From an uncultured Planctomycetales bacterium (GTDB lineage: Bacteria; 4484-113): DNA of 56,667 nucleotides. The stretch covers positions 1-56,667 of the forward strand of contig CAZKNJ010000011.1 in the NCBI GenBank assembly GCA_964554185.1, written 5' to 3'. Positions 1-56,667 of the stretch are shown here, one piece after another. The notes under the pieces were generated by a model. The model was not told the origin of the DNA, did no database searches, and saw nothing but the letters and a program-made list of their open reading frames with translations. The translations under genes and the position numbers were made by a program. Every line of letters starts with the position of its first letter. Within the stretch, counting starts at the first letter, position 1.

Positions 1-1539
1 CGTGAAGCCGCTGAACTGGCCCCAGTTGTCCTTGGCGCGGACTTTGTAGATGTAGTCCTCGCCCACAGTAAGGCCCGAGTCGTAGATCTTGCGGCCGGTC
101 GTGTCGGTAGTCCTCAGCAGCGAGAAGTCCACATCAGCCGGCCCCTGCCGCCAGACTTCGTAACCCGCAAGATAGTCCGAGGCGCTCGCCCCCCAGCTCA
201 CTTCAATGGAGTAGCTGTAGGGAATGCCTTCGTTCTCCGTGGCTATCGTGGCTGGCGTCGTCGGCGCCGCCGGGAAGAACGGCGTGTTGGCCGCCTCATT
301 GCTGGGATCGGACTCAGCCTGCGAGGTATTCACCGCAGTCGCGTAGTAGGTGTATTCAATGCCCGGGGGAAGCCAGTCGCCGTTGTTGTTGTCGGTGTAC
401 TGGAGCGGAACCGTCGCCTTCGGAATGGCCGCAACCTGGGTGAACTCGGTTTCGCCCTCGGCCTTCCGGTACAGCCGGTACTCCGCCAGATCAGGCTCGG
501 TGTTGGCGCTCCAGGTCAAGAGAATCCTGCCGGGGCCAATGGCCTCTTTGGCGATCGCTGCGAGGTTCGCCGGCGGATTGGGCACCTCCGGCTGCGCCAC
601 CGTCGCCGGGTCGCTGGGGATGCCCTCGGCGCCACCATTGTCGCCCGGCGCTACCGTCACCTCTTCCGTACCCGCCAACAACACCTCGGTGTACTCGTAC
701 TCCACCCGCGTGCTGCCAGCATCATCCGGCCGCATCACCGATAACGGCTCTCCCGGATTGCCCTCGTTCGGCAGCGGAGTCGCGTTGCCGGCCACATATA
801 CGTTGTAGCCCGCCAGGGAAGTGCCGAAGTGCACCGCTATCGGCGTCACATCCGCGATACCTATCGTCTCGTTGCCGTCCCCGTCCGCCAGGCCTACCGC
901 CGAGTTCTCGTCGGCAACCGCAGAACCAAAGTTCATGGCCAGCGGCGTGATGTCAGCAATCGCCACCGTCCCGTTGTTGTCGTAGTCGCCCACATTGCGC
1001 TCGTGCCACCGCAGAATATACGTCCCCGCCGTGGCAGTCTCAATCAACCGCAAGTCCGTGGGCTTGTTCTCACCTCCGCCGGGCGCAGTACTCACCGCTT
1101 TCGCCGCCGTATCCGCCCCGGCCTCGTACTTCACCCGCAACACCTCTCCACTCCCGCTAACTCCTTCCACCTCGTCAGCATGCACCTTGATTATCCCGCA
1201 CGGCACTTCCCCATGCCGCCCGGTCACCGCAAGGCTGATTACCTCCTCTTCCGCACCCAGGAAACCTCCGAACTTCACCTCCACCGGCCGGTATCCCTCC
1301 GGGTGCTTCAAGGTCACGTATACCGCCTTCAGCCCCTCTGCACCCTCCGCCTTCACAATAACCTCGGGTGCACTCGCGGTTCCCACCACCTCGGCCACCA
1401 GCTTGCCTCCGCCCATCAAATCAACATCCGCAAGCTCGAAGCCTCCAATGCTCAACGGCGCCGGCGCGCTCCGCACGCCACCGCCGCCGCAGGATACCGC
1501 CAGAAGGAGCATAAAGGCCATTAGTATCAGCCTTCTCAT
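1..1539 (-). CDS. Surface lipoprotein, paralog A (cohesin-like + dockerin-like + FN3 domains); 3' end runs off the window
   Basis: ATG at 1539 with AAGGAG RBS. Not in the ORF track (no stop in window). Same frame as the 3988 gene. My translation of 1-300 gives a second, diverged FN3-like domain (IEVSWGASASDYLAGYEVWR...YIYKVRAKDNWG). Confidence 0.9.
   Translation of the reverse strand, partial: MRRLILMAFMLLLAVSCGGGGVRSAPAPLSIGGFELADVDLMGGGKLVAEVVGTASAPEVIVKAEGAEGLKAVYVTLKHPEGYRPVEVKFGGFLGAEEEVISLAVTGRHGEVPCGIIKVHADEVEGVSGSGEVLRVKYEAGADTAAKAVSTAPGGGENKPTDLRLIETATAGTYILRWHERNVGDYDNNGTVAIADITPLAMNFGSAVADENSAVGLADGDGNETIGIADVTPIAVHFGTSLAGYNVYVAGNATPLPNEGNPGEPLSVMRPDDAGSTRVEYEYTEVLLAGTEEVTVAPGDNGGAEGIPSDPATVAQPEVPNPPANLAAIAKEAIGPGRILLTWSANTEPDLAEYRLYRKAEGETEFTQVAAIPKATVPLQYTDNNNGDWLPPGIEYTYYATAVNTSQAESDPSNEAANTPFFPAAPTTPATIATENEGIPYSYSIEVSWGASASDYLAGYEVWRQGPADVDFSLLRTTDTTGRKIYDSGLTVGEDYIYKVRAKDNWGQFSGFT
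555..1539. repeat. Direct repeat copy 1 (near-identical to 3004-3988, offset 2449)
   Basis: Shadow-frame ORF translations of both copies are identical. One synonymous mismatch seen (1501 vs 3950). Similarity continues with scattered mismatches down to about 262/2711. Confidence 0.95.
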
Positions 1540-1649
1540 GTTTCACTCCTTGTTGAAGTTTGTATGCGCATAAGTGCTGCGCTTACGCAGCGCGTTACGG
1601 GCTATTATACCTCAAGCAGCGGGAAGTCAGTCTACCAGCGGCGACCCGG

Positions 1650-1680
1650 AAAAAAGAAAGGGGCGGCATACGCCGCCCCT
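1650..1680 (-). terminator. Intrinsic terminator after the Sec-lipoprotein gene
   Basis: GGGGCGGC-N4-GCCGCCCC hairpin followed on the minus strand by TTTCTTTTTT. Confidence 0.85.
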
Positions 1681-1702
1681 TATGCAGCCTTTGTTATGCC
1701 GG

Positions 1703-3988
1703 CTAGAGCAGTTCCTCAATGTAGCCGCGCCAAGTGGATTCGTGTGATTGCACGCCGCCGTAGACCTTTCGCACTTTGCCGTCGCGGTCAATCAGGAATG
1801 TTGACGGGCGGCTGAAAGTCCCGAAGGCGGACTCGTACAGCGTTTTCACGGCTGCACCCGTGTAGAAATCCGTGAGGTCGTTGGCGGGGCTATAGCCCTG
1901 CTGGGTAATCTCGGTGACCATAGTGCTGATAGCGGGCTCGTAGGCGCCGATGTAGCAGTAGCCCTGCGACTGGTAAGAATGGTAGATGGGGATTTGCGAA
2001 GGAAACTCCTTCGAGTGCGGGAAAGTTCAGCAGTAGTCATCGAAGCTGAGGGTTATCACGCAGTGGTTATCCAGACACTGCTGGAAGGGGATGTAGGGAG
2101 CGCTCTGCTTTTTGTAGCTGGCCACAGAGAAGCTCGGTGCATACCCCAGGAAGTTGAGCGTGGTTGTACGGACACTCGTTTGGTCGTCATCGCTCGTGAC
2201 ACCGTCGTTGGCCGTCACGGTTATGTCGGCAGCGCCGCAGCCGCCGCCGGAGCACCAAGCGACCGACAGGCCGTGGTTCCCGTACGGGAAGCAGCCGGAA
2301 CTGGCGTTCCAGGTGATGGTGGCCGCCGGGTTGGTGACATCCACGGAGAAATGGGCCTCTTCGTTGGGCCCGAAGGTCGTGCCGTCAACGGTGAGCGTAA
2401 GAATCTGCACATCAACGTAGGGCGAGCAACAGGAGCAGGCATCGTTGCTGTAATCGCTCACCTGGTCGAAAGAGTCTTTGGCGCGCACCTTGTAAGTGTA
2501 GTCAACGCCCTCGGTCAGGCCGCAGTCCTTATACTCCGGGTTGGGGCCCTCGCCGATTGCGCCAATGAGCGTGAAGTCCGCCTCGCCCTCCGCCCGGCAG
2601 TAAACATCGTAGCCGCTCAAGTACTCGCCGGTGGACGCGCTCCAAGTGAGCTTGACGGTCAAGCCGTAAGGCAAGCAGTCATCCGTTGCCTCCAAGTTCG
2701 CCGGCGTTGACGGCGCCGCCGGGAAGAACGGCGTGTTGGCCGCCTCATTGCTGGGGTCGGACTCAGTTTCGGCAGTATTCACCGCAGTCGCGTAGTAGGT
2801 GTATTCAATGCCGAGGGAGAGCCAGTCGCCGTTGTTGCTGTCGGTGTATTCCAGCGGAACCGTCGCCTTCGGAATGGCCGTAACCTGGGTGAACTCGGTT
2901 TCGCCCTCGGCCTTGCGGTACAACCGGTACTCCGCCAGGTCAGGCTCGGTGTTGGCGCTCCAGCTAAGGCGAATCCTGCCGGGACCGATGGCCTGGCTGG
3001 CGTTCGCTGCGAGGTTCGCCGGCGGATTGGGCACCTCCGGCTGCGCCACCGTCGCCGGGTCGCTGGGGATGCCCTCGGCGCCACCATTGTCGCCCGGCGC
3101 TACCGTCACCTCTTCCGTACCCGCCAACAACACCTCGGTGTACTCGTACTCCACCCGCGTGCTGCCAGCATCATCCGGCCGCATCACCGATAACGGCTCT
3201 CCCGGATTGCCCTCGTTCGGCAGCGGAGTCGCGTTGCCGGCCACATATACGTTGTAGCCCGCCAGGGAAGTGCCGAAGTGCACCGCTATCGGCGTCACAT
3301 CCGCGATACCTATCGTCTCGTTGCCGTCCCCGTCCGCCAGGCCTACCGCCGAGTTCTCGTCGGCAACCGCAGAACCAAAGTTCATGGCCAGCGGCGTGAT
3401 GTCAGCAATCGCCACCGTCCCGTTGTTGTCGTAGTCGCCCACATTGCGCTCGTGCCACCGCAGAATATACGTCCCCGCCGTGGCAGTCTCAATCAACCGC
3501 AAGTCCGTGGGCTTGTTCTCACCTCCGCCGGGCGCAGTACTCACCGCTTTCGCCGCCGTATCCGCCCCGGCCTCGTACTTCACCCGCAACACCTCTCCAC
3601 TCCCGCTAACTCCTTCCACCTCGTCAGCATGCACCTTGATTATCCCGCACGGCACTTCCCCATGCCGCCCGGTCACCGCAAGGCTGATTACCTCCTCTTC
3701 CGCACCCAGGAAACCTCCGAACTTCACCTCCACCGGCCGGTATCCCTCCGGGTGCTTCAAGGTCACGTATACCGCCTTCAGCCCCTCTGCACCCTCCGCC
3801 TTCACAATAACCTCGGGTGCACTCGCGGTTCCCACCACCTCGGCCACCAGCTTGCCTCCGCCCATCAAATCAACATCCGCAAGCTCGAAGCCTCCAATGC
3901 TCAACGGCGCCGGCGCGCTCCGCACGCCACCGCCGCCGCAGGATACCGCTAGAAGGAGCATAAAGGCCATTAGTATCAGCCTTCTCAT
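1703..3988 (-). CDS. Surface lipoprotein, paralog B: cohesin-like, dockerin-like, 2x FN3, PKD/Ig-like and C-terminal thioredoxin-fold (TlpA/AhpC-TSA-like) domain with in-frame TGA (probable selenocysteine); 761 aa with readthrough
   Basis: Track ORFs 2027..3988 and 1703..1921 are in the same frame, separated only by the TGA at 2027-2029. Lipobox LLLAVSC. Paired Ca-binding repeats GDYDNNGTVAIADIT / ADGDGNETIGIADVT. Redoxin motifs APSFSV and RPSTFLIDRDGKVR lie on either side of the TGA. Confidence 0.85.
1997..2029 (-). promoter_or_regulatory. In-frame UGA plus candidate bacterial SECIS hairpin
   Basis: UGA-N13-CGAAGGA-GUU-UCCUUCG: a 7-bp stem whose apical loop G is 21 nt after the UGA. Confidence 0.75.
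3004..3988. repeat. Direct repeat copy 2 (near-identical to 555-1539)
   Basis: See copy 1. Confidence 0.95.
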
Positions 3989-4045
3989 ATCCCTCTCCTT
4001 GTTGAAGAACGAGTATCATCGGCGAAATCTATCCGCCAAGTAGCA

Positions 4046-4073
4046 ATTATAACATCCGTTACAGCAGAATCAA
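4046..4073 (-). promoter_or_regulatory. Sigma70-type promoter for paralog B
   Basis: TTGATT-N16-TATAAT with extended -10 TG. Confidence 0.6.
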
Positions 4074-4096
4074 GCCACAATCGCCAAAACCGCTTT

Positions 4097-4906
4097 TCAC
4101 AACAGCGCTTCGGTGCGCCGCCGCTGGTTGGCGAGATATATCTGCTCAAAGGCGTCGTCCATCCCAGTCTCGGTAACACGCTCCAGCAAAGCATCGGGTG
4201 AATTGTTGTTCTCGCTGAGATGTCCGAACATCACCTGGCGGGGTGGGTGACGCAGGCTCTGGACAAAGGCGAGAGCCTGCATGTTGCTCAGGTGGCCGGT
4301 GTCGCCGAGTATCCGCCGCTGCAGGAACGCAGGATAGTCGCTTGCACGCACCATGTCCGGCTCGTGGTTCGCTTCCAGCAAGATGAAGTCCGCACCGTCA
4401 CAGAGGCTGGCTTGGTGCTCGTGGGTTGTGCCCAGATCGGTGATGCAGACTATCTTGGTCCCCGCACTCTCGAAGCAGATGCTGACCGTCTCCGGTGCAT
4501 CGTGGCTCACCGGCAGCGGCGAGACATACACGCCGTTAAAGGCGTAACTTTCGCCCGGCCTGAAGGCGAACAGGCGGTGGCCCAGCCCCGAACGGCGGCT
4601 GCCGCGCGCGACCGCATTGAGCACCAGCTCCGGCAGCACAAAGCGCAGATTCGTCAGCCGATACCAAATCGGGAACGCGCTGAAGTGGTCTGAGTGGAGG
4701 TGGGTGACAAACACGGCGTCAATATCGCCGACTTCCACGCCCACGCCGCTCAGCTCGGCGGTGAGATGGCGGTGGGAGATGCCGCAGTCCACGAGAAACC
4801 GTTTCCCGCCAAGCTCAATCAGCGTGCAGTTTCCCTTGCTGCCGCTGGCGAAATTTATGACGCGCGCGCCGATGCGCGAGAGTATAACACAGCGCCTGGT
4901 GGACAC
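4097..4906 (-). CDS. Metallo-beta-lactamase-fold hydrolase (YycJ/WalJ-like); start uncertain
   Basis: ASGSKGN, THLHSDH, SHDA, LEANH and GHLSN motifs. Confidence 0.85.
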   Translation of the reverse strand: MSTRRCVILSRIGARVINFASGSKGNCTLIELGGKRFLVDCGISHRHLTAELSGVGVEVGDIDAVFVTHLHSDHFSAFPIWYRLTNLRFVLPELVLNAVARGSRRSGLGHRLFAFRPGESYAFNGVYVSPLPVSHDAPETVSICFESAGTKIVCITDLGTTHEHQASLCDGADFILLEANHEPDMVRASDYPAFLQRRILGDTGHLSNMQALAFVQSLRHPPRQVMFGHLSENNNSPDALLERVTETGMDDAFEQIYLANQRRRTEALL

Positions 4907-4947
4907 CCGGAGAGGACATGGCGGTAGAATACTGTGGGTGCATCTGA

Positions 4948-5691
4948 ATGCGAGCGCGGGTGAACATCTGGCTTGTACTGGTACCGTGGGTGCTGATAAT
5001 CATCTTCGGGGCAATCGCCCTCGCGGGAGATTACGGGCAATTCCAGCAGGACAAGAGCCAGCAGCAAAGCGACCTACTTGCGCTCCAGAAAACTCTGTCA
5101 GCCCTAAAGGACTCATGGGAGGAGCAAGGCATCACGGTGTTTGAGCAGTTCCGCGAGGCCGAAGAGAAGCGCAGCATTGAAGAGCACGTGGGCAAGCTTG
5201 AGGCGAACACGCGCGCCGCCAAAGCTGATGCGGACGCGCTGCGCCAAGCGCAATTCTTCCCGGAAGCGGTGGACGCCGCGTATGACGCATTTGCAGAGCT
5301 AGCGGAGCTCCAGGAAACCATCCAGTCAGCCTTCAACACGCAAGCGGAGCTGATTGAAGTGAGGAAGGGGCTGATGGAAACACCGGCGCGAGTGAGGTTC
5401 TACCGCGACCGTGTTATCTACTGGTCTAGCCGCGACATCATCAACTACTACTTTGCCCAGGATGCGCTGGCGCAGTCGGAGAGCCACTACTATGAGATGC
5501 AGCTTCTAGCGGAGCAGCTCGGGCAGGAGATGGACCGGTGGCGGGAGCAGTTTGATCATCAGCGGCTCGCCTGCGCCGACCGCATTGAGCAGATGGGCGA
5601 AGCAGTAGCTCATGAAGCGAAAACGGACTACTTGAGCTACCTGCTCGCCAGGCTACGCACTTTCAACCCCCGGCGGGCTGCCGGCTTCTAG
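4948..5691 (+). CDS. Hypothetical protein, N-terminal membrane anchor or signal, helical/coiled-coil body
   Basis: 247-aa ORF with hydrophobic N-terminus and Q/E/A-rich heptad-like sequence; no family recognised. Confidence 0.65.
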   Translation: MRARVNIWLVLVPWVLIIIFGAIALAGDYGQFQQDKSQQQSDLLALQKTLSALKDSWEEQGITVFEQFREAEEKRSIEEHVGKLEANTRAAKADADALRQAQFFPEAVDAAYDAFAELAELQETIQSAFNTQAELIEVRKGLMETPARVRFYRDRVIYWSSRDIINYYFAQDALAQSESHYYEMQLLAEQLGQEMDRWREQFDHQRLACADRIEQMGEAVAHEAKTDYLSYLLARLRTFNPRRAAGF

Positions 5692-7133
5692 GTGCCCTTG
5701 AGCGGCACGGTAATCGGCGGAGGCCCGGTGGCGGGCTCCGGCAAATCCTGCCCGGAAGCCGGAGATTCGCCTGTGCTCCCATCGGGCTCTTCAACGTTTG
5801 CCGGTGCCGGTGCAGCATCGGAAAGCACGAACTCCTTCATCACCGAGTAGCCGCTGCCGGTGGAGTAATGCTCAACCACCAGCAGCCGCCCGGAGGCAAA
5901 GTCCACGCCCGCCAGTTCAACGCGCTGCGCCGATAGGCTTTCAGCAAGCACCCGCTGCTTGCTCCCGTCAATTGCGGTTACGCCAAGCGTGAATGACCTC
6001 TCGCCGGTGCCTGGTTTGCGCGACAGCCAGAAAACCACCGGCGAGTCAGGCGGCATCAAGATGCTGATGTGCGGTGAGGCAAGCTGCATCAGGACAGAAG
6101 TAACCCTGGTTCCGACATCGAGCTTCTCCAGCGTCAAGCGGCCCGAGGTGTTCGGGACTACGCTGCCCTCCGACTGCACCGGTACAAATCTGCTTACAAG
6201 CATTGTAGACGGCCCAATAAAAGCAGCGATGGGATTCCAGCGCTCTTCTTCAAGCGTAATGAAATAGGGGCTGGAGAAGAGCAGCGACAGGTCGGCCACC
6301 GACTTTCCCGGCTCGCCGGAGTATATGGCGAAAACCGATTCCTCGTAGTTCCCGGTGTCGTAGTGGCGCACAACATCCAGCGCGATAGTGCAGTCGGGCG
6401 AAAGCAGCGGCTTGTAGTCAAACTCCAGTTGAGCCTCGCCTTCCGGGCTGTAGAGCGTCCAGGCACGCGGCTCGCCCACGCCGTAGTGGCCTAAGAACGG
6501 GGTGACGCCGACAATCCTGCCCGCGAGCAGCCGCCCGTCGGCAAAGGAGTCGCCGACCATCATATTCTCTTCCAGCAGCGGAGCGTCCGAGCCGTCCGTC
6601 TTGAGCAGGCGCGCCTGGAGCGTGTAGCCCACGGAGGGCTCGTGGGGAACCAGGCTCTTCTGCTCCTCTTCCTCTGCAGACGGAGACACTTGCTCCAGAA
6701 GCTTGTGGTAGATGTAGCCGCCGGACTTCGCCGCGGCGAAGTTCAGCACGAGTTCAGCGTCTTTCAGCTGGAAGGTCTGAGTGACGTCAGTGGTATTCAC
6801 GAGATACAGCGGGCCAGCTCGCTCGTCCGTCCGCTCCAGATCAAAGGGAACTGACAGAAACAGAGCGCGGCCCGATCCGCCGAAATATGCAGCTTCTTTC
6901 ACCATATTCCCGTCTGCACTGAAGAAAAGCTCGCGGCTCACCGCCGCAAATGACTCATCCAGAAAAGCCACGGGGGAAAGCGCGGGCGGCGATGCGACTT
7001 TCTCGCCAAGGTCGGCTCTTTTCTCCGGAGGTGGTTCAACCGCGGGCTTCTGCTCACGCTGAGGGCACGCCGTGACGACGGCGGTTAGCGCAAGCGCCAG
7101 AGTCCATAGACAGGTTGTCCGCAGCGCGATCAT
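5688..7133 (-). CDS. Hypothetical lipoprotein (possibly beta-propeller) with Pro-rich termini
   Basis: Lipobox-like LALTAVVTAC; start overlaps the sirtuin stop codon. Confidence 0.7.
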   Translation of the reverse strand: MIALRTTCLWTLALALTAVVTACPQREQKPAVEPPPEKRADLGEKVASPPALSPVAFLDESFAAVSRELFFSADGNMVKEAAYFGGSGRALFLSVPFDLERTDERAGPLYLVNTTDVTQTFQLKDAELVLNFAAAKSGGYIYHKLLEQVSPSAEEEEQKSLVPHEPSVGYTLQARLLKTDGSDAPLLEENMMVGDSFADGRLLAGRIVGVTPFLGHYGVGEPRAWTLYSPEGEAQLEFDYKPLLSPDCTIALDVVRHYDTGNYEESVFAIYSGEPGKSVADLSLLFSSPYFITLEEERWNPIAAFIGPSTMLVSRFVPVQSEGSVVPNTSGRLTLEKLDVGTRVTSVLMQLASPHISILMPPDSPVVFWLSRKPGTGERSFTLGVTAIDGSKQRVLAESLSAQRVELAGVDFASGRLLVVEHYSTGSGYSVMKEFVLSDAAPAPANVEEPDGSTGESPASGQDLPEPATGPPPITVPLKGT

Positions 7134-7900
7134 TCTGCGAACTCGCGTGCCCGGGACAGCAAGTCCGGAAGTATCTCCCCACTGCGCCCGTGCAATGAAA
7201 AGTCGGCGGAGTAGGTGAGTTCGGTAGGTTCCAGGTTTATCTCGATCACCATTCCCCCTGCACGTTTGGTGACGTATGGCAAACCCGCGGCGGGGTAGAC
7301 CTGCGAAGAGGTTCCCACCACAAGCATCACGTCGGCTTCACCGGCCAGTCGAAGGCTCTCCTCTATCACAAGCGGATCCAGCGACTCGCCGAACCAGACC
7401 ACGTGCGGACGCAGAATATCTCCGCAGCGCGGGCACGGTGGCGGGTACTCCGGAAGCGGCGTTGAGGGCAAGTGTGTCAGCTCAGTGGTGCACGCCTTCA
7501 AGCAGCGCGAATACCAGATGTTGCCGTGCAGCTCAACGACCGAATGGCTGCCGGCCATAGCATGCAGGCCATCAATGTTCTGAGTGATCGTGGTGAAACT
7601 GCCGCCACGCCCGGCCACCAGTCTCTCGTGCTCAGCGATAGCGAAGTGCCCGGGATTGGGCCTGGTCTGCCTGATCTGCGATCGGCGCCAGTCGTACCAC
7701 TCCCACACCTTGTGCGGATCGGCGAGGAAACCCTCAAGCGTGGCCAGGCGGGTGACATCTTCGTCCTTCCAGAAGCCGTCCTTTCCGCGGAAGGTGGGAA
7801 TGCCGCTTTCGGCGGAGATGCCTGCTCCGGTCATCGCAACCGGCCTACGCGCCCGGCCGACAATCGCAGCAATCTCGTTGAGCAGATTATCCTCAGCCAC
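7130..7900 (-). CDS. cobB: NAD-dependent protein deacylase (class III sirtuin)
   Basis: GAGISAESGIPTFRG, TQNIDGLH, HVVWFGE, Zn-finger Cys pairs, and the YxxR (WYDWRR) desuccinylase-type motif. GTG start chosen by SD spacing. Confidence 0.92.
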   Translation of the reverse strand: MAEDNLLNEIAAIVGRARRPVAMTGAGISAESGIPTFRGKDGFWKDEDVTRLATLEGFLADPHKVWEWYDWRRSQIRQTRPNPGHFAIAEHERLVAGRGGSFTTITQNIDGLHAMAGSHSVVELHGNIWYSRCLKACTTELTHLPSTPLPEYPPPCPRCGDILRPHVVWFGESLDPLVIEESLRLAGEADVMLVVGTSSQVYPAAGLPYVTKRAGGMVIEINLEPTELTYSADFSLHGRSGEILPDLLSRAREFAE

Positions 7901-8549
7901 GATGGGCATCCTCCAGCAGGTTTCGTCCCGCAACCTGCACCCGGCCATCAGCAGTTACGCATACGCGGCCCTCGGCAAACCAGTTGATGACTACCGGGTA
8001 GAGCCCGCGCTCCGCCGTCCGCACACGCTCGCCGAGGGTCTCAACCGTGTCACCCTCCAGGACCGGAACCGCCCGCTGGGCGATGATGGGGCCGCAGTCG
8101 TACACCTCGTCCACGAAGTGCACCGTGCAGCCGGTGACCTTGCAGCCCGCTTTCAGCACCGCTTCGTGCACGTGGTCGCCGTACATTCCTTTGCCGCCGA
8201 AGGAAGGAAGCAGCGCGGGATGGATGTTGATGATCCGGTGGTGGTACTCGGGAGGGAACAGGTAGAGGCTGAGAAAGCCTCCGAAGACTATGAGTTCCGG
8301 CGCGAACGCGCGCAAAGATTCGGTAACCAGCTCGGAGAACTCGCTCGTGTCCCTGTGCTTCTTCTTCGGCACTACGACGGTAGGGATAGCCTCCTCTTCG
8401 GCGAAGAGCAGGCCGCGCGCAGATTCCTTGCTGGAGAGAACACACTTGATCCGGGCGTGGCAAGAGCCGTCGGTAACACGGTCAATGAGGTTCTTGAGCG
8501 TTGTCCCCCCGCCGGAGATGAGCACAGCGATTGAGATCTCGCGCGCCAC
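7893..8549 (-). CDS. purN: Phosphoribosylglycinamide formyltransferase
   Basis: ISGGGTTL, INIHPALLPSFGG and TGCTVHFVDEVYDCGPII motifs. Confidence 0.95.
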   Translation of the reverse strand: MAREISIAVLISGGGTTLKNLIDRVTDGSCHARIKCVLSSKESARGLLFAEEEAIPTVVVPKKKHRDTSEFSELVTESLRAFAPELIVFGGFLSLYLFPPEYHHRIINIHPALLPSFGGKGMYGDHVHEAVLKAGCKVTGCTVHFVDEVYDCGPIIAQRAVPVLEGDTVETLGERVRTAERGLYPVVINWFAEGRVCVTADGRVQVAGRNLLEDAHRG

Positions 8550-8576
8550 CAGCCGATTATAGCACCGCGAATGGTG

Positions 8577-10082
8577 TCAGCCGACGTGGAAGAACTCTTC
8601 AACCAGCCGCAAGGCCATTTCGTCGTCTCGGCGCGCACGCTTCAGAATCTCACTGTCGTCAAAAGCGGCCAGCCGCTCGGCAACGGCGTCAATCATCGCC
8701 GGCGAGAACACTCCGTCCTGCTCAAAGCAGCCGCGCAGGCGCAGCAGCTCCGCCGCCGACTCTTCGCAGGAGCTCGGCAGCTTCTCCATCGTGTGCATTT
8801 GCAGCTCGTCTTTGAAGAGGTTGCCTTCCACGCGCAGCTTCTCGGCACGTTCAAGGGCTTTCGCGTCACGCATTCCGTGAAGCACCGCGAGTGCTAGCCC
8901 CGCCAGAAGCTGGTGGATATTGGCGGAGCCGTCACCCACGCGATACTCCAGCGTCTGGCGCGGCTCGGATTGCCACTGCGCAGCTTCCGGGTCCAGCGGG
9001 TTCGCCGCCGCGGCCATGCCAGCCGCCCCCACCCATCCAAGCGGCACGCGCACGAGCACCGAGCGGTTGACCATTCCCCAGCAGATGTTGGTGGGCGCCT
9101 CGTGGTGCGGCATCAGCCGCAAGTAACTCGTCGGCACCGTGTTGCCGAAGGCCGTCAGTGCGGGCGCGAGGTGGAGCATTCCTGCGTTGGCCCGCAGCGC
9201 GGTTTCGGAGAGGCTGCCGTCTTCGTTCAGCAGCACGCTACGCCCTTCCTTTGCCAGGTCAATATGGACGTGCAGGCCGGAACCCGCGTGCTGGATTCCC
9301 ACTTTAGGAGCGAAGGTCACCTCGGCGCCGTAGCCCGCGCTGAAATTGCGGGCGAGCCACTTGGCCAAGACGAGGTGATCCGCCGCCAGATCAAGCCGCT
9401 CCGGAAGGAACTCAATCTCGTGCTGCTCCATACGGAGCTTGCCCTTCGCCGCAACGTCGCCCACTTCCGCGTGACCGTACTTCACGGGCACGCCCATTCT
9501 GGCCAGCTCAACCAGCACGTCTTCGCGCAGGTGAGTCCATTTCACGAAGGGCGCGCTCTCATGGTAGTTGCGTTGCGACGCGCCGGGATAAAGCTCCTGG
9601 TCGGCCTGAAACACAACATAGAACTCAAGTTCGCTGAGGGCCTGCATATCCAGGCCGGTTGCTTCTTTGAGCTTGCGTGCGGCGTTGAGCGCGAGGTTGC
9701 CCGGAGAAGTCGCGAGAGGCGTACCGTCGGGCGAGAAGTAGGAACACATCAGGCAAAGCCCCGGCTCACTGGAAAATGGACTGAGGAATGCGGTGCGGTA
9801 GCGCGGAACCACATAGAGGTCGCTTCTGCCAGGATCAATGTGTGAGAAGAGGCTGGAGCCGTCCACCCGCTCGCCTTCGTGCAGGATGCGGTCAAGGTGC
9901 TTCTCGTCCAGAGGCACGAAAGAGAGCGTTTTCAGCCTGCCGTCGCCCCCCACATAGCAGAGGTTGAGCAGGCGAATCTCGTTCTCCCGAACCAAGCGTA
10001 TGATGTCCGCAGCGGTGAAGGAGTCCCGGTCCTTCTGAAGCTCCGATGCGAGCAGGTCAGCACAGAAACCTTCAGAACTCAT
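8577..10082 (-). CDS. glnA: Glutamine synthetase family protein
   Basis: DGSS, EFY, GHAEV, EQHEIE, GSGLHVH, EAP, NRS and LEYRVGD motifs. Start set at ATG 10082 by the AAGGAG SD. Confidence 0.9.
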   Translation of the reverse strand: MSSEGFCADLLASELQKDRDSFTAADIIRLVRENEIRLLNLCYVGGDGRLKTLSFVPLDEKHLDRILHEGERVDGSSLFSHIDPGRSDLYVVPRYRTAFLSPFSSEPGLCLMCSYFSPDGTPLATSPGNLALNAARKLKEATGLDMQALSELEFYVVFQADQELYPGASQRNYHESAPFVKWTHLREDVLVELARMGVPVKYGHAEVGDVAAKGKLRMEQHEIEFLPERLDLAADHLVLAKWLARNFSAGYGAEVTFAPKVGIQHAGSGLHVHIDLAKEGRSVLLNEDGSLSETALRANAGMLHLAPALTAFGNTVPTSYLRLMPHHEAPTNICWGMVNRSVLVRVPLGWVGAAGMAAAANPLDPEAAQWQSEPRQTLEYRVGDGSANIHQLLAGLALAVLHGMRDAKALERAEKLRVEGNLFKDELQMHTMEKLPSSCEESAAELLRLRGCFEQDGVFSPAMIDAVAERLAAFDDSEILKRARRDDEMALRLVEEFFHVG

Positions 10083-10282
10083 AATCGGCATTACTCCTTG
10101 GCAATCCCACGCGCGCCGATGCACGCCCATGGAAAGCTGCAAGATTATACCAGCAGCTTGGCGAGCCGCGCCGTGCCCGCAGAGAAGAGCCTTCAAGACT
10201 TAGGACTCGGACTCTGGGGTTGCGCGGCGAGCCAAAGAGAAGTATGATGTTTGCACCGCAAACGAAAGGAGGGTGGCTGCTA

Positions 10283-10573
10283 ATGGAACTGGACAAGCGC
10301 ATACATGAGCCTGTGAGGCTGCGTATAATGGCGCACTTAATCGCAGACGGGCCGTCAGCGCGGTTCAACGAACTCAAGCAGGCGCTGGGACTGACCCAGG
10401 GGAACCTTGCGTCGCATATCAAAGTGCTGGAAAGAGCGGGGTTTGTGGCGCAAGCATCTCCGGAGACCGACCCATATGCCTGCCACATTGAGCTCACACA
10501 AACCGGAAGGGAGGCCTTTGTGGAATACCTGGGGTCACTGAACGAAGTTCTCAGCAAGCTCTCTGGCAGCTAG
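10283..10573 (+). CDS. ArsR/MarR-type winged-helix transcriptional regulator
   Basis: LDKRIHEPVRLRIMAHL...LGLTQGNLASHIKVLERAGFV; strong AAGGAGG SD. Confidence 0.85.
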   Translation: MELDKRIHEPVRLRIMAHLIADGPSARFNELKQALGLTQGNLASHIKVLERAGFVAQASPETDPYACHIELTQTGREAFVEYLGSLNEVLSKLSGS

Positions 10574-10672
10574 GGTTCTTCTCCTCTCTTTCGGCCACCA
10601 GCCCCGTAGACACGCGCAAGTATTTCTGCTATTTAAGCGCCCGCGTTCACAGCAAACCAGGAGGAGCGGACC

Positions 10673-12292
10673 ATGGGGCAGGTCAAGACCGCGGTCATCA
10701 GTGTTTACAACAAGGGCTGGGTTACCAACCTGGCGTCCTTTCTGTCGGACGAAGGCGTAGAAGTCTTCGCTTCCGGCGGGACGCTCAGGCAGCTCAAATC
10801 CAAGAAGATCAAAGTCAACCCAATTGAGAAACTGACGGGTGGCCAAGAGATTCTAGATGGGCGCGTCAAGACGCTGGGCTACCAGCTGTATGCCGGCCTG
10901 CTGGCGAACCGCCAAGATGCAAAGCACCGCAAGACGCTGAACGACCTGGGTATTCGCCCTATAGACCTGGTCGCCGTCAACTTCTATCCGTTCATTGAGA
11001 AGGTGAAGTCGCGCACGAAGATGGGGGTCGCCAGAGAGTTGGTGGATATCGGAGGAGTCACTCTAGTCCGCGCCGCGGCCAAGAACTATGAGAACGTTAT
11101 CGTGCTGGTGGACCCCGCCGACTACAAAGATATCATCAGCGAGTGGAAGCAAAACGAGGGCACCATTTCATCGGAGACAAGGTTAAAGCTCGCGGCCAAG
11201 GCGTTCAGCTACTGCCGGGAGTATGACCAGGCGATTGAAGACTACTTCAAAGAAGCTCTTGAGCCGAAGAAGCGCGGAAAAGCGGCGTTGAAGAAGCCGG
11301 CGATGGAAATGGACTCGCGGATTGAACTCTCGCTGAAAAGCGAGCTGCCGCTGCGCTACGGGGAAAACCCACACCAGCGTGCAGCGCTGTACATCCCGTC
11401 AGAGGGCGTGTCGGTTCCGTTCAAGGTGCTGCACGGCAAGAAGATGAGCTACAACAACTTCCAGGACGCCGCCGGCGCATTCAGGCTTTGCCGCATGCCT
11501 TACGAGAAACCTTATATAGCCTGCGTCCTGAAGCACGTGAACCCGTGCGGGGTAGCGATGGAAGACAAAGCTGTCGCCGCCATTGTCAAGGCGAAGGAGG
11601 GTGACCCGGTCTCAGCCTACGGCGGCATACTAGGCACCAACTTCGAGATCGGCGAGGCCGAGGCTAAGGAAATCGGCAAGACGTTCCTGGAGGTGGTAGT
11701 AGCGCCCAAGTTCACGCCGGAGGCGGCGCGGCTGCTCTCGGCCAAGAAGAAGCTGCGCCTGCTGGAGATTGGCATGCAGGCGTTTGAGGTGGAGCGCCAG
11801 CGGGTGATTGATGTGAACGAAGGCAACGAGAATGCGCCGCTGGTGTTCGCCCGCATCCCCTACGGCTTCCTCGTACAGGAGGAAGATCTCAAGCTGTTGA
11901 AGCCCAACGAGCTGGAAGTAGTGAGCGACGTACCCCTGCGGCCGAAGTACAAGCCCGACGTATTTTTCGGCACGACCATCATCCGCTTCCTCAAGAGCAA
12001 CTCAATCGCCATCTTCAAGGACGGGATGATGGTTGGCGCCGGATTCGGCCAGCCCAGCCGCGTAGATGCTGCGCATATCGCGGTGAAGAAGGCCGGCAAG
12101 CGCGCCAGCGGCGCAGTGCTGGTGTCGGATGCGTTCTTCCCCTTCGCCGACTCGGTGGAAGTCGCACAGAAGGCGGGGATTGAAGTCCTGGTCGCTCCTT
12201 CGGGCAGCATCCGCGACCACGAGGTTATTGACCGCGCCAACGCGCTGAAGCTGTGCATGGTGTTCATCCCCGACCGGCACTTCCTGCACTAA
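10673..12292 (+). CDS. purH: Bifunctional AICAR transformylase/IMP cyclohydrolase
   Basis: GRVKTL, DIGG, LRYGENPHQ, KHVNPCG, SDAFFPF and RHFLH motifs. Confidence 0.96.
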   Translation: MGQVKTAVISVYNKGWVTNLASFLSDEGVEVFASGGTLRQLKSKKIKVNPIEKLTGGQEILDGRVKTLGYQLYAGLLANRQDAKHRKTLNDLGIRPIDLVAVNFYPFIEKVKSRTKMGVARELVDIGGVTLVRAAAKNYENVIVLVDPADYKDIISEWKQNEGTISSETRLKLAAKAFSYCREYDQAIEDYFKEALEPKKRGKAALKKPAMEMDSRIELSLKSELPLRYGENPHQRAALYIPSEGVSVPFKVLHGKKMSYNNFQDAAGAFRLCRMPYEKPYIACVLKHVNPCGVAMEDKAVAAIVKAKEGDPVSAYGGILGTNFEIGEAEAKEIGKTFLEVVVAPKFTPEAARLLSAKKKLRLLEIGMQAFEVERQRVIDVNEGNENAPLVFARIPYGFLVQEEDLKLLKPNELEVVSDVPLRPKYKPDVFFGTTIIRFLKSNSIAIFKDGMMVGAGFGQPSRVDAAHIAVKKAGKRASGAVLVSDAFFPFADSVEVAQKAGIEVLVAPSGSIRDHEVIDRANALKLCMVFIPDRHFLH

Positions 12293-12960
12293 GCGGTTTC
12301 ACCTGTTGAGGCTGTCCCGCTCAGTATCGCGGTCGTGCTGCTAGTTCCCAGTATGTCCGCGCCGGCGGCGATGAAGCCCTCCGCTTCTTCCCGCGTGCCG
12401 ATGCCGCCGGAGGCCTTGACCAGGTGAGCATCGCCTACGAGCTGCTTGATGAGCCGGACATCTTCCAGCTTCGTGGGTTCACGCCCATAGCCGGTGCTGG
12501 TCTTTATCGCCAGGAAATCCAGCGGTTGCAGCAGCGCACAGGCGCGGGTGATCAGTTCGGGGGTGAGGATGGGCGTCTCAATGATGAGCTTCAGGCCGAT
12601 GCCAAGCTGCTTCGCCTCTCTGCAAAGTGCACTCGTTTCCTCGGAGACGCTGCCGTCTACCGCGAGCAACCCAAGGAGGTTTAGCACCGCGTCGACTTCT
12701 GCCGCGCCATCAGCGGCGGCCGCGCGCAATTGCGCGAGCTTGACCGGCAGCAGATCGCAGCCAAGAGGGTAGCTTACCACCGTGGCCAGACTCAATGAAG
12801 GAAACTCCGATGCGAGCGTGCGGACAACCGAGGGCGGCACCACGAACGCTCTGAGCCCATGCTCCAACACGAAGCGCGCGCCTTCACGGAAAGTGTCCAG
12901 CGAAGTACCGCGGTCTATCTTGAGCAGCGTGTGGTCAATGCGTTCCGCGATGCCCGTCAT
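12289..12960 (-). CDS. deoC: Deoxyribose-phosphate aldolase
   Basis: IDHTLL, KLIIET, IKTSTG and VKASGGI motifs; true start is ATG 12960. Confidence 0.92.
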   Translation of the reverse strand: MTGIAERIDHTLLKIDRGTSLDTFREGARFVLEHGLRAFVVPPSVVRTLASEFPSLSLATVVSYPLGCDLLPVKLAQLRAAAADGAAEVDAVLNLLGLLAVDGSVSEETSALCREAKQLGIGLKLIIETPILTPELITRACALLQPLDFLAIKTSTGYGREPTKLEDVRLIKQLVGDAHLVKASGGIGTREEAEGFIAAGADILGTSSTTAILSGTASTGETA

Positions 12961-12966
12961 AACGCC

Positions 12967-13001
12967 ATTATAGGCGCAGCCGGCGCGGCCTGGGGTATAA
13001 T
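12967..13001. promoter_or_regulatory. Back-to-back -10 boxes (TATAAT on each strand) for leaderless deoC and hypC
   Basis: TATAAT at 12967-12972 (-) is 6 nt from the deoC ATG; TATAAT at 12996-13001 (+) is 7 nt from the hypC ATG; neither gene has an SD. Confidence 0.7.
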
Positions 13002-13008
13002 CCGCGGC

Positions 13009-13251
13009 ATGTGCCTTGCAGTACCCGGCAGAATCGAATTCATCAACGGCGACCGGGGCACCGTTCGCGTGGGCGGCGTCACGGTAGAGGCCATCCTTGC
13101 ACTGGTGCCGGAAGCTAAGGTGGGAGATTTCGCCGTGGTGCACGCGGGGTATGCTATCCAACTGCTCTCACCCGAAGAGGCCGAGGAGACGCTGGAGCTT
13201 ATGCGTCAAGTGCTGGAGATGGAAGAGGCGCCGACGGAAAGCGATGCCTGA
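13009..13251 (+). CDS. hypC: [NiFe]-hydrogenase maturation chaperone HypC
   Basis: MCLAVPG N-terminus, VHAGYAI. Confidence 0.95.
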   Translation: MCLAVPGRIEFINGDRGTVRVGGVTVEAILALVPEAKVGDFAVVHAGYAIQLLSPEEAEETLELMRQVLEMEEAPTESDA

Positions 13252-14344
13252 GCGAAGTTTACAGCCTGAGGCCGTGCACGCTGCCATGGAGTACATCCGC
13301 AACGCCTCTGCCCGCCCTGCACGCTTTATGGAGGTCTGCGGCACCCACACAGTCGCGGTGTTCCGTTCGGGCTTGCGCAACACGCTGCTAGGGGAGAAGG
13401 GAGTTGAGCTGGTCTCGGGGCCGGGATGCCCCGTGTGCGTGACCTCGGCGAAGGAGATAGACGAGGTGGCGCGGCTGGCGATCGAGTGCAAGGAAAGCGT
13501 GACGGTCACGGCTTACGGCGATATGTTCCGCGCGAAGGGGCACGAGCATTCGCTGGCGGACGCCCGTGCGTTCGGTGCAGATGTGCGGATGGTAACTTCG
13601 CCCTTTGAGAACATCCGGCTTGCGCAGGAGAAGCCGCAGCGCAAGATTGTGTTCTTCGCCATCGGGTTTGAGACCACGCAGCCGGGGCACGCGCATACGC
13701 TCATCGAGGCCAGGCGGCTGGGGCTCCCCAACCTCACTTTTTACGTAAGCCACAAGCTCATCGCGCCAGCCTTGCACTTGCTGGCTGAACATCCTGCTCT
13801 CCGCCTGGACGGGTTCATCCTGCCAGGGCATGTGTCCGCCATTATCGGCGAGGAACCTTACCGCTTTCTGGCAGAGGAATACAGGCTTCCAGGCGTGATC
13901 GCGGGTTTTGAGCCAGGGGACATTGTCGTAGCCATAGCCCGCCTGCTAGCTCAGCGCGCAGCCGGAGAGAGCCGGATTGAAAACGCTTACCGCTCCACGG
14001 TACGCCCCGAAGGCAACCCAAGAGCGCAGGAGCTTATCAGCGAAGTATTTGAAACGGCGGATGCGCACTGGCGCGGCATCGGGCTGATTCCTGCATCGGG
14101 GCACGCACTACGCAGCGGATTCGCGGCTTTTGATGCGCACCAGCGCTTTGGGCTCGAGCGAGTTCTGAATGATGAAGCCGGCTTTGGCGGCTGCCGATGC
14201 GGGGAGGTTCTGCTGGGGCTCATTGCGCCCACGGACTGCGCACCTTTTGGTGAGCAGTGTACGCCCGACAGCCCGCTGGGCCCGTGCATGGTGTCAAGCG
14301 AGGGCGCCTGCGCCAACTATTACCGCTTCGGCGAGCGGCGGTAG
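13244..14344 (+). CDS. hypD: Hydrogenase formation protein HypD
   Basis: MEVCGTHT, GPGCPVCVT, GFETT, PGHVS and the C-terminal Cys cluster GPCMVSSEGAC. Confidence 0.96.
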   Translation: MPERSLQPEAVHAAMEYIRNASARPARFMEVCGTHTVAVFRSGLRNTLLGEKGVELVSGPGCPVCVTSAKEIDEVARLAIECKESVTVTAYGDMFRAKGHEHSLADARAFGADVRMVTSPFENIRLAQEKPQRKIVFFAIGFETTQPGHAHTLIEARRLGLPNLTFYVSHKLIAPALHLLAEHPALRLDGFILPGHVSAIIGEEPYRFLAEEYRLPGVIAGFEPGDIVVAIARLLAQRAAGESRIENAYRSTVRPEGNPRAQELISEVFETADAHWRGIGLIPASGHALRSGFAAFDAHQRFGLERVLNDEAGFGGCRCGEVLLGLIAPTDCAPFGEQCTPDSPLGPCMVSSEGACANYYRFGERR

Positions 14345-14917
14345 CTAGTGGTAGCGGCGGACGGTGAAAGTAAAGATCTCGTGGGGCTGCCGCAGGTCTA
14401 TCCCGCCTTTCTCGGCGGCGATGCGCAGCTGGGTCTTGGCGTCATCCACTCCTTCCAGGTCCGGCAGCAGCAAGCCGCGGTGCCCGCCCTGCTGGACGAT
14501 CACGCCCAGGTTCTTGGGGTCCAGCTCCTCGGCCTTCGCGGGCAGAGAAAGCGAGAGCACGTCCACGCTGATACCGAGATCCGCCAGCTCTTCCTCCTCC
14601 ACCGGCGGAAAGCGGGGGTCGCGGGTCGCGGCGCTAATCGCGTTTTCAATAATCTCCTCGGCCAAGTTACTGGCCAGGGCCTCAATGGTGCCTATGCAGC
14701 CGCGCAAGTGCCCGTGCTTCTTCAGGGAGACGAAGCAGGCGGAGCGTTCTGCGAGCTGGTCGCTGACGCCTGCAAGCTCGCCGAGGAGTTCCGGCGGCGC
14801 GTCTTTCAGATGGAGCCGTATGCCCTCAAGCGTGTAATGGTAGATGGACGCGTACGCAAGCTTCACAAACGGATGGAAGTCCCGCGAAAGATACCAGCCC
14901 TGGGAGTTCATCTTCAT
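14345..14917 (-). CDS. AMMECR1-domain protein (AmmeMemoRadiSam system protein A)
   Basis: CFVSL...LRGCIGT, ATRDPRFPP and GLLLPDL motifs. Confidence 0.88.
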   Translation of the reverse strand: MKMNSQGWYLSRDFHPFVKLAYASIYHYTLEGIRLHLKDAPPELLGELAGVSDQLAERSACFVSLKKHGHLRGCIGTIEALASNLAEEIIENAISAATRDPRFPPVEEEELADLGISVDVLSLSLPAKAEELDPKNLGVIVQQGGHRGLLLPDLEGVDDAKTQLRIAAEKGGIDLRQPHEIFTFTVRRYH

Positions 14918-14921
14918 ATCG

Positions 14922-15710
14922 TCACGCGGGCTTTAGTCGCCCAACAAGGTATCCTACTCCAAACGGGTCTTCGTAGGAAAGCACTTCGCCTGATGCTGAT
15001 TCGCCAGCGGCACCCATTCCGATCAGGAACGAGTTCAGGCCGCATTGCTCAGCACGGTGGAGAAAACCATCGTCCAGCTTGAGCAGCTCCGAAGGGTCGG
15101 CTCTCGCGATTGCGTCTTGCACCAGCGCATCGAACTCCGGGCCTTCGGCATGGTGGTGGCGGCCGATACCATGCTTGGTGCAGTGCGACAGGTCGCCGCT
15201 GGCGGTGTAGACATACCGTCCGTCACGTTCAGCGAGATGGGAGCCGAGCTTTTTCCCAAACTCATGAAAGAAAGTGGGTGAACCGAAAGTGGTGGCAAGA
15301 ACCGCTATGCGGGGCTGGTAACCGCGGCGCTTGAGGAAATCCATGAAGACGAGCACGCCGTGGTCAAGTTGGCCTTCCGCGATGGGCTCGACCATACCGT
15401 CCAGGCCGGGGTTGGACACCAGATCGGCCGCTAGCTTGGCGTCGCCCTGAAACTCGTAGCTCAAATACGAGAAACCGAAAGGCGCGAAGGACCCCTCAAA
15501 GGCGTCAGCCTGGAGCACGCCCACTCTGTCCTTAAGCGCGACATTGTGGGGGGTGCTGATTACCAGCGTGTCGGGCTGGTCCGCGGCAAGCTGGTCGGCC
15601 AGGGCGTATAACGCCCGGCGCGTCTTCTCAACGTGCTTGACCTCGTAGCCGCCAATCTCCTCAATGGCGATCGGCGGATGGGGGACAAACAACGAATGAA
15701 GCAAAGCCAA
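14922..15710 (-). CDS. LigB/MEMO-like (class III extradiol dioxygenase fold) protein
   Basis: PHPP, STPH, DHG, SGDLSH, QCG and FGVGY motifs. Confidence 0.8.
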   Translation of the reverse strand: MALLHSLFVPHPPIAIEEIGGYEVKHVEKTRRALYALADQLAADQPDTLVISTPHNVALKDRVGVLQADAFEGSFAPFGFSYLSYEFQGDAKLAADLVSNPGLDGMVEPIAEGQLDHGVLVFMDFLKRRGYQPRIAVLATTFGSPTFFHEFGKKLGSHLAERDGRYVYTASGDLSHCTKHGIGRHHHAEGPEFDALVQDAIARADPSELLKLDDGFLHRAEQCGLNSFLIGMGAAGESASGEVLSYEDPFGVGYLVGRLKPA

Positions 15711-15806
15711 AACCCACCTCCCAGTGCGCGCAGCGCAGTTGAGGCGATTATAACACGCCGGCGTGACAGTTTACCCATTGGGCATACGGCCTGAACCGTA
15801 GTACGA

Positions 15807-15834
15807 TTGACAAGATGCCGGTGGCACGTATAAT
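15807..15834 (+). promoter_or_regulatory. Consensus sigma70 promoter of rpsT
   Basis: TTGACA-N16-TATAAT. Confidence 0.85.
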
Positions 15835-15860
15835 AGCCGTTCCCATTCTAGGGAATAATT

Positions 15861-16151
15861 ATGGCTAACACGAGTAGCGCAAAGAAGCAAATCCTGATAA
15901 CGGAGCGCAACCGCGAGCGCAGCCAGCATTTCCGCTCGGCGATGCGCACCGCGGTGAAGCAGTTCGTTACGATCCTTGAGGCGTCGGACGAGAATCAAGC
16001 CCGGGCGGCACTGCATAACGCGCAGAAGGTCATCAACCGTACGGTGAGCAAAGGAGTTCTGAAGAAGCAGACCAGCGCGCGCAAGGTCTCGCGGCTGTAC
16101 CATCTGTTCAACAAGAAGTTCGGCCGGGAAGAACAGCCCAGCGGCAATTAA
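15861..16151 (+). CDS. rpsT: 30S ribosomal protein S20
   Basis: MANTSSAKKQI...KGVLKKQTSARKVSRL. Confidence 0.96.
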   Translation: MANTSSAKKQILITERNRERSQHFRSAMRTAVKQFVTILEASDENQARAALHNAQKVINRTVSKGVLKKQTSARKVSRLYHLFNKKFGREEQPSGN

Positions 16152-16163
16152 CCACCCCCACGC

Positions 16164-18461
16164 TCAGGGCATCACCTCACCACGAGCACTGAAGGCGATC
16201 CCCCGCATCTCCTGTTGCGTGAGCAGAACCACGCGCGAGCTGTAATGCTGAAGGCTGCCGGGCACTTCACCCCGCCCCTGCAGGACTATGGTGTGCAAGT
16301 CGTTGCTTTCCAGGAAACTGCGAACAGCCGAGAGCTTTCCGCGAGCCGCGTATCCGGGCAGCACCATGATGCGGATCTCGCCAAGGATTCCATCCGGTGC
16401 GCTGGTGGAGGCCAGCCGTTGCTGCATCTGCGCTACGGGCGGGATGAACACTCGGGCTTGCCGGGAGAGGCTTACCATCCAGAGGGATAGCGACCCGTCA
16501 GCACCAGCGACTGAGTCGAGCCGGCTGCTTACCGCAGCGTTCCCCGCGGCAAGGACCTCTCCATTCGCAGAGTTCAGCATCACGCCGGGGGTGAACGGCG
16601 CGCTGCTCCACAGTCCTTCAACGGGCTCGCCCTCCAGGATGACCAGAGTGCTGATGCCCGAGGCTCCTTCATGGACGAGTAGCCAGTAGGCGTTGGACAA
16701 CAGTGACGCCTGGCGTTCTGCGGTGGGCGGCAGGCAAACGAAGAGCGTTGCCGATCGGTCGCGGTCCACCAGCGCGGAGGCTGCTCCATAGGAGGTGTAA
16801 AGCACGCGGTATTGCGGAAGCGCCCGTGAGTAAACTACGGCGCAGATTGTGAGCACCAGTAGGATAAGGCTGAGATGCAACAAGGCGGACAGCTTCTCAG
16901 TGCGTGACTGGCCCCAGCCAAAGGCAGCGAACGCCAGCATGATGATCGTCATCAACAGAACAACCGTCCATCCACTCAACGGCACGAAATGCAGATCCGC
17001 GCCCGGTAACCACGAGAACAGCCCCGCCCAGTAATGGAGCGCCGAAACAAGCAGGCGGATGCACAGGATCACGCCCGCGCCCAGAATGGGAATGTAACCA
17101 AGCAGGTAGAACGCGACTCCAAGCAAGACGACCAAAGACGCCAGCGGAATGGCGACAAGATTGCTCAACAGGCCCCAGGGCGAGAACTGGTTGAAGTAGT
17201 AGATCAGCAGTGGAAAGACCATTAGCTGCGCGCCGGCGGTTCCGGCCAGCACCGCCAGAATACCGCGCCACCGGCGGTGGAAGCGCCCGAAATGGGGATA
17301 AAAGACTTTGAGCGCAAGTATGAGGCCAAGGGTGGCGGCGAAGGTGAGCTGGAAACTCACGGAGAACGCTTCGTAGGGCTTAATGAGCAGCAGGATGATG
17401 CCCGCCTGCCCCAGCAGATTCAGCCCCTCGGTTTCATAGTAGAGGTAGTGGGCGATGAGAACAAGGATGCTGATAACGAAGGCGCGGCGGATGGAAGGCT
17501 CAAAGCCGGTGAGCACCGCGTAGGTCATTATGACGGTGAAGATGGCGGAGTACTTGAGGATGTTTATGATGCGGCCAGCAGGGGTGAGCGGGGATTCCAT
17601 GCGGAGAAACAGCAGGCTCACGAGCAGGAAGAGCAGCGATACTTGCGAGCCGGAGACCACCAGCAGGTGAGTAAGGCCGGCGGCGCGGAAGGTCTCCTTC
17701 AGCTCGCGGGGGAAGTAGATGACGCTGTCGCCAATCAGGAGGCCGAGAAAAACCTCCCGCTGGGGGCTGTTCAGTGCAGCGCTCGCGCGGTCCGTCAGCT
17801 CCTTGCGCAGGTGGTACAAGAATCGCGCCCAGGCTCCCTCCGGCTCCGCTTGCTCGATGAATGTCTCCGCGGGTGCGACTATCTCGTGGGTCACGCCAAA
17901 GGGCTCAAGGTAGGCGCGCATGGAGAAGCCGCCACGATTCCTGGATTCAGCCGCCCGCTGGAACTGGCCGCGCAGGCGGATGCGGTACTGGTAGGACACG
18001 GGCAGGTCTCGCCCGCCCCGCACGTACACATAGACGCGCCCCAGGCCTCGGCGCTCACGCAGCACGACTTTGCTGGTGCTCATCTCCGTCACCCGCATGA
18101 AGAAGCTTATCCCGTTTTCACTGAGGCGCGGGACGGTGTCCACCAGGCCGATGGCTTCTACATCTTCACCTTCAAAGATCACCAGAGGCGAGGAAGATGC
18201 GAGCTGGCGCACGTAGGTTGAGTAAGCGAAGCCGCCCGCAGCGATGAGCAGCAGAAACAGCGCCATCCTGAAGCCACGCGATAGAGTGCGCAACCAGAAG
18301 GAGAGTACAAACAGGCCAAAGAGCAGCGGCAGCACCAGCAAGACCGGCCACAGGGTCATGCCGTTCCCTGGGACCAGCCGCGAGGCGTGGATGGAAGCGA
18401 GAAAGACCAGAAACAAGGCGAAGTAGATGTGACGGCTCAGTAATGTCCAGATGCCAGCCAA
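16164..18461 (-). CDS. comEC: ComEC/Rec2 competence membrane protein
   Basis: AGLTHLLVVSGSQV, PSIRRA and SFQLTFAAT competence-domain motifs, preceded by an OB-like domain. Confidence 0.88.
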   Translation of the reverse strand: MAGIWTLLSRHIYFALFLVFLASIHASRLVPGNGMTLWPVLLVLPLLFGLFVLSFWLRTLSRGFRMALFLLLIAAGGFAYSTYVRQLASSSPLVIFEGEDVEAIGLVDTVPRLSENGISFFMRVTEMSTSKVVLRERRGLGRVYVYVRGGRDLPVSYQYRIRLRGQFQRAAESRNRGGFSMRAYLEPFGVTHEIVAPAETFIEQAEPEGAWARFLYHLRKELTDRASAALNSPQREVFLGLLIGDSVIYFPRELKETFRAAGLTHLLVVSGSQVSLLFLLVSLLFLRMESPLTPAGRIINILKYSAIFTVIMTYAVLTGFEPSIRRAFVISILVLIAHYLYYETEGLNLLGQAGIILLLIKPYEAFSVSFQLTFAATLGLILALKVFYPHFGRFHRRWRGILAVLAGTAGAQLMVFPLLIYYFNQFSPWGLLSNLVAIPLASLVVLLGVAFYLLGYIPILGAGVILCIRLLVSALHYWAGLFSWLPGADLHFVPLSGWTVVLLMTIIMLAFAAFGWGQSRTEKLSALLHLSLILLVLTICAVVYSRALPQYRVLYTSYGAASALVDRDRSATLFVCLPPTAERQASLLSNAYWLLVHEGASGISTLVILEGEPVEGLWSSAPFTPGVMLNSANGEVLAAGNAAVSSRLDSVAGADGSLSLWMVSLSRQARVFIPPVAQMQQRLASTSAPDGILGEIRIMVLPGYAARGKLSAVRSFLESNDLHTIVLQGRGEVPGSLQHYSSRVVLLTQQEMRGIAFSARGEVMP

Positions 18462-18482
18462 TGATTGTTCCCGGATGCAGGT

Positions 18483-19244
18483 TTAGCTGTTAACCAGGTG
18501 GTTCAACAGCCAGGCAATCATTATTTCGTCAAGCCCTTCTTGAGCTAGCAGCAGGTCGGTTCCATGCATCGTGCCGGCGTAAACCTTCAGCTTGATCGGG
18601 CTTGCGAGGGTCGCCGCCTGCTTGAGCTTCTGGCAGCTCTCGCACGAGTACTTGTCGCCCTCGGATGTTATGAGAAACAAAGCACGCGTGCTGAAGCCGG
18701 TGGTGTACGGAAGCACTTCCAGCCCCCGGTAATTCAATCCGGGCGAGAGCATTATCACGGTGCGCACAGTCTTGTCCTCGGCGGCGTACTGGAAGGCCAG
18801 ATTCGCTCCAATAGAAGCGCCAACCACCGCCAACCGCCCGCCATTGATGTCCTTGCGGGACTTGAGGTACTTCGCCGCGGCCTCCACATCGCGGATCACC
18901 GCGGCGTAATCCGCGTCAGTGAAACTCTTGTAGTCGCGCTCCTTTCCGGAGAAATCGGTACTTCCGCCGTGCCCCCTCAGATCAAGCGCGAGTACCGCGT
19001 AGCTGTTCTTGGTGAGCTTCTCCGCGAAGGCATTCCAGGCGGACTTGCTGGAGCCAAGCTGGTGGAGGAGCAGCACGGCGGGTACGGGCTTCGCCCCCTT
19101 GGGCAGAAAGAGGTTCGCCTTTATGGTCACGCCGTCGTCCGTCTGGAACGAGATCTCGTCAGCCGCGGAAGCGATGCCCGGGGCCGCGAGAAGGGCGCAG
19201 ATCAGAGCTGCAGTAACGAGAATCCACGATACCAGTTGATGCAT
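18483..19244 (-). CDS. Exported alpha/beta hydrolase
   Basis: Signal peptide; LLLHQLG, DLRGHG, GASIG nucleophile elbow, HGT. Confidence 0.85.
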   Translation of the reverse strand: MHQLVSWILVTAALICALLAAPGIASAADEISFQTDDGVTIKANLFLPKGAKPVPAVLLLHQLGSSKSAWNAFAEKLTKNSYAVLALDLRGHGGSTDFSGKERDYKSFTDADYAAVIRDVEAAAKYLKSRKDINGGRLAVVGASIGANLAFQYAAEDKTVRTVIMLSPGLNYRGLEVLPYTTGFSTRALFLITSEGDKYSCESCQKLKQAATLASPIKLKVYAGTMHGTDLLLAQEGLDEIMIAWLLNHLVNS

Positions 19245-19297
19245 GTTTGACCTGCCAGACGGAGCTGGAAACGTGTGGTGCATTCTAGCACAGGGAT

Positions 19298-19370
19298 TGC
19301 GCCCGGAGGGATTCGAACCCCCAACCGGCGGATCCGAAGTCCGCTGCTCTGTCCATTAAGCTACGGGCGC
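19298..19370 (-). tRNA. tRNA-Arg(UCG)
   Basis: Cloverleaf: acceptor GCGCCCG/CGGGCGC, anticodon arm GCGGA-CT-TCG-GA-TCCGC, T-loop GTTCGAAT; A20 and A73 Arg identity elements; CCA not encoded. Confidence 0.95.
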
Positions 19371-19380
19371 TGAGATATCG

Positions 19381-20403
19381 TCAGACCAAGCCCGGTTCAA
19401 CATCAAAGGCGGCTGGAGCACACCCGCGCATGCGCTTGAGCCACAGCAAGTATGCCATCATATCAGCGTTGTCCATTGCGAGCTTGGGCTCCGGGAAGCG
19501 CACCTCAAGCTGCGCGGCGATGCAGCATGATTGCAGGTGTTCACGGAACAGGCCGTTAATGGACACGCCACCGCTGACAGATAGGAGTTTTACGCCGGTC
19601 GTTTGAGCGGCCGCGAGCACCTTCGCGGCTATGGACTCCCAGACGCTGCGCAACAAGGACGCGGAGAACTCCCGTTGGAACTCAACGCCACCGCTTTCAT
19701 TGGCTGCGATCATCCTCACCGCCGCAGTCTTGAGGCCGGAGTAGCTGAAGTTCAAGTCCCCGCTATCCAGCATCGGAACCGGCAGCGACAAGACGGGCGA
19801 GACGGGTTTGTCGCCAAACTCGCGCGCCATCCGCTCCAGCACTGCACCCCCGGGGTAGCCCAAGCCCAGGCGCTGGGCGACCTTGTCAAACAACTCGCCA
19901 GCGGCGTCATCCAGCGTTTCACCCAGAACCTCCATCTCGCCAACCCCCCGGACCAGATAGAGGATGGTGTTGCCGCCGGAAACGACCAGCCCCAAGAAGG
20001 GGAAGGGGATGCGCTCAAGCGGACTACCGAAGAATGGCGAGTACAGGTGCCCTTCCAGATGGTTCAGCCCGTGGAGGTCAGCATTCAGCGCGGCTGACAG
20101 TCCACGGACGAAGGCAACGCCTGCCAGCAGGCAGCCGGGCAGCCCCGGCCCGCGGGTGACGCCGACTGCTTCCACTGCGCCCAGCGCATCCAGATGAGCC
20201 GAGCGAAGCTCCGAAAGCAACACCGGCAGGTTAGTCAAGTGCTCACGCGCCGCAATCTCCGGCACCACTCCGCCAAAGTCGGCGTGCAGTTCCACCGAAG
20301 AGGACAGCGCGGACCAGACCACTGAGCCATCCGGCTCCAGTAGCGCCAGGCCGGTGTCGTCAAAGGAGGTTTCGACCGCCAGCAGCGTCTTCTTCGCGCT
20401 CAC
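19381..20403 (-). CDS. tsaD: tRNA t6A synthesis protein TsaD
   Basis: ETS, GGVVPE, GPGL, NHLEGH, VSGG, DDAAGE and FSYSGLKT motifs. Confidence 0.95.
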   Translation of the reverse strand: MSAKKTLLAVETSFDDTGLALLEPDGSVVWSALSSSVELHADFGGVVPEIAAREHLTNLPVLLSELRSAHLDALGAVEAVGVTRGPGLPGCLLAGVAFVRGLSAALNADLHGLNHLEGHLYSPFFGSPLERIPFPFLGLVVSGGNTILYLVRGVGEMEVLGETLDDAAGELFDKVAQRLGLGYPGGAVLERMAREFGDKPVSPVLSLPVPMLDSGDLNFSYSGLKTAAVRMIAANESGGVEFQREFSASLLRSVWESIAAKVLAAAQTTGVKLLSVSGGVSINGLFREHLQSCCIAAQLEVRFPEPKLAMDNADMMAYLLWLKRMRGCAPAAFDVEPGLV

Positions 20404-20785
20404 CTTCTATCTCCTTTATGTCAAAGGCCGTGGCATCCGGATATGAAAGGCCGGAAGCACCGCAGACCGGGCACTCGTGCGGCAGCGGCTGCCCCGTGGG
20501 GTTGTGCCATATCTCCACGAAGCCCCCTTCCGGAAGGGGGATAGCGCCTGTGTGGCCGCAGGATGCGCAGTGAATCGACAGCGGCTCCAGCTCAAAATGC
20601 AGGCCAGGCCGCCCGATGCCGTGCGCATCGGCAACCTCCGCGAATAGGAACAGCAGGGTTTCCTGATGCACCCCTGCGAGCGGTCCGACCCTGAGCACGA
20701 TGCGGGTAACTTCAGCGAGCCCGTTAGCCTCGGCAGAGTCTCTGCATATCTCGGCTATGGAGCACGCCAGGCTGTACTCATGCAT
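20360..20785 (-). CDS. hypA: Hydrogenase nickel metallochaperone HypA
   Basis: MHE N-terminus; two CxxC (CASC, CPVC). Confidence 0.9.
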   Translation of the reverse strand: MHEYSLACSIAEICRDSAEANGLAEVTRIVLRVGPLAGVHQETLLFLFAEVADAHGIGRPGLHFELEPLSIHCASCGHTGAIPLPEGGFVEIWHNPTGQPLPHECPVCGASGLSYPDATAFDIKEIEGEREEDAAGGRNLL

Positions 20786-20788
20786 CGG

Positions 20789-21049
20789 CTACAGCCGCGG
20801 CAGCGGACGATGGTGCAGCTCAATGTCACTCTCGGCGTCAACCTCACCGAACTGAGTCCAGATACGGGCGTGGCCGCGCACCTTCATCACCGACACATGG
20901 TCGGTGAACTGGGCGATGAGAACTTCGCCCCGCTCGAGCTTCTCGGAGTGAAGGAACTTAGTCTCTTCACCGCGAGTAAGGCCAGCGACACTCACGCCGC
21001 TTTCCATCGCCTTGATAACAACATAGTCCTGCAAGAGGTCGAGATCCAT
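20789..21049 (-). CDS. mtrB: Trp RNA-binding attenuation protein (TRAP)
   Basis: VVIKA..GV.V.GLTRG..TKF.HSEKL..GEV.IAQFT.H.S..KVRG matches the TRAP family without gaps. Confidence 0.93.
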   Translation of the reverse strand: MDLDLLQDYVVIKAMESGVSVAGLTRGEETKFLHSEKLERGEVLIAQFTDHVSVMKVRGHARIWTQFGEVDAESDIELHHRPLPRL

Positions 21050-21100
21050 AGGGGGGTTATTCCTCCTCTAAACTAAGAAACAAAGAACAACAGGACGAGA

Positions 21101-21129
21101 ATGATACCACTTTATGGTAGGGCTTACAA
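21101..21129 (-). promoter_or_regulatory. Promoter of mtrB-hypA-tsaD(-tRNA-Arg)
   Basis: TTGTAA-N17-TATCAT with extended -10 TG. Confidence 0.6.
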
Positions 21130-22143
21130 TCCTGGATACTGCTGCTCGTAGTACTCCTTGAACTTGCCCTCGCGCACTGCCCTCCACCAGGTTTCGTTCT
21201 CTTTATACCAGTAGACTGTGCGGAGCAACCCATCCTCCAACCCGGTGCGCTCCGCAAAACCCAGCTCCGAGCGAATCCTCGTGTCGTCAATGCTGTAGGC
21301 GAAGTCGTGGCCGGGTCGGTCCGGCACGAAGGTGAGGCAGTCTTCGTCCAGCCTGAGAATGCGCAGAACCTCGCGTGCGAACTCCAGGTTGGGAATCAGG
21401 CCGGTGCCGGCTATGTTGTAGGCCTTGCCGACCTCGCCTTGCTCCGCCAGCAGCAGCAGCGCCCGGCAGGTGTCCTCCACATACAGCCAGTCGCGCATCT
21501 GCTCGCCTTTCCCGTAAACCGGCACCTGGCCGCCGGTGAGCAGATTGGTCGCCATCAGCGGAAGGAACTTCTCGGGGTGCTGATAAGAACCGTAATTGTT
21601 GGTGGGGCGGGCAATTACCACGGGGAACTCAAAGGAGTTCGACGCCGCCTGGCAGAGCAAATCCGCCGCAGCCTTGGTCGCGGAATAAGGGTTGCCGGGA
21701 CGGAAAGGAGCGTCCTCGCCCAGCTTGACGCCACTATCGCGCGGCGTGGGACCGTAGACTTCATCCGTGCTTACATAGACGAACTTCTTCACGCCCGCCG
21801 CGCGGCAAATGTCAATCAGGGCGGAAGTGCCTTCTATGTTGGTGCGCAAGAACGGGCGCACATCTTTGAGCGACCGGTCCACGTGGGTTTCGGCCGCGAG
21901 GTGAAAGACGAAGTCTATCTCCGTGCGGCTCCAAAGCCGCTCCAGCACTGAAGGCTCGGCTATATCGCCGTGGATGAAAACGTAGTTGTCGCCGACTTCC
22001 ACGCCGGCAAGGTTACTCAGGTTACCGGCATAGGTGAGTTTGTCCACATTCACCACGGTCCAGTCCGGGCGCTCCTTGCGCAGAAAGCGCACGAGATTCG
22101 CGCCGATAAAGCCGGCGCCGCCGGTAACTAGCGCAGTTGCCAC
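21124..22143 (-). CDS. rfbB: dTDP-glucose 4,6-dehydratase
   Basis: VTGGAGFIG, DKLTYAGN, AAETHVDRS, STDEVYG, YSATK and RDWLYVED motifs. Confidence 0.95.
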   Translation of the reverse strand: MATALVTGGAGFIGANLVRFLRKERPDWTVVNVDKLTYAGNLSNLAGVEVGDNYVFIHGDIAEPSVLERLWSRTEIDFVFHLAAETHVDRSLKDVRPFLRTNIEGTSALIDICRAAGVKKFVYVSTDEVYGPTPRDSGVKLGEDAPFRPGNPYSATKAAADLLCQAASNSFEFPVVIARPTNNYGSYQHPEKFLPLMATNLLTGGQVPVYGKGEQMRDWLYVEDTCRALLLLAEQGEVGKAYNIAGTGLIPNLEFAREVLRILRLDEDCLTFVPDRPGHDFAYSIDDTRIRSELGFAERTGLEDGLLRTVYWYKENETWWRAVREGKFKEYYEQQYPGL

Positions 22144-22162
22144 GATGCCACCTCGGTTTTCA

Positions 22163-23353
22163 TCAACGTCCGATATTAGCATAGAAGCTCTCTCCAGCCA
22201 GGCGCTTATCCGGTGTCACGCCAAAGGACTGCAGGACGGTGGCCCCGACATCAGCGAAGGAGCTTCGCGTACCCAGATCACAGCCGGCGCTTTCACTAGC
22301 GGCGCGGGGGAAAACCAGCAGTGGCACATACTCCCGTGAGTGATCGGTGGAGGAGGTAGTCGGGTCATTGCCGTGGTCAGCGGTGATTATCACGAGGTCG
22401 AGGGCGCTCCAGTCCGCAACGAACCCGGCGAGCCAGCCGTCAAACCACTCCAGCTCAGCGGCGTAGCCCTTCATGTCGTTGCGGTGGCCGTAGAGCATGT
22501 CAAAGTCAATGAAGTTCGCAAAGACCAAACCGGACTCGCCGCTGCGCTTCAGTTCATGCAAAGCGTCGCCCGTCGCCCGCGAATTTGTAGTGTGGAGGCT
22601 GCGGCTGAATCCCCTGCCAGCGAAGATGTCCTCCAGCTTGCCCACGAGTGTTACGGGAATCCCTGCATCGGTGAGGGCGTCCAGGCAGTTGTATGGAGGC
22701 GGCAGGCCGAAATCACGGCGGCCCTCGGTGCGCTTGAAGCCCTGTTCAGGCGTGCCGGTAAACGGGCGGGCAATCACTCGATCAACTTCGAACTCACCGT
22801 GGGTGAGTTCTCGCGCAATGCGACAGACTCTGTTGAGCTCCTCTGGCGAAACGATGTCCTCGTGGGCAGCCACCTGAAACACCGAGTCTGCACTGGTGTA
22901 GATAATCACCTTTCCAGTTTTCAGGTGCTCTGCGCCAAGCTCGGCGATAATCTCGGTTCCCGAAGCCGGCTGGTTGCCCAGCACGCCGCGCCCGATGCGC
23001 CGCGAGAACTCATCAATGAGCTCTGCTGGAAATCCATTGGGATAAGTCTTGGGAGCCGTTTCACGGATGATGCCCATTAGCTCCCAGTGGCCGGTGGTCG
23101 TGTCCTTCGCGGCGCCGGCAGGTTGCAGCTTACCGAAGTGCGCCGCCGGCTGAGCAACCGGAGGAAGCAGATCAGGCTCGGCGAGGATGTTCCCGAGGCC
23201 TAGGCGCGTCAGCTCGACGAGCCTCGGCTTCGCCTGCTCGAGGATATGCTGCAGAGTGGCGCTACCCGCGTCGCTAAAGCGTTCGGCGTCGGGCGCAGCG
23301 CCAATGCCGACACTGTCCATCACCAGAAGAAAAACACGGTTGAAAGAGCTCAT
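22163..23353 (-). CDS. deoB: Phosphopentomutase
   Basis: DSVGIG, KDTTTGHWE, YTSADSVFQ, DFDMLYGHRND and ADHGNDPT motifs. Confidence 0.96.
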   Translation of the reverse strand: MSSFNRVFLLVMDSVGIGAAPDAERFSDAGSATLQHILEQAKPRLVELTRLGLGNILAEPDLLPPVAQPAAHFGKLQPAGAAKDTTTGHWELMGIIRETAPKTYPNGFPAELIDEFSRRIGRGVLGNQPASGTEIIAELGAEHLKTGKVIIYTSADSVFQVAAHEDIVSPEELNRVCRIARELTHGEFEVDRVIARPFTGTPEQGFKRTEGRRDFGLPPPYNCLDALTDAGIPVTLVGKLEDIFAGRGFSRSLHTTNSRATGDALHELKRSGESGLVFANFIDFDMLYGHRNDMKGYAAELEWFDGWLAGFVADWSALDLVIITADHGNDPTTSSTDHSREYVPLLVFPRAASESAGCDLGTRSSFADVGATVLQSFGVTPDKRLAGESFYANIGR

Positions 23354-23436
23354 GCCCACGCCCCAGCTTCGCGCATTATACTCCAGCGCGCAGCCCGCTC
23401 TGGTAGAATAGCGGCAACCAACTGATGGAGCGAACC

Positions 23437-23940
23437 ATGGATCCACTCGTCGGCATCATTCTCGGCAGCAAGTCGGACCTCCCGCACACTAAGCAGTGCA
23501 CCGACACGCTGGACGAGTTCGGCGTGCCCTACCGCATCGTCATCGCCTCGGCCCACCGCTCGCCTAACGTGCTGCGCGAGAAGCTCAAGGAGCTAGAAGC
23601 ATCGGTGGGGGTATTCATCGCGTTTGCGGGAATGTCGGCGCACTTGCCCGGCGTGGTCGCCAGCCAGACCATCAAGCCGGTCGTCGGCGTGCCGGTTTCG
23701 GTATCGCTCATGGGGCTGGACGCCCTGCTGTCCATCGTGCAGATGCCATCGGGAGTGCCGGTGGCAGCGATGGCGATTGACGGTGCGCGCAATGCGGCCA
23801 TCTATTCAATCGGCATACTCGCACCTACCGAAGCGGGAAAGAAGCTGAAGCTCGGCGACAAGTTGACGCAGATGCGCAATAAGAAAGAGGCGGAGTATGA
23901 GATGCTGAACAAGACCGGCCAGGGAAAGATCAAAGTCTGA
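23437..23940 (+). CDS. purE: N5-CAIR mutase
   Basis: GSKSD, SAHRSP, AHLPG and VQMPSGVPVA motifs. Confidence 0.95.
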   Translation: MDPLVGIILGSKSDLPHTKQCTDTLDEFGVPYRIVIASAHRSPNVLREKLKELEASVGVFIAFAGMSAHLPGVVASQTIKPVVGVPVSVSLMGLDALLSIVQMPSGVPVAAMAIDGARNAAIYSIGILAPTEAGKKLKLGDKLTQMRNKKEAEYEMLNKTGQGKIKV

Positions 23941-24208
23941 TTTCAAAACCGGACAGCCTCGCGGGGAAGCTGTCCAGCGCCTCTTCCTCTATGCCGGTGA
24001 CGCTGGCGTGAGGCGGGCCCGCGCGAAGCGCCGCCACTAACTCGGCAAGCCGACCTTCATCTTCAGACTGAGCCACAACCTCAACAGTGCCGTCCAGGCG
24101 GTTGCGCACAAAACCGTCAATTCCCAGGCGGTTGGCGGTACGGCGGACGAAATACCGGTAGCCCACATCCTGGACTACGCCTGAAACAACGTAGCGTTTA
24201 GTTACCAT
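23930..24208 (-). CDS. acyP: Acylphosphatase
   Basis: VSGVVQDVGYR, GFVRNRLDGTVE and GPPHASV motifs. Confidence 0.9.
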   Translation of the reverse strand: MVTKRYVVSGVVQDVGYRYFVRRTANRLGIDGFVRNRLDGTVEVVAQSEDEGRLAELVAALRAGPPHASVTGIEEEALDSFPARLSGFEIRL

Positions 24209-25077
24209 GCGGCACTACCTCCAGAGCATTCCTGCTGCAGAGCCAGATGCAGCTTTACGGCGTCCACCGCCTCGCGCACATCATGCACCCTAAGCAAGTC
24301 TACTCCCTGCCTCAGAAGCAGTGTGTTCACCGCAACCGTCCCGGCAAGCCTTTCCGTAGCGTCGTGGCCCAGCAGCTTCCCCAGAAAGGACTTCCGCGAG
24401 ACCCCATAAAGCAGCGGGCGATTCGCCACGCGGAGCCTTCCAGCGTGGGCGATGAGCGCAAGGTTGTCCGACAGCCGCTTGCCGAATCCAATGCCAGGAT
24501 CCAGCACCACATGCTCCGGCGCGATTCCAGCCTGGCCCAGCACGTCTAAACGCTCCTCCAAGAAGGCACGAATCTCGGCGACCGGATCGCTGTAACGCGG
24601 GCAATGCTGCATGTCGCGGGGCGTGCCTAGCATGTGTACCAGCACATAGCCGCTGCCACTTTCCGCCACTATAGGAAGCAGCTCAGGATCAAGCCGCCCC
24701 GCCGAGATGTCGTTGACGATGGCCGCGCCGGCCGCCAGGGCTTCGGCAGCGACTCGTCCCTTATACGTATCAATGGAAACAACCGCCGCGGGATGGCGGG
24801 CCTTGAGTTCCGTGATGACCGGAAGGACACGGCCAAGCTCCTCTTCCGCGCTCAAGGGCTCACTTCCCGGCCGGCTGCTCTCGCCGCCAACATCAATGAT
24901 CCCCGCCCCCTGCCGCAGCATCTCTTCGGCGTGCACGATCCCGTCAGCTACCGATGAGCTGTACAAGCCGCCATCGTAAAACGAGTCCGGCGTGACATTC
25001 AGGATGCCCATGACCAGCGGCATCTTGAGTTCCAGACTGCCGCCTTTGATGCGCCAGCTTCTAACGTCAATCCCCAT
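24202..25077 (-). CDS. folP: Dihydropteroate synthase
   Basis: MGILNVTPDSFYDGG, DVGGESSRPG, DPGIGFGK, SRKSF and RVHDV motifs. Confidence 0.96.
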   Translation of the reverse strand: MGIDVRSWRIKGGSLELKMPLVMGILNVTPDSFYDGGLYSSSVADGIVHAEEMLRQGAGIIDVGGESSRPGSEPLSAEEELGRVLPVITELKARHPAAVVSIDTYKGRVAAEALAAGAAIVNDISAGRLDPELLPIVAESGSGYVLVHMLGTPRDMQHCPRYSDPVAEIRAFLEERLDVLGQAGIAPEHVVLDPGIGFGKRLSDNLALIAHAGRLRVANRPLLYGVSRKSFLGKLLGHDATERLAGTVAVNTLLLRQGVDLLRVHDVREAVDAVKLHLALQQECSGGSAAW

Positions 25078-25089
25078 GCGCCGCCGCCC

Positions 25090-25122
25090 AAAAAAAACGG
25101 GGACACACGATGTGTGCCCCCG
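25090..25122 (-). terminator. Intrinsic terminator after the multiheme cytochrome gene
   Basis: CGGGGGCACACA/TGTGTCCCCG stem followed by a T-run on the minus strand. Confidence 0.8.
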
Positions 25123-25149
25123 CTTACAGATTCAGTTTGAAAGTGAGGC

Positions 25150-26697
25150 CTAGAAAACCTCTTCTGCGATTGAGTAAATCTCCACCGGCCGGTCGCTCAG
25201 TTGGTAAACACCGCTGAAGTACTTGCTGGCTTCGCGGTAGAAGAGCTGCGCGGTAACAAAGACCGAGCCGGTTACGCCGGCCGCATTCATCTCGAAGTCC
25301 TCGGTAACCGTCTCGTTGGGGCCTATGCGGTTGTCCGCAAGGACCATGTCGGTCTCCCAGTAGGGCACTTCGTCGCGGAAGTCGAAGCTGCGGCCGATAC
25401 GCTTCTCATAAGTGCGCACGTCCTCAAAGAAGACGTTGCCGTCCGCATCTTCCGCACGCAGCACCAGCACCAGCTGGTGGAACGGAAGGCCGGTGGGAAG
25501 CATATGGCCCGCGCCCGAGTTGGTGATGTCAACGGTCGCAGTAATGAAGTCCTCGCTGCGCTCGGCATCCAGCGTGAGCTCCGCCGACATGCGGAGGAAC
25601 TCAGGCGTGGTGCCACGGAAGTCGTGAACATGGGCGTTGCGGCGGTCGGGACCGTGCTTGGAAGTCGGCTGGCGGCCCAAGCCGAGCTCTTGCGTGGTGG
25701 GCATATGGCAGTCCTGGCAGGTCTTGTAGTTCGCGCCAGGCACGGAGTACTTGCTGCGCAGCCACTCGTTGTAAGTATCCTGCACGATGACGCCGTAGCC
25801 GTTCACTTCCTGGTGGCAGGGCGCGCACATGCGGGAGTCAATGAAAACCGACGAGTACCTGATCGTATGCGCCGAAGTCGGGGCTTCATCAAGTGGACCG
25901 AATTTCTGGATGCCGAAGCGGTGCTCGTAGGCCAGGCCGTAGTAGTGGTTGTAGAGCTCGGGGAACTTGACCTGGTCACGGTCGGTTGGCAGGCCCATGC
26001 GGCTGATAGTGTGACAGAAGTCGCAGCTCACGCCATCCTTCACGTAGTCGTTCAAGCGCTGCCAGTAGTTCAGCTGCTTACGAATGGCGATATCCGAGTT
26101 GGGCCATGTATCCTTGCGAACACCCAGCGTGCGATCCACCTTGCCGGAGCCGACATCTACCAAGCGCGGGATGTAGCCTTCCCCCATGGCTTTGAGGAAC
26201 TCAACCAGCGGCTTGTTGCTGCTGTTGGCGATTTCCACATTGATGGCGGGCGCGTGGCAGGAGAGGCAGTCAATCTCCTCGGGCATTATGGCGCTGGCCG
26301 GAAGCTGGTCGTCGTTGCGCAATTCGCCCAGCCGGCGCATCTCCTTCACCTTCTTCTCCTGGTAGTCGTAGAACTCCCGGTATTCCGAGGAGGCCTGCTG
26401 GTAGAACATGCCACTGAAGGAACTGCCGTGGGCGGAGTACTGCCACTGCCGGTAGTAAGTGGCATGGCACAGCGAGCAGGACTCGGAGTAGTCTAGAATC
26501 GGCACGTACGGCACGTCTTGGGTCTCGATACCGTACTTGGCCATATTCTGCTCAAAGAGATCGATCCAAGGACGCTTCCATTCTTTCGGCCGCGCCTCTC
26601 CCCGCTCCTGAGCCAGAGCGCTCGCAGCAAACGCTACTAGGAGAGAAATCAGCAGGAGGACCGGAACGACCCCCCGTATGAATTTACTCCCTTTCAT
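25150..26697 (-). CDS. Exported multiheme c-type cytochrome (5 CxxCH) with C-terminal Ig-like domain
   Basis: CSLCH, CLSCH, CDFCH, CAPCH, CQDCH; GHMLPTG motif; Sec-type signal ending ASALAQ. Confidence 0.88.
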   Translation of the reverse strand: MKGSKFIRGVVPVLLLISLLVAFAASALAQERGEARPKEWKRPWIDLFEQNMAKYGIETQDVPYVPILDYSESCSLCHATYYRQWQYSAHGSSFSGMFYQQASSEYREFYDYQEKKVKEMRRLGELRNDDQLPASAIMPEEIDCLSCHAPAINVEIANSSNKPLVEFLKAMGEGYIPRLVDVGSGKVDRTLGVRKDTWPNSDIAIRKQLNYWQRLNDYVKDGVSCDFCHTISRMGLPTDRDQVKFPELYNHYYGLAYEHRFGIQKFGPLDEAPTSAHTIRYSSVFIDSRMCAPCHQEVNGYGVIVQDTYNEWLRSKYSVPGANYKTCQDCHMPTTQELGLGRQPTSKHGPDRRNAHVHDFRGTTPEFLRMSAELTLDAERSEDFITATVDITNSGAGHMLPTGLPFHQLVLVLRAEDADGNVFFEDVRTYEKRIGRSFDFRDEVPYWETDMVLADNRIGPNETVTEDFEMNAAGVTGSVFVTAQLFYREASKYFSGVYQLSDRPVEIYSIAEEVF

Positions 26698-26735
26698 CAG
26701 TCGCTCCAAAAGGTGGATTACACTTGAGTTGGGTC

Positions 26736-26794
26736 AAAAAACAAAGCCTGTACAACAGGCAACGTAGTATACCCGTGGCACCAGCAAAAGTCAA
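26736..26794 (-). promoter_or_regulatory. Promoter (TTGACT-N17-TATACT) immediately followed by a terminator-like hairpin and U-tract
   Basis: -35 at 26789-26794, -10 at 26766-26771, then GCCTGT-TGT-ACAGGC-TTTGTTTTTT. Confidence 0.6.
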
Positions 26795-26822
26795 ACACGC
26801 TCGCGGGTGGCTACATATAGCA

Positions 26823-27410
26823 TTAGACAACATCCCTGCTGCCCTGCATCAGCCGGAAAACTTCTTGCCGGCTGGCGGGATTGTGGTGGAAGATACCTCG
26901 CAGCGCCGAGGTCGTTACAATCGTTCCGCGCTTCTTCACACCGCGTATCTCCATGCAAAGATGGCGCGCCTCCAGCACCACCGCCACGCCGTGGGGTTTC
27001 ATTGTCTCGTACAGCATGTCAGCCATCTGCCAGGTCAGCCTCTCCTGAATCTGCGGGCGGCGGCAGAGATGAGAGAAGGCGCGAACGATCTTGGAGATTC
27101 CGCATACGCGCCCCTTGGGGATGTAGCCGATATGCGCCTTGCCCATAAAGGGCATCAGGTGATGCTCACAGATGGAGTGGAACTCAATATCCCGCAGCAG
27201 CACCAGCTCCTGGTGTTCCTCCTGGTAGGTTGAACCTCGGATAAGTTCGTAGCTGTCTTCCTTTACGCCGCCCAGTAGGTCTTCGTACATCTGCGCCACG
27301 CGCTCGGGCGTTTTCGCCAGCCCTTCGCGCTCAGGATCTTCGCCGATCGCCAGCAGGATTTCCTTGACGGCGTGCTTAATGCGCTCAAGGTCAATGCGGC
27401 GGTTGCTCAC
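26823..27410 (-). CDS. folE: GTP cyclohydrolase I
   Basis: REGLAKTPERVA, SICEHHLMPF, RPQIQERLT and HLCMEIRGV motifs. Confidence 0.96.
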   Translation of the reverse strand: MSNRRIDLERIKHAVKEILLAIGEDPEREGLAKTPERVAQMYEDLLGGVKEDSYELIRGSTYQEEHQELVLLRDIEFHSICEHHLMPFMGKAHIGYIPKGRVCGISKIVRAFSHLCRRPQIQERLTWQMADMLYETMKPHGVAVVLEARHLCMEIRGVKKRGTIVTTSALRGIFHHNPASRQEVFRLMQGSRDVV

Positions 27411-29323
27411 TGCGCACCTTCTTGCGGCAGCTCCAGGCTGGATTGGGGCGAGGCGGGTGACAGGGAATCGCCGCTGCTCATTTCGCGCTCATGGTCGAAG
27501 TCGCTCATCATCTGCTTGAGTTCTTCGCCGCTCAGAGTCTCGCGTTCCACCAGCACCTCGCTGATGCGCGTGAGTATCTCGCGGTCATTGCTGATTGTTT
27601 TCTTGGCGCGCTCAAAGCACTCATCGATAATGCGCTTGACCTCGGCGTCAATGCGGGCGGCTACGTCCTCGGAGTAGTTACGGCTCTCCGCCAGCGCTTT
27701 GCCGAGGAAGATGTTCTCGTGCTTGGTGCCGAAGGTCAGCGGCCCCAGCTCTTCGCTCATTCCGTATCGCATTACCATCTCACGCGCCATGTCGGTTGAG
27801 CGCTCCAGGTCGTTCGCCGCGCCGGTGGTCACCTCATTGAACGCAAGCTGCTCCGCGGCGCGCCCGCCAAGCAGCACTGCCAGCCGATTAAGTAGCTGCT
27901 GGCGCGAATGCAGAAATGTGTCTTCCTCCGGGAACTGGAGCGTATAGCCGAGCGCCAAGCCGCGCGGCAGTACGGATACCTTGTGCACCGGATCGCTGCC
28001 CGGTAGCCGATACGCGACAATTGCATGCCCCAGCTCGTGGTGGGCGATGACCTTCTTTTCACGGTCGGAGATAACGCGGCTGCGCCGCTCTGGGCCAGCC
28101 ACGACACGCTCAATGGCCTCATCCAGCTCGCTCATCGTGATCTGCTCCAGGCCGCGCCGGGCGGTAAGGAGTGCCGCTTCATTGGCCACATTGCGCAGGT
28201 CCGCGCCAGTGAAGCCGGAGGTGCGCTGGGCAAGCCGCTTTAGGTCCACTTCGCCGCTAATGGGCTTGTTCTTCAAGTGTATCTTCAGGATGCCTTCGCG
28301 CCCGTTGACATCGGGGTTGTCCACCACCACGCGCCGGTCAAATCTGCCGGGGCGAAGCAGCGCGGGATCCAGTATGTCGGGCCGGTTGGTCGCCGCCAGC
28401 ACGATGACGCCGGAGTTAGGTTCAAACCCGTCCATCTCCACCAGAAGTTGGTTGAGCGTCTGCTCCCGCTCGTCGTGCCCGCCGCCAATGCCGCTGCCGC
28501 GGTGGCGACCGACAGCGTCAAGCTCGTCAATGAAAATGAGGCAAGGGGCGCGGCGCTTGGCTTGGTCAAACAGGTCGCGCACGCGCGCGGCGCCGACACC
28601 GACGAACATCTCCACGAAATCGCTTCCGCTAATAAAGAAGAACGGGACTTCCGCCTCACCCGCAATCGCCTTCGCCAGCAAAGTCTTGCCGCAGCCGGGC
28701 GGGCCGAGCAGGACTACTCCCTTGGGAATCTCCGCGCCCAGACGGCGGTACTTGCCGGGCTCCTTGAGGAAGTCCACAACCTCTTCCAGCTCATCAACGA
28801 CTTCGTCCAGACCCGCCACGTCTTTGAAGGTGACGCGAGCGCGCTCAGGATTCATCATCCGGGCGCGGGACTTGCCGAAGGTGAAGGCCTGGGATTGGCC
28901 GCCGGACTGCATCTGGCGCGAGAAAATGAACCAGATGAGACCTATAGGGAGCAGTAGAATGAGAATCCAGATGATGAGGGTGGGATCCAGCAGTGCCGCC
29001 AGCCCTGAAGGCGTGACGAACTCGACCCGCGTACCCTTTTCCCTGGCCAGCTCCAGCAGCACCGGATACTCAGGGGGCAGGTTTGCCCTGAACCTGCCGG
29101 CAACCTCCCGGCCCTCGGAATCCGTGGTCGGCACAAACTCGCCCTCAGCATTCTCGCTGGCGCGATTAATCTTGATGCTTGCTACCTGACCGGCTTCTAT
29201 TTTGGCCAGCAGCTCGGAGTAGGCGAGCTTTTCCACCCCTGTCTGGGTCATGACGGAGTAGAGACTCCAGGCCATTACGCCGAACAGGATGAGAAGCGCG
29301 ATTTGGACAAAACGACTGCTCAT
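27407..29323 (-). CDS. ftsH: ATP-dependent zinc metalloprotease FtsH
   Basis: Two TM segments, GPPGCGKT Walker A, SRH, HELGH zinc motif. Confidence 0.97.
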
Positions 29324-29403
29324 CAGATGCGCGCAACCGGCTCACACGCCGGGCGCAAACTTAAATCATATCACAGCTAAGGCGCTGCCTTGCAGCCAAG
29401 GGC

Positions 29404-30702
29404 TTACCGACCGGGCGTGAACTCGCTGGTGTCCAGCTCGTCGAGAATGACACTTACTTTCTTCATATTGGACTTGAGGCCTTTGCGGGCAACGAGCACG
29501 GTGACCTTCACGCCGATATCGTACTTCTGAATCTCGGTGATGAGGTCATCAGCGCCGTTGATCTTCACTCCCTCGATTTCCAGGACCACGTCTCCCGGCT
29601 GGATACCGGCCTTGTCCGCAGCACCGCCGGCATTCACCTGCCGAACGTATGCGCCGTGGTCGACCTCAACCTTGAGCTCCTCCATGTAGTCTTTGGTCAC
29701 GTCCTGCACGTACACGCCGATGCCGGGATAGGCGACTTTGCCACGCTTGATGATCTGGTCAATGCTGCCTTTGACCTCGTTGATGGGAATAGCGAAGCCA
29801 ATCCCGCGGCCGTAGGGCAGAATAGCCTGGTTTACGCCAATCACCTCGCCCTTTGCGTTAAGTAGCGGTCCGCCGGAGTTGCCCTGGTTGATTGAGGCAT
29901 CGGTCTGGATGAGCGTGCGCACGCGCCGCACATCCGAAGGCATGCTGAGCTCGCTTGGGTCGCGCGCCGTGGTGGATACGATTCCTTCAGTGACCGTCGC
30001 CTCCAGGCCGAAAGGAGACCCGATGGCGATTGCCGGTTCGCCGATGCGTACTTTGTCGGAATCACCTAGTACAGCCGTCGGCAGGTTCTTGGCCGAGATC
30101 TTCAAGACGGCTATATCCTTCAGATTGTCCGTCCCTACTAGTTTGGCATCGTACTCCGTACCGTCATTGAGCATGACGGTGAATCCCTCCATCTTGTCAA
30201 CTACGTGTGCATTGGTAACTAAGTAACCGTCCGGGGAGACGATGAAGCCGCTGCCTACACCTTCTTGAGGAATCTGACCATAGTCCTGCGGCGTGTCCGG
30301 CACCTGGAAATCAAACCAGGGGAATTGCTGGTGGAAGCGTTTCCAGATGTCGCTCTGGTTATTGCTGTCGTTATTGCCCCCGTTGTTAGGAAGCTCCTTG
30401 AAGGGTCCACCGCCCGGGGATTCCTCCCCGCTCTTCTGAGGAATCGTTCGTGTGCGCACATGCACAACAAACGGCAGCGCCTTCTCCACAAGGTTGGCTA
30501 CCCAGTAGATATTATCAGGGGTCTCTACCTCCAGTTGCGATGGACTGGTCTTGAGCGCCGCGCTCTGGGCGAAGTTGGGAGGGGTGCCAGTGACCCGCTG
30601 CACCTTGGTCAGCGCAGCCAGAGTGAAAAGGAGCAAGACCACAATCACCGCCATCAGCGCGATGGAGACATACTTCCAGACAGCTTCATTACGATTATTC
30701 AT
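29404..30702 (-). CDS. htrA: HtrA/DegP serine protease with PDZ domain
   Basis: TNAHVV, DIAVLK, QTDASINQGNSGGPL; one PDZ domain. Confidence 0.93.
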   Translation of the reverse strand: MNNRNEAVWKYVSIALMAVIVVLLLFTLAALTKVQRVTGTPPNFAQSAALKTSPSQLEVETPDNIYWVANLVEKALPFVVHVRTRTIPQKSGEESPGGGPFKELPNNGGNNDSNNQSDIWKRFHQQFPWFDFQVPDTPQDYGQIPQEGVGSGFIVSPDGYLVTNAHVVDKMEGFTVMLNDGTEYDAKLVGTDNLKDIAVLKISAKNLPTAVLGDSDKVRIGEPAIAIGSPFGLEATVTEGIVSTTARDPSELSMPSDVRRVRTLIQTDASINQGNSGGPLLNAKGEVIGVNQAILPYGRGIGFAIPINEVKGSIDQIIKRGKVAYPGIGVYVQDVTKDYMEELKVEVDHGAYVRQVNAGGAADKAGIQPGDVVLEIEGVKINGADDLITEIQKYDIGVKVTVLVARKGLKSNMKKVSVILDELDTSEFTPGR

Positions 30703-30921
30703 ATACTTTCAACCTCCAAGGCCGACGGATACCGCCATCGCCCAAGCGCATCCGCAGTTGAGCGATTCTACTGCAAGCACCGCCACTGGTAAATGATGCG
30801 AAACAGCTGGGATTGTTCAATCGCCATGGATTCTTCATGTTCACACCTCAACCGTGCAATAATCCCGAAATGCCAGGGTAAATATCTTAGTCGCATCGCA
30901 TAATATTATATGATGCATGGC

Positions 30922-30950
30922 TTGACAAGTTGGCGTGTCCACGCTATAAT
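30922..30950 (+). promoter_or_regulatory. Perfect sigma70 promoter of the dnaK operon
   Basis: TTGACA-N17-TATAAT. Confidence 0.9.
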
Positions 30951-30984
30951 GTCAGCGTGAAAACTCAATCTGAGGTTCTGATCA

Positions 30985-32832
30985 ATGGCTAAAGTTATCG
31001 GAATTGACCTTGGTACAACCAACTCGTGCATGGCGGTGATGGAGGCCGGCGAGGCCAAGATCATCACCAACTCCGAGGGCGGACGCACCACACCTTCGGT
31101 AGTGCACATTTCCAAGGATAGCGAGCGCGTTGTGGGTGTTGCCGCCAAGCGGCAGTTGGTCGTTCACCCGGAGAGAACCATCGCGTCCATCAAGCGCCGC
31201 ATGGGTACGGATTACATAGTCAAGATTGACGACAAGGAATACACCCCCCAGGAAGTGTCGGCGATGATTCTTGCGAAACTCAAGCGCGACGCCGAGTCCT
31301 ACCTGGGTGAGAAGATAACCCAGGCCGTCATCACCGTGCCGGCGTACTTCGAGGACGCGCAGAAGCGCGCTACCCGTGACGCCGGCATGATTGCCGGCCT
31401 GGAAGTGCTGCGCATCATCAATGAGCCTACCGCCGCGGCCCTGGCCTACGGGCTGGACAAGAGCGACAAGGAGCAGACCGTAATGGTCTACGACCTGGGC
31501 GGCGGCACCTTTGACGTCTCCATTCTGGAAATTGGTGAAGGCGTGTTTGAGGTCAAGGCGACCAGCGGCAACAACCGCCTGGGCGGCGATGACTTCGACC
31601 AGCGGGTGGCCGAGTGGCTCGCGGACGGCTTCCAGCAGGAGCAGGGGATTGACCTGCGCAAGGACCCGAAGGCAATGCAGCGCTTGATTGAAGGCGCCGA
31701 GAAGGCGAAGGTGGAGTTGTCCAGCTCGTCAAGCACCACCATCAGCCTGCCGTTCATCACCGCTGACGCTAGCGGCCCCAAGCATCTGGACGCAACGCTG
31801 TCACGCAGCAAGTTTGAGGAGCTGATTGACGACCTGTTGGAGAAGACCGTCGGCCCGGTCAAACAGGCGATGTCGGATGCCGGGGTTACTTCCGAGACCA
31901 TTGGCCAGGTGTTGCTGGTGGGCGGCTCCACCCGCATCCCTGCAGTGCAGGAACTGGTGCACAAACTGACCGGCAAGGAGCCGAACAAAAGTGTGAACCC
32001 CGATGAGGTCGTGGCCATAGGCGCGGCCATTCAAGCCGCGGTACTCAAGGGCGAGGTAAAAGACATCCTGCTGTTGGACGTCACCCCGCTCTCGCTCGGT
32101 ATTGAGACGCTGGGCGGCGTGTTTACCAAGATGATCCCGCGCAACACGACCATTCCCACGCGCAAGTCAGAGGTCTTCACCACCGCAGCGGACAACCAGA
32201 CGCAGGTGGAGATTCATGTGCTACAGGGCGAGCGCGAGATGGCCTCGTACAACAAGAGCCTTGGCCGCTTCCACCTAGTAGGCCTTCCCACCGCTCCGCG
32301 CGGTATCCCGCAGATTGAAGTTACCTTTGACATTGACGCCAACGGCATTGTGAATGTCAGCGCGAAGGACCTCGCCACCAACAAGGAGCAGAAGATCACG
32401 ATTACCGGCTCAACCAACTTGGGCGAGGACGACATCAGACGGATGGTCGACGAAGCAGACGGACATGCAACGGAGGACCGCAAGCGCCGGGAGGAGATTG
32501 ACGCACTCAACCGCGCCGACAGCCTGGTGTACCAAACTGAGAAGACGCTGCGCGAGCACGGCGACAAGATCCCCGACTCCGACCGCACGGCAACGGAAAG
32601 GGCGTTGGAGGACTTGAAGAAGACGATTGAGGCCAAGGACATCAACGATGTGAAGGCTAAGAGCGATATTCTGCTTCAGGCCAGCTACCGCCTGGCGGAG
32701 CACATGTACCAGGACACCGGGGCCAGCCAGCAGCAAGCCGCGCCCGGGCCGTCCGAACCACAGGCTGAGCCCTCTGGAGAAGAGAGCGGCGGCGAGGATG
32801 TGGTTGACGCCGACTACAAGGAGGTTGAATAA
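30985..32832 (+). CDS. dnaK: Chaperone DnaK
   Basis: [21 protein letters not shown] and [11 protein letters not shown] motifs. Confidence 0.98.
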
Positions 32833-32868
32833 GCAATACATGCATCAGTGCCTAAAAAGGTGTGAAAT

Positions 32869-33054
32869 ATGGTGCAGCTAACCAGGTATAGCTCCTCCCA
32901 TTTCGTGGAGAACAGCTATGGCCGCTTCTACCGCGTCTTCACTCTGCCCGGAACCGTTAACGCCAAGATAGGCGCGGTTTACAAAGACGGCGTGCGCGAA
33001 GTCGTTCTTCCCAAGAAGGAAGAGGTTAAGCCAAGGAGGGTCGCTATCAAGTAG
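32869..33054 (+). pseudogene. C-terminal remnant of an Hsp20 (alpha-crystallin) gene
   Basis: SYGRFYRVFTLP...IGAVYKDGVREVVLPK matches only the last ~50 aa of Hsp20, with ER->EN and GVL->GVR changes. Confidence 0.7.
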
Positions 33055-33103
33055 TGGTCTTTGAGGGGCCGGGCGTCTGCCCGGGCCCAAACCCCACCCC
33101 GCC

Positions 33104-33724
33104 ATGGCAAAAGACAAGAAGAAAAACGATATGCCGCTTGAAGAGGCTGAACCTGAGGAGCAGGTCGAGACCCCTCAGCCGGAGCCTGTCGAGGAACCAG
33201 CTTGCGAAGATGCTCAAGCGGAGCTTGAGCGTGCTCAGCGCGACGCGGCGGAGAATCTTGAGCTGGCCCAACGCTTGCAGGCCGAACTCATCAACTATCG
33301 CAAGCGCGTCGAGCGAGAGCGCGAGGAATCGCGGAAGTATGCAGTTGAGAGCCTGGTGGTAAGGCTCATCCCGGTGCTTGACAGCCTGGAGCAGGCTGCG
33401 CAGATGTACGCAGACACTCCCGACAGCGCCAATCCACTGCTGGACGGGGTGCGGAGAACCAGAGACCTTATGGCGAGAGTGCTGGGCGAGCACGGTGTTG
33501 ACCTCATTACCCAGGCAGGAGTTTTGTTCGATCCCAACCTGCATATGCCCTTGAGAACGCTGGAATCGGATGAGGTGGAGAGTGACACTGTCGATAGCAT
33601 CTACCAGCCGGGAATCAGGATGGGCGACCGGGTCATTAGGCCCGCGACGGTCAGCCTGCTGATACCGAAGGCCTTACCCGCATCTGGTGAGAGTGAGGAT
33701 GAATCCGTGGAGGAGGTTGAGTAG
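33104..33724 (+). CDS. grpE: Nucleotide exchange factor GrpE
   Basis: AELINYRKR, FDPNLH and GDRVIRPATV motifs. Confidence 0.93.
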   Translation: MAKDKKKNDMPLEEAEPEEQVETPQPEPVEEPACEDAQAELERAQRDAAENLELAQRLQAELINYRKRVEREREESRKYAVESLVVRLIPVLDSLEQAAQMYADTPDSANPLLDGVRRTRDLMARVLGEHGVDLITQAGVLFDPNLHMPLRTLESDEVESDTVDSIYQPGIRMGDRVIRPATVSLLIPKALPASGESEDESVEEVE

Positions 33725-33727
33725 CAG

Positions 33728-34861
33728 TTGCAGGGAAAGGACCTCTACGAAGTGCTCGGGGTCAACCGGGACGCGACTGAAAAGGAAATAAAGGCGGCCT
33801 ACCGCCGGCTGGCTCGTAAACACCACCCTGACGTCAATCCCGGCAGCCCTGACGCCGAGCAAAGGTTCAAGGAACTCCAGGCGGCTTACAGCGTACTGGG
33901 CGATCCGGATAAGCGCAAGCAATACGACCGCCACGGAAATGAGTTCTTCTCGCCCCGCGGCCCGTCCAAAGGGCCCGGGGTTGAGTGGGAGGAATTCGTG
34001 CGCGGCTTTGGCCAGCGCGGCACGAGGGTTAACTTCGGCGGCATTGACTTCGATGTGTTCACTGATGTGTTTGACACCGGCGGCGCCAAACCGCCGCGCG
34101 CGGAGCGGCGCCCGATTCGCGGCCGAGACGTTTACCAGTCGGTGACCGTGGATTTTCTTGAGGCTGCCAGAGGTACCACCGTCACGCTGTCTCTTCAGCG
34201 CGAAGTCCACTGTGATCGTTGTGGTGGCAATGGCGCCGAGCCAGGGTCCGGCATGTCCACCTGCCCCTCTTGCAGCGGCTCTGGCGATGTAACGCGAGGC
34301 GCTTTCGTCTTCTCGCAGAAGGTCGCCTGCCCCCAGTGCAGCGGGAAGGGCCAAGTGGCCGACAAGACCTGCATGCGGTGCCGCGGCAGCGGGCGCATGC
34401 CCAAGCAGGAGAAGATAGAGGTGAGAATCCCTGCCGGCGTGGACACCGGCAGCAAGGTGAGAGTGCCTGGCAAGGGGCTACCAGGGACGAACAGCGGGCC
34501 CTACGGTGATTTGCTGCTGAACATCTCGGTTCGCCCCCACCCTTACTTCCGGCGCGAGGCCTCAAATGTGCACGTTGAGGTGCCGGTAACGGTGACGGAA
34601 GCGGTGCTGGGAGCTGAGATTGAGATACCAACGTTGGACAAACGCGTGAGAATGAAGATCCCTCCGGGCACCGATTCGGGCCAAGAGTTCCGGCTACGTG
34701 GCAAGGGCTTCCCGCATCTCTCGCACCACGGCAGCGGCGACCTGCTGGCGAGAATCGAGATCGTCACCCCTAGCAAGGTCGACGTTAAGGGGCGTGAGCT
34801 CATGCGCGAGTTCGCCAGCGAATACCCGCAGAATCCCCGACTGAAGATGTTCGGGTTCTAA
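33728..34861 (+). CDS. dnaJ: Chaperone DnaJ
   Basis: J-domain HPD; four CxxCxGxG zinc-finger repeats; TTG start. Confidence 0.95.
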
Positions 34862-34863
34862 CG

Positions 34864-35298
34864 ATGAACGAGAAGGGGAAAAAGAAGCGTTCGGGCGAGC
34901 CGCTACTGACCATCAGCGCGGTGGCGGAGATGTTTGACCTTCACCAGCAAACTCTGCGCAAATACGAGGAGGAAGGCTTGATGACCCCGCGGCGGACGGC
35001 GGGAGGCACGCGGATGTTCGGCGTGGCTGAGGTCAAGCGCATCCGCACCATTGTGTCGCTATCGCGTGAGCTCGGCGTGAACATGGCGGGCGTGGCTATA
35101 GTGCTGGAGCAGCTTGACCGCATTGAGGAGATGAAGCGGCTGATGGAGCTGGTGCTGTCGCAACTGGATGATCCGCTGCGCCACCGCATAATCGCACTGC
35201 TTCAGGGAGTAGAGGAGGGGCTCGTGCCCACTAAGACGCCGGGCGGCGGGCTCATGCGCCAGCGAGGCGCCGTGAATGATCTGGGTGGTGAAGAGTGA
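34864..35298 (+). CDS. hspR: MerR-family heat-shock repressor (HspR-like)
   Basis: ISAVAE..DLHQQTLRKYE..GL..P.RT.GGTR..LGVNMAGV; position after dnaJ. Confidence 0.85.
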   Translation: MNEKGKKKRSGEPLLTISAVAEMFDLHQQTLRKYEEEGLMTPRRTAGGTRMFGVAEVKRIRTIVSLSRELGVNMAGVAIVLEQLDRIEEMKRLMELVLSQLDDPLRHRIIALLQGVEEGLVPTKTPGGGLMRQRGAVNDLGGEE

Positions 35299-37733
35299 TT
35301 CCGTTCGAGAAGTTTACCGACCGCGCGAAGGAAGTACTGGAAGCTGCCCAAGAAGTGCTGCTTGACAGCAAACAGGTGCAGCTTGACACCGAGCACGTGC
35401 TCTACGGCCTACTTGCAGTGGAGGATTCGCTGGCAGCGGAAGTTCTGAAACTCGCAGGCGCGGACCCAGACCGCGCGCTTGACAAGGTCAAGCGTGTGAT
35501 GCAGCAGCGCCCACAGGTGGAGACCCACGGCGGCGTGGGGCAGATATACATCACGCCCGAGACCGCGAGGCTGTTTGATGCGGCGTTTGACGAGGCCAAG
35601 CAGATGGGCGACGAGTTCATTGGCTCAGAGCACCTGCTGCTCGCGTTTTTTGAGCTGCGGGAGGGCGCGGGACACCGCCTGCTGGTATCACTGGGCCTGA
35701 CTAAAGAGAAGGTGTACGCCGCACTGAAGGAAATCCGCGGACACCGCAGAGTCGACTCGGCGCAGGCGGAAGAAACCTACCAATCGCTGAAACGATTTAC
35801 CATTGACCTTACGGAGAAGGCGCGGCAGGGGAAGATTGATCCGGTGATCGGCCGCGACCGCGAGACCAACCGCGTGATTGAGATACTTCTGCGCCGCCAG
35901 AAGAACAACCCGGTCCTCATCGGCGACCCCGGCGTGGGCAAGACTGCTGTGGTAGAGGGATTGGCGCTACGCATTGCGGAGAAGCGCGTGCCGGAGCCAC
36001 TGCTGGACAAGCGCGTGCTGCAGCTTGATATGGCGCGGCTAATCGCCGGCAGCAAGTTCCGTGGCGAGTTTGAGGATCGGCTGAAGGCGGTGCTGGACGA
36101 GGTTGAGAAGGGCAAGCGCAATGTGATTCTCTTCATTGACGAGATGCATACGGTGGTTGGTGCAGGCGCAGCAGAAGGCGCGATGGATGCGAGCAATATC
36201 CTCAAACCCGCTCTGGCGCGCGGCGACCTCCAAGCTGTCGGCGCCACCACCATTAATGAGTTTCGCAAGTATGTGGAGAAGGACCCCGCGTTAGAGCGGC
36301 GTTTCCAGCCGGTGATGATTGGCGAGCCCACCGTGGCTGAGACCATAGAGATTCTGCGCGGCATTAGGGAACGCTATGAGAAGCACCACGGGCTCACTAT
36401 CAGCGAAGAAGCGCTTCGGGCCGCGGCAACGCTATCGTCGCGTTACATCGCTGATCGCTTCCTACCCGATAAGGCGATAGACCTGATTGACGAAGGCGCG
36501 GCGAGGTGCCGCTTGCGCGCGCTTTCCGCAACCACGCAATTAAGCGAGCTCAAGAGCAAGCAAGAGGAAATTGAGCGCCAAGAGCGCGATGCTGCTGACG
36601 CTGAGAAATGGGAGGAAGCGGCTAAGTTGAAGCAGGAGCAGTTGGTGTTGCAGCAGCAGGTTGAGAACGAACGCCAGCGGTTACAGGGAACCGCCCACGA
36701 GGCCTACGTCACCGAAGAGGATATCGCTCAGATTGTGAGCGAATGGAGCGGCGTGCCGGTGTCGCGGATGACGCAAACCGAGGCCGAGCGGCTGCTGAAC
36801 ATGGAGCGCGAACTGGCGAAGAGCATCGTAGGTCAGGAGCAAGCGGTGCAGGCCGTCTCCGAAGTCATCAGGCGCGCGAAGAGCGGGCTGTCCGACCCCA
36901 ACCGACCGCTCGGCAGCTTCATCTTCCTGGGACCTACCGGCGTAGGCAAGACGGAACTGGTGAAGGTGCTAGCTGATTACCTGTTTGGCAGCCGCGAGAG
37001 CATCGTGCGCATTGACATGAGCGAATACATGGAGAAGTACAGCGTCTCGCGACTAATCGGTGCCCCACCAGGTTATGTGGGCTATGACGAAGGCGGGCAG
37101 CTTACCGAGCAGGTGCGCCGCCGTCCGTTCTCCATCGTGCTGCTGGACGAGATCGAAAAGGCGCACCCGGATGTGTACAACATCCTGCTGCAAGTGCTGG
37201 ATGATGGACGGCTCACTGACAACAAGGGCGTGACCGTCAACTTCCGCAATACGGTCATCATCATGACCAGCAACCTCGGAGGCGCAGAAATAGCCGCCAT
37301 GTCCGAAGGTAAGAGCTCCGACGAGCTGGAATCGCTGTATCCGCAGATGCACGATGCGGTGTTTGAGCAACTGAAGCAGACCTTACGCCCGGAGTTTCTC
37401 AACCGCATTGACGAGATTGTCGTTTTCCATTCGCTGAACCACGTGCAGGTGAAGCAAGTCGCCCGGCTCATACTCGGCGACCTGGAAAGCAGGCTGAAGG
37501 AGCGCGACATCGCCATTGCTTACAGCGACGCTGCGCTGGACGCACTGGCGGAGAGCGGATTCAGCGCGACATTCGGCGCTCGTCCTCTCCGGAGGGCTGT
37601 GCAACGGTTCATCGCCAATCCGCTCTCGGAGAAGCTGATTGTCGGTGAAATCACGGACGGCAGCAGCGTGAAGGTTGACTACCGCGATGGCGCGTTTTCC
37701 TTTGAGGTTGCGCGGGGAGTGGGTTCTGAGTAG
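35295..37733 (+). CDS. Hsp100/Clp ATPase with two NBDs and a short, ClpC-like middle domain
   Basis: GDPGVGKT and GPTGVGKT Walker A motifs; UVR-like segment [15 protein letters not shown]; 812 aa. Confidence 0.92.
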
Positions 37734-37766
37734 AATGTCCCGCCCTGAACGGGCAAGGTGTACAAC

Positions 37767-38036
37767 ATGCCACTATACGAATACAGGTGTGCCAAGTGCG
37801 ATTGTGTTTTTGAGGAATTCGCGGGTTTCTCCGCGAACGGCAGCCGCAAGTGCCCCGAGTGCGGGGGCGTCGCCAAGCGGCTGATTTCCGCGCCGCAAGT
37901 GGTGTTTCACGGCAGTGGCTTTTACCGCACCGATAGCGCCAATGCCAGCTCCGCTTCCACCAACGGAAGCTCCTCCAGCACGGGCAGCGAGAGCAAGCCC
38001 GCTCCTAAGCCAGCCAAGCCCAAGACCAGCGAGTAG
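37767..38036 (+). CDS. FmdB-family zinc-ribbon protein
   Basis: MPLYEYRCAKC...CPECG...FHGSGFYRTD with an S/P-rich tail. Confidence 0.9.
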   Translation: MPLYEYRCAKCDCVFEEFAGFSANGSRKCPECGGVAKRLISAPQVVFHGSGFYRTDSANASSASTNGSSSSTGSESKPAPKPAKPKTSE

Positions 38037-38070
38037 CACTATAGAGCCATCACAGGTACAATCTCCCGGG

Positions 38071-38751
38071 ATGAGGCTACTTACCACCACGCTGACACTT
38101 GCCATGTTGGCCATCTTGCTTATTTCGCTTGCTTCGGCGCAGACCACCGAGAAAGTGTCGGTGAAGGTTGTACGCCTTGCCGGTGAGGTGAACGTTCTGC
38201 GCGGAGGGAACGACGAACCGGAGAAGGCTGAATTGGGCTGCCTACTATATGCAGGCGACACGCTCAAGGTCGCTAAGGACGCGAAAGCTCAGTTGTTCTT
38301 CCCCCCCGACACGCTCGTGCTGCTCAAAGAGAACTCTGTGCTCAAGCTAAGTGAGTTGCAGCCTGACGGTCGCAGCGGCGTGGGGCTAACCGCCGGCTCG
38401 CTGGTCGCCAATCTGCAGAAAGCGCTTTCGCCAGGAGCCACTTTTGAGGTGGAGACCCCGAATGCGCTGGCAATAGTGCGCGGTACGGTCTTTGAGGTCG
38501 AGATACAGGGAGAAGAAAAGCCGACTACCAACTTCTATGGATATGAAGGCGAAGTTGAGGTGCACTTCGGCGAGAAAATACTCATGCTCGGGCCGCAGGT
38601 GATGCTGGAGTTGGCGGTTGGCCAGGCTCCTATCATCGGGGAGCATGCGCGCGAACTCAGCGAGATTCTGCGAATGTTTGACGCCGAGTACTGGGAAGAG
38701 CGCGCCAAGGACGAAGTCAAGAACAAGATCAGATCGCGCCTGCCGTTCTAG
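38071..38751 (+). CDS. Exported FecR-domain protein
   Basis: Signal peptide; GDTLKV, GSLVA and FEVETPNALAIVRGTVFEV motifs. Confidence 0.8.
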   Translation: MRLLTTTLTLAMLAILLISLASAQTTEKVSVKVVRLAGEVNVLRGGNDEPEKAELGCLLYAGDTLKVAKDAKAQLFFPPDTLVLLKENSVLKLSELQPDGRSGVGLTAGSLVANLQKALSPGATFEVETPNALAIVRGTVFEVEIQGEEKPTTNFYGYEGEVEVHFGEKILMLGPQVMLELAVGQAPIIGEHARELSEILRMFDAEYWEERAKDEVKNKIRSRLPF

Positions 38752-39173
38752 CCGGATTCTTGAAGCTTCACACCCTCGCGCTCTAGTAGCGCGGCAATGC
38801 GCTGGCGCAGTAGCTCCGCCACTCGGGAATAGGTTTCCTCGTCCTCGTCAAACGGATCGGGGATGTCCCATTCCTCCCAACGAAAGCGCAGCTCCGGGCC
38901 CAGCACCCGGCGGACCGGAAAATCGGCGTCTAGGCTGACAACGACATCAACGTCGCCCAGGTCAACCGAATGGAGCGGCTTGGAGGCCAGCCCATCCGCG
39001 TTGATTCCCAGCTTCTGCAGCAAGGAGAGGACTTCTGGCGAGACCGAGCCTAGCGGCGCTACGCCGGCGCTCGACGCTTTGACGGAATCCCCTCCAAGAT
39101 GGCGACAGATAGCTTCTGCCAGCGGTGAGCGGCAGGAGTTGCCGATGCAGTAGAACAAGATGCACAGTGGCAT
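38748..39173 (-). CDS. Low-molecular-weight protein phosphatase / ArsC-family protein
   Basis: CIGNSCRS P-loop, WDIPDPF; lacks the two resolving Cys of Trx-coupled ArsC. Confidence 0.85.
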   Translation of the reverse strand: MPLCILFYCIGNSCRSPLAEAICRHLGGDSVKASSAGVAPLGSVSPEVLSLLQKLGINADGLASKPLHSVDLGDVDVVVSLDADFPVRRVLGPELRFRWEEWDIPDPFDEDEETYSRVAELLRQRIAALLEREGVKLQESG

Positions 39174-39284
39174 GTCCACAGGCTACCATTGTTGCATGTG
39201 TCCGCTGCGAACACCAATTACCGCCGCAGTGAGAACCTGTGTAGAGCTGCGATAATATTGGGGGCTATGTGATAGAATCTGTTT

Positions 39285-39363
39285 CCGGACTCGCGAACCC
39301 GGCTGGCTGGCCCAGTCGGCTCAGGAGGAACTAGTCGCGGGGGCAACTCGCTGTACCGGGTTC
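39285..39363 (+). ncRNA. Candidate structured leader RNA upstream of trxA (unassigned family)
   Basis: 8-bp closing stem GAACCCGG (39295-39302)/CCGGGTTC (39356-39363) enclosing two hairpins, just after the extended -10 TGATAGAAT. Confidence 0.45.
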
Positions 39364-39392
39364 AACCAGCATTTGTTTATTGGAGGTTGTGA

Positions 39393-39707
39393 ATGCACGA
39401 ACTTCTTGAGGCGGAATTTGAGGAGAAAGTGGAAAAGAGCGCGCTACCCGCGGTAGTAGACTTTGGCGCAACGTGGTGCCCACCATGCAAGATGCTAGAT
39501 CCGATCATTGACCGGATATCTAATGAGTACGAGGGGAAACTTGCAGTGTTTCATGTGAACACCGACAACAACCCCGGGCTGGCCCGGCGGTTCAGCATCA
39601 CGGGCGTTCCGACAATGATCTTCTTCAAAGAAGGCGAGCCAGTGAAGACCATTGTGGGCTTCCGCGAATACGACGCGCTGAAGAGTATCGTGGACAGCGT
39701 CGTCTAG
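39393..39707 (+). CDS. trxA: Thioredoxin
   Basis: DFGATWCPPCK, ITGVPT; GGAGG SD. Confidence 0.95.
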   Translation: MHELLEAEFEEKVEKSALPAVVDFGATWCPPCKMLDPIIDRISNEYEGKLAVFHVNTDNNPGLARRFSITGVPTMIFFKEGEPVKTIVGFREYDALKSIVDSVV

Positions 39708-39718
39708 GCAGCCGCAAT

Positions 39719-41155
39719 ATGCCACCAACCGTTTCCAGCCCGGATAGAATCCGTTTCGGGTCTGACGGTTACCGGGGCATCATCGGGGATTCGTTCACCT
39801 GGCGCACGGTAGAGCGGCTGGTTTCCGGTACGATTGAGTTCCTCCGGCGCAGCGGCCACAGCGGCAGCACTATCCCGATTGGCTACGACACCCGCTTCAT
39901 GGCAGACTCCTATGCAAAGGCAGCATGCATCGCGCTGGAAACGGCCGGTTTCAAACCAGTACTGGCGTCGGAGTTCTGTCCATCGCCCTATCTGTCGTAC
40001 AGCGTGAAGAAGCTGGGCGCGCCGCTGGGCGTGATGTTTACTGCCAGCCACAATCCTGCGCGGTATCTTGGCTATAAGCTGAAGGGCCCGGAAGGCGGGA
40101 GCTCTTTGCCAGAGGTCAACCGGGCGGTGGAGGAGTATGCTGCGACGGCCACGGACGAGTGGAATCCCCACCTGGTGTTCGGCCCTGACCTTGAGTATGA
40201 GGTATTTGACCTCAGCGGGGACTACATCAAGACGATGACCGGATACACAGGCAAGAAGCTAGGAGGTCACAGCTTCGACCTCACAATAGACTTCGTCCAC
40301 GGCACCACCGCACTGCTGTACCGCCGCGCGCTGGAAGAGCTCGGCGTCGGCTTCAATCCGCTACACACGCAACGGGACCCGACTTTCTCTCTGCGCAAGC
40401 CCGAACCGCTGCCGGAGCAGCTGGAGGAGCTGTTCGGGTGGACGGAAGCGGGAGGGAAGAGCGCTTTCGGCGCGGCTTTTGACGGAGATGGTGATCGCCT
40501 AGGACTGATAGACGAAGAAAACACCTTCGTCCCGCCGGAGGACATCTTTGCCATCTGCCTGCTCCACCTGATCGAAGATCGCGGGATGTCCGGGCGCATA
40601 GTGAAGACAGTTAGTTTCTCCTCGCTGATTGACCGGATTGCGCGGGAGTTTAGCCTTGAGCTCGTAGAGGTACCAGTGGGTTTCAAGCACTCAACCCTGG
40701 AGCTGTTGAAGCCCGGCACGCTCGCAGCCGGCGAGGAGAGCGGCGGAATCGGCTTCGCTTTCCATCTGCCGGAGCGGGACGCGCTGCTTACGCTGATACT
40801 GGTTCTCTCGGCGATGGCGGAGAGAGGGCTTTCGCTGGTGGAGATGCGCCGGAGCATCGCAGAGAGGTTCGGCCATCCGCACTTCCTGCGCAGCGACATT
40901 CCGCTCGCGAATGGCCGGCAGGTGGAAACCGTGCGCAAGCGATTGGCCGAAGTGGCGGGCGACCCTTCACTGATCGGCTTGAAGCAGGCTGAGCTCTCCA
41001 CTCTTGACGGGATCAAGCTCAGCTACCCCGAGGGTTTCATCCTGTTCCGCTTTTCAGGAACGGAGCCGCTGGTGCGAATCTACTGCGAGCACGCAGTGAT
41101 GGGTGAAGAGAAGGCGCTACTTCAGCGGGCGAAGGAGTATCTCTTCGGCGGCTAG
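39719..41155 (+). CDS. Phosphoglucomutase/phosphomannomutase family protein
   Basis: FGSDGYRG, TASHNP, FDGDGDR and GEESGG motifs. Confidence 0.93.
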   Translation: MPPTVSSPDRIRFGSDGYRGIIGDSFTWRTVERLVSGTIEFLRRSGHSGSTIPIGYDTRFMADSYAKAACIALETAGFKPVLASEFCPSPYLSYSVKKLGAPLGVMFTASHNPARYLGYKLKGPEGGSSLPEVNRAVEEYAATATDEWNPHLVFGPDLEYEVFDLSGDYIKTMTGYTGKKLGGHSFDLTIDFVHGTTALLYRRALEELGVGFNPLHTQRDPTFSLRKPEPLPEQLEELFGWTEAGGKSAFGAAFDGDGDRLGLIDEENTFVPPEDIFAICLLHLIEDRGMSGRIVKTVSFSSLIDRIAREFSLELVEVPVGFKHSTLELLKPGTLAAGEESGGIGFAFHLPERDALLTLILVLSAMAERGLSLVEMRRSIAERFGHPHFLRSDIPLANGRQVETVRKRLAEVAGDPSLIGLKQAELSTLDGIKLSYPEGFILFRFSGTEPLVRIYCEHAVMGEEKALLQRAKEYLFGG

Positions 41156-42030
41156 CCGGGCTGCGTATCTTCGTCCACCACACTCTTGAGCAACGCCAGA
41201 CCATTGACATCTGTCAGGTCCCAGGTGAGCGGCGTTACCGTTACATACCCCTCGCTCGCCGCCTTCACATCACTGCCATTGCGCATATCGCCCACGACCC
41301 TCTCGCCGGCGATCCAGTAGAAAGGTTCCCCTCGCGGGTCAACCATCTTCTGAATCACATCCTTATAACCACGGAAGCCGGTGAAGCACGACCGGATACC
41401 TTTGATTTCGCTGACCGGCACGTCGGGAACGTTGATATTGAGGAAACGGCTGCCGTCAAAGACGGCTTTCAGCGCCGCGCTCTCAGTGTCCGGCGCAGGC
41501 CACACACCCTCAGGCGGTTCAGCGTAGAGCAGCTTGCGCAGGACGTGGAGTAGATAGTGGGAGGCAGTTGCGAAGTGCCCGCGACCACGCGAATCCAGCG
41601 AGATTGCGATACTCGGCAAGCCCAGGATGGCGCCCTCCATCGCGCCGGCGACGGTGCCGGAGTAGGTTACATCTTCCGCGAGGTTCTGGCCGTCATTGAT
41701 GCCGGAGACAATGAGGTGCGGCGGAGCGTCCTTGAGCACTTCCAGCACTCCAAGCATAGTGCCGTCCGCGGGCGAGCCCGAAGTTGAGTAAGCCGCGCAG
41801 CCGGCGACCGCCTTGTTCGGCCAGGTGAAGCCGCCCACCGGCCTGACCCGCAGCGGCTTGTGCAGAGTGATGGAGTGGCTGGCGGCGCTGCGAGGGCTTT
41901 CGGGCGCAACCACCGTGACTATGCACAGCGGGGAGAGCGCCCGCGCCAGTTCCACAATGCCCTGTGCGGCAATGCCGTCGTCATTGACGACGAGAACGCG
42001 GAGCGTTCCCTTGCTCTCAGCCATAGTCAC
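41152..42030 (-). CDS. surE: 5'/3'-nucleotidase SurE
   Basis: VVNDDGI, SAASHSITL, SGINDGQN, YSGTV and LNINVP motifs. Confidence 0.95.
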   Translation of the reverse strand: MTMAESKGTLRVLVVNDDGIAAQGIVELARALSPLCIVTVVAPESPRSAASHSITLHKPLRVRPVGGFTWPNKAVAGCAAYSTSGSPADGTMLGVLEVLKDAPPHLIVSGINDGQNLAEDVTYSGTVAGAMEGAILGLPSIAISLDSRGRGHFATASHYLLHVLRKLLYAEPPEGVWPAPDTESAALKAVFDGSRFLNINVPDVPVSEIKGIRSCFTGFRGYKDVIQKMVDPRGEPFYWIAGERVVGDMRNGSDVKAASEGYVTVTPLTWDLTDVNGLALLKSVVDEDTQPG

Positions 42031-42207
42031 GCGCCGATTCTAGCACGCCACGCACGCATCTCTCCGCCTAAATGGTGAGCCTGTGATGCCCCCGTCTGCA
42101 ATCGTGCTTGCGGCAATCAGTATTTCCGGATACTCTTCACTGTCATGTGGCAGTCAGCCGTTCCGGCAAAAGAGCTTGCACGTTGGCCCAAGCTGCGCTA
42201 TTAACTT

Positions 42208-43236
42208 GTGGCTGTCATGGAATCACCCTCAACCATAACGCACAATTCGCCAGGCGCTCTGGTCGTCTCTCTTGATTCTGAGCTTCATTGGGGAGTACGC
42301 GATAAGAAAGCGGTTGAGGTATACAAGCGCAATCTCTCTGGTGTACGCTCTGTAGTGCCACGCATACTGGAAGCGTTTCAGCGTTATGAAATCCACGCAA
42401 CGTGGGCTATAGTTGGGTTTCTGTTCTTTAGCAGCAAAGCCGAGCTGATTGAGCATCTACCTGCGCTGAAGCCGCATTATACCTGCTCCAGACTCACTCC
42501 TTACGGGGATATAGGCGGCATCGGTGCAGACGAGGGGACAGACCCTTTCCATTATGCGCTTTCGCTGGTCAAGGCGATTGCCGCCCAGTCCAATCAGGAA
42601 ATCGCAACGCACACGTTCTCACATTACTATTGCATGGAGCCAGGGCAAGACGTGATGGCGTTCAGAGCGGATATCGAAGCCGCGGTCGCCATTATGCGAA
42701 AGCACAACCTCACCCCTGAGAGTATAGTCTTTCCACGGAACCAGGTGAATCCGGAGTACGTTGCCATCTTACCTGAATACGGGATCACCTCTTACCGCGG
42801 TGCTCCGTGGTATTGCGTGGGAAAAGAGGAGCCCTTCTTCTCCTTCTACATCAGAGCTGCTACGCGCTTGCTGGATACTTACCTCGCCATCTATGGACAC
42901 AACACGTACTCGTACGAGCAAATGCGTAGGAGCATGCCATTCAACATCCAGTCAGACCGCATGCTCCGTCCGTATTCGCGGCGCTTTAGGGCGCTCGAAC
43001 CGCTGCGGCTCCGGCGGATTCTAACCGCTATGGAGTTCGCGGCCAAGAAGAAACGGGTTTTCCATCTATGGTGGCATCCCCACAACTTCGGAGTTGAGCA
43101 GGAGAGGAATCTGGCTGCGCTGGAGCATATACTGGCTCGCTACGCAAGACTTCGCGAGTCGCACGGAATGGTGAGCCGCAATATGAGAGAGCTGTCGCAT
43201 GAACTTCTGAGAGATAGTGGTGTGGAGCCCGCATAA
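42208..43236 (+). CDS. Polysaccharide deacetylase family protein
   Basis: SLDSELHWG, ATWAIVG, EIATHTFSH, VFPRNQ and FHLWWHPHNF motifs. Confidence 0.8.
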   Translation: MAVMESPSTITHNSPGALVVSLDSELHWGVRDKKAVEVYKRNLSGVRSVVPRILEAFQRYEIHATWAIVGFLFFSSKAELIEHLPALKPHYTCSRLTPYGDIGGIGADEGTDPFHYALSLVKAIAAQSNQEIATHTFSHYYCMEPGQDVMAFRADIEAAVAIMRKHNLTPESIVFPRNQVNPEYVAILPEYGITSYRGAPWYCVGKEEPFFSFYIRAATRLLDTYLAIYGHNTYSYEQMRRSMPFNIQSDRMLRPYSRRFRALEPLRLRRILTAMEFAAKKKRVFHLWWHPHNFGVEQERNLAALEHILARYARLRESHGMVSRNMRELSHELLRDSGVEPA

Positions 43237-43258
43237 GGGGCACAACGGCAGACCATCA

Positions 43259-44065
43259 ATGAACACCTCTGGACACGACAGCATGGTGAAAAAACAAGAG
43301 AAGGGAATCGTTATGATGGCTGGACCGGGCCGGTCTACGCGCATCATTTACCATGCGATGAAGAGCAGTTTGGATGTTAAGGCAGTTATCATTGAAAAGC
43401 AGGTCTCGCGATACAGGTTTCTGACGCGCAGAGCGAAGAAGCTAGGCTACTGGAACGTGATCGGCCAGATATTGTTCCGCTCAATCGTGGTGCCATGCTT
43501 GAAAGTTGCTTCCGTGAAGCGCGCAAGAGAGATCATGGATCATTACGGGCTTTCTGATGCGGACATTCCAGAGGCCGTTATCCGCCGTGTCGCATCAGTT
43601 AATGCGAATGAAACAATTGCGATACTAAAAGAGATCGGCCCCGACATCGTGATTGTAAACGGCACGCGGATCATCTCAAGGGGTGTTCTCAATAGCGTTC
43701 CCGCGAAGTTCATAAACTTGCATGCCGGAATTACTCCTTTATACAGAGGCGTCCATGGTGCTTATTGGGCGATAGTACAGGGCGATTACCAAGCCTGTGG
43801 CGTAACCGTGCATCTAGTGGATGCGGGAATTGACACGGGAGCTGTGCTTGAACAGGCTCTGATACGCTTTGGGAGAGCAGACAATTTCACTACCTATCCA
43901 CTACTACAGATTGCCGTCGGAATACCGCTGCTGAGAGGAGCTGTTCAGTCTGCACTAGAAGACCGTCTAGAACCGAAACCTGGCGCAAGCGGCGTGTCCC
44001 GCATGTGGAGCCACCCGACTATCTGGGAGTACTTGCGGTGGCGGTGGTTTCGCGGAGTGAAGTGA
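43259..44065 (+). CDS. N10-formyl-THF-dependent (sugar) formyltransferase
   Basis: INLHAGITPLYRG, GVTVHLVDAGIDTG; start uncertain. Confidence 0.82.
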   Translation: MNTSGHDSMVKKQEKGIVMMAGPGRSTRIIYHAMKSSLDVKAVIIEKQVSRYRFLTRRAKKLGYWNVIGQILFRSIVVPCLKVASVKRAREIMDHYGLSDADIPEAVIRRVASVNANETIAILKEIGPDIVIVNGTRIISRGVLNSVPAKFINLHAGITPLYRGVHGAYWAIVQGDYQACGVTVHLVDAGIDTGAVLEQALIRFGRADNFTTYPLLQIAVGIPLLRGAVQSALEDRLEPKPGASGVSRMWSHPTIWEYLRWRWFRGVK

Positions 44066-44279
44066 GGCGCCCTAAGGAGGCAAGCCGCCCAATGGGCTCG
44101 GAGAATGAGCAAGCGCCAGCACGCACCGGCCATTGCACTGCGCTCTCCTCCAAGCCCGCTTGGGTACAGTGGATGCCGCCTTCTCCAGATGCGCCTCATG
44201 GTTGATTGTAGCTATTGCTGGACGCGATGATTCTCCCCGTGCTTTGCAGCACATTGGCCACACTGATAGAATCTCCTTC

Positions 44280-45404
44280 GTGGAGTCGCGATCTATCATG
44301 CTACTCACGACTGCAACTCTGTGGGGCGGGGCGGAATCCCTCGCTTGTAGCCAGGCGCAGCATTTCGCCGCCAAAGGCTGGGAAGTGACGGTTGGGAGTC
44401 TGGCGGAAGGAGACGGCGCGCTCTTCAGAGAGACCAGGGAGGTCCCCGGCATTCGGACTTTCTCCCTGGGGATGGACAAGACACGATGGTACCGAATTGC
44501 CGAACTCCAGCTAAAGCTTGGCGAGGTACGTCCCAACATTATTATCGCCCACCTTTTCCACTCATGCATTGCTGCCCGGGTCTTCGGACGGCTCTTCCGT
44601 GGCATTCCAGTTATCAGCGTTTTCCACTCCACATATCAGGAGCGATGGCGAGTAGCGGTTGACCGGCTGACACTGCCGCTCACTGCCAAGTATGTGGTCG
44701 TGAGCGAAGACGGCGCTGCGTTCGCAAGAGAGTCGCTCGGTATCGGTGAGGACAAACTTGCTGTAGTCCCAAACGGAGTTGACTCGCGGTTCTTCCAGTC
44801 GCCCACTGGGCCGAGAGAGCGGATTCGGCAGGAGCTGGGTTTGAGTGCGGATTCAACGGTGATTGGATGCGTAGCCCGATTCCATCTGCAGAAGGACCAT
44901 GCAACGCTAATCAAAGCGTTCAAACGGACGCGCGAAGCTAACACCGGCAGGGACCTCAAGCTGCTTCTGGTCGGAGCTGGCTCAGAGCTCTTCGCGATGC
45001 GCCGCCTCACGGAAAGGCTAGGACTGCTGGAGCATGTGTTGTTCACGGGCTTCCGGCGCGACCTGCCGGACATCTACACAGCGATGGACTTGTACTCGCA
45101 GACCAGCCGCCGGGAAGGCCTGCCCATCACCATCCTGGAGGCCATGTCTGTCGGGCTGCCAATCGTGGCCACCGCCGCCTCCGGCGTCACATCGGTACTC
45201 GTCGACGGCGAGAACGGATTACTTGCGCCAGTTGGCGATGTGAAGGGCGTCGGCGACCGCATTACCCGCCTTCTCAAAGAGCCTGATTTGGCGCAGAAAC
45301 TCGGCGCGACCGCCAAGCAGCAAGTGGAGACGCAGTACAGCCTGAAAACCTGCATGGACGCCTATTACGATCTGGCGCTTTCCGTACTGGGTATGGAGCA
45401 ATGA
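44280..45404 (+). CDS. Glycosyltransferase family 4
   Basis: GGAE, VVPNGVD, SRREGLPITILEAM; GTG start 7 nt after TTGCAG-N17-TAGAAT. Confidence 0.9.
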   Translation: MESRSIMLLTTATLWGGAESLACSQAQHFAAKGWEVTVGSLAEGDGALFRETREVPGIRTFSLGMDKTRWYRIAELQLKLGEVRPNIIIAHLFHSCIAARVFGRLFRGIPVISVFHSTYQERWRVAVDRLTLPLTAKYVVVSEDGAAFARESLGIGEDKLAVVPNGVDSRFFQSPTGPRERIRQELGLSADSTVIGCVARFHLQKDHATLIKAFKRTREANTGRDLKLLLVGAGSELFAMRRLTERLGLLEHVLFTGFRRDLPDIYTAMDLYSQTSRREGLPITILEAMSVGLPIVATAASGVTSVLVDGENGLLAPVGDVKGVGDRITRLLKEPDLAQKLGATAKQQVETQYSLKTCMDAYYDLALSVLGMEQ

Positions 45405-46591
45405 GGTTGCTTTACTACTTGCACACTCTTTCCTTAGCTGGCGCCCAGCGGTCCGCCCTCGCCCTCGCCAGGGAGATGCGCAAGCATGGGTGCAGCGTTG
45501 TCTTTGCCGGCGAGGTGCAGGGCGATGCTTATACGGGGATTCTAGCCCGTGAGGGTTTCGAGCACATCGATATCCGCTTCTCGCGCAAACCGGAGGATGT
45601 CTGGCGCATCGCACACCAGCTAGCCGCGCTTTGCGCTAATTCGGGCGTTGATGTCTGCCACGCCTACTACTACACCAACTACTACTTCGCGTGGGCAGCA
45701 AGTCTGCTACGCAAGATGCCGGTCATCGGCGGCACTTTCTGTGGCGGCCCGGGACCTCGCTACCACATACCCCGGCTTTCGCCAGTCGTCGTGTTCAGCA
45801 AGGAGCAGAAGGACGCGTTCATAGCCAAATGGGGTTGGAAGCCGGAAAACCTGGTTGTGAGCCCGGGGAGGGTGGAGCATCCAGCGGCTGACGCAACGCA
45901 ACCGGATAGAGGCGGCTTCCTCTCACGGTATGGGCTTACCCCGGAGCTGCTCAGCATTCTGTTTGTATCGCGCCTTTCGGAAGACAAGCGCGGGTCGGTG
46001 GAAACGATACAGCTGCTAGCGCGGGAGATCGCGGCCCAAGGATTGCCCTGGCAAGTGCTCATTGCAGGGGGCGGGAAGATGGAGAGCGAGTTGCGGGAGT
46101 TTGGCGACCAGCTTGAACGTCAAGCAGGCCGGACGGTACTGGCGGCTGCAGGGGAGCAGGACCGGCTGGACGAGTTCTACGCCTGTGCCGACGTCGTGGC
46201 AGGTGTGGGCCGCAGCATCTTTGACGGAATGATGCGGGGGAAACCGGTCATGGTGGTGGGCGAGAAGGGCTTTGCCGGCCTGGTCTCGCCCGAGAGCGTT
46301 GAGGAACTCGCCTACTACAACTTCAGTGGACGCAACGCCCAGGCGGATTCAGGCGTGGAACACCTCATCTCCGCGATCCATTTAGCCGCGCTGCCGGAGG
46401 AGCGGCTAAGGCTCGGCAGCTTCGCCCGGCGCTATACAAGGGAGAATCTCTCTGTAGGAGCCGGCGGGAAAGTGCTGCTTGAATACTATGCGCAACTGAT
46501 GGAGTTTCCGCCGCTGCCGCGCGCCAGGGTCTTGCGGGAGGTCGCGCTTTCCACTATAAGCTACGTCAAGCGGAAAAGCCCTTATGCATAA
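45401..46591 (+). CDS. Glycosyltransferase (GT4-like)
   Basis: AGAQRS N-terminus, FVSRL, AGVGRSIFDGM. Confidence 0.8.
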   Translation: MRLLYYLHTLSLAGAQRSALALAREMRKHGCSVVFAGEVQGDAYTGILAREGFEHIDIRFSRKPEDVWRIAHQLAALCANSGVDVCHAYYYTNYYFAWAASLLRKMPVIGGTFCGGPGPRYHIPRLSPVVVFSKEQKDAFIAKWGWKPENLVVSPGRVEHPAADATQPDRGGFLSRYGLTPELLSILFVSRLSEDKRGSVETIQLLAREIAAQGLPWQVLIAGGGKMESELREFGDQLERQAGRTVLAAAGEQDRLDEFYACADVVAGVGRSIFDGMMRGKPVMVVGEKGFAGLVSPESVEELAYYNFSGRNAQADSGVEHLISAIHLAALPEERLRLGSFARRYTRENLSVGAGGKVLLEYYAQLMEFPPLPRARVLREVALSTISYVKRKSPYA

Positions 46592-47954
46592 TGCATACGC
46601 GATCAGAGCGCACAATCCCCTCACGCTTGGGGCGTTAGCTGCGGCCTCGGCAGTTCTGGTACTGGCGGCTCAAGTTACGTACATCCTCGCTGCAACTGCA
46701 GCGGTTGCAGCGCTCCTTGTCCTCGCCTCCAACCACCGGCTGGCTCTTCTCGCGTTCATGTTCTCCATCCCGTTCGCCACGCTTCAGCTCATTTCAGTGC
46801 CTGGTCTGTCGAACCTGGCCTTCCTGATGATTCCGGTTCTCGGCCTGAGCATGTTACTGAACCTGCGCCGGATTCCCGCACTGCCGCTGAAGAAGCTGGG
46901 AGCTAAGCCAGCCCTATTCACGGTCTTCATCCTCGCAGCGCTCCCGACCACTTTCTTTGCCTCCACCCAGGGAATCGCGCTGAAGTCGCTGGTCATAGCG
47001 ACGGTTGTGTTCGGGCTGTATCTGGCTTCCACATTAATGTTCACTGACGGTGAGCTGCGGGAGTGGGGCACAACCGCCTACCTCGCTGGCGTTCTGGCAA
47101 GCGCAGCGACGGGCTACAACCAGATGCTGCGGGAGCTGGCGACGACCATCTTTCTGCGCGCCGGAGTTGGCAGCCCCAGCGATTCGGCCATCTGGTTTCT
47201 GCTGGCGGTTCCGCTCGCGGTCATGCGCTTTGACCGCTGCCGGGGAATCGCGCCGAAGCTATTCTACGCTGCGGTGGTGCTGGCGTCGGCGGGGATTATC
47301 GTCCTCTCAAGCACACGCAGCGCGTGGTTAGCGTTGGCGCTTTACTTCGTATACGAGCTGTTCCGCAAGCCGGTGCGTGCGATCCTCACGGTCACCGTTT
47401 TTCTGATGCTGGTAGCGCTCTTCCTCAAGACCTACCTCCCATTCACTTACCAGCGCTCTATTGTTCGCGTGCTCGCAGTGTTTAACCCGGAGCTGGAGAA
47501 GCAGACTACGCTTCAGTTCCGCATTGAGAACTACCCGGTGGCGGTAGCTATGGTGGGCGCGTATCCTCTGCTGGGCGTCGGCCTAGGCAACTTCGCCGCC
47601 CACGCACCGCACTTTGGCCGCATCCTGATCCCTGGCGAGATGGGGTTGAACGCGCACAACGCGTATTTGGAGATGCTCACCGGCGCAGGACTCGTCGGGG
47701 GCGTGGCGTATCTCCTGGTGTGGCTGCTCACTCTGTGGGAGCTGATTGTACTGGCCCGGCGGGGTCCGCCCGGCGTCCGCCACCTGGCCGGAGCCTACGG
47801 CATCGGCTTCACCATGTTCATGGTGCATGCCGTCTTCCACTCTAGCTACCTAGTGCTGCTGCTGGTGCCGGTGCTAGCGATGGCCAGCGCCCTGAGGGTG
47901 TGCGCATACGAAGTGGTAGCGAAGAGCCAAGATCCGGCGCCGATTAGAGCTTGA
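46584..47954 (+). CDS. O-antigen ligase/polymerase family membrane protein
   Basis: Multi-TM; SSTRSAWLA, PLLGVGLGNF and AHNAYLE motifs. Confidence 0.88.
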   Translation: MHNAYAIRAHNPLTLGALAAASAVLVLAAQVTYILAATAAVAALLVLASNHRLALLAFMFSIPFATLQLISVPGLSNLAFLMIPVLGLSMLLNLRRIPALPLKKLGAKPALFTVFILAALPTTFFASTQGIALKSLVIATVVFGLYLASTLMFTDGELREWGTTAYLAGVLASAATGYNQMLRELATTIFLRAGVGSPSDSAIWFLLAVPLAVMRFDRCRGIAPKLFYAAVVLASAGIIVLSSTRSAWLALALYFVYELFRKPVRAILTVTVFLMLVALFLKTYLPFTYQRSIVRVLAVFNPELEKQTTLQFRIENYPVAVAMVGAYPLLGVGLGNFAAHAPHFGRILIPGEMGLNAHNAYLEMLTGAGLVGGVAYLLVWLLTLWELIVLARRGPPGVRHLAGAYGIGFTMFMVHAVFHSSYLVLLLVPVLAMASALRVCAYEVVAKSQDPAPIRA

Positions 47955-49242
47955 TTACTTTGCCATCGTTGCCGCGGTCGCCCATGCCGTTGCGGGTGTC
48001 CAGCACGAGCTTGGCGTGCTCTGCCACGAAGTCCCAGTCCAAGCATGTATGGTCGCTGATAACTACTACCAGGTCCTGCTGGGACAGCGCATCAGAGGTG
48101 AGCTCCACGCTGTCTAGGTCGAAACCGTTGGCGTCAAGCTTGGGGACGAAGGGGTCGTGGTAGCTTACTACGCCTTCCAGCCGGAGAAGCTGCTCAATGA
48201 TAGACAGCGCTGGCGACTCGCGCGTGTCGTCAATATCACGCTTATAGGCCACCCCCAGCACTAGAATCCGCGCGCCATTGATGGGTATCTTGCGCTGGTT
48301 GAGCAGAGTGACGATGCGTTCAACCACGTAGCGCGGCATCGCCGAGTTTATCTGGTCCGCAAGCTCAATGAACCGAGTGCGATAGTTGAGCTTGCGCATC
48401 TTCCACGAGAGGTACAGCGGATCGATAGGGATACAGTGGCCGCCCAGCCCCGGTCCGGGGTAAAACGGCATATAGCCGAAGGGCTTGGTCTTCGCTGCTT
48501 CAATAATCTCCCAGATGTCCACGCCGAGCTGGTGGCAGATGATGGCCATTTCGTTGATCGCGCCGATGTTGATTGCCCGGAAGGTGTTTTCCAGGAGCTT
48601 GACCATCTCGGCTGCCATTGCGCTGCTGACCGGCACCACGTTCTCCACTGCCTGGGAGTAAAGCGCCTGCACCATCGCGCTGCATTCCGGCGTAACGCCT
48701 CCGATTATCTTCGGCGTGTTCTTCGTGTGGAACTGGGAGTTTCCCGGGTCAACGCGCTCTGGCGAAAAGGCGAGGTAAAAGTCCTTGCCAACCTTGAGCC
48801 CGCTGCGCTCAAGTATCGGCAGAACCAGCTCCTCGGTGGTGCCGGGATAGCTGGTGCTCTCCAGCACTATGGCCATCGGCGCGTGCATGCGGGTGGCGAT
48901 CTCGTTGCTCGCCTGGAGGATGTAGGTGATGTCGGGTTCGCGGGACTTGGAGAGCGGCGTGGGCACACAGATGGAGACAGCATCCAATGTCCGGATGGCA
49001 TCGTAACTGGTCGTAGCGCTCAGCTTGCCTTCCGACACAAGCAAGCTGAGTAGCTTACTGTCAACATCACCAATGTAGTTCTGCCCGGCATTCAGGCGTT
49101 CAACCTTCTCCCGGCTAACATCAATGCCGACCGTGGGGAAACCCGCGGCGGCGAACTCCACGGCCAGTGGGAGGCCGACGTAACCCAGCCCCACCACGCC
49201 GATTGAGGCCTTGCGCTCCGTAAACAGCTCTTTGAGATTCAT
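47944..49242 (-). CDS. Nucleotide-sugar dehydrogenase (UDP-HexNAc 6-dehydrogenase, WbpA/WecC/TviB type)
   Basis: GLGYVGLP, CVPTP, FSPERVDPG, KLLENTFR and GGHCIPIDP motifs. Confidence 0.92.
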   Translation of the reverse strand: MNLKELFTERKASIGVVGLGYVGLPLAVEFAAAGFPTVGIDVSREKVERLNAGQNYIGDVDSKLLSLLVSEGKLSATTSYDAIRTLDAVSICVPTPLSKSREPDITYILQASNEIATRMHAPMAIVLESTSYPGTTEELVLPILERSGLKVGKDFYLAFSPERVDPGNSQFHTKNTPKIIGGVTPECSAMVQALYSQAVENVVPVSSAMAAEMVKLLENTFRAINIGAINEMAIICHQLGVDIWEIIEAAKTKPFGYMPFYPGPGLGGHCIPIDPLYLSWKMRKLNYRTRFIELADQINSAMPRYVVERIVTLLNQRKIPINGARILVLGVAYKRDIDDTRESPALSIIEQLLRLEGVVSYHDPFVPKLDANGFDLDSVELTSDALSQQDLVVVISDHTCLDWDFVAEHAKLVLDTRNGMGDRGNDGKVIKL

Positions 49243-49287
49243 CTGAGGAAGAGGATTCTACCAGAAAGATGGAAGCAGTGACGCAAG

Positions 49288-50037
49288 CTAAACCCGGTTG
49301 TTCACCAGTTCTCCCGAGTTCAGAGTCCTCAAATCGTCTTTCGTGTAGATCGTCCGGTCAGGCACCGCGACATCTTCCACCACCCCGCCGTCGTGGAAGC
49401 GGATGATGCGCGAGGCGTGGTCGGCGATGAATTGCTCATGCGTCACCACAATCACCGTAATACCGGATTCGCTCAGGCGCTGGAAGAGCTTCATTATCTC
49501 GCTGCCGCTTTTGCTGTCCAGGTTGCCTGTCGGCTCGTCCGCTAGGATGATGGAAGGCTCGTTGACGATGGCGCGGGCGATGGCAACCTTCTGCTGCTGG
49601 CCGCCGGAAAGCTCGTTGCTCTTGTGCTGCATCCGGTCGGCTAGCCCGACCACGCTCAGCGCGCGCGTGGCTTTTTCCCGCCGACGGCCGCCCTTGGGCG
49701 AGTAGATCAGCGGAAGCTCCACATTCTCCAGCGCGGTAGTGCGCGGCAGGAGGTTGAATGTCTGAAAGACGAAGCCAATGCGCTCGTTGCGGATGTGGGC
49801 GAGCTGAACGTCTGTAAGCTTGGTCACATCCTGCCCGCCCAAGCTGTAGACGCCTCGTGTCGGACGGTCGAGGCAGCCCATAATATTCATCACGGTGGAC
49901 TTGCCGGAGCCCGACGGCCCCATTATCGCCACGTACTCATTCTCGTCGATGGAAAAGGAGACCTCCCTCAAGGCGTGCACCTGGTGCTTGCCCATTTCGT
50001 AGATTTTGGAGACGTTGTCGAGTTCAATTAGCGCCAT
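49288..50037 (-). CDS. MacB/LolD-type ABC transporter ATPase
   Basis: [26 protein letters not shown] and VTHE motifs. Confidence 0.93.
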
Positions 50038-50054
50038 AGAAGCCTGTACCCGCT

Positions 50055-51644
50055 TTAAATCTCACCGGCGGCCATGAGGATCTGTAAGTACGTTGTCTGG
50101 TAGGAAACCTGCGCGCTCAAGAGCGACAGCTCCGCCTCCAACAGTGATTCCTGAGCCTGTATCACGTCAAGAGTATCCGCCAACCCGACGCGGTTGCGCT
50201 CAACCTGAATCTCGTAGTTCTCACGGGCGACCTCCACGTTGCTCTCCGCGAGGTCCAGCTGCGCTTGCTTGCTGGCAAGATCGCGGAAAGACGCTTCCCA
50301 GTCTTGGCGCAACTGCTGTACCGTTTTCTCCATCTCGGCCTGGGAAATCGCCAAGTCTTGCTCTCCCTGCGCCAGCCGCGCCTTATAGGCGCGCTTGTGC
50401 CATGGAAGCGTGTAGGTCAGGGTAAGCGCGTAGCTCTCGTTATCCAGGTTACGCATGGCGCTGCCGGCGGTCGCATCCTCGCCCTCGCGACTGTAATCCA
50501 GAGCGAGGTCAAGGTCGGGGCGCAGCTCGCCGCGGTTTCGCGCCTGCTGCAGCTCGGCGTTGCGCAGGTTCATCTCCGCCTGCCGCAGGCTAGCCGAGGC
50601 GTTGCGCACGAGCTCCCAATCAGCACCTACATCAAGCTGCACGGGCTGTGGCGAGATACCCACCCCCGGGTCAATGTCCAGCGGCTGGTTGACGCCCAGC
50701 AGCACCGCTAGGCCATCCAGCGAATCCAGATAGCCTTTCTGCTCATCGATGAGGCGCGTCTTCTGGTTGAGGACGTTGTTCTCCGCCTGCAACACATCTG
50801 CCCGGATGGAAAGCCCGACCTTATGGCGCTCGCTGTTGCGCTCGTGAAGTTTGAGCGCCGCTTCCAGGTTTGCCTCCCGTACTTCCAGCGCTTTGCGCTG
50901 CGCGACCAGAGAGTAGTACTGCGAGTAGACTTGGTAGCGCAGGCTCCGCTGAGTTTCGTCGAGCAGCAGCTCGCGGTATGAGAGTGTGTTACGAGTCTGG
51001 CGCACGCCATACCAATTAGAATCGGTGCCATATCCGCGGCCCAGAGGGTGTACCCAACGGAAGCCAACGTCGCCGGAGTAGGACTTGGGCACGGAGGATG
51101 TGCTGCCTACTACGGAGACTTCAGAACGGGCAAGCTGGTGGCTCAGACTGAAGTTGTCGCCGGTCGGGAAGGTCTCACTCAGGCTGACGGAATAGAACGC
51201 GCTCTTTGAGGTGGACACGTTGCTGGAGGTCAGAGCGCTAACGCTGCCGCGCTCGGCTGAGCGGTAGCCGCCCGTGATCGAGAGCGCAGGGTCAAACGGT
51301 GAGAGCGTAAGATCCAGATCGTACCGCGCCCGTTCAAATGACGCCTCGGCGGTGCGGGCGTCGTAGCCCTCTTTGGTCACCAGCGCCAAGGCCTCTTCCA
51401 GACCGACGATGTACCTGCCGGAAAGGTCCAGTTGGGAAACACCGTAATCGGCGGAGGAAGCCGTCTCCCTGGGAGCCTTATCCACCGCCTCGGACGCGAT
51501 GGGAGGAGCTTCCTCGCTCAACTCGGCCTCGGCGGAAGTGTTGATCTCAATGGCGTTGTCATCCGCGAGAGAAACCGTGGCGAACAGAAGTAAAACCAAT
51601 ATTGCGAACGCGAAAACTCGTGTGGAAGCAGCCATGTATTTCAT
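50055..51644 (-). CDS. TolC-family outer-membrane efflux protein
   Basis: Signal peptide, repeated helical halves, [15 protein letters not shown] motif. Confidence 0.85.
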
Positions 51645-51687
51645 TTAGATGCAGCCGGAAGCGTATAAGTTCGCCCGGACTGCGAGA

Positions 51688-52533
51688 TTAGACGAAACTC
51701 CTGCTGCGAAGCTCCTCAAGGAAAGCCTGGTAAACCGGCTTTACCTGGTAAACTACCCCGAAGATAACACCAGCAAGCAGGATGACCGCGATCAGAAACG
51801 CGAAAAAGGCCTGCACCGGTGTAACATCCCCGCCTTGCGCCACCGCGATGATCATGTACACCACAGAGACAATCACCAGAACCACGCCTATCATTTCCGC
51901 CGCGCCCAGCGACGGAGAAGTCCCACCACCAACCAGGAAGGCGCCGATGAGCTTGAAGTAGAAGAATCCGACCACCACGCCGCACAGCATATACGCGTAC
52001 GCCAGCGTTGAGAGCATTATCTTTAGCGGACCCTGGTTGCCGAACAACTTGGTCAGCACCCAGAATAAGACGCCGCTCAGCAGCCACAGCAGTATCCACA
52101 GGAACCACAGCCAGAACACCAACGACTCGATTGTGTAATAGGCGTTCATCATCTTCTCAACGCCTTCATTGAACACGATGTCCTTATACGTTGGGTTGGA
52201 GTAGGACGCCAAGGTCTGGCCTATCTGGGCGTTGGCGAACTTGAGGTAACTGGCCGTTAAGGTGGCCTTCTGAACCAGCGCGAACAGCGAGAGGAACAGC
52301 CCGCCCACAAACACGAGCAGTAAGCTGAAGAAGATGTTGTCGTCACTGCCCATGTTGCGCAACGAGTAAGTGGGGGCGGTGATCGCGTAGAACGCGCTGC
52401 GGAAGAACGGCAATCCCATGGCAACAATGCACAGAACGATGCCTCCTACCAGAATCCACTTGAGGCTCTGGTCGGGGTCCGCCGCCAGGAGCAGTATCGC
52501 CGGCGATTGCCTGGTCAAGGTGAGCGCTATCAT
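51688..52533 (-). CDS. Yip1-like multi-pass membrane protein
   Basis: About 6 TM helices with a LTKLFG...LSTLAYA-type Yip1 core; recognised by pattern only. Confidence 0.6.
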   Translation of the reverse strand: MIALTLTRQSPAILLLAADPDQSLKWILVGGIVLCIVAMGLPFFRSAFYAITAPTYSLRNMGSDDNIFFSLLLVFVGGLFLSLFALVQKATLTASYLKFANAQIGQTLASYSNPTYKDIVFNEGVEKMMNAYYTIESLVFWLWFLWILLWLLSGVLFWVLTKLFGNQGPLKIMLSTLAYAYMLCGVVVGFFYFKLIGAFLVGGGTSPSLGAAEMIGVVLVIVSVVYMIIAVAQGGDVTPVQAFFAFLIAVILLAGVIFGVVYQVKPVYQAFLEELRSRSFV

Positions 52534-52546
52534 CGGTCCCCCATCA

Positions 52547-53521
52547 TCAGAATTTCACATTAATGATCTCGTATACATCCACCCGTTTAAGGCCGGAGTA
52601 GTTAATGACATAAGTCCCCGCCGCCATGTCGTGCAATCCTGCAGCGCGCGGGTGCACCAACGCCACTATTATACTAAACCCGAAGGTTGCCACCAAAACC
52701 GCAGCGCGAATCGCCGCCGCACCAATCCCTACGAAGTCACCGAACTGGCTTACAATCCGCAGATTCATCCAGCTCATGCCGAGCGACCGATTGGCAATAG
52801 CATATCCCCCGAAGAAGTAGAGGAAGTCCAGAATGAGCACCACGGGCAGAGGCTGGTACCGGAAAAGCGATGTCAAGACCATCTTGCTGCCCTCAATCAT
52901 ATTGCCCTCACCCAGCGAGATGACCGTGGGCACCGCGCCGCGGCTCAGGCCTGCGAGCAGAAAAGTGACAAGGAAGAATCCAACGAAATAGAGCAGGCGT
53001 GCAATAACTACGTCCAGCACATAGGCGATGATTCGCTTGAAGACATTGGCTACGCGGCCTTCCGAGTTGACACCGAAACCTCCCGGGTTGAACTCCGGGG
53101 GCGCGTCTGGCAGGAAGTCGCCCCTGTGGGCGTACGCCTTCTCACCCAGCTCAATGACCTCTTCTTCGGAGGGAGCATACGTCGCCTCGGCGCAGGTGCG
53201 GCACATCAGGCGGCCTTTCTTGATTACCAGGCAGTCATTGCAATAGTAGGCCGCGCAGACGGGACACTGCCCGATAGACACTGTCTCCGGGTGGTTGCGG
53301 CAATAAACAACTTGCTCGGCCGCATCCTGGGTTATGGCTTCGTCAATGTCTGGGACCGCCTCCCGGGCAGCCGGCTCCGGACGGAATGCGGCGGATGAGT
53401 CGTCGCCGAGTTCCTCGGGAGTTGTGAGCAAGCGCCAGAGATCAAACTCCTTCTTGCCCTCCTGGCCCGGGCTGTTAGAGTCTCCGGTGTCGCCGCGACG
53501 TTTGGAACGATCGTCCGCCAT
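52547..53521 (-). CDS. RDD-family membrane protein with an N-terminal B-box-like zinc finger
   Basis: CRNH..C..C...YC..C...C..C; KRIIAYVLD and GLHDMAAGT RDD motifs. Confidence 0.82.
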   Translation of the reverse strand: MADDRSKRRGDTGDSNSPGQEGKKEFDLWRLLTTPEELGDDSSAAFRPEPAAREAVPDIDEAITQDAAEQVVYCRNHPETVSIGQCPVCAAYYCNDCLVIKKGRLMCRTCAEATYAPSEEEVIELGEKAYAHRGDFLPDAPPEFNPGGFGVNSEGRVANVFKRIIAYVLDVVIARLLYFVGFFLVTFLLAGLSRGAVPTVISLGEGNMIEGSKMVLTSLFRYQPLPVVLILDFLYFFGGYAIANRSLGMSWMNLRIVSQFGDFVGIGAAAIRAAVLVATFGFSIIVALVHPRAAGLHDMAAGTYVINYSGLKRVDVYEIINVKF

Positions 53522-53525
53522 TTAC

Positions 53526-53792
53526 CTATAGGTTCTTCAGCCTCTCAGTTATCTGGGCCCGGGCCACTTCGTTCTTTTCCACTTTCAAGTAGGCTTCCCA
53601 CTGCTTCTTGGCCTTGTGCGCCCATCCGAGCTTCTCGTAGGCCAAAGCCAAGTACCGGTGGCCGGCAACGTAGTCAGGGTCGTGCCTGACCGCGAGCTTC
53701 CATTGCTCGGCCGCGCGCAGGAAGTCGCCACGGTTATAGTGGCTCATTCCCAAATCAAAATAGGCTTTCACCGTCGGATCCATATCCGCCAT
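53526..53792 (-). CDS. Small TPR protein
   Basis: YFDLGMSHY..GDFLRAAEQW..AV..DP TPR pattern; start moved to 53792 because the track start lies inside tRNA-Ala. Confidence 0.8.
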   Translation of the reverse strand: MADMDPTVKAYFDLGMSHYNRGDFLRAAEQWKLAVRHDPDYVAGHRYLALAYEKLGWAHKAKKQWEAYLKVEKNEVARAQITERLKNL

Positions 53793-53821
53793 CGCGCCAT
53801 CACCCCTCTGACCGTTTTCAC

Positions 53822-53894
53822 TGGAGGTGAACGGATTCGAACCGATGACCTTCTGCGTGCAAAGCAGATGCTCTGCCAACTGAGCTACACCCCC
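53822..53894 (-). tRNA. tRNA-Ala(UGC)
   Basis: Cloverleaf with G3:U70 and anticodon loop TT-TGC-AC; CCA not encoded. Confidence 0.96.
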
Positions 53895-53950
53895 GCAGTC
53901 CTATTCTAACACACGCCGTTGAGGGATAAGCCGTGCAGAAAGCGATTAAG

Positions 53951-54024
53951 TGGGTCGTCCAGGACTCGAACCTGGGACCTCATCCTTATCAGGGATGCGC
54001 TCTAACCACCTGAGCTAACGACCC
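53951..54024 (-). tRNA. tRNA-Ile(GAU)
   Basis: Cloverleaf with anticodon arm CATCC-CT-GAT-AA-GGATG; CCA not encoded. Confidence 0.96.
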
Positions 54025-54038
54025 GTGGTGGCGCTGGG

Positions 54039-54068
54039 AATATACCACCGCATTTCTTGGGCTGTCAA
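54039..54068 (-). promoter_or_regulatory. Promoter of the tRNA-Ile/tRNA-Ala unit
   Basis: TTGACA-N18-TATATT with extended TG and a GC-rich discriminator CCCAGCGCC. Confidence 0.8.
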
Positions 54069-54101
54069 TTGACTGAACCGCTGGTGTGACATAATGCTGC
54101 T

Positions 54102-54986
54102 ATGAGTTGGTGGGTGCGCCGCTGCCCGGCGAAGGTGAACCTGAGCCTGTCGATACTGGGCTACGACGAAGCCGCGCGGCTACATTACATTGACAGCGTG
54201 CTGGCAAAGATATCGCTTGAAGACGAACTGCGGATTTCGCCTTCTGCTAAGCCAGAGGTCACCGTGAGTTTCAGCGCCGAAGCTCCATGCGACGACATCG
54301 CCGACATTGATCCCGCGGCGAACACTCTTGCCCGGGCATACGCCGCGTTGGAGGCTGCCGCAGGTGCACCCCTGCCGGGATTGAAGGTGGAAGTGGTGAA
54401 ACGCATTCCGCCGGCGAGCGGGCTGGGCGGCGGCAGCAGTGATGCTGCTGGACTCCTACGCTTCTTCCAGGACTTCGCAGGGAACCGCACGCGCGATCTG
54501 CAATTGCCTGCCAGCATACACGGCCTCACTCACGCAGACTGGATGCGGCTCGCCGCCGAAGTAGGCGCGGATGTTCCGTCGTTCATGTACGACGGTGTCA
54601 CCAGAGTGCGCGGCCACGGAGAGCTGGCGGAGCCCATCGCTCTGGTGGGGCTGGAGAAGTGCAGGTGCCGGCTGATGCTGCCAGCAGCACGCCTGTCAAC
54701 CGCAGAGATGTACTCCCGCGTCAAGGAGTACTCCACCGAGAACCACACAGAAGTCTTTGTGCGTGCTTGGCTGCACGGCGACCCGGAAGCCGCGCTTCAG
54801 TCTGCCCGCAACGACTTCACGCCGCTCGTGCTCGGAGCCTGTGCCGAAGCTGCGGCAGCGTTTGATGAGCTAAGCGGCGAACAGCCACTGCTCTGCCAGG
54901 TATCCGGCAGCGGGAGCGCAGTGTTCTCGGTGTTGCCGCGAGAGGATGGGGAGCTTCCCGCGGGCTGCTACGACTTCTTGGTGTAA
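54102..54986 (+). CDS. ispE: 4-diphosphocytidyl-2-C-methyl-D-erythritol kinase
   Basis: PAKVNLSL, KRIPPASGLGGGSSDAA, GADVP and VSGSGS GHMP-kinase motifs. Confidence 0.88.
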   Translation: MSWWVRRCPAKVNLSLSILGYDEAARLHYIDSVLAKISLEDELRISPSAKPEVTVSFSAEAPCDDIADIDPAANTLARAYAALEAAAGAPLPGLKVEVVKRIPPASGLGGGSSDAAGLLRFFQDFAGNRTRDLQLPASIHGLTHADWMRLAAEVGADVPSFMYDGVTRVRGHGELAEPIALVGLEKCRCRLMLPAARLSTAEMYSRVKEYSTENHTEVFVRAWLHGDPEAALQSARNDFTPLVLGACAEAAAAFDELSGEQPLLCQVSGSGSAVFSVLPREDGELPAGCYDFLV

Positions 54987-55649
54987 TCAGGCCACTTTGT
55001 ATCCTGGCCTCCGCGCTGCCTTCGCTCTGCGTTCAATCTCGGCTACCCACTTCGCAGTCACTGCGATATCAGTTGACACTTGAAGCTCTGACACCATCGG
55101 CAAATCGCGCCGCCCCCAGGTGATACGCAGATGATCGAGCTTCGCCCCTTTGCGAGATGACAGATTGACGCTACGGAAATGCGGGAGGAAAGAAAGCAGG
55201 ATGATAGGCCAACCTACCGGATTATAGCAATGCGACCACTGTAGCCACCTGTGGCTTTCTGGTATGGCTCCGGCAGTCGGCGCGACACAGTGGATGAGCG
55301 CGTACGGAATGGCTATGGGCGGCTTCTTGTCTTTCCGCTGGAATACCAGGCCTTCTTCCAGCAGCCAAATGCGGCCCTTCCCAAAATGCTCGAAACCTCT
55401 TCCAACAACCGGCGCTGGCTTCAGGGCTCTCGCGCGCACACCCGGCATCCACGAACCCGAGTAACTCCCGCTGGCAAACCACTCCGATTGCTCGTTCTCG
55501 GTCCAAGCGGGATTGCGATCCGGCAATGCGTAGGCGCTGAGTTTCCGCGCCCGCCCTATTCCGGACCAATAGAAAGGCAAGTAGGCAAAGCCGCCCAGCG
55601 CCATCAAGCCAGCGGTCGCAACTTCAACCATCTTCCATTCGAATGCCAT
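54987..55649 (-). CDS. Unknown membrane-anchored protein, paralog 1 of a tandem trio
   Basis: N-terminal TM; GKGRIWL..IPYALI..ITWGRRDLP..KWVAEIERR motif shared with the two neighbours. Confidence 0.75.
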   Translation of the reverse strand: MAFEWKMVEVATAGLMALGGFAYLPFYWSGIGRARKLSAYALPDRNPAWTENEQSEWFASGSYSGSWMPGVRARALKPAPVVGRGFEHFGKGRIWLLEEGLVFQRKDKKPPIAIPYALIHCVAPTAGAIPESHRWLQWSHCYNPVGWPIILLSFLPHFRSVNLSSRKGAKLDHLRITWGRRDLPMVSELQVSTDIAVTAKWVAEIERRAKAARRPGYKVA

Positions 55650-55656
55650 AGCTTCA

Positions 55657-56238
55657 TCAAGCCTCCTTTTCCTGCAACTTGGCCTGCCAGACCCGCGCCC
55701 GGTGGGATATCTCCGCCGCCCACACGTCGGCAACTTTTCGCTTGAGTGAAACCTGCACTCCAGTCACTAATGGCAGCTCCTCACGCCCCCAGGTGATGCG
55801 GATAATGGGGCCCGGAATCCTCTTGCCACCAAAACCGCCGAAGCCCACGTCAACCTTGCGAATGAGCCCGAAGGGGATCACCAGCGGCTTGCGCGTGAGA
55901 TAGCGGCCAATCATCACGCATTCGGGGGAAAGCCAGATCTTGCCGTTGCCCTTTACCTCGTATCCCTTGCCGATAACCGGCATCCGCCCGAAGAAGAGAA
56001 AGCGCTCGTTAGCAAAGGCGGATCCCGCGTAGTATCCGCCAACTTTGCCGAACGCGGGATCATCCGGCGGCTGCTCCTCCGGCAGGAAGTCCGGTAGCGC
56101 GAGCTTGGAGAGCTTGACGCCCTTGCGTATGGCGACGAAAAGCGCCAACATGAAAGGCAGCAGGATAGCCGCCATGATTATGGGCACGATGATGTCCCAG
56201 TCGGGCTCGGTGACCAGCGCTATTAGAGTGCAAAGCAT
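55657..56238 (-). CDS. Unknown membrane-anchored protein, paralog 2
   Basis: N-terminal TM; GNGKIWL..IPFGLI..ITWGREELP..VWAAEISHR. Confidence 0.78.
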   Translation of the reverse strand: MLCTLIALVTEPDWDIIVPIIMAAILLPFMLALFVAIRKGVKLSKLALPDFLPEEQPPDDPAFGKVGGYYAGSAFANERFLFFGRMPVIGKGYEVKGNGKIWLSPECVMIGRYLTRKPLVIPFGLIRKVDVGFGGFGGKRIPGPIIRITWGREELPLVTGVQVSLKRKVADVWAAEISHRARVWQAKLQEKEA

Positions 56239-56259
56239 CAGGACGAGTATTCTCCTTGT

Positions 56260-56339
56260 TGGTGGGCCGGTTTCGTTTCGGGCTCTCCCGAGCTCATCAG
56301 CACAAAGGGATCAGAAGCCGTGGAACAGCCGCCCCACCA
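56260..56339 (-). ncRNA. Candidate type III hammerhead ribozyme
   Basis: Exact CUGAUGAG (56300-56293) and CGAAAC (56280-56275) core segments; stem II GCUC-GGGA-GAG; long stem III UGGUGGG/CCCACCA; stem I imperfect. Confidence 0.6.
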
Positions 56340-56377
56340 GCCTACCCCGCATTCTCTGATTGTGGCAAGCGCAAGCA

Positions 56378-56667
56378 TCACCGCGAGGCCTTCGTCTTGG
56401 CCTTCCACGCTGTCGTCCTGCGCGAGATTTCCTGCGCCCAGAGGTCGGTTTCCTGGCGCTTGCCGGAAATCTGGATAGTGGTCTCCATCGGCAGCTCGGG
56501 CCGTCCCCACACCACCTGCAGCCAGGGCTTGCCATCAACCTCCCGCCGGTTGATGGCGTGGATCAAGGCGTAGGGGATCACCGCCGGCGTGCGGCTAAGC
56601 GCCGGTGTGAAAGCAATCGCCTCGTTCGCCAGCCAGATGTTCCCGCCGCCGCGTTTCTCAAAGCCCT
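56378..56667 (-). CDS. Unknown protein, paralog 3; 5' end runs off the window
   Basis: Frame stays open to the edge: GFEKRGGGNIWL..IPYALI..VVWGRPELP..LWAQEISRR. Confidence 0.75.
   Translation of the reverse strand, partial: GFEKRGGGNIWLANEAIAFTPALSRTPAVIPYALIHAINRREVDGKPWLQVVWGRPELPMETTIQISGKRQETDLWAQEISRRTTAWKAKTKASR

Follow-up and report, generated by a model that had tools for sequence, protein, structure and literature searches.

We propose that the first two genes of the window (the whole 56,667-nucleotide stretch of DNA analysed), referred to here as paralogs A and B, are very probably ancient paralogs encoding seleno-redoxin lipoproteins, whose 5′ parts have repeatedly been overwritten by gene conversion. 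All features of the locus are on the minus strand (Table 1), and positions 1–3988 cover the end of a conserved tandem array, A and B being its last two members; the array has two to four copies in relatives, each time downstream of a gene for a metallo-beta-lactamase-fold protein. The A and B proteins have one architecture, running from a lipoprotein signal peptide through a cohesin-fold domain, a dockerin-like Ca-binding pair, an Ig-like domain and two FN3 domains to a PKD-like domain and a TlpA/ResA-like, predicted thioredoxin-fold domain, whose nucleophile is most likely selenocysteine, encoded by a UGA with a SECIS-like hairpin after it.

Table 1. Features of the A/B locus, in window coordinates.
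Feature	Position	Strand	Remarks
Paralog A	1..1539	-	First 513 codons; window start cuts the gene at codon 513
Paralog B	1703..3988	-	761 codons; in-frame UGA = codon 654; TAG stop 1705-1703
Predicted recent conversion tract, A copy	555..1539	-	One mismatch vs B, at 1501
Predicted recent conversion tract, B copy	3004..3988	-	Codons 1-328: signal peptide, cohesin-fold, dockerin-like and Ig-like domains
Predicted older conversion zone in B, partly decayed	2700..3003	-	FN3-1, codons 329-430; ~89% identical to A 251-554; dS 0.18-0.27
13-bp RBS block	1546..1558 (A), 3995-4007 (B)	-	CTTCAACAAGGAG; common upstream block
TATAAT upstream of A	1604..1609	-	Upstream region conserved with the positional ortholog in L010
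Sigma-70-like promoter site upstream of B	4046..4073	-	TTGATT-16-TATAAT
Intrinsic terminator between B and A	1658..1681	-	10-bp G+C stem, then T-run
Signal peptide with lipobox, B	3938..3988	-	MRRLILMAFMLLLAVS-C17
Cohesin-fold beta-sandwich, B	3569..3889	-	~aa 34-140; AF2 model pLDDT 85, 90+ over aa 34-140
Dockerin-like pair of Ca-binding loop-helix motifs	3278..3526	-	DYDNNGTVAIAD..., DGDGNETIGIAD...
Ig-like linker domain	3044..3259	-	
FN3-2 of B	2399..2698	-	Paralog-specific (36% aa identity to A); Pfam fn3 E=2e-8
PKD-like Ig domain of B	2123..2398	-	Pfam PKD E=0.004, below cut-off; beta-sandwich in homolog model
TlpA/ResA-like domain of B (predicted thioredoxin fold)	1706..2122	-	Active site D-D-Y-C-U-T-F-P
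UGA read as selenocysteine, B (predicted)	2027..2029	-	Codon 654; aligns with first Cys of CxxC in Cys paralogs
bSECIS-like hairpin, B	1997..2013	-	CGAAGGA-GUU-UCCUUCG; begins 13 nt past UGA

Identity between paralogs A and B

Positions 555–1539 and 3004–3988, offset throughout by 2449 nt, form a 985-bp repeat with a single mismatch (99.898% identity by blastn) at 1501/3950, which is nt 39 in both coding sequences. No third copy of the repeat was found by blastn within the window. The near-perfect identity is that of the assembly; as an assembler threading a collapsed repeat twice would yield two identical copies, the real value may be somewhat lower than 99.9%.

The longest run of identity between the two copies was 946 nt, compared to a mean of 46 nt and a maximum of 116 nt when the 179 differences were redistributed 10,000 times among the 1539 aligned positions. 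The first FN3 domain (251–554 versus 2700–3003) was ~89% identical, with 33 differences in nt 986–1290, and past this domain, at window positions below 250, identity was down to ~50–60%. The dS values between A and B were 0 at aa 1–328, 0.18–0.27 at aa 329–430 and 0.7–1.2 thereafter. These analyses, including the comparison of dS along the two copies that it had suggested, confirmed the original prediction of a ~985-bp repeat with one mismatch, followed by a first FN3 domain with scattered substitutions and a second that is clearly different. Its description of the flanking signals was likewise borne out, as each gene has its own TATAAT, a terminator separates the two genes, and the RBS block is the only stretch common to their upstream regions.

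Probable gene conversion in the 5′ parts of the genes

Different parts of the proteins had different nearest relatives. For aa 151–328, A and B of the window were mutually nearest (1000/1000 bootstraps). For aa 431–513, in contrast, A was nearest to L010_A, from an 81%-identical species, and B was nearest to L009_B, each in 1000/1000 bootstraps. The window and a sister strain differed at six sites (228, 546, 717, 721, 723 and 851) at which both paralogs were alike within each strain, and position 39 was paralog-specific in both. Ten differing sites remain between A and B of the sister strain in nt 1–985, and a 19-nt patch of its B gene (1215–1233) bears A-type alleles. Relatives had tracts of other extents: in L010 the tract, exactly 100% identical, ran 1288 nt from the ATG, with 21 nt upstream in addition, copies 2 and 3 of L003 had a 1164-nt tract that started at aa 146, and L008 had no conversion tract. 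By these comparisons, the relatives bear independent predicted conversion tracts whose boundaries differ.

The repeat would be non-biological if the shared part of one gene, or of two diverged genes, had been collapsed or chimerically threaded during assembly. The source looks like a metagenome-type assembly, and short-read contigs of relatives break at or near the repeat (L001 stops 117 nt into A, and the sister-strain contig L002 spans just 2475 nt). In addition, the perfect identity of the L010 tract is what a collapsed graph node would look like. We nevertheless consider an assembly artifact very unlikely, as L001, L002, L003 and L010, which derive from separate samples, each join the module to A- or B-specific flanks. 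The sister-strain copies differ at 10 sites and were therefore assembled separately, yet they have the six strain-specific substitutions in common. The paralog-specific state of position 39 in both strains also argues against an artifact, as does the identity gradient, which tracks codon structure with stepwise changes in dS.

The original prediction had left the choice between recent duplication and ongoing gene conversion, and the dS values, the nearest relatives of each segment and the concerted sites support the latter. If instead the whole gene had been duplicated recently and its C-terminal half had then been replaced or had diverged very fast, a 5′-half dS of 0 would also be expected if the event were very recent, and the relatives do vary in copy number. 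However, the C-terminal halves, with dS of 0.7–1.2, each have a positional ortholog in other species, the upstream promoters are also positionally orthologous between species, and the nested tracts and strain-level concerted sites require repeated exchange. Because the C-terminal halves are ancient types with separate orthologs elsewhere, the A-type and B-type tails already being seen as separate orthologous lineages, we regard a recent whole-gene duplication as highly improbable.

Gene conversion between A and B has probably proceeded by non-reciprocal homologous recombination between direct copies 2449 bp apart, in which the 5′ part of one was repeatedly overwritten by the other. The latest tract would comprise nt 40–985 of the coding sequence and an older one would extend to ~nt 1290. 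Conversion into the 3′ half would not be retained, which would explain the persistence of two active-site types (A with U-x-x-C, B with C-U-x-x-P), and selection apparently halts homogenisation at the catalytic half.

Predicted selenocysteine and the redoxin domain

The automatic gene call splits paralog B into a 653-aa ORF (2027–3988) and a 72-aa ORF, and the entries in databases of all UGA-using family members end at the UGA (~586–660 aa) and are labelled hypothetical. Several findings indicated that this codon is most likely read as selenocysteine, as the original prediction held. U654 aligned to the first Cys of CxxC in L003_2, L004_2 and P0032. The constraints on a bSECIS are a stem of 4–16 bp, a loop of 3–9 nt with a G in its first two positions, 16–37 nt from the UGA to the loop and an MFE of ≤ −7.5 kcal/mol (PMC13188914), and the hairpin of B falls within all of these ranges, with a 7-bp stem, a GUU loop, 20 nt spacing and −8.1 kcal/mol. 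A SECIS-like hairpin was present in every one of the 13 UGA copies, with 86.8% of cells paired and 18 double-change cells, and the observed covariation was reached by none of 500 shuffles. The reading frame past the UGA was open in all 13, and B compared to L010_B in this region (107 codons) had a dN of 0.099 and a dS of 1.69 (dN/dS ~0.06), indicating that the downstream sequence is under purifying selection.

If the UGA were a true stop, these genes would encode stalk proteins of ~650 aa that lack a functional redoxin domain, and the downstream frames would be decaying remnants. Gene callers do end all the database entries there, and searches of the 56.7-kb window and the fetched related loci for selA, selB, selD and tRNA-Sec identified none. 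There is little chance that the UGA is a true stop, given the low dN/dS past the UGA, the open frames, the covarying hairpin and the Cys homologs that align exactly at the UGA. Moreover, the TlpA-like proteins of cd02966 that contain Sec are already recognised as a family of selenoproteins (PMC13188914).

The family profile of the redoxin domain (A3) matched ResA (4nmu, 2.7e-10), DsbE (3gl3, 4.8e-10) and TlpA (1jfu, 1e-3), and the Cys homolog P0016 scored 39.9 bits (4.6e-10) against Pfam AhpC-TSA, whose cut-off is 26. With an E of 0.12 in Pfam and 18 bits in NCBIfam, the B domain alone missed both cut-offs, and all NCBIfam family scores for the redoxin domain were far under their cut-offs. In the AF2 model of P0016 the C-terminal domain was alpha/beta, with a pLDDT there of only 50–86. 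The C/U-x-x-C motif is absent from B, whose C-U-T-F-P has no resolving Cys at +3. The motif is present in the A type, as U-T-Y-C in L002 and U-P-G-C in L010.

As the window begins inside A, the C-terminus of this paralog was assessed in relatives. L002 is 99.3% identical to window 1–1996 and adds 479 nt to A, which continues ...VIMINFGSTG-UGA-TYCKNELSF, and in L010 the A protein is complete, at 761 aa, and includes a TlpA-like domain. From these we infer that the A gene of the window ends in the same kind of redoxin domain as B. The original prediction that the paralogs carry different C-terminal cargo was therefore not upheld; it had itself named such an ending of A as evidence against it.

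The N-terminal head and stalk

B is a predicted lipoprotein: among its first ~35 residues are a basic n-region, a hydrophobic h-region and a lipobox that ends in Cys. Its N-terminus, MRR-LILMAFMLLLAVS-C17-GGGG, fits by eye the PROSITE-type pattern [LIVMFWSTAG](2)-[LIVMFYSTAGCQ]-[AGS]-C, and the S-C-G-G motif is kept in all family members. Foldseek searches with the cohesin-fold domain identified 2w1n (1.6e-5), 2xdh (prob 1.0, rmsd 3.0, 99 columns) and many cellulosomal cohesins. The window segment had no match to Pfam Cohesin (PF00963) at E<=10, and only 2 of the 58 relatives sharing the N-terminal module matched this model. In the dockerin-like region, a helix follows each of two D-x-D-x-N-G-x-[VI]-x-x-x-D loops, and the profile of the region matched EF-hand pairs at ~1e-6. 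Pfam Dockerin_1 (PF00404) had no match in the window segment and was matched in 3/58 of these relatives, counted wherever in the protein. The full-length model of a Cys paralog resembled beads on a string. Together, these features suggest that A and B are extracytoplasmic, lipid-anchored selenol/thiol oxidoreductases, with a stalk of beta-sandwiches that keeps them at a distance from the membrane.

The module of lipobox, cohesin-fold, dockerin-like and Ig-like domains heads >900 protein clusters with varied C-terminal domains. The idea of a modular scaffold on which the redoxin is one of several cargoes therefore applies to the family at large but does not describe the difference between A and B. 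Antigenic or phase variation, in which C-terminal cassettes would be exchanged behind a constant anchor, might be suspected from tandem surface-protein genes with a constant 5′ and a variable 3′ part, from an N-terminal module common to many genes, and from the variation of the A tail among close species (L002_A is nearest to L003_3, L010_A to L006_4). We find programmed variation of this kind hard to credit, as neither gene lacks any part, a promoter-like site, an RBS and a terminator being present for each, as purifying selection acts on the tails, which are conserved as orthologs, and as it is the homogenisation boundary that varies, not the expressed tail. Invertible elements, silent cassettes and recombinase genes were not found in the locus.

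The cohesin/dockerin-like head is predicted to mediate Ca-dependent protein-protein assembly, and identical heads would let both copies dock to the same partners, although neutral homogenisation accounts for the data equally well. We speculate, with considerable reservation, that the head anchors a non-cellulosomal cohesin-dockerin network found throughout the lineage, by which each genome would assemble dozens of its lipoproteins (propellers, PKD arrays, a CotH kinase and seleno-redoxins) on the cell surface. If so, gene conversion might keep the seleno-redoxin heads matched, such that the U-x-x-C and Cys-rich C-U enzymes would be co-assembled in one extracellular selenium-based redox relay.

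A and B represent a clean but ordinary case of concerted evolution, resolved to domains, in uncultivated bacteria, with tract boundaries traceable from the strain to the species level. The true products of the UGA-using family are predicted to be ~700–770-aa selenoproteins, up to four per locus. The C-U-x-x-P motif in a predicted TlpA-like fold, a U-x-x-C paralog and Cys paralogs together form a natural series on the role of a vicinal Cys-Sec pair, and the presence of the head on so many clusters points to an unstudied surface-assembly module.

Comparison with known systems

Concerted evolution by gene conversion occurs between duplicated bacterial genes, for example tufA and tufB in Salmonella. 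As in that system, the paralogs here are identical within a genome and diverged between species, the tracts have abrupt boundaries, and the exchange would be recombination-dependent and non-reciprocal. The A/B locus differs in that the 5′ domains alone are homogenised and the catalytic 3′ domains are distinct, in that tract boundaries vary by strain and species, and in that its copies are direct repeats lying next to each other, an arrangement that would also allow unequal crossing-over and changes in copy number.

A and B resemble the Sec-containing cd02966 TlpA-like proteins in their TlpA/ResA/DsbE-like domain, a predicted thioredoxin fold with Sec first in the redox motif, the bSECIS straight after the UGA, the existence of Cys homologs and, for the A types, a U-x-x-C motif. 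They differ in that the domain closes a lipoprotein of 760 aa, after its cohesin-fold, dockerin-like, Ig, two FN3 and PKD-like domains, and in having two to four tandem gene copies. The C-U-x-x-P motif of B, without a Cys at +3, is not listed for cd02966 in PMC13188914. ResA, TlpA and CcmG (DsbE) are the best profile matches, with the same motif position and a membrane-tethered extracytoplasmic placement, which is predicted here. A and B differ from these proteins in having Sec for Cys, a long stalk and scores far under the NCBIfam family cut-offs, and no cytochrome-maturation or CcdA/DsbD genes were found nearby.

The head resembles cohesin-dockerin modules, including non-cellulosomal ones (the A. 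fulgidus cohesin 2xdh and the C. perfringens GH84C cohesin-FN3 2w1n), in its cohesin-type beta-sandwich fold and its duplicated Ca-binding loop-helix segment, and few relatives reach the Pfam models. Here, however, both modules are in one polypeptide right after the lipobox, carbohydrate-active domains are absent, and the window protein misses the Pfam models.

Mammalian thioredoxin reductase has a vicinal Cys-Sec redox centre, GCUG. By analogy, the neighbouring Cys and Sec of B could form a selenenylsulfide, but the two differ in fold and position, the pair of B occupying the CxxC position in a predicted thioredoxin fold, and the likeness is one of resemblance only.

The 5' Halves of Paralogs A and B

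Comparison of 555-1539 with 3004-3988, in the tandem genes designated paralogs A and B, revealed a constant offset of 2449 nt and a single difference, at 1501/3950 (nt 39 of the CDS). By blastn, identity was 99.898% over 985 nt and there was no third copy of this block within the window. The longest identical run between A and B was 946 nt, compared with 46 on average and 116 at most in 10,000 shuffled trials (179 differences among 1539 aligned positions). Identity dropped to ~89% between 251-554 and 2700-3003, and to ~50-60% beyond. Upstream of the genes the only stretch in common was CTTCAACAAGGAG. These data bore out every element of the arrangement described in the original prediction: the 985-bp repeat, its mismatch, the gradient, the shared RBS block, a TATAAT for each gene and a terminator between them.

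Coordinates of features in the window
Feature	Position	Strand	Length or basis
Paralog A frame	1539..1	-	513 codons, open up to window edge
Common stretch upstream of A	1546-1558
5' leader of A	1560-1603	-
TATAAT upstream of A	1609-1604	-	sequence
10-bp stem then T-run, between B and A	1681-1658	-	sequence
Paralog B ORF, as called	3988..2027	-	653 aa
Common stretch upstream of B	3995-4007
5' leader of B	4008-4045	-
TTGATT-16-TATAAT site upstream of B	4073-4046	-	sequence
Metallo-beta-lactamase-fold gene	4097-4906	-
Syntenic gene	4948-5691	+	247 aa
Syntenic gene	5688-7133	-	481 aa
Multiheme cytochrome c-like gene	25150-26709	-	519 aa
tRNA-Ile(GAT)/tRNA-Ala(TGC) pair	53822-54024	-

A distinct small hairpin is present in each 5' leader (GCTGCG-TAAG-CGCAGC in A, GGCGGATAGATTTCGCC in B), and, judged with their counterparts in L010, a MAG contig of a related species, the leaders are positionally conserved across species, not between paralogs. 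These paralog-specific leaders may reflect separate regulation of A and B. The exact sequence of the 653-aa ORF was not on record by exact look-up, and two 99%-identical relatives (P0001 and P0004) served as stand-ins.

Gene Conversion Between the Tandem Paralogs

The tandem array is conserved downstream of the metallo-beta-lactamase-fold gene, with two copies in the window and at the related loci L010 and L008, three in L003 and L004, and four in L006. Over aa 431-513, paralog A was 80% identical to the L010 A copy, 54-57% to last-position copies elsewhere and 36% to paralog B, and paralog B was 89% identical to the B copy of another relative (L009) and about 50-56% to first-position copies. 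These orthologous pairings were recovered in 1000/1000 bootstraps (nearest-neighbor column bootstrap). Over aa 151-328, A and B were mutually nearest, also in 1000/1000 bootstraps. Between A and B, dS rose from 0 (aa 1-328) to 0.18-0.27 (aa 329-430) and then to 0.7-1.2 further on. As the between-species dS of the 5' region was 0.27-0.51, homogenization occurred later than speciation.

Six sites separate the window from the sister-strain contigs L001 and L002, yet are common to both paralogs within each strain; the base at nt 39 distinguishes the paralogs in either strain. The sister-strain copies differ from one another at 10 sites, most of them within nt 812-957, and that strain's paralog B has A-type alleles across nt 1215-1233. 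Conversion tracts were also identified in L010 (1288 nt beginning at the ATG and a further 21 nt upstream of it) and between copies 2 and 3 of L003 (1164 nt from aa 146 onward), with short patches in L006 and L004 and no tract between the two copies of L008. The promoters lie outside the conversion, each upstream region resembling its positional L010 ortholog. Separately, the first-position paralog of L008 (7625-9587) is broken into ORFs of 176 aa and 434 aa, representing either a frameshift or pseudogene, or else a sequencing error.

Recent duplication and ongoing gene conversion had both been offered as explanations. Together, the stepped dS, the incongruence between segments, the strain-specific sites and the tracts elsewhere indicate that A and B are ancient tandem paralogs between which gene conversion has recurred and is ongoing. 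Recent duplication was rejected, as the tails group with their orthologs in all bootstraps and have diverged between A and B to the dS of 0.7-1.2. An assembly artefact, in which a collapsed repeat is threaded twice, would also print identical copies, and the short-read contigs L001 and L002 do end near the repeat. However, independent assemblies tie the module to both kinds of flank, the sister-strain copies are not identical to one another while having their strain-specific changes in common, and the identity gradient tracks synonymous sites; this explanation was rejected. That two near-identical 5' halves exist is not in serious doubt, their exact identity being an assembly-level figure.

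GC3 gave no clear signal as a mark of biased gene conversion. The dS values of the converted 5' module (3004-3988) against its L009 and L010 orthologs, 0.27 and 0.51, were about half those of the rest of the gene (0.59 and 1.30), for which synonymous constraint, conversion dynamics and inter-lineage recombination are candidates.

The tail of sister-strain paralog A in L002 (aa 514 to the end) was nearest to copy 3 of L003, and that of L010 (L010 7950-10232) to copy 4 of L006. The A tail, comprising the PKD-like and redoxin domains, is non-orthologous between the window lineage and the L010 species, even though the second FN3 domains match at 80% identity. Such a pattern is indicative of one more breakpoint in A, near codon 514-530, and the non-orthologous tails suggest differential retention or loss of array members or unequal crossing-over. 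A reading as cassette-type variation was rejected.

Selenocysteine in Paralog B

Codon 654 of paralog B is TGA (2029-2027), after which the frame is open for 107 codons up to a TAG at 1705-1703; the frame past the UGA is likewise open in 13 related UGA-containing copies. The UGA position corresponds to the first Cys of CxxC in Cys-containing paralogs (copy 2 of both L003 and L004; P0015, P0016 and P0032). A hairpin, CGAAGGA-GUU-UCCUUCG (1997-2013; -8.1 kcal/mol), begins 13 nt past the UGA and satisfies the published bacterial SECIS constraints of a 3-9 nt loop with G first, a 4-16 bp stem, a UGA-to-loop distance of 16-37 nt and an MFE <= -7.5 (PMC13188914). Across the 13 copies, stem changes were compensatory and the apical GAGUU was retained, with 86.8% of stem cells paired and both sides changed in 18 cells. 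The observed covariation was matched in 0/500 shuffles, and controls with slid partners were far lower. In addition, the post-UGA segment of B had a dN of 0.099 and a dS of 1.69 against its L010 ortholog. Based on the open frames, the aligned Cys, the covarying SECIS-like hairpin and the low dN relative to dS, we read codon 654 as selenocysteine, and for the same reasons rejected the UGA as a true stop codon. There was no tRNA-Sec in any fetched locus and no Sec machinery was seen in the window.

The C-Terminal Redoxin Domains

The original prediction gave A and B different C-terminal cargo, unless A proved to end in the same redoxin domain as B. Contig L002 (JGI 3300063152) matched the window over 1996..1 without gaps (99.3%) and reaches 479 nt further, and its paralog A has a PKD-like domain and then ...VIMINFGSTG-TGA-TYCKNELSFMNQLL, a U-x-x-C motif. 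L010 (81% protein identity across the module) contains the two genes in full: B has 760 aa and the active site DDYC-U-SFPHSKEFP, and A has 761 aa, a full TlpA-like domain coming after FGRTT-U-PGC. As paralog A thus reaches a redoxin active site in L002 and ends in the same kind of redoxin domain as B in L010, different cargo is unsupported, and the A and B tails are different versions of one domain set.

The profile of the C-terminal domain matched solved ResA (2.7e-10), and also DsbE and TlpA, and the Cys paralog P0016 reached Pfam AhpC-TSA, Redoxin and Thioredoxin_8. The B domain alone matched weakly (Pfam E=0.12; a ResA match of 18 bits in NCBIfam, scanned with Sec written as C). The active site of B types pairs C with U and has Pro at +3, and their unconverted half contains 8-14 Cys/Sec. 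In A types the site is U-x-x-C and the Cys count is 2-3, that pair being the only one in the copies compared for Cys content (L002, L010, L003 and L006). The unconverted half of B in the window (1706-2698) has 14 Cys/Sec, including a conserved A-C-S-C-C-S-P and a C-x-x-x-x-C before the active site; such Cys richness may reflect a thiol relay or metal/metalloid binding.

The N-Terminal Head and Its Family

Since Pfam gave zero matches to the N-terminal segments even at E<=10, the head was analyzed by structure prediction and fold search. The AlphaFold2 model of the N-terminal third (pLDDT 85) has a beta-sandwich, a helical segment and an Ig-like domain. Foldseek matched the beta-sandwich to cohesins (2w1n, 1.6e-5; 2xdh, prob 1.0; and many cellulosomal cohesins), and the helical segment has two D-x-D-x-N-G-x-[VI]-x-x-x-D loops and profile matches to EF-hand pairs. 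The full-length model of P0016 resembled beads on a string with an alpha/beta domain at the end, and a fold search with it identified FN3 arrays only. The N-terminus, MRRLILMAFMLLLAVS-C-GGGG, agrees with the pattern of lipoprotein signals; S-C-G-G is kept across the family.

The 312-aa head matched 1775 cluster representatives among 1.84 billion (911 at E<=1e-10). The matched proteins range from 270 to 1576 aa, the match almost always covers residues ~25-340, and the examples inspected start with a lipobox. The remainder of 58 sampled members contained fn3 (23), PKD (10), PQQ-type propellers (3), redoxin (3), CotH, cadherin-like and other domains; Pfam Dockerin_1 was reached by three of these members and Pfam Cohesin by two. 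Database records label the relatives as Planctomycetales, Lentisphaerae or 'UBP7' MAGs, and one MAG had about 19 head loci among the 80 matches kept. With such varied C-terminal domains, the proposal of a modular surface family with redoxin as one cargo is reasonable for the family at large, and fails for A versus B.

Genomic Neighborhood

In every relative, the array has the metallo-beta-lactamase-fold gene directly upstream; this gene has weak similarity to anti-Pycsar Apyc1 (26.5 bits, below the cut-off of 50). Between it and a SIR2-family gene, two syntenic genes are conserved in all relatives, with no match in Pfam or NCBIfam; the 247-aa product has a hydrophobic N-terminal segment and the 481-aa product a lipobox-like TAVVTAC start. 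IS200-like Y1 transposase genes are just downstream of the array in L003 (15130-15618 and 20476-20892) and L008 (12687-13199), and no mobile element is beside the array within the window. A PemK-family toxin gene follows the array in L004 and L006; the window edge falls before the corresponding point.

Elsewhere the window is ordinary chromosome, with genes for metabolism and biosynthesis (purN, glnA-like, purH, deoC, folP, folE, hypD), DNA uptake, tRNA modification and protein quality control (comEC, tsaD, ftsH, htrA-like, dnaK-grpE-dnaJ, clpB) and the envelope (LPS/O-antigen genes, a TolC-like gene). The tRNA pair is typical of an rRNA operon spacer, and neither side matched rRNA at Rfam gathering scores. 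The 519-aa protein has several weak multiheme cytochrome c matches (MtrC/MtrF-like, c3, c554) and is possibly an extracytoplasmic electron-transfer protein, unlinked to the array.

Proposed Mechanism and Comparison with Known Systems

Gene conversion between duplicated genes is well established in bacteria. The architecture, Sec signals and conversion are demonstrated here; we infer that A and B are exported and lipidated, each product being a putative selenol/thiol oxidoreductase atop a stalk of five beta-sandwich domains, with a predicted Ca-dependent assembly via the head. The heads would be homogenized by recombination of the RecA type, acting on direct repeats at a spacing of 2449 bp, and selection would act against tracts erasing the two active-site types. 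The identical heads could be either selected, by a common docking partner, or merely tolerated.

Our literature search found nothing specific on non-cellulosomal cohesins with lipoproteins, nor a description of a redoxin fused to a cohesin/dockerin-like lipoprotein head, an array with as many as four selenoprotein genes in tandem or a C-U-x-x-P site. Sec-containing TlpA-like proteins (cd02966; UxxC and UGC types) have already been catalogued (PMC13188914). The closest characterized enzymes are ResA, TlpA and DsbE.

Follow-up and report, generated by a model that had tools for sequence, protein, structure and literature searches.

An in-frame UGA codon in a gene for a stalked lipoprotein of an uncultured Planctomycetales bacterium probably encodes selenocysteine in a TlpA/ResA-like domain

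The DNA analysed here (the window, a stretch of 56,667 nucleotides from an uncultured Planctomycetales bacterium) carried on its reverse strand a lipoprotein ORF of 653 aa (3988..2027) whose terminal codon was a TGA at 2029..2027. Past this codon, predicted here to encode selenocysteine (Sec), the same frame stayed open for 107 codons until a TAG at 1705..1703, and a 72-aa ATG ORF (1921..1703) was part of that continuation. The first-pass annotation of this DNA had placed the TGA in frame with the shorter ORF, with no stop between them, and had given the joined protein a length of 761 aa; the sequence agreed on both points, with the UGA counted as a residue. The joined text ran from ...VITLSFDDYC through the UGA to TFPHSKEFPSQIPIYHSYQSQGYCYIGAY...RPSTFLIDRDGKVRKVYGG...IEELL and the final stop. 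The features of the locus were collected in Table 1. A terminator-like element was also located 3' of the TAG in another locus (L001), and none was found 3' of the TGA at 2029..2027.

Table 1. Features recognised at the locus, with their coordinates in the window
Feature	Position	Strand	Basis
Promoter-like site TTGATT-16-TATAAT (TG-extended) 5' of the lipoprotein gene	4046..4073	-	Consensus scan only; weak
Predicted lipoprotein signal peptide and lipobox MRRLILMAFMLLLAVS-C-GGGG (Cys17)	3938..3988	-	Read by eye from the translation
653 pre-UGA codons, called as a complete 'hypothetical protein'	2030..3988	-	P0002, P0004
Two Ca-loop/helix repeats resembling dockerin, DYDNNGTVAIADITPLAMNFG and DGDGNETIGIADVTPIAVHFG, aa 185-240	3269..3436	-	Regular-expression motif match; AF2 model of P0010
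Stalk built from beta-sandwich domains of the FN3 and PKD/Ig-like kinds, ~aa 318-607	2168..3037	-	Pfam; AF2 model of P0010
TlpA/ResA-like thioredoxin-fold domain, split by the UGA, ~aa 610-761	1706..2161	-	Family profile; NCBIfam ResA
UGA, predicted Sec residue 654, motif SFDDY-C-U-T-F-P-H	2027..2029	-	TGA column in 16 related genes; Cys in homologues
SECIS-like hairpin CGAAGGA-GUU-UCCUUCG, over the codons for S-K-E-F-P-S	1997..2013	-	Fold, covariation, bSECIS model
107 post-UGA codons: alpha1 and the rest of the redoxin fold down to its C-terminus, with the invariant cis-Pro 'RPS' and with LIDRDGKVR	1706..2026	-	dN/dS
True stop codon TAG	1703..1705	-	Sequence
Hairpin resembling an intrinsic terminator (10 bp, of which 8 GC) and followed by a T run; 22 nt past the TAG	1658..1681	-	
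Second, tandem paralogue, truncated by the end of the window (513 codons present)	1..1539	-	Near-identical full-length copy P0005/L011

The tandem paralogue differed from P0005 at 5 positions in 513 aa. The DNA of its near-identical full-length copy (L011) ended with ...INFGSTG-TGA-TYCKNEL, which was of the UxxC type. The two paralogues of the window were themselves very close, since their 5' 900 nt differed at a single position. Such tandem arrays comprised 2-4 paralogues encoding lipoproteins of ~590-780 aa with the redoxin as the last domain.

It had been expected from the sequence that standard annotation would split or truncate the gene, and this was the case in the public databases, where the gene calls consisted of 652-653-aa 'hypothetical proteins' and separate ORFs of 74-106 aa. 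Namely, P0002 (653 aa) was 99 % identical to the window product up to the UGA, and P0004 (HDL77628.1) had 652 aa. Around 37 public-database protein clusters terminated exactly at the UGA column. Truncation at the predicted catalytic residue affected the window protein as well as these clusters of relatives, with the remainder being called as orphan ORFs. Because annotation cut the genes at the UGA, a whole envelope redox family was not visible as selenoproteins. A homologue search with the joined domain alone yielded a single match (P0001), since the post-UGA fragments were seldom called as genes, and the relatives came up once the complete 761-aa joined protein was used as the query. A full-length profile search of protein representatives was swamped by giant FN3-repeat proteins; the informative matches were those of a single stretch and ~630-816 aa. 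The records of the relatives were labelled Lentisphaerota or Planctomycetales (uncultured PVC-group bacteria).

The predicted product would start with a lipoprotein signal peptide, followed by an N-terminal beta-sandwich, two dockerin-like repeats, an FN3/Ig-like stalk and the C-terminal TlpA/ResA-like domain. Export and lipidation were predicted from the signal peptide and lipobox, in which S15 and C16 (alignment numbering) were almost invariant among 30 family members. The dockerin-like region had the pattern D-x-D/N-x-D/N-G-x-V/I-x-I/V-x-D twice, each time followed by a helix, and the AF2 model of the Cys-containing homologue P0010 showed two loop-helix units in the corresponding region. 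The stalk was recognised by Pfam fn3 (E = 1.1e-8, two stretches) and weakly by PKD (0.094). The AF2 model of P0010 (mean pLDDT 82.9) had tandem FN3 arrays as its best Foldseek matches in the PDB. Thus, from the cohesin/dockerin/FN3 stalk initially proposed, the FN3 part was retained, and the cohesin and dockerin parts were unconfirmed: neither Cohesin (PF00963) nor Dockerin_1 (PF00404) was reported by Pfam at E <= 1 in the window protein, so we treated the dockerin likeness as a resemblance only.

The first-pass annotation had also described a continuous TlpA/AhpC-TSA-type redoxin across the UGA, and this assignment was borne out by a family profile of the joined domains. Compared with known structures, the profile matched ResA best (4nmu, 8.4e-13), as well as DsbE (3gl3), TlpA (1jfu) and CcmG. 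The matches to ResA, DsbE and TlpA spanned E-values from 8e-13 to 1e-6, and the UGA column corresponded to the first Cys of the CxxC. The joined domain of the window gene taken alone gave fainter signals: Redoxin and AhpC-TSA (12.5 bits) under the Pfam thresholds, the NCBIfam ResA subfamily at E = 6.5e-5, and the PDB at E = 0.02 (phmmer). The paralogue and the Cys homologues were above the cut-offs for Pfam AhpC-TSA (PF00578) and Redoxin (PF08534), and a joined domain of the type B described below passed AhpC-TSA (51 bits) and Redoxin. In this fold the UGA fell between beta1 and alpha1. Moreover, the cis-Pro loop was kept, with Pro125 of the domain alignment (RPS/IPT) being invariant and aligned with 'PLPT' of ResA.

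The active site divided the family into two types. Most relatives carried UxxC, and type B paralogues had, for example, UGSC, UGYC, UPGC or UTYC. The window gene belonged to a type A subgroup with the motif DDYC-U-[ST][FP]P[HY], where a Cys directly preceded the predicted Sec and the resolving Cys was missing throughout. Neither a C-x-x-C nor a U-x-x-C dithiol was present in the window gene, which read C-U-T-F-P-H and kept the first position as U. Since the second Cys of the CxxC was missing, the chemistry of the window domain would not be that of a standard TlpA. The unusual C-U-T-F-P site noticed at first reading was therefore upheld in part: the vicinal Cys-Sec pair without a resolving Cys was conserved in the subgroup, and the Pro assigned to the resolving position depended on the alignment (MAFFT placed His there) because of a one-residue insertion after the U. 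Two known groups were rejected. The Sec peroxiredoxin motif PxxxTxxU/C was missing, as the window gene had L-S-F-D-D-Y-C before the U, lacking both a Thr at -3 and a Pro at -7. The known WAxxUGC Sec family, represented by NCBIfam NF041054 ('ResA-like WAxxUGC motif-containing protein', WAxxUGC_long), did not match the window sequence, which had no such motif, and a type B relative scored 16.6 bits where the cut-off is 300. Among the NCBIfam models, none named the family of the window gene.

The UGA column was highly conserved. TGA occupied it in all 16 related TGA-type genes that were read as DNA, taken from other, independent assemblies. In each of them the frame then stayed open over 103-112 codons and closed with a conserved ...LIDRDG.VR...W...IEELL terminus. 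They were paralogues or orthologues with 30-85 % identity. Genes of the family lay, for example, in CAZXPM01 ('binchicken_co355_82'), in the bin with ERZ25039527 contig_105691 and in Ga0180433_10000108, and GCA_900175145.1 had a single kind of copy, the Cys type. In an alignment of 17 sequences, invariant residues were found on both sides of the UGA. In full-length homologues of the same architecture, the first Cys of the CxxC was aligned to the UGA, namely in P0010 and P0030 (CQGC), P0015 (CTYC), P0028 (CLGC) and P0031 (CGPC), and also in a homologue type with CPPC; further Cys-type homologues at this column were P0079, P0173, P0176, P0179, P0180 and P0203. It had been suggested that homologues be searched for Cys or TGA at this column, and both were found.

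A hairpin followed the UGA on the reverse strand, with CGAAGGA at 2013..2007, GUU at 2006..2004 and UCCUUCG at 2003..1997. Its position was as initially described: the loop G was the 21st nucleotide past the UGA, with 20 nt between the UGA and the loop. In the window gene the hairpin was short (7 bp, 3-nt loop), with a predicted fold of -8.1 to -8.8 kcal/mol and a z-score of -1.7, and 11 of 200 shuffles folded equally well. Since neither the hairpin nor the open frame was significant in the window alone, the weight rested on the comparison with relatives. The hairpin was present in 16/16 TGA genes, starting 9-13 nt past the TGA (13 nt in the window gene). The apex GAG-UU was fixed, and the lower stem varied with compensating changes. 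Double changes occurred in five of the eight hairpin pairs (covariation among 12 genes). Hairpin cells were paired in 87.5 %, and there were 24 double-change cells compared to 7.4 in shuffles (0/500). The covariation score was 0.60 versus at most 0.23 when the partner was shifted (0/500 shuffles). The apex lay over the conserved E-F-P codons, so its conservation was partly owed to the protein. The same regular hairpin was not predicted in the four Cys-type genes examined, and three of these four had the apex GAA in place of GAG. According to the bSECIS model, the loop has 3-9 nt with a G in its first two positions and the stem 4-16 bp, the UGA-to-loop distance is 16-37 nt and the MFE is <= -7.5 kcal/mol (PMC13188914, Fig. 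2 legend). The window hairpin, with its loop GUU, 7-bp stem and 20-nt spacing, fitted this model. An Rfam scan of the window returned three tRNAs only and matched no SECIS model.

With a continuous coding unit, a conserved UGA, a Sec/Cys pair, a covarying hairpin and membership of the fold family established by sequence comparison, we are confident that 3988..1703 on the reverse strand is a single gene of 761 codons whose product is an exported and lipid-anchored selenoprotein, with the UGA decoded as Sec. The in-gene TGA very probably codes for Sec at the active site of the thioredoxin-like domain. We propose that the UGA would be read as Sec with the help of the hairpin, whose G-U-U apex would act as a bacterial SECIS element recruiting SelB with Sec-tRNA(Sec). 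The selenol would then sit at the attacking N-terminal Cys position of the CxxC, at the start of helix alpha1. Judging from family membership, the domain may function as an extracytoplasmic thiol/selenol-disulfide oxidoreductase, with both its chemistry and its substrates being predictions. Since type A lost the resolving Cys and has a Cys directly before the Sec, its redox couple is likely to be either a vicinal Cys-Sec selenenylsulfide or a single Sec resolved by an external thiol. The tandem type B neighbours would retain the classical U-x-x-C.

The best surviving alternative, which we consider improbable, was programmed UGA read-through with insertion of a standard amino acid (Trp, Cys, Arg or Gly) by a near-cognate or suppressor tRNA, the hairpin being a read-through stimulator. 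The genes selA, selB, selC (tRNA-Sec) and selD were not found in the 56.7-kb window or in ~100 kb of flanking DNA, and although the full gene is clearly translated, its sequence alone cannot name the inserted residue. However, alignment of the UGA with the redox-active Cys of homologues is the standard Sec signature, and the hairpin agreed with the SelB-type bSECIS model in both distance and loop G-U. Moreover, Trp or Gly would inactivate the nucleophile position, yet type B kept the partner Cys of the UxxC. Additionally, UGA was a normal stop elsewhere in the window, where it ended 17 of the 41 ordinary genes and was the commonest ordinary stop.

Still less probable was that the TGA is a true stop, in which case the locus would encode a 653-aa stalk lipoprotein and the following 107 codons would be a decaying remnant or a separate small protein. 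This would match the annotation made by the gene callers, and long open frames past stops were common at the 60 % GC of the window: about 100 stop codons had at least 60 open codons on either side, so the open frame past the TGA was at chance level within the window alone. However, dN/dS against orthologues was 0.06-0.35 after the TGA, with synonymous sites near saturation, and 0.12-0.42 before it, indicating that purifying selection persists 3' of the TGA and is equal to that on the upstream part; a pseudogene or split gene was rejected on the same values. A stop at this place would also cut the thioredoxin fold between its first strand and first helix. There was no start codon within the first 35 codons 3' of the TGA, conservation started at the first post-TGA codon (xxC-x-x-E-F-P), and the pattern was repeated in the 16 paralogous or orthologous genes. 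Two further readings could hardly apply and were rejected, namely a TGC or TGG misread during sequencing or assembly and a reassigned code: the near-identical repeats of the window can disturb assembly, but the same-column TGA recurred in independent assemblies from JGI, ENA, Logan and NCBI, and the use of TGA as an ordinary stop meant that the code was not reassigned.

The preferred reading, a Sec-containing redoxin at the end of a stalked lipoprotein, has several consequences. In some genomes 2-4 paralogues predicted to contain Sec lay side by side, which would imply a substantial selenium investment in extracytoplasmic redox chemistry. The C-U subgroup may show, as an experiment of nature, whether the CxxC of a thioredoxin fold can give way to a vicinal Cys-Sec pair. 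For the training of selenoprotein predictors, the family provides a clean covarying SECIS set together with Cys-type genes as matched controls. A more far-reaching proposal, which we regard as speculative and rather unlikely, is that the type A members, as selenoproteins of the thioredoxin fold, form a new catalytic class of their own, where a vicinal Cys-Sec pair would replace the CxxC as a selenenylsulfide like that of thioredoxin reductase (TrxR), at the tip of a long extracytoplasmic lipoprotein stalk, and the adjacent UxxC paralogues would act as partners in a selenium-based redox relay of the cell envelope. The partners CcdA and DsbD were not found among the 41 window ORFs or in the locus flanks.

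TlpA-like and redoxin proteins that contain Sec were already known (PMC13188914, PMC2398784, PMC5029168). The window family resembled them in its fold family (AhpC-TSA, Redoxin, TlpA-like), in the predicted Sec replacing the N-terminal Cys of the CxxC, in the existence of Cys homologues and in a SECIS-like hairpin within the ORF, a short distance 3' of the UGA. The type B paralogues fitted this description directly. In contrast to the known Sec redoxins, the domain was the last one of a lipoprotein with a long FN3/Ig stalk (~590-780 aa) encoded in tandem arrays, and the window gene had C-U without a resolving Cys.

The best structural-sequence matches to the window family were ResA, TlpA, DsbE (CcmG) and StoA (PDB 4nmu, 1st9, 3gl3, 1jfu, 2b1k). 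The helix F-x-x-x-W-C-x-x-C-x-x-E-[FML]-P, the cis-Pro loop and the LIDRDG strand were common to the window family and ResA/TlpA/DsbE, and the latter are anchored outside the cytoplasm, as predicted for the window protein. However, ResA/TlpA/DsbE have Cys-x-x-Cys and ~140-220 aa and lack a stalk, being held by one transmembrane or lipid anchor, whereas the window protein had a predicted Sec, no second Cys and a one-residue insertion after the Sec.

The adjacent Cys-Sec pair, in turn, has parallels outside this fold. Mammalian thioredoxin reductase carries a C-terminal GCUG with vicinal Cys and Sec, which form an eight-membered selenenylsulfide ring. Bacterial 'CU' selenoproteins include HgcA, SaoC and SaoB (CUxxT) (PMC13188914, table). 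As in TrxR, HgcA, SaoC and SaoB, the Cys-Sec pair of the window family, with Sec predicted, was conserved in a redox context. In those proteins, however, the pair belongs to a flexible tail at the C-terminus or to folds unrelated to this one, whereas here, as far as can be read from the sequence, it would occupy the CxxC position of a thioredoxin fold.

The TGA at 2029..2027 closed a 653-codon ORF, and the frame behind it remained open for 107 codons; both were confirmed by reading the minus strand and translating 2200..1703, as the first-pass annotation had claimed. The joined translation read ...CVITLSFDDYC-UGA-TFPHSKEFPSQIPIYHSYQSQGYCYIGAY...FSRPSTFLIDRDGKVRKVYGGVQSHESTWRGYIEELL and ended at a TAG. 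No ATG, GTG or TTG was present within 35 codons 3' of this TGA and no terminator-like hairpin followed it; a strong one was located 3' of the TAG (see the table). The genetic code was standard since TGA terminated 17 of the 41 ordinary genes in the window. About 100 stop codons in this 60 % GC window were flanked by at least 60 open codons on either side, and the frame, hairpin and domain scores of this gene alone were not significant.

Features of the window and loci or proteins compared with it
Feature	Position	Strand	Remark
Lipoprotein gene	3988..1703	minus	761 codons counting the UGA
In-frame TGA	2029..2027	minus	residue 654
SECIS-like hairpin	2013..1997	minus	CGAAGGA-GUU-UCCUUCG; loop G is the 21st nt after UGA
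TAG	1705..1703	minus	end of the joined frame
Terminator-like hairpin	1681..1658	minus	10 bp, 8 GC, T run
Second paralogue	1539..1	minus	cut short; type B; near-identical to L011
MBL-fold hydrolase gene	4097..4906	minus	Lactamase_B_2; weak Anti-Pycsar Apyc1-like match
HypD hydrogenase-maturation gene	13097..14344	plus	Pfam E = 1.5e-132
tRNA-Ile(GAT) and tRNA-Ala(TGC)	53822..54024	minus	adjoining
L013 (GCA_900175145.1, FWWM01000084.1)	3001..5316		Cys/Sec copy comparison
L010	7374..9677		Cys/Sec copy comparison
L012	3001..5268		Cys/Sec copy comparison
P0010			DFGAIG-CQGC-EAEFPSL; first Cys at UGA column
P0015			DMGGYW-CTYC-KRELPFL; first Cys at UGA column
P0028 and P0030			CxxC; first Cys at UGA column
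P0031			NFWAYW-CGPC-LAEFPFM; first Cys at UGA column

The first protein search returned only one relative, P0001, whose contig (L001) had the same arrangement with 67 % identity (...VITLSFDDYC-TGA-SPPYMLEFPALV...). Loci L003-L006 were obtained by scanning metagenome and genome collections. A query with the full joined 761-aa protein identified a large lipoprotein family of the same architecture, and the DNA of L006-L014 was fetched. In 16/16 related TGA-type genes read as DNA, TGA occupied the same column and was followed by 103-112 open codons with a conserved end (...LIDRDG.VR...W...IEELL). The dN/dS ratio (Nei-Gojobori) 3' of the TGA was 0.06-0.35, with pS of about 0.6-0.7, and was equally low in comparison to the preceding 100 codons (0.12-0.42). 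Clusters of 586-676 aa, about 25 in the first family search and another 12 in the HMMER search, stopped exactly one residue short of the UGA column, with ends including ...SFDDYC, ...NFGSTG, ...NFGAYW and ...DRWESG; one family member was recorded in GenBank as a 652-aa hypothetical protein (HDL77628.1). As judged from sequence comparison, the window's gene was shown to be one continuous gene across the UGA.

The first family search included five full-length homologues in which the first Cys of a CxxC motif aligned with the UGA, and an exhaustive HMMER search added six further CxxC homologues (P0079, P0173, P0176, P0179, P0180 and P0203). TGA or Cys had been anticipated at this column, and these were found in the TGA-type genes and the full-length homologues, respectively. 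Taken alone, the window's joined domain scored no more than 12.5 bits with Pfam Redoxin and AhpC-TSA, and its E-values were 6.5e-5 for the NCBIfam ResA subfamily and 0.02 for ResA structures. The profile built from 17 joined domains matched ResA 4nmu (E = 8.4e-13) as well as DsbE, TlpA, CcmG and StoA; its U column corresponded to the first CxxC Cys of these proteins and its invariant Pro to their cis-Pro. Moreover, a type B (UxxC) joined domain passed Pfam AhpC-TSA (51 bits) and Redoxin. The alignments showed the UGA at the predicted nucleophile position of a TlpA/ResA-like fold, and the profile upheld the proposed TlpA/AhpC-TSA-type domain. The AlphaFold model computed for P0010, a Cys homologue, had a mean pLDDT of 82.9. 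It consisted of a chain of beta-sandwich domains, with tandem FN3 arrays as top Foldseek PDB matches, and a terminal alpha/beta thioredoxin-like domain, in which CQGC (residue 650) was located at the N-terminal end of helix 653-670. Of the cohesin/dockerin/FN3 stalk proposed earlier, the FN3 part agreed with this model, and cohesin/dockerin was a resemblance only.

The hairpin with its loop G 21 nt after the UGA was found where it had been described. Its fold z-score was -1.7, and it satisfied every constraint of the bSECIS model, namely a loop of 3-9 nt, a stem of 4-16 bp, MFE <= -7.5 kcal/mol (PMC13188914, Fig. 2 legend), G in the first two loop positions followed by G or U, and a UGA-loop distance of 16-37 nt (PMC13188914). 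All 16 TGA genes had a 6-8-bp hairpin beginning 9-13 nt past the UGA, with the Glu codon GAG plus UU at the apex (GGA-GUU-UCC, GGG-AGUUA-CCC or GGAG-GUU-CC..) and varying lower stems (CGAA/UUCG, AUGCU/AGCAU, UUUC/GGAA, GUUCA/UGAAC, GCGGA/UCCGC, AAAG/CUUU). In a 12-sequence alignment, 87.5 % of cells were paired and 5/8 pairs changed on both sides. Double changes occupied 24 cells versus 7.4 ± 2.3 in shuffles (0/500 reached 24), and the covariation score was 0.60 versus at most 0.23 with the 3' partner shifted by 1-3 columns. Four Cys-type control genes encoding the same E-[FL]-P motif did not form this regular hairpin, and in three of them the apex codon was GAA instead of GAG. The comparison showed a covarying SECIS-like hairpin.

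Most relatives were of type B, with UGSC, UGYC, UYYC, ULAC, UGGC, UPGC, UTYC or USGC. The window's gene was of type A, with Cys directly before Sec (selenocysteine, U) and without a resolving Cys; this vicinal pair, noted in the first-pass annotation, recurred in two forms, DDYC-U-[ST][FP]P[HY]SKEFP with a one-residue insertion and DKYC-U-GYYAEELP. The L011 counterpart of the second paralogue read ...INFGSTG-TGA-TYCKNELSF and had its own hairpin. Gene order was syntenic across lineages: PurN, SIR2, two unknown genes, the MBL-fold hydrolase, 1-4 tandem lipoprotein paralogues and FtsK. The hydrolase gene was always directly upstream of the array (window, L001, L007, L008, L010, L012 and L013).

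Cys-type (CxxC) and Sec-type copies were located at equivalent positions of the syntenic array, and one genome had a single Cys-type copy only; Sec and Cys have evidently interconverted repeatedly within the family. The first 900 nt of the window's paralogues (3988..3089 and 1539..640) were identical at 899/900 positions, and identity then dropped to 139/150, 108/150 and 66/150, a pattern indicative of either recent gene conversion between the two copies or a repeat-related assembly effect. Past the second paralogue of L006, at about 13.2-13.4 kb, a stray frame ended in ...LGISLHPLIDRDGNVRKSS...WLSDIQALL; it resembled what is left of the C-terminus of a third redoxin domain, had no lipoprotein body and was probably a decayed paralogue. 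Over its final ~58 nt, the gene matched L001 at 57/58 nt (window 1703..1785, L001 3510..3593; counted from the alignment) and the terminator was also very similar, with synonymous sites elsewhere near saturation. A recombination tract or an extra RNA-level constraint is possible.

We propose that SelB would insert Sec at the UGA and that the lipoprotein would be exported and lipidated via its MRRLILMAFMLLLAVS-C lipobox. Outside the cytoplasm, the selenolate could then attack disulfides of substrates or other oxidised species; in type A, resolution might rely either on the vicinal Cys, forming a selenenylsulfide, or on an external thiol. The 56,667-nt window encoded no Sec machinery and no CcdA or DsbD partner reductase.

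Elsewhere in the window, the HypD gene had a 65-nt overlap with the 3' end of a DeoC-like ORF on the opposite strand; its presence suggests that the organism carries a hydrogenase and is probably an anaerobe. The two tRNA genes adjoined as in an rRNA operon spacer, and Rfam found no 16S or 23S in the whole window.

The conserved UGA, the Cys pair, dN/dS and the covarying hairpin sustained the selenoprotein interpretation, and we are highly confident that the UGA finding is real and the reading as a Sec-redoxin lipoprotein essentially right. It is relevant to selenoprotein and envelope-redox specialists and of practical use in annotating genomes. The stalked lipoprotein family was distinct from the WAxxUGC Sec family of NCBIfam (16.6 bits versus a cut-off of 300), and no NCBIfam model named it. 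Sec-redoxins as a kind were already known, since UxxC members of the AhpC-TSA, Redoxin and TlpA fold families have long been established (PMC2398784; PMC5029168; table in PMC13188914). In comparison to the Sec-containing families considered, the window's family differed by its stalked multi-domain lipoprotein context, its tandem arrays of Sec paralogues and the presence, within a thioredoxin fold, of a C-U site lacking a resolving Cys.

Follow-up and report, generated by a model that had tools for sequence, protein, structure and literature searches.

Few protein connectors used in biotechnology are as strong or re-used as widely as cohesin–dockerin pairs, and what these pairs do outside cellulosomes is an old question. 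A cellulosome consists of plant-cell-wall CAZymes bearing dockerins and a multi-cohesin scaffoldin with a CBM. The cohesin fold is an elongated beta-sandwich of the jelly-roll type with about nine strands, and a dockerin is made of two tandem segments of ~22 residues, in each of which a helix comes after a 12-residue EF-hand-like Ca loop. Pairing depends on Ca, and the cohesin takes up the dockerin on the face of its 8-3-6-5 sheet. The Ca ligands of a dockerin are acidic or amide residues at loop positions 1, 3, 5, 9 and 12, position 9 being usually Asn or Asp. Proteins with both a cohesin and a dockerin are already known, and the idea of such a protein is not new in kind. For example, Amy4 of R. 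bromii carries the two modules in one protein, and these can bind each other and multimerise; the Amy4 cohesin binds not only its own dockerin but also dockerins of other proteins (PMC4611034). Non-cellulosomal cohesin/dockerin systems are described in ANME archaea (PMC9012536) and in the PVC bacterium Limihaloglobus sulfuriphilus, where 13 proteins with a dockerin stand beside a single Coh2-Doc1-Coh1 protein (PMC11557425).

Here, the window, a stretch of 56,667 nucleotides from an uncultured Planctomycetales bacterium, encodes near one end a gene whose product is a modular envelope lipoprotein. The original prediction was that cohesin-like and dockerin-like modules occur together in this lipoprotein, and AF2 folds, Foldseek matches and a lipobox bear this out. 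With a probability of roughly 60%, the lipoprotein would be an adaptor in a lineage-wide non-cellulosomal cohesin–dockerin system, in which the inferred binding would cluster stalked cargo. The features of the locus are as follows.

1703..3988, minus strand: whole lipoprotein gene, 761 aa with an in-frame TGA (2027-2029) read as selenocysteine; stop codon TAG at 1703-1705
2027..3988, minus strand: conventional ORF of the lipoprotein gene, 653 aa up to the TGA
3938..3988, minus strand: signal peptide and lipobox, residues 1-17, MRRLILMAFMLLLAVS-C, predicted from sequence
3569..3889, minus strand: divergent short cohesin, residues 34-140, from AF2 fold, Foldseek and family HMM
3029..3511, minus strand: Fn3-like beta-sandwich hosting the dockerin, residues ~160-320, from AF2 secondary structure
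3266..3442, minus strand: dockerin, residues 183-241, two Ca-loop/helix segments with a short helix between them
3401..3436, minus strand: Ca loop 1, DYDNNGTVAIAD, residues 185-196, predicted ligands D185, D187, N189 and D196
3299..3334, minus strand: Ca loop 2, DGDGNETIGIAD, residues 219-230, predicted ligands D219, D221, N223 and D230
residues ~322-415, minus strand: second Fn3-like domain
2477..2707, minus strand: Fn3 domain, part of the stalk, residues 428-504, Pfam fn3 at 35.6 bits (cut-off 25)
2168..2401, minus strand: PKD/Ig-like domain, residues 530-607, sub-threshold Pfam PKD at 13-16 bits (cut-off 23.5)
1706..2164, minus strand: C-terminal thioredoxin-fold domain (AhpC/TSA-like), residues ~609-761, by homology to P0014
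1..1539, minus strand: paralog A, truncated by the contig end, with cohesin at 1120-1440 and dockerin at 817-993

From N- to C-terminus, the order of the modules is thus lipid anchor, short tether, cohesin, Fn3-like domain with the inserted dockerin, two Fn3 domains, PKD-like domain and selenocysteine-containing thioredoxin fold. A lipobox was accepted when it fitted [LVI][ASTVI][GAS]C or PROSITE PS51257, and MRRLILMAFMLLLAVS-C satisfies the latter pattern on by-eye checking. Cys17 is the predicted lipidated residue, followed by a putative Gly-rich tether; residues 13-25 have pLDDT <50 in AF2, and the lipobox-CGG pattern is common to most of the paralogs. The span 3100-3900 of the original prediction corresponds to residues about 30-296 of the lipoprotein. 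Two antisense ORFs, at 3278..3952 and 3444..4043 on the plus strand, were set aside as high-GC shadow frames.

A cohesin-type beta-sandwich had been proposed at residues ~45-140, and an AF2 model (pLDDT 87.7) places the cohesin fold at residues 34-140. In the model of residues 1-330 this region is a beta-sandwich with eight DSSP strands and a block pLDDT of 90-97, and Foldseek gives a probability of about 1.0 to many cohesins, such as 2w1n, 2xdh, 2vo8, 2jh2, 4ums, 4uyp, 6kgd and 5nrm; the A. fulgidus cohesin 2xdh is superimposed with an rmsd of 3.0 A over 99 columns. Two features count against the adaptor reading: the target-normalised TM scores of the cohesin matches are just 0.44-0.54, and the domain has a length of ~107 aa against the usual ~140. 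Pfam Cohesin (PF00963) gave no match to this copy at E<=10, whether the whole protein or four sub-fragments were searched. A family HMM reaches the Pfam-positive cohesin of C64 (36.3 bits in Pfam) with E 4e-12, and the lone cohesin sequence as a query finds G012:C112, which scores 32 bits and is above the PF00963 cut-off, with E 2.4e-13. The same single-sequence query also matches G010:C61, G001:C23, G011:C7 and G008:C2, each above that cut-off. Pairwise BLASTP connects the N-domain with the C64 cohesin at a marginal level (E 0.003 over 60 aa), so that this link had to be established by the profile search and by the queries against relatives. Judged by predicted fold and by homology together, the N-domain is a cohesin.

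The second module is recognized by the twin motifs GDYDNNGTVAIADITPLAMNFG at residues 184-205 and ADGDGNETIGIADVTPIAVHFG at residues 218-239, both of which had been quoted as a duplicated Ca-loop/helix pair. The two 22-mers agree in 12 of 22 residues, and both loops have D, D, N and D at positions 1, 3, 5 and 12, the ligand positions kept across 35 full-length copies of the family. Position 9 is occupied by A193 and G227, Ala and Gly, which counts against the adaptor reading. In the AF2 model of residues 1-330, the region 185-236 is composed of loop-helix, short helix and loop-helix, with the dockerin helices at 194-202 and 228-236 and the short one at 214-217. When residues 181-243 were folded alone, the pLDDT was 94.5, and the top 27 Foldseek matches of this isolated module in the PDB were dockerins without exception (27/27), led by 2y3n_B with TM 0.75/0.78, rmsd 1.6 A and 28% identity. 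Foldseek gives calmodulin a probability of 0.02-0.04, and on this ground the insert was not taken for calmodulin or another generic EF-hand. Pfam Dockerin_1 (PF00404) found nothing in the lipoprotein, whole or as four sub-fragments, even at E<=10; an NCBIfam search of the protein gave no match either, and phmmer and the family profile against PDB sequences hit dockerins at the right place, residues 183-242, with non-significant E values of 0.38-1.2. Paralogous copies pass the PF00404 cut-off of 22.9, namely C116 with 28 bits and C60 with 24.5 and 26.6 bits. Because its own copy lies below this threshold and these paralogous copies lie above it, the membership of the lipoprotein in the dockerins rests on transitive homology and fold.

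Conservation in the family is consistent with this assignment. Over the 35 full-length paralog copies the consensus is GDYDQNG.V.I.DITP.A for loop 1 and Dg.gng.v.IaD.TpiA..Fg for loop 2, the helix motif DITPxA..FG is kept in both repeats, and the family alignment shows no variation at G184, D185, G190, D196, T198, P199 and Y245. Furthermore, a search of 1.84 billion proteins finds the nested module in 612 cluster representatives at E<=1e-10. The twin-loop motif is no chance match, for it recurs genome-wide, phylum-wide and in protein clusters. Residues 183-241 are a dockerin by modelled fold and by homology to the paralogs, with Ca binding predicted.

This dockerin is nested in another domain, an arrangement that the original prediction had missed. 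According to AF2, it is inserted between a strand at 173-179, with the conserved W178, and a strand at 244-249 (GYNVY, with Y245) of the Fn3-like domain, which adjoins the lipid anchor and in which W178, Y245, V296, P298, G306 and S309 are conserved. The top Foldseek match of the whole model of residues 1-330 is the Coh-FN3 construct 2w1n (E 1.5e-5). Since hhalign found no significant similarity between the insert-free host domain and the two Fn3 domains downstream of it (probability 0.5-2%), the label “Fn3-like” refers to topology and hallmark residues. In the literature searched, no earlier description of a dockerin nested within an Fn3-like domain beside a lipid anchor was found.

At the distal end, the original prediction of redox cargo agrees with the C-terminal domain. 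This domain shares 38% identity (E 1e-22) with residues 605-755 of P0014, a region that is Pfam AhpC-TSA at 35.4 bits, and the alignment spans the TGA. The encoded U654 is aligned to the first Cys of the CxxC in homologs, and tRNA-Sec and SelB are present in the genome. The read-through C-terminal domain had no direct Pfam match. From these sequence comparisons, the cargo of the lipoprotein is a redox domain with a selenocysteine-containing thioredoxin fold.

The count across the genome that had been suggested as a check places this lipoprotein in a large set. The nested dockerin recurs in the 2.18-Mb genome, where about 43 ORFs contain it, mostly together with a lipobox; it lies 80-200 residues past the lipidated Cys. 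The cohesin type, by an iterated search run to convergence, occurs in 11 proteins: eight with cohesin and dockerin and three cohesin-only lipoproteins (C64, C41 and C1). About 35 of the 43 dockerin proteins are without a cohesin of their own. Each of the phylum's 24 genomes contains both modules; dockerin copies number 5-89 and Pfam cohesin matches 2-10 per genome, and dockerins to cohesins are roughly 10 to 1 over the 24 genomes. A Pfam tally of 41 dockerin/cohesin proteins gave PKD in 15, PQQ propeller in 8, fn3 in 5, CarboxypepD_reg in 4 and a multihaem cytochrome in 1; no glycoside hydrolase family is among the 25 families listed of 34, in line with the claim that glycoside hydrolase context is absent. 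No protein with more than two cohesin-like modules was found in the genome. A cellulosome reading was rejected, there being no glycoside hydrolase cargo among the families listed and no multi-cohesin scaffoldin. To our knowledge this phylum has been little studied, and a literature search returned nothing on dockerin lipoproteins of this lineage.

Probably, on the evidence of sequences and models, bacteria of this lineage use cohesin–dockerin pairing to join envelope proteins. As an adaptor, the lipoprotein would plug its dockerin, with Ca2+ in both loops, into the cohesin of another lipoprotein, its own cohesin would take the dockerin of another family member, and redox domains, PQQ propellers, PKD arrays and a multihaem cytochrome would be gathered side by side at the membrane surface. 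The original prediction was narrower: a head-to-tail polymer of the lipoprotein with itself and with paralog A, forming a dedicated lattice for two redox cargos. Head-to-tail self-assembly is plausible: in Amy4, which serves as a precedent, binding occurs between the protein's own two modules (PMC4611034), and cohesin and dockerin are indeed on one chain here. DNA 601-1545 is 100% identical to 3050-3994, so that A and the present lipoprotein (B) share an identical first ~320 aa and self-binding would also link A to B; the tandem pair is, moreover, retained in a sister species (G002:C17). Such a lattice is nevertheless unlikely and too narrow, as the dockerin helix motif in about 43 proteins and the cohesin type in 11 give no sign of private specificity, and the orthologs P0022 and P0026 keep the dockerin but have a helical segment in place of the cohesin. 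A genome-wide network with many plugs and few sockets fits better than a self-chaining lattice, and a hub or adaptor network is likelier than a closed chain of self and paralog because dockerin lipoproteins are so numerous, cohesin proteins are few, and three of the latter have a cohesin only. Chaining with itself or with A would be one possible outcome of the adaptor network, not the whole of it.

Some observations count against a network. The partners are all lipid-anchored themselves, which makes a scaffold superfluous for attachment to the cell, and the pTM of 0.80 for the three-domain AF2 model of residues 1-330 suggests fixed interdomain packing, in which the cohesin face could be occupied in cis. 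From this model, with its apparently defined mutual orientation, one may imagine that the cohesin binds or packs on the dockerin of the same chain as an intramolecular clasp, giving a rigid membrane-proximal base of the stalk and no trans assembly through these modules. The linker from cohesin to host domain is only ~20 residues, and the dockerin is in the B-C loop of the host, which by textbook Fn3 topology would be at the N-terminal pole, towards the cohesin. Still, the clasp is improbable, as the cohesin-free dockerin proteins and the cohesin-only lipoproteins call for trans partners. Equally improbable is the absence of any pairing. The dockerin-like insert would then serve, in dependence on Ca2+, as a structural element that may stabilise the stalk or as a ligand-binding one for, say, glycans of the envelope or head groups of lipids, and the cohesin-like domains would be spacers or sugar-binding beta-sandwiches. 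For many non-cellulosomal dockerins no partner has been demonstrated, the two modules of this lipoprotein are divergent and sub-threshold in Pfam, and the membrane anchoring of the partners also speaks for this explanation. On the other side, both module types go together in all 24 genomes with roughly ten dockerins to one cohesin, conservation reaches past the Ca loops into both helices of both repeats, and the fold is specifically that of a dockerin rather than of a generic EF-hand such as calmodulin. An extension of the adaptor reading is more speculative and, in our judgement, unlikely: nested dockerins and cohesins might link dozens of lipoproteins close to the membrane into a two-dimensional network that depends on Ca2+, an “envelope skeleton” organising binding propellers and redox modules, the latter being thioredoxin-fold domains with selenocysteine and a multihaem cytochrome.

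With some 43 plugs and 11 sockets encoded in 2.2 Mb, with its phylum-wide occurrence and, as far as the families listed show, with no carbohydrate-active enzymes, this set offers a compact test system for a non-cellulosomal role of the pairing. In most of these proteins both modules escape standard Pfam annotation. If the binding is true, it would provide new orthogonal connector pairs and an example of lipoproteins networked at a diderm bacterial membrane. If even the two-dimensional network is true, the pairing would be a general principle of envelope architecture in the whole phylum, not a device for enzyme display.

Among the known systems, Amy4 is like the lipoprotein in having cohesin and dockerin on one chain and is an experimental precedent for self-assembly, which for the present lipoprotein is a prediction; it differs in being a Firmicute amylase (GH13) whose dockerin is C-terminal and which is attached to the cell by way of a sortase-anchored scaffoldin. 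The type II X-module–dockerin dyads (CohI9-X-DocII of C. thermocellum CipA; 4fl4, 3kcp, 2b59 and 5g5d) similarly have a cohesin and then an Ig-like beta-sandwich tied to a dockerin. Indeed, 4fl4 chains are Foldseek ranks 2 and 3 for the three-domain model, and type II dockerins predominate among the highest-ranking matches of the isolated dockerin. The dyads are adaptors with a socket and a plug, a role that the lipoprotein would share. In the dyads, however, the dockerin follows the beta-sandwich and the unit is at the C-terminus, while here the dockerin is inserted between two strands and the unit is at the N-terminal, lipid-anchored end, in a system without CBM, SLH or sortase anchoring and glycoside hydrolases. 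GH84C (NagJ) of Clostridium perfringens (2w1n) likewise has a non-cellulosomal cohesin followed by Fn3, and 2ozn_B (NagH FIVAR-Doc) matches the dockerin in Foldseek. GH84C and NagH are glycosidases secreted by a Gram-positive bacterium, and in them cohesin and dockerin belong to separate proteins, whereas the present lipoprotein combines the two modules and has the dockerin nested in its Fn3-like domain. Finally, the archaeal systems (A. fulgidus and ANME) and that of L. sulfuriphilus resemble the present one in their non-cellulolytic hosts and in modules fused to non-CAZyme cargo; set against what the consulted text on them describes, the system here has far more copies for its genome size (43 in 2.18 Mb), mostly lipobox anchoring, and a dockerin that is nested and close to the N-terminus.

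The lipoprotein studied here, P0001 (paralog B), and its tandem copy, paralog A, are encoded at the beginning of the window:

2027..3988, minus strand: P0001 gene, 653 aa
1..1539, minus strand: paralog A, the second copy, truncated at the contig end

P0001 starts with a lipoprotein signal (MRRLILMAFMLLLAVS before the C), and the sole domain recognised by Pfam, besides a PKD domain below threshold, is an Fn3 domain at residues 428–504 (35.6 bits). Cohesin and Dockerin gave zero Pfam matches in P0001, isolated fragments at E<=10 included, the NCBIfam search gave zero matches, and sequence searches of PDB chains matched dockerins, at the correct position, with E 0.38–1.2 at best. Nevertheless, both modules of P0001 are true but divergent family members overlooked by Pfam in this protein, because homologous copies pass the Pfam cut-offs.

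The two dockerin-like 22-mers of the original prediction are located at residues 184–205 and 218–239. Residues 181–243 folded in isolation reach a pLDDT of 94.5, and the best 27 Foldseek PDB matches are all dockerins (top match 2y3n_B: TM 0.75/0.78, rmsd 1.6 Å, 28% identity). A calmodulin-type EF-hand identity was rejected (Foldseek probability just 0.02–0.04). The 97-aa dockerin module has 45 matching places in its own 2.18-Mb genome, some of which pass Pfam Dockerin_1 (cut-off 22.9 bits): 28 bits on contig C116, and 24.5 and 26.6 bits on C60. Fold and paralogous copies thus bear out the reading of the duplicated Ca-loop/helix pair as a dockerin.

For the N-terminal part, an AF2 model was built from residues 1–330 aligned with 37 homologs (mean pLDDT 87.7, pTM 0.80), in which the following elements of P0001 are seen:

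Residues 34–140: beta-sandwich
Residues 164–179: two strands
Residues 185–236: loop-helix, short helix and second loop-helix
Residues 244–315: four more strands

The top Foldseek PDB match of this model is 2w1n, the C. perfringens GH84C cohesin-FN3 construct (E 1.5e-5), followed by 4fl4 (CipA CohI9-X-DocII), 2xdh, a non-cellulosomal cohesin of A. fulgidus (rmsd 3.0 Å over 99 columns), and many lower-ranked cohesins (probability ~1.0, target-normalised TM 0.44–0.54). Homology agrees with the predicted cohesin-type N-domain: an HMM of its family matches C64:2328-2618 in the own genome (E 4e-12), a domain itself above the Pfam Cohesin cut-off (36.3 bits), and one more round adds cohesin-only proteins on C1 (E 8.4e-7) and C41 (E 2e-5; Pfam 36–39 bits), the iterated set settling at 11 proteins. 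As a single query, the N-domain also matches places passing PF00963 in relatives: G012:C112 (E 2.4e-13, 32 bits), G010:C61, G001:C23, G011:C7 and G008:C2.

The dockerin is nested within a second beta-sandwich reaching to about residue 320, where it is inserted between strand 173–179, which ends in W178, and strand 244–249 (GYNVY); W178 and Y245 are invariant in the 37-homolog alignment. This host domain carries Fn3 hallmarks (strand-B Trp, strand-C Tyr and a V-x-P-x-D..G..G..S pattern in F-G), and the top match 2w1n is likewise a Coh-FN3 pair. Comparison by hhalign with the downstream Fn3 domains of P0001 gave no signal; therefore, the domain is called Fn3-like by modelled topology only. Fn3 domains have their B-C loop at the N-terminal pole, which should place the dockerin, or plug, at the foot of the stalk, close to the membrane and beside the cohesin, or socket.

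The nested module occurs in 43 ORFs of the own genome, most with a lipobox, and begins ~80–200 residues past the lipidated Cys. Its consensus over 35 full-length copies is W.YRN.GDYDQNG.V.I.DITP.A.HFG...DGSGNG.V.IADITPIA..FG....GY, with the predicted Ca-ligand positions 1, 3, 5 and 12 and both helices conserved. Eight proteins have a cohesin N-terminal to the Fn3/dockerin unit, and three lipoproteins, candidate hub or anchor sockets, have a cohesin only:

C64:1821-2681, plus strand: cohesin-only lipoprotein
C1:59834-60436, minus strand: cohesin-only lipoprotein
C41:10188-12224, minus strand: cohesin-only lipoprotein with a coiled-coil-like tail at its end

In a genome-wide count, as suggested originally, 43 ORFs have the nested module and 11 proteins have a cohesin. 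At C1:56562-60436(-), the gene of the small cohesin lipoprotein immediately precedes and overlaps that of a secreted 1096-aa protein with an HEYGH zinc-protease motif and one dockerin-like loop close to the N-terminus (PF00404, 13 bits); the two could be a socket-cargo pair.

Furthermore, all 24 genomes of the GTDB phylum carry 5–89 nested-module copies and 2–10 Pfam cohesin matches each, and Pfam-cohesin ORFs of lengths similar to the three cohesin-only genes (~265–290 aa and ~610–720 aa) recur across most of them. Among 1.84 billion cluster representatives searched, the module is matched by just 1751 at E<=1e-3, of which 612 reach E<=1e-10; in almost all of these proteins it lies 50–280 residues from the N-terminus. 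The best species-genome loci belong to a few MAGs labelled Planctomycetales, 'bacterium' or once 'UBP7', and one homolog is labelled Lentisphaerae.

Most family members have, in the cohesin's place between lipobox and Fn3/dockerin unit, a conserved helical segment (A.A.L.AL..P.GVD...F..LK..L), as in homologs P0022, P0026, P0030, P0036 and P0042 and own-genome copies on C95, C70 and C116. Since orthologs of one protein bear either the helical segment or a cohesin, the module at this place appears swappable. Two nested-module types are seen in the own-genome alignment, W-x-E-x-N with GDYDNxG in cohesin-preceded proteins and W-H-Y-R-N with GDYDQNG in the helix-preceded majority, which could reflect lineage or differing socket specificities.

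Pfam cargo in 41 dockerin/cohesin proteins comprises PKD (15), PQQ-type propellers (8), fn3 (5), CarboxypepD_reg (4) and a multihaem cytochrome (1); consistent with the glycoside hydrolase absence noted originally, the 25 families listed, from a total of 34, include none. The P0001 ORF itself terminates at a TGA, 2027-2029(-), exactly where its database homologs P0007, P0022, P0011 and P0016 end. If this TGA is taken as Sec, the frame continues for 107 codons to a TAG at 1703-1705 (761 aa in total), and the extension, in an alignment spanning the TGA, matches the AhpC/TSA domain of P0014, a homolog, with 38% identity (E 1e-22), U654 falling on the first Cys of the CxxC motif of P0014 and the extension completing the thioredoxin/AhpC-TSA fold. 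This alignment confirms the redox cargo proposed for P0001. A hairpin, CGAAGGA-GUU-UCCUUCG, lies ~17 nt 3′ of the TGA (within window positions 1703-2060, minus strand), and the genome encodes tRNA-Sec (C7:31307-31398) and SelB (C90). At C90:747-4554(+), selB is followed by a same-strand ORF of 392 aa (C90:3379-4554) with two to three degenerate dockerin-module copies. Near the window's end, tRNA-Ile(GAT) and tRNA-Ala(TGC) are adjacent at 53822-54024(-); such a pair is the usual rRNA-operon spacer, so a 16S gene, which could help to classify the organism, probably lies just past 54024.

Taken together, P0001 is probably (about 0.6) an adaptor in a non-cellulosomal cohesin-dockerin lipoprotein network. 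Its Ca-loaded dockerin would dock into the cohesin of an adjacent lipoprotein, and its cohesin would receive the dockerin of another family member, an arrangement that would gather stalked cargo at the membrane; Ca binding, the pairing, its specificity and the cellular face involved are predictions. Both modules of the original prediction are real, and its interpretation is supported in part; the closed head-to-tail chain of P0001 with itself and paralog A that it proposed is a rival of this network. The paralogs are 100% identical in DNA over ~950 nt (601-1545 versus 3050-3994) spanning signal peptide, cohesin and Fn3/dockerin unit, with identity falling off toward the 3′ cargo ends. An equivalent tandem pair with equal match scores in a sister species (G002:C17) argues for gene conversion, not assembly artefact. 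With this identity, and with Amy4 as a precedent (PMC4611034), the closed chain is conceivable, yet it is unlikely: there is no sign of a specificity confined to this pair, and the cohesin is missing from P0022 and P0026, both orthologs. Pairing of the cohesin with the dockerin of its own chain would fit the short linker and the pTM of the 1–330 model, yet is quite improbable. Just as doubtful is a role of the insert as a module that depends on Ca to support structure or bind a ligand, and that pairs with no cohesin.

Non-cellulosomal cohesins and dockerins as such are already well documented. ANME archaea have them (PMC9012536, citing Peer et al., 2009), as does the R. bromii amylosome (PMC4611034), and the PVC bacterium L. 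sulfuriphilus has 13 dockerin proteins and a single Coh2-Doc1-Coh1 protein (PMC11557425). Compared with these systems as described there, the P0001-family dockerin is nested and N-proximal, beside the anchor, most predicted partners are lipid-anchored, copies per genome size are very high, and the modules are conserved phylum-wide.

Follow-up and report, generated by a model that had tools for sequence, protein, structure and literature searches.

A divergent TRAP (MtrB) subfamily in a lineage of apparently diderm bacteria without detectable tryptophan biosynthesis genes

An open reading frame in the DNA analysed here encodes a genuine TRAP/MtrB homologue, and the interpretation that we prefer, and to which we give about an even chance, is that the protein belongs to a distinct TRAP subfamily, is functional and ring-forming, and would sense tryptophan and act on non-canonical targets in a tryptophan-auxotrophic diderm bacterium. 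The key result is a negative one, namely the absence of both the canonical triplet arrays and the trp genes, and the targets and the ligand are what we infer from the sequences. TRAP is the textbook model of ligand-gated RNA binding, ring symmetry, and cooperativity, and knowledge of it has come almost wholly from a small number of Bacillaceae in which it controls the synthesis of tryptophan; our literature searches gave no account of TRAP beyond Bacillota or of TRAP in auxotrophs. The novelty lies in a separate subfamily, with fixed changes at otherwise invariant positions, being combined with an auxotrophic host and absent cognate cis elements. Such a subfamily would give experimenters a direct means of asking what other things a TRAP ring is able to sense and bind, and it illustrates that naming any mtrB homologue "trp operon attenuation protein" can misstate its regulon.

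The window, by which we mean the whole stretch of 56,667 nucleotides that was analysed, is one contig of a 129-contig MAG of 2.18 Mb (62% GC, 93.7% complete). The features referred to below are the following.

20789 to 21049, minus strand: mtrB-like gene of the divergent TRAP subfamily, an intact ORF of 86 aa
21050 to 21100, minus strand: 5' leader, short and U-rich, with the Shine-Dalgarno sequence GGAGGA
21101 to 21129, minus strand: sigma-70-type promoter of mtrB-hypA-tsaD, TTGTAA-17-TATCAT with an extended −10 TG, overlapping the end of an upstream rfbB-like gene
20360 to 20785, minus strand: hypA (nickel metallochaperone, hydrogenase maturation), Pfam PF01155 E = 1e-19, starting 3 nt past the TRAP stop codon
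19381 to 20403, minus strand: tsaD (tRNA t6A37 synthesis), Pfam PF00814 E = 3.5e-65, as called overlapping the end of hypA
19298 to 19370, minus strand: tRNA-Arg (anticodon TCG), found by ARAGORN, Rfam tRNA 70.8 bits, 10 nt past tsaD
26823 to 27410, minus strand: folE (GTP cyclohydrolase I, the mtrA equivalent), Pfam PF01227 E = 1e-70

The original prediction of an intact TRAP at 20789-21049 was borne out by profile, structure-database, and fold comparisons. The ORF matched Pfam TrpBP (PF02081) with E = 1e-32 and 112.2 bits (cut-off 21.3) over profile positions 3-69 of 69. All solved TRAPs in the PDB matched at E = 5e-24 to 1e-21, the chains of 1WAP, 1C9S, and 3ZZL at E = 5e-24 to 1e-22 and with the same numbering as B. 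subtilis TRAP, and the identity to the solved proteins was about 62-65% over residues 7-73. The NCBIfam MtrB equivalog NF009724 gave 114.4 bits, marginally below its cut-off of 117, which is consistent with a separate TRAP subfamily. Structure prediction was carried out on the monomer only; the AlphaFold2 model, based on a 29-sequence alignment, had a mean pLDDT of 85.5, and when it was used as a Foldseek query the best 41 matches were all TRAP chains (1C9S, 1QAW, 1WAP, 3ZTE, 3ZZL), with a target-normalised TM of 0.89-0.93 and an rmsd of 1.1-1.3 Å over 66-68 residues. By this comparison, the model has the seven-stranded beta-sandwich subunit fold of the solved TRAPs. The GC content at the three codon positions of the gene (0.69/0.33/0.72) is similar to that of the adjacent genes, indicating a native composition.

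The genome had been described as apparently diderm and outside Bacillus, and its other features agree with that description: it encodes an Omp85/BamA-type protein, Spo0A is absent from it, and its RNase P RNA is of class A (RF00010, 182 bits). Class B RNase P RNA is typical of Bacilli and Clostridia. These observations support a diderm, non-Bacillus host, though placement in a split-off 'Bacillota_X' is possible. The class to which the host belongs is represented by 24 species in the genome collection, with no further genome at the same-phylum level.

A consensus scan of the region upstream of the TRAP gene gave 4 promoter sites against 0.6 expected, and the layout TTGTA(A/G) ... TGGTAT(C/T)(A/C)T is conserved ahead of the TRAP gene in four of the family's genera. 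The same promoter-mtrB-hypA-tsaD arrangement was present in 9/9 family genomes. No convincing terminator was found between the TRAP promoter and tRNA-Arg, and the coordinates listed above confirm the same-strand hypA-tsaD-tRNA-Arg context that had been noticed earlier. We propose that TRAP would head a housekeeping operon, mtrB-hypA-tsaD-tRNA-Arg, with transcription driven by its own conserved sigma-70 promoter. The folE gene, previously placed about 6 kb away, lies 5.8 kb from TRAP with seven genes between them, one of which is on the opposite strand, and the order folE - multihaem cytochrome c - folP - acyP - purE - deoB - (rfbB) - TRAP - hypA - tsaD is conserved in the family. A 519-aa protein encoded between folE and folP (25150-26709, minus strand) gave weak matches to multihaem cytochromes c (MtrC/MtrF-like, cytochrome c3, c554) and is 64-76% conserved in the family.

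We examined how widely this form of TRAP is distributed. A scan of 1.84 billion representative proteins yielded only 91 TRAP-like clusters, and the signature S22/L33/V52/V54/M55 was present in 2 of these, P0010 and P0011, both from metagenomes; the signature in the form S/A22-L33-V52-V54-M55 was also found in the TRAP of genome G020, which belongs to another family (f4) of the same class. A maximum-likelihood tree united the TRAPs of the window's family with those of G020, P0010, and P0011 in one clade (support 98/94), and this clade fell outside the group containing all named Bacillota, which argues that the gene is not a recent transfer from Bacillus. The phylogeny that had been suggested as a check on the original prediction thus assigns the protein to a separate, well-supported TRAP clade. 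TRAP was present in 9/9 genomes (five genera) of the window's family, and was found in 0/10 and 0/4 genomes, respectively, of the sister family and a third family of the same class. Within the window's family, comparison across four genera gave 76-96% identity for TRAP and 34-79% for its neighbours. The identities to the window copy were as follows.

TRAP: 76-96%
hypA: 34-61%
tsaD: 54-67%
rfbB: 61-65%
folP: 53-62%
folE: 73-79%

Metagenomes contributed 11 more near-identical TRAP copies of the family type, all of them intact, and no frameshift was seen in more than 20 copies, which were 76-98% identical across genera and metagenomes. As judged by this conservation, TRAP is under strong purifying selection.

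The residues of the protein were compared with those of 78 TRAPs from named Bacillota genomes, the window protein being taken together with its ten closest relatives. The residues that contact RNA (E36, K37, K56, R58, and F32) are kept, being invariant in 11/11 family sequences and in the wider variant clade. T25, T30, H34, Q47, T49, and S53 of B. subtilis TRAP are also kept, as is G27 of the set that contacts tryptophan (T30, T49, S53, T25, and Q47 likewise), and the key tryptophan-contact residues are invariant across the 11 family sequences and the wider variant clade. The retention of K37, K56, R58, T25, and T49 claimed from the sequence therefore held in the alignment numbered by the PDB chains and B. 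subtilis TRAP, and so did the substitutions H33→L and T52→V. Further changes relative to B. subtilis TRAP are I22→A, D39→E, A54→V, and I55→M, and the altered members of the tryptophan-contact set are T52, which is V, and D29, which is E. The third substitution that had been pointed out, T28→E, is real as a residue call (E28 is present), and only its significance was not upheld: the 78 Bacillota TRAPs have T, S, K, Q, L, or H at position 28, and a position that varies so freely is uninformative. The positions that distinguish the two groups are given below.

Position 22: I in 76/78 Bacillota TRAPs; A in the window protein and its ten closest relatives
Position 33: H in 78/78 Bacillota TRAPs; L in the window protein and its ten closest relatives
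Position 39: D in 78/78 Bacillota TRAPs; E in the window protein and its ten closest relatives
Position 52: T in 78/78 Bacillota TRAPs; V in the window protein and its ten closest relatives
Position 54: A in 78/78 Bacillota TRAPs; V in the window protein and its ten closest relatives
Position 55: mostly I in Bacillota TRAPs; M in the window protein and its ten closest relatives
Position 64: variable in Bacillota TRAPs; W in the window protein and its ten closest relatives

The changes are thus fixed at five invariant or near-invariant Bacillota positions (I22, H33, D39, T52, and A54), including the ligand contact T52 and H33, which lies on the path of site-to-site coupling. With T52 found in every one of the Bacillota TRAPs, the V at this position is not a common variant of canonical TRAPs. 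H33 contacts neither ligand nor RNA, and the H33A substitution still impairs regulation by B. subtilis TRAP in vivo (PMC1474065; PMC11725872). Given this effect and the five altered positions, the affinity for the ligand, the cooperativity, or the specificity may differ from those of Bacillota TRAPs. D39 contacts the first base, and affinity is not lowered by D39A (PMC1474065; PMC11725872). T30 and T49 are essential for TRAP activation (PMC1474065; PMC11725872), and the contact made by T52 has been reported to be of limited importance (PMC1474065). The tail is His/Pro-rich and 11 residues longer than that of B. subtilis TRAP (86 aa versus 75), in good agreement with the extension of about 10 aa noted before. 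The published determinants of the 12-mer ring are K15, D71, and T72 (PMC3184956). The protein studied here has M15, D71, and A72; the 12-mer signature K15/T72 is absent, and the determinants give no guide to ring size.

One could envisage that the remodelled pocket (I22→A/S, T52→V, A54→V, I55→M, H33→L) senses a molecule other than L-tryptophan, such as an indole derivative or another aromatic compound that makes no carboxylate contact, and that the protein regulates an unrelated pathway. T52 donates a hydrogen bond to the tryptophan carboxylate (PMC11725872; PMC1474065), and the residue is V in 13/13 variant-clade sequences and T in 78/78 Bacillota TRAPs; the combination of a small residue at 22 with a large one at 54 is likewise fixed across the clade, and the host has no tryptophan pathway to regulate (see below). 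We nevertheless consider a changed ligand unlikely, given that T30, T49, S53, T25, G27, and Q47 are all kept and that no candidate ligand pathway is linked to the TRAP gene. The changes at positions 22 and 54 could moreover be neutral: a small residue at 22 is always paired with V54 in the variant clade, and the pairing looks like a compensatory packing swap in the protein core.

The lack of trp genes, first remarked on for the window, extends to the whole genome. TrpA, TrpB, TrpC, and a TrpE-type chorismate-binding (TrpE/PabB) domain were not found in the 93.7%-complete assembly, and TrpA/TrpB/TrpC/chorismate-binding genes were detected in 14/14 control genomes. TrpA and IGPS were each found in 0/9 genomes of the window's family and in 0/1 of f4, and both were present in 7/10 genomes of the TRAP-less sister family; the family genomes are related and incomplete, so the pattern of absence is a consistent one and not a statistical test. 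The lineage has trpS, and its presence together with the absence of the biosynthetic genes means that tryptophan must be imported. The trpS copy of the window genome (G000:C82:5328-5804, minus strand) is cut by the contig end and lacks its 5' half and leader; the relatives have a complete trpS with a short, array-free leader. Salvage of indole acids was considered as a route and rejected: there is no true indolepyruvate oxidoreductase, the best match reaching 65 bits against a cut-off of 651, and no SNF-type transporter was found.

That f1, f3, and f4 of the class have lost the entire trp pathway could be taken to mean that TRAP arrived with a trp regulon since lost and is now a functionless, decaying relic. 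We regard this as very improbable indeed, since TRAP is the best-conserved gene of its neighbourhood (76-98% identity, with no frameshifts in more than 20 copies), its promoter is conserved, and the clade is old, including sequences of 53-55% identity that bear the same signature.

We searched for RNA sites of the canonical kind. In a control on the B. subtilis trp leader, the chain scanner recovered each of its 11 triplets. The window genome contained no run of six or more (G/U)AG triplets with 2-3-nt spacers, and when gaps or NAG were allowed only scattered, mostly coding matches appeared. Among 1280 upstream regions, the distribution of NAG chains equalled that of shuffled sequence. With four patterns, which between them account for all 5-triplet arrays with 2-3-nt spacers, counts were at background in 24/24 genomes of the class, including the ten that carry the TRAP variant, some of which are assembled in only 20-40 contigs. 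As a positive control, one of the four patterns matched 8/8 TRAP-bearing Bacillota genomes, mostly as the overlapping matches that mark long arrays. The leader scan proposed with the original prediction thus came out negative for the window genome and positive for every Bacillota control. The suggestion of possibly different targets also gains from these results, which describe a lineage without trp biosynthesis genes or canonical (G/U)AG arrays.

Individual candidates were followed up and discarded. The array in G004:C34 is intergenic, but the orthologous leader in the window genome has no triplets; that in G003:C2 is within a lipoprotein gene; and that in G020:C117 is flanked by a stop codon and by a terminator that convergent genes have in common. 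The candidate in G003:C9 (L146, about 68174-68218) is a hexanucleotide repeat, TAGTGM x8, which encodes a Ser-Ala/Asp repeat in grpE; this repeat mimics a TRAP site with 3-nt spacers, and is coding and not conserved. The trpS gene was rejected as a target because the leaders of five relatives lack an array. Alternative triplets at the canonical spacing were also rejected, as all 64 triplets and the two-fold degenerate ones gave only GC-rich coding repeats.

These searches bear on the possibility that the protein is an ordinary TRAP whose canonical array, for example before a tryptophan transporter, lies in unassembled or mis-assembled parts of the MAGs. In B. subtilis, the transport genes trpP and ycbK are likewise under TRAP control, which makes a target of this kind conceivable. 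All of the genomes compared are MAGs, fragmented and 62-94% complete, so that a single site in unassembled DNA is possible per genome, and trpS of the window genome is itself truncated. For the same array to have been missed throughout seems improbable to us, however, because ten independent variant-TRAP assemblies gave only background-level, non-conserved matches to the four 5-triplet patterns, the candidate arrays proved to be coding or not conserved, the upstream regions equalled the shuffled expectation, the trpS leaders of five relatives carried no array, and the control search was positive in 8/8 Bacillota genomes.

A second class of repeats was observed in the course of this work. Tandem heptanucleotide repeats of 4-7 units, each unit with a NAG (CAGCGGY/CAGTCGT, TAGTTSG, KAGGGAT, GAGTAGC), are strongly enriched intergenically in the window genome, with examples at C7:31554-31598 (minus strand), C21:20338-20418 (plus strand), C51:5553-5611 (minus strand), and C8:60103-60168 (plus strand) of G000. 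They are usually found just past a stop codon, with a purine tract and a GC hairpin behind them; the TRAP gene of the window has none nearby. They resemble the STRR repeats of cyanobacteria. The sister family without TRAP has them in far greater abundance (hundreds per genome), and they are absent from the TRAP-bearing G003 and G020, for which reasons they were rejected as TRAP- or HutP-type sites of period 7. Given that their distribution does not follow that of TRAP, we regard the repeats as unrelated to it. HutP itself (PF09021) was found in 0/24 genomes of the class. No stand-alone anti-TRAP was found in the searches, in which the Pfam Anti-TRAP profile matched only the Cys-rich domain of DnaJ; in the window the match is at 34262-34357 (plus strand) within the dnaJ gene (33728-34861), and the same is seen in most relatives, as expected from the homology.

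The leader of the TRAP gene itself contains UAG-UU-UAG-AG-GAG, three triplets at about 21061-21075 over the ribosome-binding site. Three triplets are reached by chance in about a quarter of all upstream regions, and the element is missing from the near-leaderless TRAP genes of f4, P0010, and P0011. Autoregulation through three triplets over the Shine-Dalgarno sequence was accordingly set aside as a finding, being at chance level and not conserved outside the family.

The genes next to TRAP were considered with respect to function. The hypA product has an MHE N-terminus and two CxxC pairs and is the sole HypA of the genome, which also encodes a [NiFe] hydrogenase large subunit on C34; against the NCBIfam HypA equivalogs it scored 52-57 bits, far under the cut-offs of 88-146. 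This HypA (20360-20785, minus strand) has a long insert between its CxxC pairs and is conserved far less than TRAP (34-61%). The gene adjoins TRAP in every family locus read (G003-G006, GMC4), with a spacing of 3-18 nt throughout the family, and is not adjacent to TRAP in f4, P0010, or P0011. On the P0010 contig Ga0315281_10160651 (L095, 903-1400), TRAP is followed by a tRNA gene (anticodon CAT) and then by tsaD, so that TRAP and tsaD are linked again here, at a TRAP identity of 54%. A Fur-family gene is found directly upstream of TRAP in f4 and P0011, at a distance of 47-61 nt and on the same strand (L092 in G020:C29, 3564-4055, minus strand; L097, 28-546, plus strand). A metal link is possible, with Fur upstream in the distant variants and a nickel/zinc chaperone gene, hypA, downstream in the window's family.

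Such neighbours raise the question of whether the ring might have a structural role or one independent of RNA, acting through protein partners (HypA, and elsewhere the Fur-family regulator) or as a tryptophan buffer. The invariant 3-18-nt coupling of TRAP to a single hypA in the family, the Fur-family gene upstream of TRAP in f4 and P0011, the His-rich C-terminal tails, and the failure to find an RNA site would all fit this idea, to which we assign a low probability. Without RNA it is difficult to see why E36, K37, K56, and R58 should be so strictly conserved, the separation of hypA from TRAP in f4, P0010, and P0011 speaks against a partnership, and the sole hypA of a genome with a [NiFe] hydrogenase is most simply read as part of a housekeeping operon. 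HypA as an anti-TRAP-like partner was rejected on the same grounds, as it is the only copy in the genome and the hydrogenase is present.

A Trp-sensing TRAP ring with non-canonical targets, the reading that we prefer, would work as follows. The host would be an uncultivated, anaerobic, diderm bacterium unable to make tryptophan, and its TRAP, with the essential residues kept, would still form a ring. Given that the residues that read the A and G of NAG (E36, K37, K56, R58, and F32) and the activating side chains T30 and T49 are retained (T25 and Q47 act through the backbone), the ring, once it has taken up tryptophan or an indole amino acid very close to it, most likely binds RNA. It would in this way signal how much of an essential amino acid, obtained by import, is available in the cell, and would act post-transcriptionally on a few mRNAs at NAG sites that are short, interrupted, or non-canonical in some other way. 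Genes for tryptophan uptake or economy are the candidate targets, to which the operon of TRAP itself may be added by way of the three triplets that cover the ribosome-binding site. Since the trp biosynthesis genes are absent, the output of TRAP cannot be their repression, and since no canonical run occurs in ten genomes with the subfamily, the RNA sites are not 5-11 (G/U)AG triplets with 2-3-nt spacers. We conclude that the targets must differ from those of the Bacillus textbook case, and that the ligand possibly differs as well. The genome searches yielded no cis element in support of RNA binding in vivo, which is suggested by the conserved contact residues. A broader proposal, possible in our view but doubtful, is that the clade represents a TRAP ring re-purposed outside tryptophan-pathway control, with a ligand other than L-tryptophan or an RNA architecture unlike (G/U)AG-N2-3, and serving as a housekeeping post-transcriptional regulator in tryptophan-auxotrophic diderms.

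Whichever of these is correct, the protein can be set beside the known systems. The 11-mer TRAPs of B. subtilis and Geobacillus stearothermophilus (1WAP, 1QAW, 1C9S) share its Pfam family and fold, and their RNA contacts (E36, K37, K56, R58, F32) and tryptophan contacts (T25, G27, T30, Q47, T49, S53) are identical in it; like them, it has a hydrophobic residue at position 15 and no T72. It differs from them in A22, L33, E39, V52, V54, M55, W64, and the 11-residue tail. Its gene is not part of a folE(mtrA)-mtrB operon, the trpEDCFBA genes and (G/U)AG arrays are missing from the host, and there is no stand-alone anti-TRAP gene; unlike the Bacillus and Geobacillus hosts, this host is diderm and its RNase P RNA is of class A. 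The 12-mer TRAP of Alkalihalobacillus halodurans (3ZZL, 9BDS) has the same core, ligand, and RNA residues, and a tandem construct of this protein gave the best phmmer scores; its 12-mer determinants K15, D71, and T72 (PMC3184956) correspond to M15, D71, and A72 in the window protein. The signature is shared by the variant TRAPs of G020 (f4), P0010, and P0011, which also have extended C-termini. They are only 53-55% identical to the window protein, however, carry D39 in place of E39, and have other neighbours (fur-TRAP, or TRAP-tRNA-tsaD), and their genes appear near-leaderless, the ATG following the −10 box by 9-12 nt. HutP, the antiterminator of the Bacillus hut operon that recognizes UAG-N4 repeats, resembles TRAP in being a ring protein that reads NAG triplets.
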